Part shown: positions 1 through 5,279 of the stretch, piece after piece
How the letters are laid out: every line of letters starts with the position of its first letter
Position numbering within the stretch: the first letter of the stretch is position 1
Assembly: GCA_024276395.1 (NCBI GenBank)
Contig: JAJRXH010000182.1
Coordinates: forward strand, 1-5,279
Source: an archaeon
GTDB lineage: Archaea; Asgardarchaeota; Heimdallarchaeia; Hodarchaeales; S146-22
Direction: 5' to 3'
Length of the DNA: 5,279 nt
Program-made: the position numbers and the translations under genes
The notes under the pieces: generated by a model
Seen by the model: only the letters and a program-made list of their open reading frames with translations
Told to the model about the DNA's origin: nothing
Databases searched by the model: none

Positions 1-1098
1 AAGTTCAGACATATCTGCCTTTCTTAATAATTCTAAGATTTTTTCACCCTCTAATTCGAGTGTAACTTGCTTTATTTCTGCATTTAATCGATCATTGATC
101 CTTATTTCAGTTTCACTGACTTCGGTATCAAAATGAGTCAAAGCATTACTTAGCCTCTGGTATTCAGAATCCATCCGAGGATCCGGCTCTCCAGTTTCCT
201 GCAAGTTCAAGATAAGATCCTGTAACTCTGTTAACACGGATAAATTAATGCCTTTCATAAATTCGTTAACCTTGGGATCAGCTATTTCAGCTAAGATTTC
301 TGCTAAAGAGGTAATCGCTAAAATGCTATCTCGATTACGCGCATAAAAAGATAATATCTTCTCAGGAAGCAGCTTTTCAAAGGAAATTCTACTAGTGAGG
401 GGAACAATAACTACATTTGGGAGATCAGAACCATAATAATCATTTTCACTAATGAGGATAACTTCATCATAAATCTGTGAGTACTCCAATAATTCTTCAG
501 GACTTTCTAATTTAGCAACTTCACAAAAATCGACTACCTTAGTTTGCTCTAACTTTTGATGTGTTTTTTCGTCATCATACAAGATGACCCGAGATCCCAC
601 ATCGATGCTTGTTTCTTGTTCTTTCAAAGGTTTCAAGTTTACCAAGAGGGAATCTATCTCTTTCAGTCGGCTTTCAAGAGTAGATACCAGTCCCAAGCTT
701 GCTCGAGCATATCCCTGCCTTTGTTTTATCGTTGAGAGTGATGTTCTCGGTAAAGGAAACCATAAATATGTTTTCGATTTCGAATATAACGTATTTCCAA
801 ACTCAGAAATCATTTCACGACATTTAAGATATAATTGTTCAGCATCCTTAGTCTTGATAAATTCTTCAATGTTTTCTCCAGTTTCCATGGAATGTAATGT
901 CCTTACTAACCTCACCGCAAATTTCTCGCCAATTCCTTCAATTCTACTTAAGCCAGAGATGTCAGCGTCCCGAATGGCTTGTAGGGCATTTTCTTCCGTA
1001 CCATACACCTCAATGAGACGTTCGGCAGTAGACTGCCCAACGCCACGCAGCTGTCTAAGACTAGTTATTTTTTTGCATGATTCCGCTTCATTTGACAT
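1..1098 (-). CDS. Partial CDS (N-terminal 366 codons; C-terminus lies beyond window start). Tandem helix-hairpin-helix (HhH) DNA-binding protein of unknown overall function, possibly the N-terminal part of a larger DNA-repair protein.
   Basis: Absent from the ORF track because it has no stop in the window. Hand translation of the minus strand from the ATG at 1098-1096 stays open to position 1. I checked every plus-strand triplet in phase 1 for tta/cta/tca and found none. An in-frame stop lies just upstream at 1110-1108. GAGGG (1105-1109) sits 6 nt before the ATG. The N-terminus is MSNEAESCKKITSLRQLRGVGQSTAERLIEVYGTEENALQAIRDADISGLSRIEGIGEKFAVRLVRTL, with two Gly-hydrophobic-Gly hairpins (GVG, GIG) spaced as in (HhH)2 modules. 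The rest is charged and helical-looking. Confidence 0.75.
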   Translation of the reverse strand, partial: MSNEAESCKKITSLRQLRGVGQSTAERLIEVYGTEENALQAIRDADISGLSRIEGIGEKFAVRLVRTLHSMETGENIEEFIKTKDAEQLYLKCREMISEFGNTLYSKSKTYLWFPLPRTSLSTIKQRQGYARASLGLVSTLESRLKEIDSLLVNLKPLKEQETSIDVGSRVILYDDEKTHQKLEQTKVVDFCEVAKLESPEELLEYSQIYDEVILISENDYYGSDLPNVVIVPLTSRISFEKLLPEKILSFYARNRDSILAITSLAEILAEIADPKVNEFMKGINLSVLTELQDLILNLQETGEPDPRMDSEYQRLSNALTHFDTEVSETEIRINDRLNAEIKQVTLELEGEKILELLRKADMSEL

Positions 1099-1185
1099 TT
1101 TCCGCCCTCAGTTCTCTTCCTTATTTGTCCATACATCACTTGGTTTTACAACACCATCATCATTACCCACAAACAATTTTAACTT

Positions 1186-2103
1186 TCAAGTAAAAAATGT
1201 GACCCTCTTTGGTGCAGTTTTTTCCATAAAGATCTTTAATTCTGCACGTGAACAATGTTCCGAATAAGGAATCCAAAATATTCCATTTTTAGGATCACTT
1301 TCATTAAGGACTGCCCATCCGGTTGGTATTATTTTGATCCCTGATTGAAGTCGTTTTCGATGTGGATATCGCCTCAGTATTTCAGGTTTTGAATGTTCTA
1401 ATGCTCTACGAGGCGCTAATAGGATGTTGGTGTCATCTGGATCTTCAGTAAACATTTCATAGCCAAGAGCTTCATAAACCTTCTTGATTTTTGGAGTGGC
1501 CCATATTTTTTGGTGAGTTAAACGATTCAACGCCTCAAACACTTTTTCCTTTCCAATGGTATAACACCCAATGAATTTATCATAAAACGGAAAATGTAAA
1601 GCTAGTTTCATAAGAGTATTGATGGCCTCTCGTTGTGGAGGAAATTGAAAGATTGGGCGATTATAGGTCCCATCAGCAATCATCAAGTCAACACCTTGTA
1701 TTTTTTCCAAGAAGTGATCCATGACCACTGGATCATATCTAAAATCACCAGTAAAGAATTCCCTTCGACCTTCAGACTCGAACAAAAACATTAATGACCC
1801 AATGCAATGGTTCGCCTCAAAAGCCGTGACATTAACACCATCAACTGAAAAAGAAGCATTTTCTTCAATGACGATGAAACGTTCAGAAGGTATCCCCTCT
1901 GTTAACTCAAGAATGACCTTTGTTTCTCGTGAACAAACTATCTTGGCTTCTGGGTAACTATTTAACAGTCTTTTTAGCCCTCTTGTATGATCACTATGTG
2001 CGTGACTCAGAAAAAAATATGGTTCTGTCTGTTTCAATAATCTTTTTTGCTTTGAGGGATCTGGAAATTCATCAGCCCAGAAGCGACCTAACATCAACGG
2101 CAT
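1186..2103 (-). CDS. Metallo-beta-lactamase fold beta-CASP nuclease, SNM1/PSO2/Artemis-like (DRMBL type); also comparable to bacterial ligase-associated exonucleases.
   Basis: The track ORF 1186..2136 starts at a TTG. The first ATG (2103) is preceded by GGGTGAT, which matches the GGUGAU core of the Shine-Dalgarno consensus, so 2103 is preferred. Motifs read from the translation: YFFLSHAHSDHTRGL (HxHxDH), FEANHCIGS (motif 3 His), FFTGDFRY (motif 4 Asp), MIADGTY (beta-CASP motif A), YTIGKEKVFEAL (SNM1-type IGKEK block), and C-terminal IPYSEHCSRAELKIF (motif C His; compare the eukaryotic PYSEHSS..EL block). Confidence 0.9.
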   Translation of the reverse strand: MPLMLGRFWADEFPDPSKQKRLLKQTEPYFFLSHAHSDHTRGLKRLLNSYPEAKIVCSRETKVILELTEGIPSERFIVIEENASFSVDGVNVTAFEANHCIGSLMFLFESEGRREFFTGDFRYDPVVMDHFLEKIQGVDLMIADGTYNRPIFQFPPQREAINTLMKLALHFPFYDKFIGCYTIGKEKVFEALNRLTHQKIWATPKIKKVYEALGYEMFTEDPDDTNILLAPRRALEHSKPEILRRYPHRKRLQSGIKIIPTGWAVLNESDPKNGIFWIPYSEHCSRAELKIFMEKTAPKRVTFFT

Positions 2104-2162
2104 TAAAATCACCCTAATCTCTAAGTTACAGTTCAATTAAATCATTAATAAATTTAATGGAT

Positions 2163-3077
2163 CTACAGGGCCCTTGCTCCCATTTTTTCAACATATAACG
2201 CAAGTAAATCACTCAACTTCCCTAAATACGTCTTATTAACCAAAAAAACATCAAAATCTACGATAGATAGTAAATTCTGATAAAATTTCCCCTTTTCAAA
2301 GTTTTTTCTTTTCTTGGCAACCATATTCAATGGAGTCCCTGTCATATAGGGATTAGCAGAGGGTAAAACTGTAATCGTTATCATCTTGTCATATATCGGG
2401 GTTTCGTGCACGTCACTCTCAATAGAAGGAATGACTCCATGACTGGACACCCGTAACATCTCAAGCCAATCATCAAGAGAGAGTTTACCTTGCAATATTA
2501 CTGGCAATCGATGTTTCACCAAGTTATCATCAACAAGGACCACAGCTGGATGAAGATGACCCAACAATACCTCCTCAGCCACAGCCAAATTTATTGGTGG
2601 AACATGACCATGAGCACAGCCAACCCGAGTTTCACCGAAAGCAAGTAAAGAACCTCGACTATCGTGCATCATCAATCCGCTAAATTCGTGTTTACGGAAC
2701 AACACATCATGATTACCAACAAGCAAATGTGACTGAACTCCGTTGGCATGTAACAAATCGAAAAACTCTCGCAATTCAGTAATTAACCATCGACTGTAAT
2801 GTGGCGTACGAATAAACGAAGCTCCACGTGATGTTGACTTATCATCATTAAAATGAGGGAAAGAGTGAATGAAATCTCCCAAAAGAACCAAGTAATGCAC
2901 GTTTTCTTGGTTGATCACTGCAAACAACGAGTTTAACAAGGCTCTCGACGAATCAAACGGCAGATACAGGCCACGCCGACGATATTCCGCATCATACCCA
3001 ACGTGAAGGTCTGCAACAAACAAGACCTTGCGACCTTCGAACTTACGAATTAGCCATTTCTCAAGTGTTCTTGTCAC
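2163..3077 (-). CDS. Calcineurin-like metallophosphoesterase, PdeM / archaeal SbcD-related (ligase-associated phosphoesterase-like) family.
   Basis: Track ORF with a GTG start at 3077 that overlaps the upstream gene's stop by 17 nt (3061-3077). Motifs: FVADLHVGY (DxH), LVLLGDFIHS (GDxxH), LLVGNHD, CAHGH, LGHLHP (GHxH), then RLPVI and ITVLPSANPYMTGTPLN. From memory, the ADLHxG...RG..lP start, GHxHP and lPaF..tGG tail are the pattern of PdeM-type enzymes. Confidence 0.85.
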   Translation of the reverse strand: MTRTLEKWLIRKFEGRKVLFVADLHVGYDAEYRRRGLYLPFDSSRALLNSLFAVINQENVHYLVLLGDFIHSFPHFNDDKSTSRGASFIRTPHYSRWLITELREFFDLLHANGVQSHLLVGNHDVLFRKHEFSGLMMHDSRGSLLAFGETRVGCAHGHVPPINLAVAEEVLLGHLHPAVVLVDDNLVKHRLPVILQGKLSLDDWLEMLRVSSHGVIPSIESDVHETPIYDKMITITVLPSANPYMTGTPLNMVAKKRKNFEKGKFYQNLLSIVDFDVFLVNKTYLGKLSDLLALYVEKMGARAL

Positions 3078-4278
3078 CTTCTTGTCCCACGGAAACGATT
3101 TGTTCTAGAAATTCCAATATTTTTTGCATTATTACTTCTAAAGTGACGCCAGACACTAAATTCAAGCCAGCTGCCCTCGAATGACCACCACCACTTCCTT
3201 CAAAGTGATTAAGGAGCCAAGGTAGCAAGTCTTTCGCCATGTTCACCCCAGTTCTCTCCTTAAAATAGGAAGAAGCTCTAATGCTCACTCTGGTTTCCTC
3301 TTTTCTCTGAGCAACTACCACGACAAGATCAGCTCCTAATGACAACAATGCCCTTGCTGCTGAAGATTCGTGAGAACTCACGTGAGTAAATAAGAGAATG
3401 AGATCATTAAGCATTCTTCGTCGCATTCGTTGTGCAGCCTTTATTCTGGCAATCTTCTCAGATGGTCCCATTTGCACCTGCAATAGATTCCGAGAGAGAG
3501 AATATACATCTGGATGCACGTCACAGAGATAACTCAGAACTGCGAACAAGCGTGAGGATGCTCGAGTTAAAAAACCCGAATCATAAAGAATGCCACAAGT
3601 CAATGCAATTGATACGGTCATGTTAATTTTGTATTCATTGATATATAATAAAGTCGCTATCATCTCTGACGTAGATCCACATATTGATGAATGAAGATAT
3701 AATGTAGCTTTCTCTGCAACATCATCGGAGTATTCATGATGATCAATGATGATGAAAGAAATTTCATCTTTTTCTCGCAAAATTTGCGCAGCGATGGGAC
3801 ATATCTCTAGGTTATTAGCATCCACTACTATTAGTAAAGATACATTTGAGAATTTAAGAGCATCTTTTGAATGAACTGTAATTCTTAGATAATTCATTAT
3901 TTGATCACTAATGACGCTTGCATCATCTAAAGTAAGAATGATATTACTCTTTTCCTTCAATATCTCCTTGATCAAGCATTCCATTCCTATCATTGCGCCA
4001 ATGGCATCAGGATCTGCCTGCTGATGCGTTGTAATTATAATCGTTCCTTTAGAAAGGCTCTTTTCTTGCAAAAGTAGCCATCTCAAGTTCTCAAGAAATT
4101 CTTCCATTGTTTTTGTTTCCAATTTCCCTTTATCACCATTCGTTGTCAGTTCATTGTACAATATAACTCTAATTTTAAACGAGATGAAACATTCATTTTT
4201 TTCTACAGCCTCACAAATAAACGCAAACCAACTAATTTCAAGATAATTTTGACTTGATCCATTTATAACACTGTTCAA
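3061..4278 (-). CDS. DHH/DHHA1 family phosphoesterase (RecJ-like / NrnA-like nuclease); start codon uncertain.
   Basis: Track ORF. Motifs: TTHQQADPDAIGAM (DHH motif I), LIVVDANN (II), FIIIDHHEY (III, DHH), CGILYDSGFL (IV), GSGGGHSRAAGL (DHHA1 GGGH). The 4278 start is a TTG. The first ATG is at 4107 (M58, MEEFLENL...) and puts motif I about 27 aa from the N-terminus, as in NrnA-like proteins. However, the 57 upstream codons stay open in AT-rich DNA, which argues they are coding. Confidence 0.85.
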   Translation of the reverse strand: MNSVINGSSQNYLEISWFAFICEAVEKNECFISFKIRVILYNELTTNGDKGKLETKTMEEFLENLRWLLLQEKSLSKGTIIITTHQQADPDAIGAMIGMECLIKEILKEKSNIILTLDDASVISDQIMNYLRITVHSKDALKFSNVSLLIVVDANNLEICPIAAQILREKDEISFIIIDHHEYSDDVAEKATLYLHSSICGSTSEMIATLLYINEYKINMTVSIALTCGILYDSGFLTRASSRLFAVLSYLCDVHPDVYSLSRNLLQVQMGPSEKIARIKAAQRMRRRMLNDLILLFTHVSSHESSAARALLSLGADLVVVVAQRKEETRVSIRASSYFKERTGVNMAKDLLPWLLNHFEGSGGGHSRAAGLNLVSGVTLEVIMQKILEFLEQIVSVGQEGDKNT

Positions 4279-4554
4279 GCGAACTATTCTACCATTTAAT
4301 CATCAAGTTAGCATTTGACTGTTCTTGAAGAAATATGGTTCTTTTTCATTGAATAGATTTTGATTATTTGATACATTTTACAGAAATTCGGCCATAATAC
4401 ATTCACGAGTCCTCGCAAAGATTGAACCACGAAAATTAACTAAACCTTATATCTAAAGGTTTCATACAATGAAACGTCCACGTGGGAATGTTTTTATCGA
4501 ACCTTTCCATCAATGAAAATCCCACGACCAAGAAGGTGCAACATTTCCATTCTC

Positions 4555-4570
4555 GCAAGGCTTTTATAAA
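4555..4570 (+). promoter_or_regulatory. Archaeal-type promoter candidate for the 5S precursor: purine-rich BRE-like GCAAGG followed by TATA box TTTTATAAA.
   Basis: gcaaggcttttataaa read at 4555-4570. A start about 22-27 nt downstream of the TATA box would fall near 4590-4596, just before the first leader nucleotides that pair with the trailer (4596 onward). Confidence 0.5.
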
Positions 4571-4595
4571 GATCCCCCCAGAGTGTTACATGTCA

Positions 4596-4614
4596 AACAA
4601 GAAAGAGACGCGTG
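4596..4614 (+). other. Leader arm of the precursor processing stem.
   Basis: GAGACGCGTG (4605-4614) is the perfect reverse complement of CACGCGTCTC (4777-4786). Weaker outer pairing: 4600-4604 with 4801-4805 and 4596-4598 with 4807-4809. Confidence 0.7.
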
Positions 4615-4617
4615 AAA

Positions 4618-4631
4618 GGGTGCCGGAGGTT
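4618..4631 (+). other. Leader-side strand of the bulge-helix-bulge-like motif: GGGTG outer helix, CCGG central helix, AG(G) bulge, GTT inner helix. Predicted cut at 4628|4629.
   Basis: Base pairs read by hand: 4618-4622 with 4755-4751; 4623-4626 with 4747-4744; 4629-4631 with 4743-4741. Confidence 0.65.
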
Positions 4632-4749
4632 AAGCCCGCCGCCGCCTGGCAGAGTACTGCGGTGCGAGAGCCCGCGGGAAACGTCGGGTGTCGACCCTCG
4701 GGTCGGCCATAGGGGCGGGGCAACACCCGGTCTCATACCGAACCCGGAA
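4629..4749 (+). rRNA. rrf: Circularly permuted 5S rRNA gene: 3' half 4629-4696, CUCG cap 4697-4700, 5' half 4701-4749.
   Basis: The segment 4701-4749, GGTCGGCCATAGGGGCGGGGCAACACCCGGTCTCATACCGAACCCGGAA, matches the archaeal 5S 5' portion: helix I 5' strand, AUAG loop A, helix II, and helix III/loop C. The segment 4629-4696, GTTAAGCCCGCCGCCGCCTGGCAGAGTACTGCGGTGCGAGAGCCCGCGGGAAACGTCGGGTGTCGACC, matches the 3' portion: GUUAAGCC, helix II 3' strand, AGUAC loop E, the helix IV hairpin with CGAGAG, GGGAAAC, helix V, and helix I 3' strand. Supporting pairings: helix I 4690-4696/4701-4707; helix II 4634-4640/4714-4721 with one bulged G; helix IV 4657-4662/4672-4677; helix V 4645-4650/4683-4688. Confidence 0.85.
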
Positions 4750-4755
4750 ACACCC
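4741..4755 (+). other. Trailer-side strand of the bulge-helix-bulge-like motif: AAC inner helix, CCGG central helix, AAA 3-nt bulge, CACCC outer helix. Predicted cut at 4749|4750.
   Basis: Same pairings as the leader-side feature. The trailer side is a canonical helix / 4-bp helix / 3-nt bulge / helix half-site. Confidence 0.7.
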
Positions 4756-4769
4756 GAGGTTGCGACCTT
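4756..4769 (+). other. Small trailer hairpin, GAGGT-UGCG-ACCTT (5 bp including one G-U, UNCG-type tetraloop).
   Basis: Read directly: 4756-4760 pairs with 4769-4765, loop 4761-4764. It lies between the BHB outer helix and the 10-bp clamp. Confidence 0.4.
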
Positions 4770-4776
4770 CAGAATG

Positions 4777-4809
4777 CACGCGTCTCGGACAATGTCCTCT
4801 TTTCTCGTT
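4777..4809 (+). other. Trailer arm of the precursor processing stem, interrupted by a GGAC-AAT-GTCC mini-hairpin (4787-4797).
   Basis: CACGCGTCTC (4777-4786) pairs perfectly with 4605-4614. 4801-4805 and 4807-4809 can pair with 4600-4604 and 4596-4598. Confidence 0.65.
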
Positions 4810-4846
4810 ACCCCGACAAAAGCGTGCTAGTCAGAACATTATTTCC

Positions 4847-4864
4847 GTTTTTTGAACTAAAAAC
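4847..4864. terminator. Candidate bidirectional oligo-T terminator between the convergent 5S unit (+) and the downstream minus-strand gene.
   Basis: GTTTTT (4847-4852) and AAAAAC (4859-4864) form a 6-bp A/U hairpin. This gives a T6 run on the plus strand (4848-4853) and a T5 run on the minus strand (4859-4863). Archaeal RNA polymerase terminates at oligo-T tracts. Confidence 0.4.
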
Positions 4865-5065
4865 TAATAACTTCTTTTACCTCTGAATGATCTTGTTCTT
4901 GATGTTCTTGACAGAAAAATTTCGGTAGATTTTTCAAATTAACATCAAATTCCTATCATTATCCACTTGAAGATGGAAGAAATAGCTATTTCACCACGAT
5001 GAACTAACTGTCAACCATCTTACAATCATTTCACTTTCTCTTCATTTCATTTCTCCTTAAAATCA

Positions 5066-5279
5066 TCAATCACCCAAGAACCTCAATAACTTGATGACCG
5101 CTTTCCTTGTATGATAATCAACATCCATTAAACCACAATATTCTACCACATCCACATAGCAGACATCTAAGGACACATCTTCAATCCAATCAAACAATTG
5201 TCTCCAATCCCTCTCGAAAGATCTTAGTACATCGGAAATGATTTTTTTTCTCCAGTGTTCGAAGTTTTCATTCTCACAT
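5066..5279 (-). CDS. Partial CDS (C-terminal 70 codons plus stop; N-terminus lies beyond window end), unknown function.
   Basis: Absent from the track because it has no start in the window. The minus-strand frame is open from 5278 down to the TGA at 5068-5066; I checked all phase-2 plus-strand triplets for stops. Translation: ..CENENFEHWRKKIISDVLRSFERDWRQLFDWIEDVSLDVCYVDVVEYCGLMDVDYHTRKAVIKLLRFLGD*. Seventy open codons in AT-rich DNA are unlikely by chance. I recognise no motif. Confidence 0.55.
   Translation of the reverse strand, partial: CENENFEHWRKKIISDVLRSFERDWRQLFDWIEDVSLDVCYVDVVEYCGLMDVDYHTRKAVIKLLRFLGD

What the first reader, a model, noticed from the sequence alone, without database searches (positions are those of the whole stretch)
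4629..4749. Circularly permuted 5S rRNA gene: the 3' half is encoded upstream of the 5' half
Seen in sequence: every conserved block of an archaeal 5S rRNA is present exactly once, but in rotated order. GUUAAGCC, the helix II 3' strand, loop E, helices IV and V, and the helix I 3' strand occupy 4629-4696. The helix I 5' strand, AUAG, helix II, and the helix III/loop C block CCGAACCCGGAA follow at 4701-4749. Re-joining them as 4701-4749 plus 4629-4696 gives a 117-nt molecule with all five helices base-paired, and nothing is duplicated or missing. Established knowledge: permuted genes rescued by RNA circularisation are known for tRNAs (Cyanidioschyzon merolae, Thermofilum) and for SRP RNA in Thermoproteus, and permuted 5S rRNAs have been reported in some mitochondria. 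I know of no description of a permuted chromosomal 5S rRNA gene in an archaeon. Inference: this is the functional 5S gene of this AT-rich archaeon.
Basis: partly seen in the sequence, partly recalled or inferred. Interest (0 to 1): 0.95.

Follow-up and report, generated by a model that had tools for sequence, protein, structure and literature searches.

The report
Permuted 5S rRNA gene in Asgard archaeon
An uncultured Asgard-related archaeon encodes its 5S ribosomal RNA with the back half ahead of the front half, flanked by a textbook splicing-enzyme signal that should cut out the piece and join its ends into a normal, probably circular, 5S RNA; I found no earlier report of this for a 5S rRNA gene in a cellular genome.

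Summary
Window 4629-4696 matches Rfam 5S model positions 52-114 and 4701-4749 matches positions 6-51. The two halves abut at model 51|52 but lie in swapped genomic order. Rejoined, they fold as a canonical five-helix 5S and align end to end with normal 5S genes.

[quoted passage not shown] Its predicted cleavage sites, G4628|G4629 and A4749|A4750, are exactly the ends that must be ligated to recreate GGAA-GUUAAG.

The same unit sits at the syntenic place in two further lineages, where neighbouring proteins are only 59-76% identical. It comprises a TATA promoter, outer stem, BHB, 3' half, CUCG, 5' half, trailer hairpin and T-run. The 121-nt core is 94-97% identical between lineages, downstream DNA 27-48%. 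Seven base pairs carry compensatory double changes, and no substitution breaks a 5S helix.

Best reading: a functional permuted 5S gene matured by the tRNA splicing endonuclease and RtcB ligase, like Thermoproteus SRP RNA.

Untested: RNA evidence, and whether a collinear 5S copy exists elsewhere in these genomes. Pattern scans of three public collections and the literature search found no other case.

The parts
4545..4570 (+). Promoter block TTCCATTCTCGCAAGGCTTTTATAAA, with an archaeal TATA box TTTATAAA at 4563-4570. The transcription start is inferred at about 4590-4598.
   Evidence: Region 4545-4596 is 87-90% identical in three lineages, while DNA further upstream does not align. Reading it as a TATA box, and the start position, rest on established knowledge of archaeal promoters (inference).
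4605..4614 (+). Outer processing stem, 5' strand GAGACGCGUG. It pairs with 4777-4786.
   Evidence: A 10-bp perfect helix in the window. It is kept in L009 and L015 with one double compensatory change (A-U to G-C) and one G-C to G-U change.
4618..4622 (+). BHB outer helix h, leader strand GGGUG. It pairs with CACCC at 4751-4755.
   Evidence: U4621-A4752 becomes C-G in L009 and L015. RNAalifold also predicts this helix de novo.
4623..4626 (+). BHB central 4-bp helix H, leader strand CCGG. It pairs with CCGG at 4744-4747.
   Evidence: Read from the sequence and invariant in all three lineages. The fold constrained to the BHB is 1.9 kcal/mol above the MFE.
4627..4629 (+). BHB bulge 1, A G | G. The predicted cut lies between G4628 and G4629, so G4629 becomes the first base of the excised RNA.
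   Evidence: Geometry read from the sequence. The rule 'cut after the second bulge base' is derived from the pre-tRNA BHB description in PMC4090602.
4629..4696 (+). 3' half of 5S rRNA: the helix III 3' end (GUU), helix II 3' strand, helix V, loop E, helix IV and helix I 3' strand.
   Evidence: Rfam RF00001 positions 52-114, 22.7 bits, E 0.0034, 5'-truncated. Fold.
4697..4700 (+). Linker CUCG joining the canonical 3' end to the canonical 5' end. It caps helix I as a tetraloop.
   Evidence: Invariant in the three lineages.
4701..4749 (+). 5' half of 5S rRNA: helix I 5' strand, loop A (CCAUAG), helix II 5' strand, and helix III with loop C, ending in ...CCGGAA.
   Evidence: Rfam RF00001 positions 6-51, 31.4 bits, E 1.3e-5, 3'-truncated. 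Fold.
4748..4750 (+). BHB bulge 2, A A | A. The predicted cut lies between A4749 and A4750, so A4749 becomes the last base of the excised RNA.
   Evidence: A clean 3-nt bulge between H and h. The third bulge base is discarded and varies (A to U in L009), while the two retained bases are invariant.
4751..4755 (+). BHB outer helix h, trailer strand CACCC.
4756..4769 (+). Trailer hairpin GAGGU-UGCG-ACCUU.
   Evidence: Three of its 5 pairs show double compensatory changes across lineages, and the loop UGCG is invariant. Its role is unknown.
4777..4786 (+). Outer processing stem, 3' strand CACGCGUCUC.
4797..4809 (+). T-rich stretch CTCTTTTCTCGTT, the likely archaeal oligo-T terminator.
   Evidence: A CTCTTTTCT-like run is kept in all three lineages, while surrounding DNA is 27-48% identical. 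Terminator function is inferred.

Best explanation
This is a functional, circularly permuted 5S rRNA gene.

1. One short transcript of about 210 nt is made, from the TATA promoter at about 4563 to the T-run at about 4800. It carries, in order: leader, 5S 3' half, CUCG, 5S 5' half, trailer.
2. Leader and trailer pair through an outer 10-bp stem plus helix h. Together with the CCGG at the end of the 5' half, they form a bulge-helix-bulge motif.
3. The tRNA splicing endonuclease (EndA) cuts after the second base of each bulge, at G4628|G4629 and A4749|A4750. It handles the 121-nt 5S segment as it would an intron or a pre-rRNA.
4. The RtcB ligase joins A4749 to G4629, recreating the universal ...CCGGAA-GUUAAGCC... 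strand of helix III. The product is a covalently continuous 5S with all five helices.
5. In the resulting circle, helix I is capped by CUCG. I think the circle itself is most likely the mature ribosomal 5S (about 60% given ligation). The alternative is re-opening in or near the CUCG linker to give a conventional linear 5S.

Shown: the gene order, the fold, the BHB geometry, and the conservation and covariation. Inferred: transcription limits, the enzymes, ligation and the final topology.
For: - The halves match complementary parts of RF00001 in swapped order, and the rotated 117-mer folds as 5S and aligns collinearly with canonical 5S genes.
- BHB motif: a 4-bp H helix, a clean AAA bulge, an AGG bulge and a 5-bp h helix.
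- The 'cut after bulge base 2' rule follows from PMC4090602. It predicts exactly the two ends needed to rebuild GGAA|GUUAAG.
- The BHB-constrained fold is only 1.9 kcal/mol above the MFE at 37 C.
- The same unit lies at the syntenic site upstream of the DHH gene in L009/L011 and L015/L016. In these lineages DHH is 59-64% identical to the window's protein and the MBL protein 75-76%.
- Identity profile between lineages: promoter 87-90%, 121-nt core 94-97%, trailer 56-64%, downstream 27-48%.
- With the proposed structure 97.2% of cells pair, against 30-45% when partners are slid.
- Seven pairs have changes on both sides:
  - helix II G-C to A-U, with a G-U intermediate in L015;
  - helix IV G-C to A-U;
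  - helix h U-A to C-G;
  - outer stem A-U to G-C;
  - three pairs in the trailer hairpin.
- All mature 5S helices stay 100% paired.
- Precedents: the Thermoproteus permuted SRP RNA uses a leader/trailer BHB, is cut by recombinant endonuclease, and functions as a circle (PMC4731332; PMC10085705).
- Circular 16S and 23S transcripts have been seen in Asgard archaea, so the machinery is active there (PMC12918454).
- E. coli survives with the native 5S ends joined by a 4-nt connector (PMC7283268).
Against: - No RNA data. The junction read A4749-G4629 has not been seen.
- Bulge 1 is not closed by a solid inner helix. Only U4630-A4742 and U4631-A4741 are possible, with C4743 opposite, so that side of the BHB is relaxed.
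- The palindromic CCGG occurs three times (4623-26, 4727-30, 4744-47). Both the single-sequence MFE and the RNAalifold consensus pair the leader CCGG with 4727-30, not with 4744-47. The BHB is therefore a near-optimal alternative conformer, not the predicted ground state.
- H and both bulges are invariant, so covariation cannot confirm H itself.
- There are only three distinct sequences.
- I could not scan the rest of these genomes for a collinear 5S.
- Published work describes archaeal 5S maturation as endonucleolytic trimming without a circularisation step (PMC12918454; PMC10515664).
Confidence: 0.8

Rival explanations
1. Same gene and same BHB excision and ligation, but the circle is only an intermediate. 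It is re-opened in or next to the CUCG linker, as permuted tRNA precursors are, to give a conventional linear 5S of about 117 nt with normal helix I ends.
For: This is how permuted tRNA genes are expressed (PMC10085705; PMC4267664). Circular pre-16S/23S rRNAs are classically re-linearised (PMC12918454; PMC10515664).
Against: The linker is only 4 nt, sits in a G+C-rich helix, and lacks the A/U-rich motif used for 5S and 16S end cleavage in Methanococcus. No tRNA-like shape is present for RNase P or tRNase Z. The linker is invariant in three lineages. A 7-bp helix plus tetraloop occupies about the space of the 9-bp consensus helix I. A 4-nt connector across the 5S ends is tolerated in E. coli, and the Thermoproteus SRP RNA stays circular.
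Confidence: 0.3
2. The RNA is never ligated. It works as a linear, permuted 5S whose ends lie in the helix III 3' strand (a nick between A4749 and G4629), after trimming of leader and trailer. This would be comparable to the brown-algal mitochondrial 5S, which is permuted in the final product.
For: Permuted final products exist for mitochondrial 5S (PMC4267664). A nick in one strand between two stacked helix III segments could be tolerated, because the other strand (4722-4730) is continuous.
Against: The flanks form a BHB whose cuts fall exactly at the two bases to be joined. The cut ends are the substrate of RtcB, which joins exons and circularises excised introns. The leader/trailer pairing is maintained by compensatory changes, which is unnecessary for simple trimming.
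Confidence: 0.08
3. The locus is a non-functional or redundant relic of a tandem 5S duplication, and a normal collinear 5S gene elsewhere supplies the ribosome.
For: I could not examine the rest of these genomes. The leader's CCGGAG looks like a remnant of an upstream 5S copy, consistent with origin by tandem duplication.
Against: The core is 94-97% identical between lineages whose flanking DNA is 27-48% identical and whose DHH proteins are 59-64% identical. Every substitution inside 5S helices preserves pairing, including two double compensatory changes linking the two halves. Promoter, BHB and stems are conserved. No canonical 5S was found in the roughly 65 kb of distinct contigs fetched from this clade.
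Confidence: 0.07
4. The arrangement is an assembly artefact: a mis-joined or collapsed tandem 5S repeat.
For: The window is a short 5.3-kb metagenomic contig.
Against: The same order, with lineage-specific substitutions, occurs in independent assemblies from different samples and pipelines (ENA, NCBI, Logan), inside contigs of up to 28 kb with conserved gene neighbours.
Confidence: 0.01

Closest known systems
Permuted SRP RNA gene of Thermoproteus tenax and T. uzoniensis (Plagens et al. 2015, PMC4731332)
   Same: The 3' part is encoded upstream of the 5' part in one transcript. Leader and trailer form a BHB at the site to be joined. The tRNA splicing endonuclease cuts, and RtcB is proposed to ligate. 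The product is a functional circular RNA.
   Different: The RNA here is a ribosomal RNA (5S), not SRP RNA. The host is an Asgard-related lineage, not a crenarchaeon. Here everything beyond the sequence is inferred. There, circular junction reads and in-vitro cleavage were shown.
Permuted tRNA genes (Cyanidioschyzon merolae; Thermofilum pendens, PMC3218864; review PMC3978253)
   Same: Swapped halves with a short intervening linker, a BHB formed by the flanks, and a circular RNA intermediate.
   Different: tRNA circles are re-opened at the linker to give normal ends (RNase P and tRNase Z: own knowledge). No comparable end-maker is evident for a 4-nt CUCG cap on 5S helix I.
BHB excision and circularisation of archaeal pre-16S/23S rRNA, including circular or RNA-level permuted 23S (Pyrococcus furiosus PMC7758197; PMC12918454)
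   Same: A processing stem formed by leader and trailer carries a BHB. The excised rRNA is circularised. Circular 23S can be the ribosomal form.
   Different: Those genes are collinear, and ligation joins the natural ends. Here the gene is permuted and ligation repairs an internal break in helix III. 5S is stated not to use this route in studied archaea.
Permuted mitochondrial 5S rRNA of brown algae and other stramenopiles (Valach et al. 2014, PMC4267664; Rfam-type model mtPerm-5S)
   Same: A 5S whose conventional ends are closed into a hairpin and whose gene order differs from the standard.
   Different: There the ends move only to the alpha/gamma junction. The product itself stays permuted, and no splicing or ligation is involved. 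It is an organelle genome.
Engineered cp5S in E. coli (Huang et al. 2020, PMC7283268)
   Same: The native 5S ends are joined by a 4-nt connector, and the ribosomes are active.
   Different: It is artificial, bacterial, and fused into 23S rRNA.

Membership tests
5S rRNA (Rfam RF00001) | A contiguous match to the covariance model at or above the gathering score (38 bits) | tested here: not met
   The native locus scores 21.8 bits, E 0.45, with only the 5' half truly aligned. The L009 and L015 copies are not reported at E<=1. This is expected for a permuted gene.
5S rRNA (Rfam RF00001) | All model regions present once (helices I-V, loops A, C, E) when gene order is ignored | tested here: met
   4704-4749 matches model 6-51 (31.4 bits) and 4629-4693 matches model 52-114 (22.7 bits). 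The sum is 54 bits without credit for the pairs split between the halves.
5S rRNA (Rfam RF00001) | Three-way-junction secondary structure supported by covariation | tested here: met
   The rotated fold has helices I-V. The 5S helices are 100% paired in three lineages, with double compensatory changes in helices II and IV and G-U/Watson-Crick switches in helices I and V.
5S rRNA (Rfam RF00001) | [quoted passage not shown] | not testable with these tools
   This needs ribosome purification or cryo-EM.
Substrate of the archaeal splicing endonuclease (bulge-helix-bulge motif) | Central helix of exactly 4 bp | tested here: met
   C4623-G4626 pairs with C4744-G4747. It is invariant in three lineages.
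Substrate of the archaeal splicing endonuclease (bulge-helix-bulge motif) | Two 3-nt bulges on opposite strands, each 3' of its H strand | tested here: inconclusive
   The AAA bulge (4748-4750) is clean. AGG (4627-4629) is followed only by two possible A-U pairs with an unpaired C4743 opposite, so that side is relaxed. PMC4731332 defines a BHB as a central 4-bp helix flanked by 'at least one' 3-nt bulge.
Substrate of the archaeal splicing endonuclease (bulge-helix-bulge motif) | A flanking helix outside the bulges, maintained in evolution | tested here: met
   h is GGGUG:CACCC in the window and GGCG:CGCC in L009 and L015, a U-A to C-G change. It is backed by the 10-bp outer stem, which has its own compensatory change.
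Substrate of the archaeal splicing endonuclease (bulge-helix-bulge motif) | Predicted cuts give biologically sensible ends | tested here: met
   Cuts after bulge base 2 give G4629 and A4749. Joined, they read CCGGAA-GUUAAGCC, as in canonical 5S genes.
Substrate of the archaeal splicing endonuclease (bulge-helix-bulge motif) | The motif is the thermodynamically preferred fold | tested here: not met
   The MFE and the RNAalifold consensus pair the leader CCGG with 4727-4730 instead. The BHB conformer is 1.9 kcal/mol less stable. This feature is not a strict requirement of the family.
Substrate of the archaeal splicing endonuclease (bulge-helix-bulge motif) | Actual cleavage by EndA and ligation by RtcB | not testable with these tools
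   This needs an enzyme assay or RNA-seq.
Permuted non-coding RNA genes expressed through RNA circularisation | 3' part upstream of 5' part on the same strand within one transcription unit | tested here: met
   The order is shown. A single conserved promoter lies upstream and a T-run downstream, with only a 4-nt linker between the halves. The unit boundaries are inferred.
Permuted non-coding RNA genes expressed through RNA circularisation | Circular RNA carrying the repaired junction | not testable with these tools
   No transcriptome data are accessible.
Permuted non-coding RNA genes expressed through RNA circularisation | No collinear gene copy in the genome | not tested
   Only about 65 kb of distinct contigs from this clade could be fetched, and none holds a canonical 5S.

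The most novel reading that the evidence does not exclude
In this Asgard-related lineage the permuted gene is the only source of 5S rRNA. The ribosome then carries a covalently closed circular 5S (121 nt, helix I capped by CUCG) whose continuity depends on the tRNA splicing endonuclease and RtcB. It would be the first obligatorily spliced and ligated ribosomal RNA encoded by a permuted gene in a cellular genome.
Probability: 0.45. Interest if true: 0.92.

Novelty: new variant of a known kind. Interest (0 to 1): 0.85.

Why it matters
5S rRNA is regarded as the one archaeal rRNA that does not pass through BHB cleavage and circularisation. Its gene is also considered trivially recognisable in archaeal, bacterial and nuclear genomes.

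Here a 5S gene is invisible to the standard Rfam search and can only give a continuous 5S RNA if the tRNA-splicing machinery repairs it. This has several consequences:

- It extends gene permutation rescued by RNA ligation from tRNA and SRP RNA to a core ribosomal RNA.
- It makes ribosome biogenesis in this lineage dependent on EndA and RtcB in a new way.
- It predicts a circular 5S inside a ribosome.
- It offers a simple explanation for MAGs that appear to lack a 5S gene, and a reason to add permuted models to annotation pipelines.
- The host belongs to the Asgard radiation, so it also bears on the diversity of rRNA processing near the root of eukaryotes.

Tried and rejected
- A degenerate pattern for the permuted order (GTTAAGCC..CAYAG..GAACCCGGAA) was scanned in three collections. 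Genome contigs gave 8 hits, metagenome contigs 6 hits and viral contigs 0 hits. Inspection showed only chance matches or a 23S 3' end followed by a normal 5S. No further permuted 5S was found, and the window's own genome and its relatives are not in those collections.
- A phmmer search of 1.84 billion representative proteins used the spurious 72-aa ORF that spans both halves, hoping gene callers had translated other permuted 5S loci. It returned one irrelevant low-complexity hit.
- The nearest outgroup loci (Hodarchaeales-like L024-L027) have different synteny and no 5S beside the DHH gene, so the ancestral state at this locus could not be seen.
- The fourth clade member (P0002 lineage; L017, L028) has contigs that stop short of the 5S site.
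- The exact look-up of the window's own protein is not on record, so the source assembly could not be named. Accession numbers gave no literature hits.
- Rfam hits to C/D-box snoRNA families at 415-476 were rejected as chance. The element lies inside the MutS-like ORF and its boxes are not conserved.
- I did not build a custom covariance model. No further sequence collection could be searched with it, and the two truncated Rfam hits already answer the rotated-model question.

Full report
**1. What is in the sequence**

Region 4600-4800 is a 63-68% G+C island in DNA of about 30-35% G+C. A whole-window Rfam scan gives only a sub-threshold 5S hit: 21.8 bits against a gathering score of 38. In that hit 4699-4750 aligns convincingly to the 5' half of the model and the remainder is forced.

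Each block was then scanned on its own, so that Infernal could report truncated matches:
- 4629-4693 matches RF00001 positions 52-114 (22.7 bits, E 0.0034, 5'-truncated).
- 4704-4749 matches positions 6-51 (31.4 bits, E 1.3e-5, 3'-truncated).

The model is therefore covered once, broken at 51|52, with the 3' part encoded upstream. The rejoined 117-mer (4701-4749 + 4629-4696) folds into the canonical three-way junction with helices I-V (-57 kcal/mol). It aligns end to end with two ordinary 5S genes found in passing, which score 74-79 bits in Rfam.

**2.

- **Promoter.** Upstream lies TTCCATTCTCGCAAGGCTTTTATAAA (4545-4570), with an archaeal-type TATA box.
- **Terminator.** Downstream lies a T-run (4797-4809).
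- **Outer stem.** The flanks pair as GAGACGCGUG 4605-4614 with CACGCGUCUC 4777-4786.
- **Helix h.** GGGUG 4618-4622 pairs with CACCC 4751-4755.
- **Central helix H.** Directly adjoining h, the leader's CCGG 4623-4626 can pair with CCGG 4744-4747 at the end of the 5' half.
- **Bulges.** These pairings leave AAA 4748-4750 and AGG 4627-4629 as 3-nt bulges on opposite strands, each 3' of its H strand.

This is the bulge-helix-bulge geometry recognised by the archaeal tRNA splicing endonuclease. In pre-tRNA, the first two anticodon bases lie in the central 4-bp helix (PMC4090602). This places positions 36 and 37 in the bulge and puts the cut after the second bulge base. Applied here, the cuts fall at G4628|G4629 and A4749|A4750. 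The excised 121-nt piece is exactly '3' half - CUCG - 5' half'. Joining its ends writes ...CCGGAA-GUUAAGCC..., the sequence found uninterrupted in canonical 5S genes.

In splicing terms, the leader and trailer are the exons and the 5S is the intron. It is also the layout by which 16S and 23S rRNA are excised and circularised.

**3. Thermodynamics and a caveat**

The BHB is not the predicted ground state. CCGG is palindromic and occurs three times (4623-26, 4727-30, 4744-47). Both the single-sequence MFE and the RNAalifold consensus pair the leader CCGG with 4727-30. In that fold the leader imitates the missing 3' strand of helix III. A fold constrained to h+H is 1.9 kcal/mol above the MFE at 37 C (-91.3 vs -93.2), with similar gaps at 60 and 80 C. 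The BHB is therefore an accessible alternative conformer.

Bulge 1 is closed on its inner side only by two possible A-U pairs, so that side of the motif is relaxed.

**4. Relatives**

The neighbouring genes encode a DHH/DHHA1 phosphoesterase, a metallophosphoesterase and a DRMBL-type metallo-beta-lactamase.

- The MBL protein has three close relatives (75-76% identity). After these come only about 38-40% hits, named Hodarchaeales, Heimdallarchaeota, Thorarchaeota and Promethearchaeota.
- The DHH protein has two close relatives at 59-64% identity.
- The L15e protein of the clade drops from 91-92% within the clade to at most 67% in Hermod-, Baldr-, Hel-, Heimdall- and Hodarchaeota and in methanogens.

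The host is thus an isolated, sparsely sampled lineage, Asgard-affiliated by best named hits. The high G+C of its RNA against an A+T-rich genome suggests a thermophile (inference).

The syntenic contigs L009/L011 and L015/L016 carry the same unit, upstream of the DHH gene and on the opposite strand to it.

| Region | Identity between lineages |
|---|---|
| Promoter | 87-90% |
| 121-nt core | 94-97% |
| Trailer | 56-64% |
| Downstream DNA | 27-48% |

**5. Covariation**

With the proposed structure, 97.2% of cells form standard pairs, against 30-45% when partners are slid by 1-3 columns. The structure comprises the outer stem, h, the trailer hairpin and 5S helices I-V in permuted order. Seven pairs change on both sides; 3 of 500 shuffles reach that number of pairs and 0 of 500 reach the covariation score.

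Inside the 5S:
- Helix II G-C becomes A-U in L009, with G-U in L015.
- Helix IV G-C becomes A-U in L015.
- Helices I and V show G-U/Watson-Crick switches.
- No substitution breaks a pair.

Helix II joins the upstream half to the downstream half, so selection acts on the reassembled molecule.

Outside the 5S:
- h changes U-A to C-G.
- The outer stem changes A-U to G-C.
- A trailer hairpin (4756-4769, loop UGCG) has three compensatory pairs.
- H, the two retained bulge bases and the CUCG linker are invariant.
- The discarded third base of bulge 2 varies.

Three sequences are few, but the pattern is coherent.

**6. Mechanism**

Best explanation (0.8): a functional permuted 5S gene, with EndA cleavage at the BHB and RtcB ligation restoring the helix III strand.

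Supporting precedents:
- The permuted SRP RNA of Thermoproteus uses a leader/trailer BHB, is cut by recombinant endonuclease, and is active as a circle (PMC4731332; PMC10085705).
- Circular 16S and 23S transcripts occur in Asgard archaea (PMC12918454).

Final topology is open. I favour a mature circle, for these reasons:
- The linker is a 4-nt cap in a G+C-rich helix, with no A/U-rich cleavage motif of the kind used for 5S ends in Methanococcus.
- It is invariant in the three lineages.
- Seven base pairs plus a tetraloop fill about the space of the 9-bp consensus helix I.
- E. coli ribosomes tolerate a 4-nt connector across the 5S ends (PMC7283268).

The rivals are re-linearisation at the linker, an unligated linear permuted 5S, a redundant relic, and an assembly artefact. 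The last is excluded by the independent assemblies.

**7. Origin (inference)**

The leader's CCGGAG|G mimics CCGGAA|G of a canonical 5S. This fits the usual model for permuted genes: tandem duplication followed by loss of the outer halves. The BHB would either be inherited from an intron at position 49/50 or have evolved from the duplicated helix III strand.

**8. How rare, and is it known?**

Pattern scans for the permuted order found no other case in three collections:
- 185,579 species-representative genomes;
- 241 million JGI metagenome records;
- IMG/VR viral contigs.

Full-text searches returned no paper on a permuted archaeal or chromosomal 5S gene. A 2023 survey of natural RNA permutations lists 5S only for the mitochondrial case. 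That case is a different rearrangement with no ligation. A 2026 paper states that archaeal 5S, unlike 16S and 23S, is not processed through circularisation. Low-level circular 5S reads in Sulfolobus and Halobacterium come from collinear genes and are of uncertain meaning.

I rate it a new variant of a known kind: a known rescue mechanism applied to a new and central RNA.

**9. Limits**

No transcript data were available. I had no access to the remaining parts of these genomes, so a collinear copy cannot be excluded. There are only three distinct sequences. The enzymes are assigned by analogy.

Noticed in passing
L020 2535-2775 (also L003, L008, L021): The 5S gene downstream of the 23S in a Thermoplasmatota lineage seems to carry an insertion of about 125 nt after GGGAAACGU. 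The helix I 5' strand AAGGGUUUGACGG pairs with CUGUCAAGCCCUU about 230 nt downstream, while Rfam aligns only to 2650 with a broken helix I. It is reminiscent of the 108-nt insertion in Halococcus morrhuae 5S (own knowledge).
   Followed up: partly
window 4756-4769: A small trailer hairpin (GAGGU-UGCG-ACCUU) lies between the BHB and the outer stem. It keeps its pairing through three compensatory changes and has an invariant UGCG loop. Its role is unknown (a processing aid or protein site?).
   Followed up: partly
window 4623-4626, 4727-4730, 4744-4747: Three copies of the palindromic CCGG allow mutually exclusive folds. In one, the leader imitates the 3' strand of helix III (predicted MFE). In another, the BHB forms (1.9 kcal/mol higher). 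This is a possible co-transcriptional folding switch.
   Followed up: partly
window 415-476 (- strand): A C/D-box-sRNA-like element gives weak SNORD64 and SNORD50 hits (E 0.5-0.75). It lies inside the MutS-like coding region, and its C and D boxes are not conserved in L009, L016 or L017, so it is probably chance.
   Followed up: yes
window 1186-4278 (- strand); L009 7032-12205: A conserved gene string sits next to the 5S: DHH/DHHA1 phosphoesterase, metallophosphoesterase, SNM1/Apollo-type DRMBL nuclease, then a MutS_V/HHH_5 protein. It looks like a DNA-repair cluster. The DRMBL protein's next-best named hits after Asgard archaea and one candidate division KSB1 bacterium are eukaryotic Apollo and Artemis.
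   Followed up: no
L024 3628-3850 and L025 3629-4176: The Hodarchaeales-like outgroup loci hold several long tRNA genes (about 100-130 nt, so probably intron-containing) clustered upstream of SRP54.
   Followed up: no

What the first reader, a model, noticed from the sequence alone, without database searches (positions are those of the whole stretch)
4618..4755. BHB-like splicing motif at the permutation boundaries; its predicted cuts regenerate the conserved 5S junction to the nucleotide
Seen in sequence: the outer helix GGGTG (4618-4622) pairs with CACCC (4751-4755). The central 4-bp helix CCGG (4623-4626) pairs with CCGG (4744-4747). Exactly 3 unpaired A residues (4748-4750) lie on the trailer strand. 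A4627 and G4628 are unpaired on the leader strand (or AGG, if C4743 is left unpaired). The inner helix GTT (4629-4631) pairs with AAC (4741-4743). Both strands read helix, 4-nt central helix, bulge, helix in the 5' to 3' direction, which is the polarity of archaeal bulge-helix-bulge substrates. Established knowledge: the archaeal tRNA-splicing endonuclease cuts after the second bulge nucleotide, and RtcB-type ligase joins the ends, circularising whatever lies between the two cuts. Applied here, the cuts fall at 4628|4629 and 4749|4750. Joining A4749 to G4629 yields GAACCCGGAA-GUUAAGCCC, the contiguous helix III/loop C sequence of archaeal 5S rRNAs. The leader-side bulge is relaxed (2 nt, or 3 nt opposite 1), so the enzyme would need to tolerate non-canonical BHBs.
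Basis: partly seen in the sequence, partly recalled or inferred. Interest (0 to 1): 0.9.

Follow-up and report, generated by a model that had tools for sequence, protein, structure and literature searches.

The report
Permuted 5S rRNA gene, BHB-spliced
The window holds a 5S ribosomal RNA gene whose two halves are in swapped order, flanked by a conserved archaeal splicing motif whose predicted cuts would restore a correct, probably circular, 5S rRNA; the same layout occurs in several Asgard-type archaeal lineages and standard annotation misses it.

Summary

- **Permuted gene.** Rfam's 5S model matches 4699-4749 as positions 1-51 and 4629-4699 as positions 52-120. The predicted cuts (4628|4629 and 4749|4750) fall exactly on the permutation point.
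- **Relatives.** I found the same arrangement in 24 distinct sequences: two syntenic relatives, 13 GTDB genomes (Njordarchaeota, Odinarchaeota and others) and 15 metagenome contigs.
- **Motif conservation.** All keep a leader/trailer helix, a 4-bp helix and a 3-nt trailer bulge. All 14 tested outer pairs show changes on both sides.
- **Shifted registers.** Two lineages have the motif shifted by -1 and +1 nt. Their cuts still rebuild GGAAGYUAAGC.
- **Functional 5S.** De-permuted sequences fold as canonical 5S, with 25 of 33 pairs compensatory. Helix I is always closed by a short loop (UUCG in 9 of 24), which suggests a circular mature RNA.
- **Caveats.**
  - The proposed inner helix is not supported.
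  - The central helix competes with native helix III and is absent from the window's minimum-energy fold.
  - No RNA data were available.
- **Annotation and novelty.** No locus gets a 5S call at Rfam's gathering score. I found no report of a permuted archaeal 5S gene. I rate it a new variant of a known kind; the closest precedent is the Thermoproteus permuted SRP RNA.

The parts
4553..4570 (+). Archaeal promoter: BRE-like CGCAAGG followed by the TATA box TTTTATAAA (4562-4570)
   Evidence: Read directly. The block TTCCATxCTCGCAAGGCTTTTATAAA is invariant in syntenic L001 and L004 while the surrounding spacer has diverged (A1; A5). Most other permuted loci have a TATA-like box 45-60 nt upstream. 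Its function as a promoter is inferred.
4590..4596 (+). Predicted transcription start region, about 25 nt downstream of the TATA box, inside the conserved GTTACATGTCAA
   Evidence: Inferred from archaeal promoter geometry (established knowledge) and from conservation in A1. Not mapped.
4600..4614 (+). Leader strand of the long processing stem (core GAGACGCGTG, 4605-4614)
   Evidence: Pairs with 4777-4786 (and 4600-4604 with 4801-4805) in both the free and the BHB-constrained fold. A-U to G-C and G-C to G-U changes occur in L001 (A1).
4618..4622 (+). BHB outer helix, leader strand (GGGTG)
   Evidence: Complementary to 4751-4755. U4621-A4752 becomes C-G in L001 and L004. The homologous helix covaries in 14 of 14 pairs across 20 sequences.
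4623..4626 (+). BHB central 4-bp helix, leader strand (CCGG)
   Evidence: Pairs with 4744-4747. In relatives, three pairs are invariant and the fourth is AU 6, GU 4, GC 3, mismatch 7. It is perfect but different in sequence in the shifted-register loci: L027 CGUG/CACG and L072 UCCG/CGGA.
4627..4629 (+). Leader bulge A-G-(G); predicted cut 4628|4629
   Evidence: Read directly. Relatives have AA^G or AG^G here. The cut position follows the BHB rule, which was validated on neighbouring tRNA introns in relatives. Cleavage itself is inferred.
4629..4698 (+). 3' part of the 5S rRNA (Rfam model 52-120: loop B/helix II 3' strand, helices IV-V, helix I 3' strand), encoded first
   Evidence: RF00001 match 4629-4699, 26.7 bits, E 3e-4, marked as cut off at its 5' end.
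4690..4707 (+). Helix I closed as a hairpin: GUCGACC (4690-4696), loop CUCG (4697-4700), GGUCGGC (4701-4707). The natural 5S termini are joined here.
   Evidence: Folds. All 24 permuted sequences close helix I with a 3-5 nt loop.
4699..4749 (+). 5' part of the 5S rRNA (Rfam model 1-51: helix I 5' strand, loop A, helix II, helix III/loop C), encoded second
   Evidence: RF00001 match 4699-4749, 35.8 bits, E 9.5e-7, marked as cut off at its 3' end.
4744..4747 (+). BHB central helix, trailer strand (CCGG). The same bases form the 3' strand of helix III in the mature 5S.
4748..4750 (+). Trailer 3-nt bulge AAA; predicted cut 4749|4750
   Evidence: Read directly. The first two A residues are invariant and end up in the mature 5S. 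The third nucleotide, which is removed, varies (A or U) in relatives.
4751..4755 (+). BHB outer helix, trailer strand (CACCC)
4756..4769 (+). Trailer hairpin GAGGU-UGCG-ACCUU
   Evidence: Present in the BHB-constrained fold. The UGCG loop is kept and the stem is compensated in L001 and L004. Its role is unknown.
4777..4786 (+). Trailer strand of the long processing stem (CACGCGTCTC)
4787..4805 (+). Small hairpin GGAC-AAU-GUCC followed by the T-rich CTCTTTTCT: a likely transcription stop
   Evidence: Fold. CTCTTTTCT is conserved in L001 and a T-tract is present in L004. Termination at oligo-T is established knowledge for archaeal RNA polymerase; it was not mapped here.

Best explanation
Window 4629-4749 is a functional, circularly permuted 5S rRNA gene in an AT-rich, probably Asgard-related archaeon. 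It has its own TATA promoter and an oligo-T stop. The primary transcript (about 4592-4805) carries the 3' two-thirds of 5S first, then the 5' third. The natural 5S ends are joined by a 4-nt loop that caps helix I.

The leader and trailer pair with each other. A 10-bp or longer outer stem is followed by a relaxed bulge-helix-bulge: a 5-bp helix, a 4-bp central helix CCGG/CCGG, a 3-nt trailer bulge and a 2-3-nt leader bulge. The archaeal tRNA-splicing endonuclease (EndA) cuts two nucleotides 3' of the central helix on each strand (4628|4629 and 4749|4750). RtcB-type ligase joins A4749 to G4629. This restores the continuous GGAA-GUUAAG segment of helix III/loop B and yields a 121-nt covalently closed 5S rRNA, which then refolds so that CCGG 4744-4747 pairs within helix III.

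The circle, with helix I capped, is most likely the mature form.

Shown here: the permutation, the motif, its conservation and covariation, and the exactness of the junction. Inferred: the enzymes, the ligation and the final circular state.
For: 1. **Permutation.** The two Rfam half-matches abut at model 51|52. The joined RNA folds as 5S. Across 22 permuted sequences the de-permuted alignment gives the canonical 5S fold, with 25 of 33 pairs showing compensatory changes.

2. **Real gene, not an artefact.** The same arrangement sits at the syntenic position in L001, L003 and L004 with a conserved promoter. There are 24 distinct sequences from 13 GTDB genomes and 15 metagenome contigs.

3. **BHB motif.**
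- In 21 of 24 sequences the best-scoring motif predicts the canonical junction.
- The outer helix has 14 of 14 pairs changed on both sides. Overall 86% of cells are paired, against 27-46% when the partner is slid, and 0 of 500 shuffles reach this.
- The leader base opposite the variable helix III base is A or G when that base is U, and G when it is C.
- L027 (Odinarchaeota) and L072 have perfect canonical motifs shifted by -1 and +1 nt, and these still yield GGAAGUUAAGC.
- At the fixed register in the window, chance gives 2 in 200,000.

4. **Cut rule.** The same rule applied to intron-containing tRNA genes in relatives' loci (in L071 and L092 directly upstream of the permuted 5S) gives tRNAs that ARAGORN recognises as intron-less.

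5. **Circular end state.** Helix I is capped by short loops in all 24 sequences: UUCG in 9, plus UCCG, GUAA and GCAA.

6. **Precedent.** The permuted SRP RNA of Thermoproteus is cut at a BHB by EndA and functions as a circle (PMC4731332).
Against: - No RNA-level data were available.
- In the window's own clade there are only 3 sequences. The helix next to the bulges is only 4-5 bp, and the leader bulge is 2 nt if G4629 pairs.
- The inner helix is not supported.
- The central helix uses bases that also form native helix III.
  - It is absent from the window's minimum-energy fold; the BHB fold is 3.8 kcal/mol worse, with pair probability 0.04-0.17.
  - It appears in the minimum-energy fold of only 5 of 24 precursors.
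- In the 7 aligned sequences (8 of the 24 loci) with AACACGG, the fourth central pair is a mismatch.
- The leader CCGGAG repeats the trailer CCGGAA. Part of the self-complementarity could therefore be a relic of a tandem duplication.
- The EndA subtype of these organisms, and so its tolerance of relaxed motifs, is unknown.
- I could not scan whole genomes for a second, ordinary 5S gene.
Confidence: 0.78

Rival explanations
1. Processing and ligation occur as above, but the circle is only an intermediate. A second nuclease opens the helix I loop (4697-4700) and trimming gives an ordinary linear 5S rRNA. This would parallel permuted tRNA genes, whose circular intermediate is opened to give normal ends.
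For: Permuted tRNA genes of Cyanidioschyzon merolae work this way (as cited in PMC4267664). Archaeal 16S circles are re-linearised (PMC12918454).
Against: The helix I caps differ in sequence and length between lineages, so there is no common cleavage signal. They are enriched in hyperstable UUCG/GNRA tetraloops, which suggests selection for a retained cap. Circular SRP RNA and circular 23S rRNA show that circles can be end products.
Confidence: 0.15
2. The RNA is excised but never ligated. The mature 5S is a linear permuted molecule with its ends between A51 and G52 and a capped helix I, comparable to the permuted mitochondrial 5S of brown algae.
For: Brown-algal mitochondrial 5S rRNA is permuted in the final product (PMC4267664). 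Nothing here shows ligation directly.
Against: The cuts leave no gap or overlap in any of three different registers. That is what continuity of the chain requires. EndA products (2',3'-cyclic phosphate and 5'-OH) are the natural RtcB substrates (established knowledge; PMC4731332). A nick here would leave the helix III hairpin attached by one strand only.
Confidence: 0.05
3. The leader/trailer duplex is a processing stem for a different, unidentified nuclease. The BHB-like geometry is a by-product of the short direct repeat CCGGAR left by the duplication that created the permutation.
For: The leader CCGGAG resembles the trailer CCGGAA. CCGG is self-complementary. The central helix is thermodynamically disfavoured in most precursors. 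Archaeal 5S maturation by other endonucleases is documented (PMC10515664).
Against: In 10 of the 24 sequences the leader reads CCGA; in 9 of these the trailer is UCGG, so the leader is complementary to it, not a copy of it. In L027 and L072 the leader tetramers (CGUG, UCCG) are complementary to shifted trailer tetramers and are not repeats. The 3-nt trailer bulge and the two-nucleotide offset of both cuts are kept everywhere.
Confidence: 0.04
4. The locus is a pseudogene or an assembly artefact, such as a collapsed tandem 5S array.
For: Rfam scores the locus below its gathering threshold as a whole (21.8 bits against 38).
Against: Independent assemblies from ENA, NCBI, Logan and JGI give the same structure. 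Synteny and the promoter are conserved. Covariation is strong in both the 5S body and the flanks. The loops joining the halves are 3-5 nt, not spacers.
Confidence: 0.01

Closest known systems
Permuted SRP RNA gene of Thermoproteus tenax/uzoniensis (Plagens et al. 2015, PMC4731332)
   Same: A non-coding RNA gene with its halves in swapped order. The leader and trailer form a BHB across the permutation point. Cleavage is by the tRNA-splicing endonuclease, ligation is attributed to RtcB, and the functional product is a circle.
   Different: A different RNA (5S rRNA, a ribosome component) and different lineages (Asgard-type rather than Thermoproteales). Here cleavage and circularity are predicted, not demonstrated. 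The motif overlaps a helix of the mature RNA (helix III).
Circularly permuted tRNA genes (Cyanidioschyzon merolae, Soma et al. 2007; also reported in Thermofilum, from my own knowledge)
   Same: The 3' half precedes the 5' half. A BHB-type motif is processed by the splicing machinery and a circular RNA is formed (cited in PMC4267664).
   Different: In tRNAs the circle is an intermediate that is reopened to give the acceptor-stem ends. Here the helix I caps suggest that the circle is final.
BHB-dependent circular pre-16S/pre-23S rRNA and circular mature 23S rRNA in archaea (PMC12918454; bioRxiv 10.64898/2026.03.23.713588)
   Same: A processing stem of leader and trailer carries a BHB. EndA and ligase produce a circular rRNA. 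Circular 23S can be the ribosomal form.
   Different: Those genes are collinear, not permuted, and circularisation joins the natural ends. The cited paper states that this pathway applies to 16S and 23S 'but not 5S rRNAs'.
Permuted mitochondrial 5S rRNA of brown algae (Valach et al. 2014, PMC4267664)
   Same: A 5S rRNA whose helix I is replaced or closed by a hairpin, with its ends lying elsewhere in the molecule. Standard models miss it.
   Different: It is organellar. Its ends lie at the junction of the alpha and gamma domains. There is no BHB and no religation, and the product stays permuted.
Low-abundance circular forms of ordinary 5S rRNA (S. solfataricus, P. abyssi, H. salinarum)
   Same: Circular 5S species exist in archaea.
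   Different: They come from collinear genes without a BHB. Their junctions are heterogeneous, and they are interpreted as intermediates or degradation products.

Membership tests
5S rRNA (Rfam RF00001) | Sequence and structure match to the covariance model at or above the gathering score (38 bits) | tested here: inconclusive
   As encoded, the locus scores 21.8 bits, below the threshold. No 5S call is made at gathering score in 20 loci. The two halves score 35.8 and 26.7 bits and abut at model 51|52. The tool cannot score the joined sequence.
5S rRNA (Rfam RF00001) | Three-way junction with helices I-V supported by covariation, and conserved loop A, loop C and loop E motifs | tested here: met
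   The de-permuted alignment of 22 sequences gives the canonical fold under RNAalifold, with 25 of 33 pairs compensatory. CCAUAG, CCGAAC-N-CGGAAGYUAAGC and AGUA...GGGAA are all present.
Archaeal bulge-helix-bulge (BHB) splicing substrate | Central helix of exactly 4 bp between the two cleavage sites | tested here: met
   CCGG 4623-4626 pairs with CCGG 4744-4747. In relatives, 3 pairs are invariant and the fourth is paired in 13 of 20. It is perfect in L027 and L072. It competes with helix III in predicted folds.
Archaeal bulge-helix-bulge (BHB) splicing substrate | Two 3-nt bulges on opposite strands, each immediately 3' of the central helix | tested here: inconclusive
   The trailer bulge AAA 4748-4750 is 3 nt in all sequences. 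The leader bulge is A4627, G4628 plus G4629, so it is 3 nt only if G4629 stays unpaired; G4629 pairs with C4724 in the 5S fold.
Archaeal bulge-helix-bulge (BHB) splicing substrate | Flanking helices on both sides (strict hBHBh') | tested here: not met
   The outer helix is present and covaries. The inner helix is not supported: its middle pair is unpaired in 17 of 20 sequences. The motif is therefore the relaxed hBH form, not the strict one.
Archaeal bulge-helix-bulge (BHB) splicing substrate | Cleavage by the tRNA-splicing endonuclease after the second bulge nucleotide | not testable with these tools
   The rule reproduces intact tRNAs from intron-bearing genes in relatives' loci, two of them (L071, L092) adjacent to the permuted 5S. 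Cleavage of the 5S precursor itself needs an experiment.
Permuted RNA genes restored by BHB splicing (Thermoproteus SRP RNA type) | 3' part encoded upstream of the 5' part in one transcription unit, with the natural termini joined by a short loop | tested here: met
Permuted RNA genes restored by BHB splicing (Thermoproteus SRP RNA type) | Predicted cuts regenerate the uninterrupted consensus sequence | tested here: met
   The junction GGAA-GYUAAGC is found in 22 of 24 sequences. The two shifted registers give the same product.
Permuted RNA genes restored by BHB splicing (Thermoproteus SRP RNA type) | Circular junction detected in RNA | not testable with these tools

The most novel reading that the evidence does not exclude
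Whole clades of Asgard-type archaea have no collinear 5S gene at all: Njordarchaeota, an Odinarchaeota lineage, the window's unnamed lineage and at least one more. Their ribosomes would contain a covalently closed circular 5S rRNA made by the tRNA-splicing machinery. This would be the first permuted rRNA gene that needs splicing to become functional, and the first naturally circular 5S. It would also explain apparent '5S-less' genomes from these groups.
Probability: 0.5. Interest if true: 0.88.

Novelty: new variant of a known kind. Interest (0 to 1): 0.82.

Why it matters
5S rRNA is universal, and its gene is regarded as trivially recognisable and always collinear in archaea, bacteria and nuclei. 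Recent work on archaeal rRNA circularisation explicitly excludes 5S (PMC12918454).

A family of permuted 5S genes would have four consequences:
- It would add a ribosomal RNA to the short list of RNAs (tRNA, SRP RNA) whose function depends on EndA/RtcB rearranging the chain.
- It would imply a circular 5S rRNA inside ribosomes of lineages close to the eukaryotic stem.
- It exposes a systematic annotation gap. None of 20 loci gets a 5S call at Rfam's threshold, which affects genome-quality criteria that require a 5S gene.
- It gives clear, cheap tests: junction reads in existing metatranscriptomes, and in vitro EndA cleavage.

The one-nucleotide register shifts between lineages are also a natural experiment on how the endonuclease measures its cut sites.

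Tried and rejected
- **Whole-window Rfam scan.** It gave only a sub-threshold, badly aligned 5S hit at 4699-4800. It became informative only when each half was searched separately.
- **Exact look-up of the window's metallophosphoesterase.** It is not on record, so the source contig was not recovered. Relatives came from DHH homologues instead.
- **First genome contigs pattern.**
  - It anchored the 3' half with only TAAGC, so 59 of 72 hits were ordinary 5S genes with a chance upstream TAAGC. I sorted these out by the downstream sequence.
  - My first estimate of chance hits ignored this source of false positives.
- **Cluster names for P0001-P0003.** None were available.
- **Synteny walk through L15e relatives (L094-L097) and L006.** No 5S of either kind was nearby.
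- **MAFFT on BHB-anchored constructs.** It re-aligned L027 and L072 by 5S sequence. I left them out of the pair counts and treated them separately.
- **Inner helix GTT/AAC(4741-4743).** Tested and rejected.
- **Thermodynamic folding as a test of the BHB.** It does not favour the central helix. I treat this as a caveat, not a refutation, because those bases must switch partners during maturation.
- **sigma-70 promoter/terminator scanner.** Not used, because it does not cover archaeal promoters.
- **C/D-box-like hits at 415-476.** Judged to be chance.
Full report
**Observation**

The window is AT-rich (about 30-40% G+C around the locus), with a G+C island of 63-68% at about 4600-4800.
- GGGTG 4618-4622 and CACCC 4751-4755
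- CCGG 4623-4626 and CCGG 4744-4747
- AAA 4748-4750
- A4627 and G4628
- GTT 4629-4631 and AAC 4741-4743

Joining A4749 to G4629 gives GAACCCGGAA-GTTAAGCCC.

A whole-window Rfam scan gives only a poor 5S match (4699-4800, 21.8 bits against a gathering score of 38). Searched separately, the two halves match well:
- 4699-4749 matches model positions 1-51 (35.8 bits, E 9.5e-7).
- 4629-4699 matches positions 52-120 (26.7 bits, E 3e-4).

The gene is therefore circularly permuted, and the break is at model 51|52. The re-joined 121-nt RNA folds into the 5S three-way junction. The natural 5S termini are joined by a hairpin: GUCGACC-CUCG-GGUCGGC, 4690-4707.

**Is it more than chance?**

I fixed the 5S body and shuffled the leader and trailer. 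A 4/4 central helix plus at least 5 outer pairs in this exact register appeared in 2 of 200,000 shuffles. In a register-free scan of the real flanks, however, three other BHB-like combinations score about as well. RNAfold of 4590-4815 predicts the long leader/trailer stem (GAGACGCGUG 4605-4614 with CACGCGUCUC 4777-4786), but it does not predict the BHB central helix. In the minimum-energy fold the leader GGG.GCCGG..GUU pairs with the 5' strand of helix III instead. The BHB-constrained fold is 3.8 kcal/mol worse. The window alone is therefore suggestive, not decisive.

**Relatives**

The neighbouring genes all lie on the minus strand:
- a DHH phosphoesterase
- a metallophosphoesterase
- a DRMBL-type metallo-beta-lactamase
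- an HhH/MutS-like protein

The DHH protein has two close homologues (64% and 59% identity). The next hits, at about 36%, are from Asgard phyla. The contigs of the two close homologues are syntenic and carry the same permuted 5S at the same place and strand (L001/L003 and L004).

Their alignment (A1) shows several things:
- An invariant promoter block, CTCGCAAGGCTTTTATAAA, and a conserved T-rich stop.
- A compensatory U-A to C-G change in the outer BHB helix.
- An A-U to G-C change in the long stem.
- Variation (A to U) only in the third trailer-bulge nucleotide, which is removed.

A ribosomal protein of L001 is at most about 65% identical to named sequences. The best named hits are Hermod-, Baldr- and Helarchaeota. 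The lineage is therefore Asgard-like but unnamed.

**Wider distribution**

A pattern scan of one genome per GTDB species gave 72 loci. Of these, 59 are ordinary 5S genes with a chance upstream TAAGC. The other 13 are permuted:
- five Njordarchaeota MAGs
- one 'Promethearchaeati' MAG
- one Odinarchaeota MAG
- two 'uncultured archaeon' MAGs
- four MAGs labelled Crenarchaeota or Nitrososphaerota

One of the last four (L062) has the same 5S as a Njordarchaeota MAG (L075). The other three are 87-94% identical to Njord-labelled sequences.

A stricter pattern on JGI metagenomes gave 15 loci, all permuted. Together there are 24 distinct sequences in at least six clades that are only 55-78% identical to each other. 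At Rfam's gathering score, none of 20 such loci receives a 5S call.

**The 5S body is under selection as 5S**

The de-permuted alignment of 22 sequences gives the canonical fold. Of 33 predicted pairs, 25 have compensatory changes.

**The BHB**

An unbiased scan looked for an outer helix, a 4-bp helix and a 3-nt trailer bulge. In 21 of 24 sequences its best hit was a motif whose cuts, two nucleotides 3' of the central helix on each strand, give the canonical junction. In those sequences the outer helix is 10-16 bp. The window clade has 4-5 bp, followed by an internal loop and the 10-bp stem.

On a gap-free alignment of 20 leader/trailer constructs:
- All 14 outer pairs show changes on both sides.
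- 86% of cells are paired, against 27-46% when the partner is slid by 1-3 columns.
- No shuffle out of 500 reaches the observed values.

The central helix has three invariant pairs. Its fourth pair tracks the variable helix III base (AU 6, GU 4, GC 3) but is mismatched in the 7 aligned sequences (8 of the 24 loci) with AACACGG.

The strongest evidence comes from two lineages with a shifted register:
- L027 (Odinarchaeota) has CGUG/CACG with bulges AAA and GAA. Its cuts give GGA|AGUUAAGC.
- L072 has UCCG/CGGA with bulges AAU and AGA. Its cuts give GGAAG|UUAAGC.

Both motifs are perfect canonical hBHB, and both regenerate the same 5S sequence. These leader tetramers are complements of the trailer, not copies of it. 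This argues against the idea that the pairing is only a relic of the short direct repeat (CCGGAG/CCGGAA in the window).

The same cut rule was applied to intron-bearing tRNA genes in relatives' loci; those in L071 and L092 lie directly upstream of the permuted 5S. It gives tRNAs that ARAGORN accepts as intron-less.

**What is not supported**

The inner helix GTT/AAC(4741-4743) is not supported. Its middle pair is unpaired in 17 of 20 relatives. In the 5S fold, GUU pairs with AAC 4722-4724. The motif is therefore a relaxed hBH form.

The central helix uses the same CGG that forms helix III in the mature RNA. Predicted folds contain it in only 5 of 24 precursors. Processing therefore requires a conformer in which helix III is open, followed by refolding.

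**Fate of the product**

All 24 sequences close helix I with a 3-5-nt loop. UUCG occurs in 9, alongside UCCG, GUAA and GCAA; the window clade has CUCG. Diverse but often hyperstable caps, with no shared cleavage signal, suggest that the cap is retained. After ligation the mature 5S would then be a covalently closed circle. This is inferred.

The closest precedent is the permuted SRP RNA of Thermoproteus. It is cut at a BHB by the splicing endonuclease and is functional as a circle (PMC4731332). A circle that is later re-opened (as for permuted tRNAs), or an unligated permuted RNA (as in brown-algal mitochondria, PMC4267664), remain possible.

**Literature**

Ten full-text searches found no report of a permuted archaeal 5S gene or of a BHB-derived circular 5S.
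- PMC12918454 states that excision and circularisation apply to 16S and 23S 'but not 5S rRNAs'.
- 5S maturation in methanogens is attributed to other endonucleases (PMC10515664).
- Low-level circular forms of ordinary 5S are known and are thought to arise without a BHB.

The library lacks most subscription-journal papers, so prior description cannot be excluded.

**Verdict**

The finding is a new variant of a known kind, namely a BHB-restored permuted RNA gene, here for 5S rRNA and spread over several Asgard-type lineages. Cleavage, ligation and circularity still need RNA-level proof.

Noticed in passing
window 4756-4769: Trailer hairpin GAGGU-UGCG-ACCUU. The UGCG loop is conserved, and the stem is changed compensatorily in L001 (AGGGU/ACCCU) and L004 (GGAC/GUCC). 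It lies in the part discarded with the trailer, and its function is unknown.
   Followed up: partly
window 4618-4631 with 4722-4734: In the minimum-energy fold of the precursor, the leader (GGG.GCCGG..GUU) pairs with the 5' strand of helix III. It thus mimics the real 3' strand of helix III (CCGGAAGUU). This could act as a folding chaperone or a timing device, or it could be a relic of a tandem duplication.
   Followed up: partly
window 4428-4452 and 4492-4501: Two conserved islands (CACGAAAATTAACTAAACCTTATAT and TTTTATCGAA) sit in the otherwise diverged AT-rich spacer between the DHH operon and the 5S promoter (alignment A5). They may be further promoter or regulatory elements.
   Followed up: no
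window 415-476 (- strand): Weak C/D-box-like Rfam matches (SNORD64/SNORD50, E 0.5-0.75) lie inside the HhH/MutS-like coding region. C and D boxes and a terminal stem are present, but the second guide spacer is only 8 nt, so this is probably chance.
   Followed up: no
window 1-4107 (- strand); L001, L004, L005: A conserved four-gene cluster: DHH/DHHA1 phosphoesterase, metallophosphoesterase, DRMBL (SNM1/Artemis-like) metallo-beta-lactamase, and an HhH + MutS_V protein of 733 aa in relatives. It looks like a nucleic-acid repair or processing operon. The listed DHH ORF (TTG start, 405 aa) is about 57 aa longer than its homologues, so the likely start is the ATG at 4107.
   Followed up: partly
L013 1879-2462, L036 3069-3474, L071 5581-6177, L088 79-469, L092 1934-3188: In one Njord-type clade the permuted 5S lies directly downstream of a tRNA gene cluster on the same strand. 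Some of these tRNAs have BHB introns, which suggests co-transcription and shared processing.
   Followed up: partly
L024, L028, L055, L062, L080, L082, L083, L086 (leader CCGG or CCGA against trailer ACGG): All permuted 5S genes whose helix III base is A have a G-A or A-A mismatch at the innermost central-helix position rather than the expected U. It is unexplained whether this is tolerated by the enzyme or forms a non-canonical pair.
   Followed up: no
L062 and L075; L013, L036 and L053 compared with L039 and L071: One MAG labelled Nitrososphaerota (L062) carries a permuted 5S identical to that of a Njordarchaeota MAG (L075). Three more, labelled Crenarchaeota or Nitrososphaerota (L013, L036, L053), are 87-94% identical to Njord-labelled sequences. 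The record labels are probably misassignments.
   Followed up: no

What the first reader, a model, noticed from the sequence alone, without database searches (positions are those of the whole stretch)
4689..4708. Native 5S termini are fused by a CUCG tetraloop, implying a covalently circular (or re-opened) 5S rRNA
Seen in sequence: the helix I strands 4690-4696 and 4701-4707 (6 Watson-Crick pairs plus one G-U) are connected by only 4 nt, C4697-G4700. Helix I is therefore a capped hairpin instead of the open end found in collinear 5S rRNAs. Inference: after BHB cleavage and ligation the product is a closed 121-nt circle (4629-4749). It then either functions in the ribosome as a circle, which would resist exonucleases, or an unknown nuclease must re-open it at the cap to restore normal termini. 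Either outcome would be unusual for 5S rRNA.
Basis: inference. Interest (0 to 1): 0.7.

Follow-up and report, generated by a model that had tools for sequence, protein, structure and literature searches.

The report
Permuted 5S rRNA gene, capped helix I
This archaeal 5S ribosomal RNA gene is written back-to-front, with its normal ends joined by a 4-base loop and splicing-type cut sites at its new ends, so the finished 5S RNA is most likely a closed circle, which the papers I could search do not describe for 5S.

Summary
4690-4696 pairs with 4701-4707 (6 Watson-Crick pairs plus 1 G-U) around the loop CUCG at 4697-4700.

- **Identity of the stem.** These strands are 5S helix I. Rfam RF00001 positions 1-51 match 4699-4749 and positions 52-114 match 4629-4693, so the gene is circularly permuted. 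The break lies just 3' of helix III.
- **Chance.** The hairpin alone is not beyond chance: 11% of shuffles contain one as good. Its position and the comparative evidence carry the case.
- **Relatives.** I found six more permuted 5S genes, giving three lineages. One is probably Asgard; the window's own lineage is possibly related to Baldr-/Odinarchaeia.
  - All six escape Rfam's gathering threshold.
  - In all of them helix I is a closed hairpin: every cell pairs across the six aligned sequences, and 4 of 7 pairs change on both sides.
  - Every cap is a 4-nt YNMG loop (CUCG, UCCG or UUCG) closed by a C-G pair.
- **Processing signal.** Six of the seven loci have a strict bulge-helix-bulge motif at the new ends. 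Its outer helix covaries. Canonical cleavage plus ligation rebuilds the canonical GGAAGUUAAGCC segment.

Best reading: the tRNA-splicing endonuclease and ligase make a 121-nt circular 5S RNA, and it probably stays circular. No RNA data were available. The literature I could search contains no such case for 5S.

The parts
4545..4570 (+). Putative archaeal promoter. The block TTCCATTCTCGCAAGGCTTTTATAAA holds the TATA box TTTTATAAA at 4562-4570.
   Evidence: Identical in the window and L004 while the sequence further upstream is not conserved. Nearly identical in L023. Calling it a promoter is inference.
4585..4596 (+). Conserved GTTACATGTCAA, the likely transcription start region about 25 nt downstream of the TATA box.
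   Evidence: Invariant in the window, L004 and L023. The function is inferred.
4605..4614 (+). 5' strand of the distal processing stem (GAGACGCGTG). It pairs with 4777-4786.
   Evidence: Complementarity read. Predicted by co-folding of the flanks. Present in L004 and L023 with changes that keep pairing.
4618..4622 (+). BHB outer helix, 5' strand (GGGTG). It pairs with CACCC at 4751-4755.
   Evidence: It covaries: GGCG/CGCC in L004 and L023.
4623..4626 (+). BHB central 4-bp helix, leader strand (CCGG). It pairs with CCGG at 4744-4747.
4627..4629 (+). 5' three-nucleotide bulge AGG. The predicted cut is AG|G, so G4629 becomes the 5' end.
   Evidence: The cut position follows the canonical BHB rule, which I apply from established knowledge and did not test.
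4629..4696 (+). 3' portion of 5S rRNA (Rfam RF00001 positions 52 to about 117): GUUAAG strand, 3' strand of helix II, helices V and IV, 3' strand of helix I.
   Evidence: 22.7 bits, model 52-114. Helix covariation.
4690..4696 (+). Helix I, 3' strand (GUCGACC).
4697..4700 (+). CUCG tetraloop that joins the native 3' and 5' ends. It is YNMG-class and closed by C4696-G4701.
   Evidence: The same cap occurs in L004 and L023. L011 has UCCG, and L012, L018 and L020 have UUCG.
4701..4707 (+). Helix I, 5' strand (GGUCGGC).
4701..4749 (+). 5' portion of 5S rRNA (Rfam positions 3-51): helix I 5' strand, loop A, helix II 5' strand, helix III with loop C, and GGAA.
   Evidence: 35.8 bits, E 9e-7, model 1-51 on 4699-4749.
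4744..4747 (+). BHB central helix, 3' strand. It is the CCGG of the 3' strand of helix III, borrowed by the precursor structure.
4748..4750 (+). 3' three-nucleotide bulge AAA. The predicted cut is AA|A, so A4749 becomes the 3' end.
   Evidence: The bulge is AAU in L023.
4751..4755 (+). BHB outer helix, 3' strand (CACCC).
4756..4769 (+). Small hairpin in the trailer: stem AGGU/ACCU with a UGCG loop.
   Evidence: The stem covaries (GGAC/GUCC in L004, GGGU/ACCC in L023) while the loop UGCG is kept. Its role is unknown.
4777..4786 (+). 3' strand of the distal processing stem (CACGCGTCTC).
4797..4806 (+). T-rich stretch that may be the terminator of the precursor, which would be about 210 nt long.
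   Evidence: Read. Inference only.

Best explanation
The region 4629-4749 is a functional, circularly permuted 5S rRNA gene in a low-GC archaeon that is probably thermophilic.

1. A precursor of about 210 nt is transcribed from its own promoter.
2. Leader and trailer pair to form a distal stem and a bulge-helix-bulge (BHB) motif. The motif has an outer helix 4618-4622/4751-4755, a central helix 4623-4626/4744-4747, and bulges AGG and AAA.
3. The tRNA-splicing endonuclease EndA cuts after the second nucleotide of each bulge, and the RtcB-type ligase joins A4749 to G4629.
4. This rebuilds the conserved strand ...CCGAACCCGGAA-GUUAAGCC... on the 3' side of helix III and produces a 121-nt covalently closed RNA.

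The native 5S ends never exist as ends. Helix I is a 7-bp hairpin capped by a C(CUCG)G tetraloop. I think this cap is a permanent structural element and that the circle itself enters the ribosome.

Shown here: the permutation, the capped helix I with covariation, the BHB with covariation, and the restoration of the canonical sequence in silico.

Inferred: cleavage by EndA, ligation, and persistence of the circle.

My probabilities: functional permuted gene about 0.95; BHB cleavage and ligation to a circle about 0.85; the circle as the mature ribosomal form about 0.65.
For: (1) Permutation. Rfam model 1-51 matches 4699-4749 and model 52-114 matches 4629-4693, so the two matches are contiguous in the model but swapped in the DNA. 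The re-ordered sequence aligns collinearly with a normal archaeal 5S, with 89 of 117 positions identical and a seamless junction.

(2) Not an assembly artefact or a pseudogene. The same arrangement occurs in independent assemblies. L004 and L023 are syntenic relatives whose neighbouring proteins are only 52-54% identical to the window's. L011, L012, L018 and L020 were found separately. On the six aligned sequences helices I, II, III and IV are 98.1% paired, 13 pairs change on both sides, 0 of 500 shuffles reach this, and pairing collapses when partners are slid.

(3) Cap. The linker is always 4 nt. It is CUCG in the three lineage A loci, UCCG in L011 and UUCG in the three lineage C loci, and it always sits on a C-G closing pair. 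The stem beneath differs in length: 7, 9 and 8 bp. All three loops fit the YNMG family of stable tetraloops (PMC2346598).

(4) BHB. A strict motif (4-bp central helix, two 3-nt bulges, outer helix of at least 4 bp) is present in the five loci the script flagged and, read by eye, in L023. That is six of seven loci. The outer helix covaries: GGGUG/CACCC, GGCG/CGCC, UUCGU/ACGAA, GAUUCAU/AUGAAUC.

(5) The cut position differs by one nucleotide between lineages (GGAA|G versus GGAAG|U or GGCAG|U). Each still regenerates the canonical 12-nt GGAAGUUAAGCC or GGCAGUUAAGC segment. Only ligation would select for that.

(6) Precedents.
- Permuted SRP RNA of Thermoproteus tenax is circularised by the splicing machinery and functions as a circle (PMC4731332).
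- E. coli ribosomes tolerate a 5S whose native ends are joined by a 4-nt connector (PMC7283268).
- Brown-algal mitochondrial 5S has a closed helix I (PMC4267664).

(7) A tRNA gene with an intron at a non-canonical position lies on the same contigs as the lineage C genes. The contigs therefore carry another likely substrate of the splicing machinery.
Against: - No RNA-level evidence was available: no junction reads, end mapping or RNase R data.
- The inner helix of the BHB is nearly absent. It has 0-1 bp with 3-nt bulges, or 3 bp if the 5' bulge is read as 2 nt. The motif is therefore of the relaxed kind, and its cleavability depends on an endonuclease I could not examine.
- L012 has a 31-nt hairpin inserted in the leader strand of the central helix, so the strict motif is lost there.
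- I could not check whether the same genomes also carry a normal 5S gene.
- Circular pre-16S and pre-23S rRNAs are usually re-linearised in archaea (PMC12918454, PMC7758197), so a circle need not be the end product.
- CUCG is not one of the classic UNCG loops.
Confidence: 0.65

Rival explanations
1. Circular intermediate, re-opened at the cap. The BHB pathway makes the circle, and an unknown endonuclease then cuts in or next to the 4-nt cap. The mature 5S is linear with near-normal ends at the tip of helix I.
For: Circular pre-16S and pre-23S rRNAs are normally re-linearised, and in Pyrococcus furiosus the circular 23S is opened by excision of helix 98 (PMC7758197, PMC12918454). Permuted tRNA genes are expressed through a circle that is re-opened (cited in PMC4267664).
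Against: The linker is only 4 nt in all seven loci, and it is always a YNMG loop on a C-G pair while the stem below it varies. This is conservation of a structural cap. It is not a spacer with recognition elements such as a tRNA-like fold or H98. I know of no nuclease that opens such loops.
Confidence: 0.12
2. Linear permuted 5S. The precursor is trimmed at the BHB, or by other nucleases, but is never ligated. The ribosome carries a 5S with a closed helix I and a nick 3' of helix III, as in brown-algal mitochondria where the product itself is permuted.
For: Brown-algal mitochondrial 5S functions with a closed helix I and relocated ends (PMC4267664). E. coli tolerates 5S opened in loop C or loop D when tethered to 23S (PMC7283268).
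Against: Cut sites that differ by one nucleotide between lineages all regenerate exactly the canonical GGAAGUUAAGCC length, which has no purpose without ligation. RNAs excised at a BHB in archaea are ligated as a rule, for example SRP RNA (PMC4731332) and pre-rRNAs (PMC12918454). The nick would lie in a highly conserved strand.
Confidence: 0.12
3. Non-functional remnant or artefact. The locus would be a decaying rearranged 5S pseudogene, a collapsed tandem repeat or an assembly chimera, and the real 5S lies elsewhere.
For: Rfam reports no 5S at gathering threshold in the window. The hairpin alone is within chance. The rest of the genome could not be inspected.
Against: The arrangement recurs in independent assemblies from NCBI, ENA, JGI and Logan. 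All helices and the flanking stems show compensatory changes. The promoter block is conserved. The flanks are unique sequence rather than 5S repeats. GC content is 66-69% in a genome of about 35% GC.
Confidence: 0.03

Closest known systems
Permuted, circular SRP RNA of Thermoproteus tenax (Plagens et al. 2015, PMC4731332)
   Same: It is a permuted gene for a universal structured RNA. The new termini lie next to a functionally important element. [quoted passage not shown] The canonical gene had seemed to be missing from these genomes.
   Different: It is a different RNA, SRP rather than 5S rRNA, and it was demonstrated experimentally in one crenarchaeal genus. Here the evidence is sequence only, comes from three other lineages, and the product would be a ribosomal RNA.
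Engineered circularly permuted 5S (cp5S) of E. coli (Huang et al. 2020, PMC7283268)
   Same: The native 5' and 3' ends of 5S are joined by a 4-nt connector and new ends are opened elsewhere. The ribosomes function.
   Different: It is artificial. The cp5S is inserted into 23S rRNA through tethers at loop C or loop D, so it is neither a free molecule nor a circle.
Brown-algal and other stramenopile mitochondrial permuted 5S (Valach et al. 2014, PMC4267664; their mtPerm-5S model)
   Same: It is a natural 5S in which helix I is a closed hairpin.
   Different: The ends lie at the three-way junction and stay open. There is no BHB and no ligation. It is organellar and its sequence is highly divergent. 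The window gave no gathering-level Rfam match to any family.
Permuted tRNA genes (Cyanidioschyzon merolae; Thermofilum), as cited in PMC4267664
   Same: The 3' half is encoded before the 5' half, there is a BHB at the new ends, and a circular RNA is formed.
   Different: The tRNA circle is an intermediate. The linker between the native ends is removed by RNase P and tRNase Z. Here the linker is a 4-nt stable tetraloop.
Circular pre-16S and pre-23S rRNAs, and the circularly permuted 23S of Pyrococcus and Thermococcus (PMC7758197, PMC12918454, bioRxiv 10.64898/2026.03.23.713588)
   Same: A BHB in a processing stem, EndA cleavage and ligation circularise an rRNA. 23S may remain circular or permuted in the ribosome.
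   Different: Those genes are collinear and only the RNA becomes circular or permuted. The 2026 paper states that 5S is not processed this way. Low-level 5S circles reported in Sulfolobus and Pyrococcus come from normal genes without a BHB.

Membership tests
5S rRNA (Rfam RF00001) | Sequence and structure match to the covariance model | tested here: met
   The match comes in two pieces: model 1-51 at 4699-4749 (35.8 bits) and model 52-114 at 4629-4693 (22.7 bits). Together they cover the whole model. The intact locus scores only 21.8 bits against a gathering score of 38 because of the permutation.
5S rRNA (Rfam RF00001) | Three-way junction with helices I-V supported by covariation | tested here: met
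   Helices I, II, III and IV are 98.1% paired, 13 pairs change on both sides, and 0 of 500 shuffles reach this. MFE folds of the circles give the 5S shape for the window, L004 and L011 but not for L012, whose linear fold does show it. Helix V is poorly aligned and was not counted.
5S rRNA (Rfam RF00001) | Collinear gene with an open helix I formed by the 5' and 3' ends | tested here: not met
   The gene order is 3' part, 4-nt loop, 5' part.
BHB-dependent permuted or circularised archaeal RNAs (SRP RNA of T. tenax, permuted tRNAs) | Bulge-helix-bulge at the new termini: a 4-bp helix flanked by two 3-nt bulges on opposite strands | tested here: met
   A strict motif is present in the window, L004, L011, L018 and L020 and in L023. 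The outer helix covaries. The inner helix is weak, so this is the relaxed form. L012 has the motif disrupted by a 31-nt insertion.
BHB-dependent permuted or circularised archaeal RNAs | Canonical cuts plus ligation restore the contiguous functional sequence | tested here: met
   In silico, the junctions are GGAA|GUUAAGCC, GGAAG|UUAAGCC and GGCAG|UUAAGC. All have the canonical length, and the circles are 121-125 nt.
BHB-dependent permuted or circularised archaeal RNAs | Circular RNA detected (junction reads, RNase R resistance) | not testable with these tools
   No transcriptome data were accessible.
BHB-dependent permuted or circularised archaeal RNAs | EndA and RtcB encoded in the genome | not tested
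Both enzymes are near-universal in archaea (my own knowledge).
YNMG / UNCG stable tetraloops | Four-nucleotide loop Y-N-M-G | tested here: met
   The loops are CUCG, UCCG and UUCG. The motif definition is taken from PMC2346598.
YNMG / UNCG stable tetraloops | C-G closing pair, as in cUUCGg | tested here: met
   C4696-G4701 in the window, and the equivalent pair in all seven loci.
YNMG / UNCG stable tetraloops | Characteristic 3D fold (syn G, trans Y.G pair) and extra thermal stability for CUCG specifically | not testable with these tools
   This needs NMR or melting data.
Stramenopile mitochondrial permuted 5S (mtPerm-5S) | Match to that model, with ends at the three-way junction and no ligation | tested here: not met
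   No Rfam family reached its gathering score in the window. The break is 3' of helix III rather than at the junction.

The most novel reading that the evidence does not exclude
A set of archaea, including at least one Asgard-like lineage and a thermophilic lineage possibly near Baldr-/Odinarchaeia, have lost the collinear 5S gene. They build their ribosomes with a covalently closed circular 5S rRNA made by the tRNA-splicing endonuclease and ligase. This would be the first small rRNA with no ends at all. It would also explain 5S genes that appear to be missing in such genomes.
Probability: 0.55. Interest if true: 0.88.

Novelty: new variant of a known kind. Interest (0 to 1): 0.8.

Why it matters
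- **A new state for 5S rRNA.** 5S rRNA is treated as a collinear, linear, autonomous molecule in cellular genomes, and recent work states that archaeal 5S is not processed by circularisation (PMC12918454). A natural, conserved, permuted 5S gene whose product is a circle would overturn that.
- **More work for the splicing machinery.** It would extend the non-tRNA role of this machinery from SRP RNA to a ribosomal RNA.
- **A natural counterpart to an engineered molecule.** It would be the natural equivalent of the engineered cp5S.
- **Genome annotation.** All seven loci are invisible to Rfam at gathering threshold. Such genomes will be scored as lacking 5S, which affects genome-quality standards that require 5S and any inference of gene loss.
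- **Asgard archaea.** If the Asgard affiliation holds, it adds an unexpected RNA-processing trait to the closest archaeal relatives of eukaryotes.
- **A ready search tool.** The covariance model built here scores permuted genes at 107-141 bits and normal 5S at about 40 bits. It gives a direct way to survey all archaeal genomes.

Tried and rejected
1. **Whole-window Rfam and tRNA scans** found nothing. The evalue mode aligned only the 5' part well. Searching the two parts as separate stretches resolved this.
2. **The genome-contig scan** used a pattern that was too specific (GTTAAGCC...CATAG...GAACCCGGAA). It returned only false positives: the end of 23S followed by a normal 5S in two Thermoplasmatota, and one random match.
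3. **The metagenome scan** returned 6 loci. Four were chance matches and two were real. The viral-contig scan returned none.
4. **The chance test of the hairpin alone** showed it is not significant, so I do not rest the case on it.
5. **MFE folding of the precursors** gives the 5S core and the distal stems but does not draw the BHB cleanly. An explicit motif search was needed.
6. **Synteny walks that found no 5S:** homologs of the L012 membrane protein at 61-70% identity (L014-L017) and Baldrarchaeia-like L15e contigs (L021, L022).
7. **Tandem-repeat, pseudogene and chimera explanations** were rejected (see the rival explanations).
8. **Taxonomy from L15e** is only suggestive. Baldr-/Odinarchaeota-named sequences are 69% identical, against 63-67% for many Euryarchaeota.
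9. **MAFFT misaligned helix I of L011**. I used the alignment fitted to the covariance model together with a hand-defined structure. Such an alignment leans towards the structure it was fitted to.

Full report
**Observation**

The window is a 5279-bp contig of about 35% GC. It carries a GC island of 63-68% at roughly 4600-4800. The hairpin is there as described. GTCGACC (4690-4696) pairs with GGTCGGC (4701-4707) through six Watson-Crick pairs and one G-U (U4691.G4706). The loop is CTCG (4697-4700).

As a bare hairpin it is not remarkable. 548 of 5000 dinucleotide-preserving shuffles of 4629-4749 contain a stem of at least 7 bp with a 4-nt loop, and the window holds six other such hairpins. Its meaning comes from where it sits and from its relatives.

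**What the locus is**

Rfam at gathering threshold finds nothing in the window. In evalue mode RF00001 reaches only 21.8 bits, with just model positions 1 to about 50 aligned convincingly. Searching the two parts as separate stretches is clearer:

| Window stretch | RF00001 model positions | Score |
|---|---|---|
| 4699-4749 | 1-51 | 35.8 bits, E 9e-7 |
| 4629-4693 | 52-114 | 22.7 bits, E 0.0035 |

The two matches are contiguous in the model (51|52) but swapped in the DNA.

- The re-ordered sequence (4701-4749 followed by 4629-4696) aligns collinearly with a normal archaeal 5S. 89 of 117 positions are identical and the junction CCGGAAGTTAAGCC is seamless.
- The locus is therefore a circularly permuted 5S gene.
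- Rfam positions 3-9 fall on 4701-4707. Positions 111-114 fall on 4690-4693, and 4694-4696 continue to 115-117. The hairpin is helix I, and the CUCG loop takes the place of the two outermost consensus pairs.
- The break lies on the 3' side of helix III, in the conserved GGAA|GUUAAG strand. It is not in the apical loop C.

**Relatives**

The neighbouring metallophosphoesterase has only two close relatives, at 52-54% identity. Their contigs carry the same gene cluster and a syntenic permuted 5S: L004 (GCA_054014235.1), its Logan duplicate L005, and L023 (ENA REYS20-1 scaffold). A pattern scan of JGI metagenomes that required the permuted order gave two more real genes, L011 and L012. Homologs of a membrane protein next to the L012 gene led to L020, L018 and the partial L019. 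That makes seven distinct permuted 5S genes in three lineages:

| Lineage | Loci | Helix I cap |
|---|---|---|
| A | window, L004, L023 | CUCG |
| B | L011 (29% GC contig) | UCCG |
| C | L012, L020, L018 | UUCG |

- A covariance model built from four of them scores the permuted genes at 107-141 bits and normal Thermoplasmatota 5S at about 40 bits.
- None of the permuted genes reaches Rfam's gathering score.

Affiliation:

- Lineage C is probably Asgard. Most named homologs of the membrane protein are from Sigyn-, Hod-, Thor- and Promethearchaeota at 48-53% identity. The closest named one (64%) carries a different label, Candidatus Deferrimicrobium.
- Lineage A is possibly related to Baldr-/Odinarchaeia. 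Its L15e is 69% identical to a cluster with those names, but many Euryarchaeota are at 63-67%. This is suggestive only.
- The 66-69% GC of the lineage A RNA in a 35% GC genome suggests a thermophile. That is inference.

**Helix I and its cap across the family**

On the six-sequence alignment (A2), the seven helix I pairs are paired in 100% of cells. Four pairs change on both sides, two change on one side through G-U, and one is invariant. For helices I-IV together:

- 98.1% of cells pair, against 83.6% in shuffles.
- 13 pairs change on both sides.
- 0 of 500 shuffles reach these values.
- Sliding the partners by one column drops pairing to about 45%.

The alignment was fitted to a model, which favours the structure. 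The pairs can also be read directly from the sequences. L023 adds a change from U.G to U-A. The stem is 7, 9 and 8 bp in lineages A, B and C. The linker is always exactly four nucleotides, always Y-N-C-G, and always closed by C-G: C(CUCG)G, C(UCCG)G and C(UUCG)G. These fit the YNMG family of stable tetraloops, of which cUUCGg is the prototype (PMC2346598).

**The new ends**

An explicit motif search asked for a perfect 4-bp central helix, 3-nt bulges on opposite strands and an outer helix of at least 3 bp. It finds one dominant solution in five loci, each with an outer helix of at least 4 bp. L023 has the same motif by inspection.

| Locus | Outer helix | Central helix | 5' bulge | 3' bulge |
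|---|---|---|---|---|
| window | GGGUG/CACCC | CCGG/CCGG | AG\|G | AA\|A |
| L004 | GGCG/CGCC | CCGG/CCGG | AG\|G | AA\|A |
| L023 | GGCG/CGCC | CCGG/CCGG | AG\|G | AA\|U |
| L011 | 16 bp | UCCG/CGGA | AA\|U | AG\|A |
| L020 | UUCGU/ACGAA | GCCG/CGGC | AG\|U | AG\|A |
| L018 | GAUUCAU/AUGAAUC | GUCG/CGGC | AA\|U | AG\|A |

- The outer helices covary.
- The 3' strand of the central helix is the 3' strand of helix III itself.
- I applied the canonical rule that the cut falls after the second bulge nucleotide. This rule is established knowledge of the archaeal splicing endonuclease and was not tested here.
- Under that rule the ligated junctions are GGAA|GUUAAGCC, GGAAG|UUAAGCC and GGCAG|UUAAGC. 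The cut position differs by one nucleotide between lineages, yet each restores the canonical length of this strand.
- The resulting circles are 121-125 nt, and the window's is 4629-4749 (121 nt).

That precision makes sense only if the ends are ligated.

Caveats on the motif:

- The inner helix is almost absent, so this is the relaxed form of the motif.
- L012 has a 31-nt hairpin inserted in the leader strand of the central helix, which breaks the strict motif.

Around the BHB, lineage A also conserves three other elements:

- a promoter-like block at 4545-4570
- a distal stem, 4605-4614 with 4777-4786
- a small trailer hairpin whose stem covaries under a fixed UGCG loop

**Mechanism and alternatives**

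The most economical reading has four steps:

1. An independent transcript of about 210 nt is made.
2. The tRNA-splicing endonuclease cuts it at the BHB.
3. The RtcB-type ligase joins the ends.
4. The product is a 121-nt circle with every 5S element intact and helix I closed by a stable tetraloop.

Three precedents make each step plausible:

- The permuted SRP RNA of Thermoproteus tenax is made exactly this way and works as a circle (PMC4731332).
- E. coli ribosomes accept a 5S whose native ends are linked by a 4-nt connector (PMC7283268).
- Brown-algal mitochondrial 5S has a closed helix I (PMC4267664).

Whether the circle persists cannot be decided from sequence. I favour persistence, at about 0.65. 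The linker has no room or features for a processing signal, and its conservation as a YNMG loop on a C-G pair over a varying stem points to a structural role.

The rivals are:

- re-opening at the cap, by analogy with circular pre-16S/23S and the P. furiosus 23S (PMC7758197, PMC12918454)
- a nicked linear product without ligation
- a non-functional remnant, which conservation, covariation and recurrence in independent assemblies make very unlikely

**Novelty**

Eight full-text searches on this question found no report of a permuted or maturely circular 5S rRNA in archaea.

- A 2026 study states that archaeal 5S, unlike 16S and 23S, is not processed through circularisation.
- Low-level 5S circles in Sulfolobus and Pyrococcus come from normal genes without a BHB.
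- The mechanism is of a known kind, since permuted tRNA and SRP RNA genes are rescued by BHB circularisation. The substrate (5S rRNA), the end-less product and the lineages are new.

I rate it a new variant of a known kind, with high interest.

**Limits**

- No RNA data could be consulted.
- The rest of these genomes could not be inspected for a normal 5S, EndA or RtcB.
- The taxonomy of lineages A and B is uncertain.
- Only three independent lineages are known.

Noticed in passing
L012 about 520-700, minus strand (leader of the permuted 5S); compare L020 1430-1545: Relative to L020, L012 carries a 31-nt insertion (CAAAACTAAATTCGGCGAACCGAATTTAGAC). It forms a perfect 8-bp hairpin and sits inside the leader strand of the BHB central helix. 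It also duplicates the CCGAATT next to the cut site. Whether this gene is still processed is unclear.
   Followed up: partly
window 4756-4769; L004 and L023 trailers: A small hairpin lies between the BHB outer helix and the distal stem. Its stem covaries (AGGU/ACCU, GGAC/GUCC, GGGU/ACCC) while the UGCG tetraloop is kept. It may be a protein-binding or folding element of the precursor.
   Followed up: partly
L012 2425-2531 (+) and L018 about 1000-888 (-): A tRNA (anticodon region CCUUGGGAG, probably Pro-UGG, with an encoded CCA) is interrupted by an insert of about 32 nt in the D-arm region. This is a non-canonical intron position. ARAGORN misses the gene and Rfam only just reaches threshold (30-31 bits). 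It lies on the same contigs as the lineage C permuted 5S.
   Followed up: partly
window 1-4278, minus strand; L004 8977-13292; L023 4965-10138: A conserved four-gene cluster lies next to the 5S: a DHH/DHHA1 phosphoesterase, a calcineurin-like metallophosphoesterase, a DRMBL-type metallo-beta-lactamase and a protein with HhH and MutS_V domains (MutS2-like). It looks like a DNA repair or nuclease module. The metallophosphoesterase has almost no relatives outside this lineage.
   Followed up: partly
L021 7931-7980; L022 4394-4445: The Rfam eL15-Euryarchaeota ribosomal protein leader (RF03144) is detected just above threshold upstream of L15e. Close relatives of these L15e sequences are labelled Baldrarchaeia, so the contigs are probably outside Euryarchaeota.
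   Followed up: no
window 4914-4935: A 9-bp hairpin GAAAAATTT-CGGT-AGATTTTTC lies in the AT-rich spacer downstream of the 5S. Its meaning is unknown.
   Followed up: no
L001 113-235: The 3' end of the normal 5S of this Thermoplasmatales MAG does not obviously complement the 5' strand of its helix I in the stretch I aligned. I used this gene only as a control.
   Followed up: no
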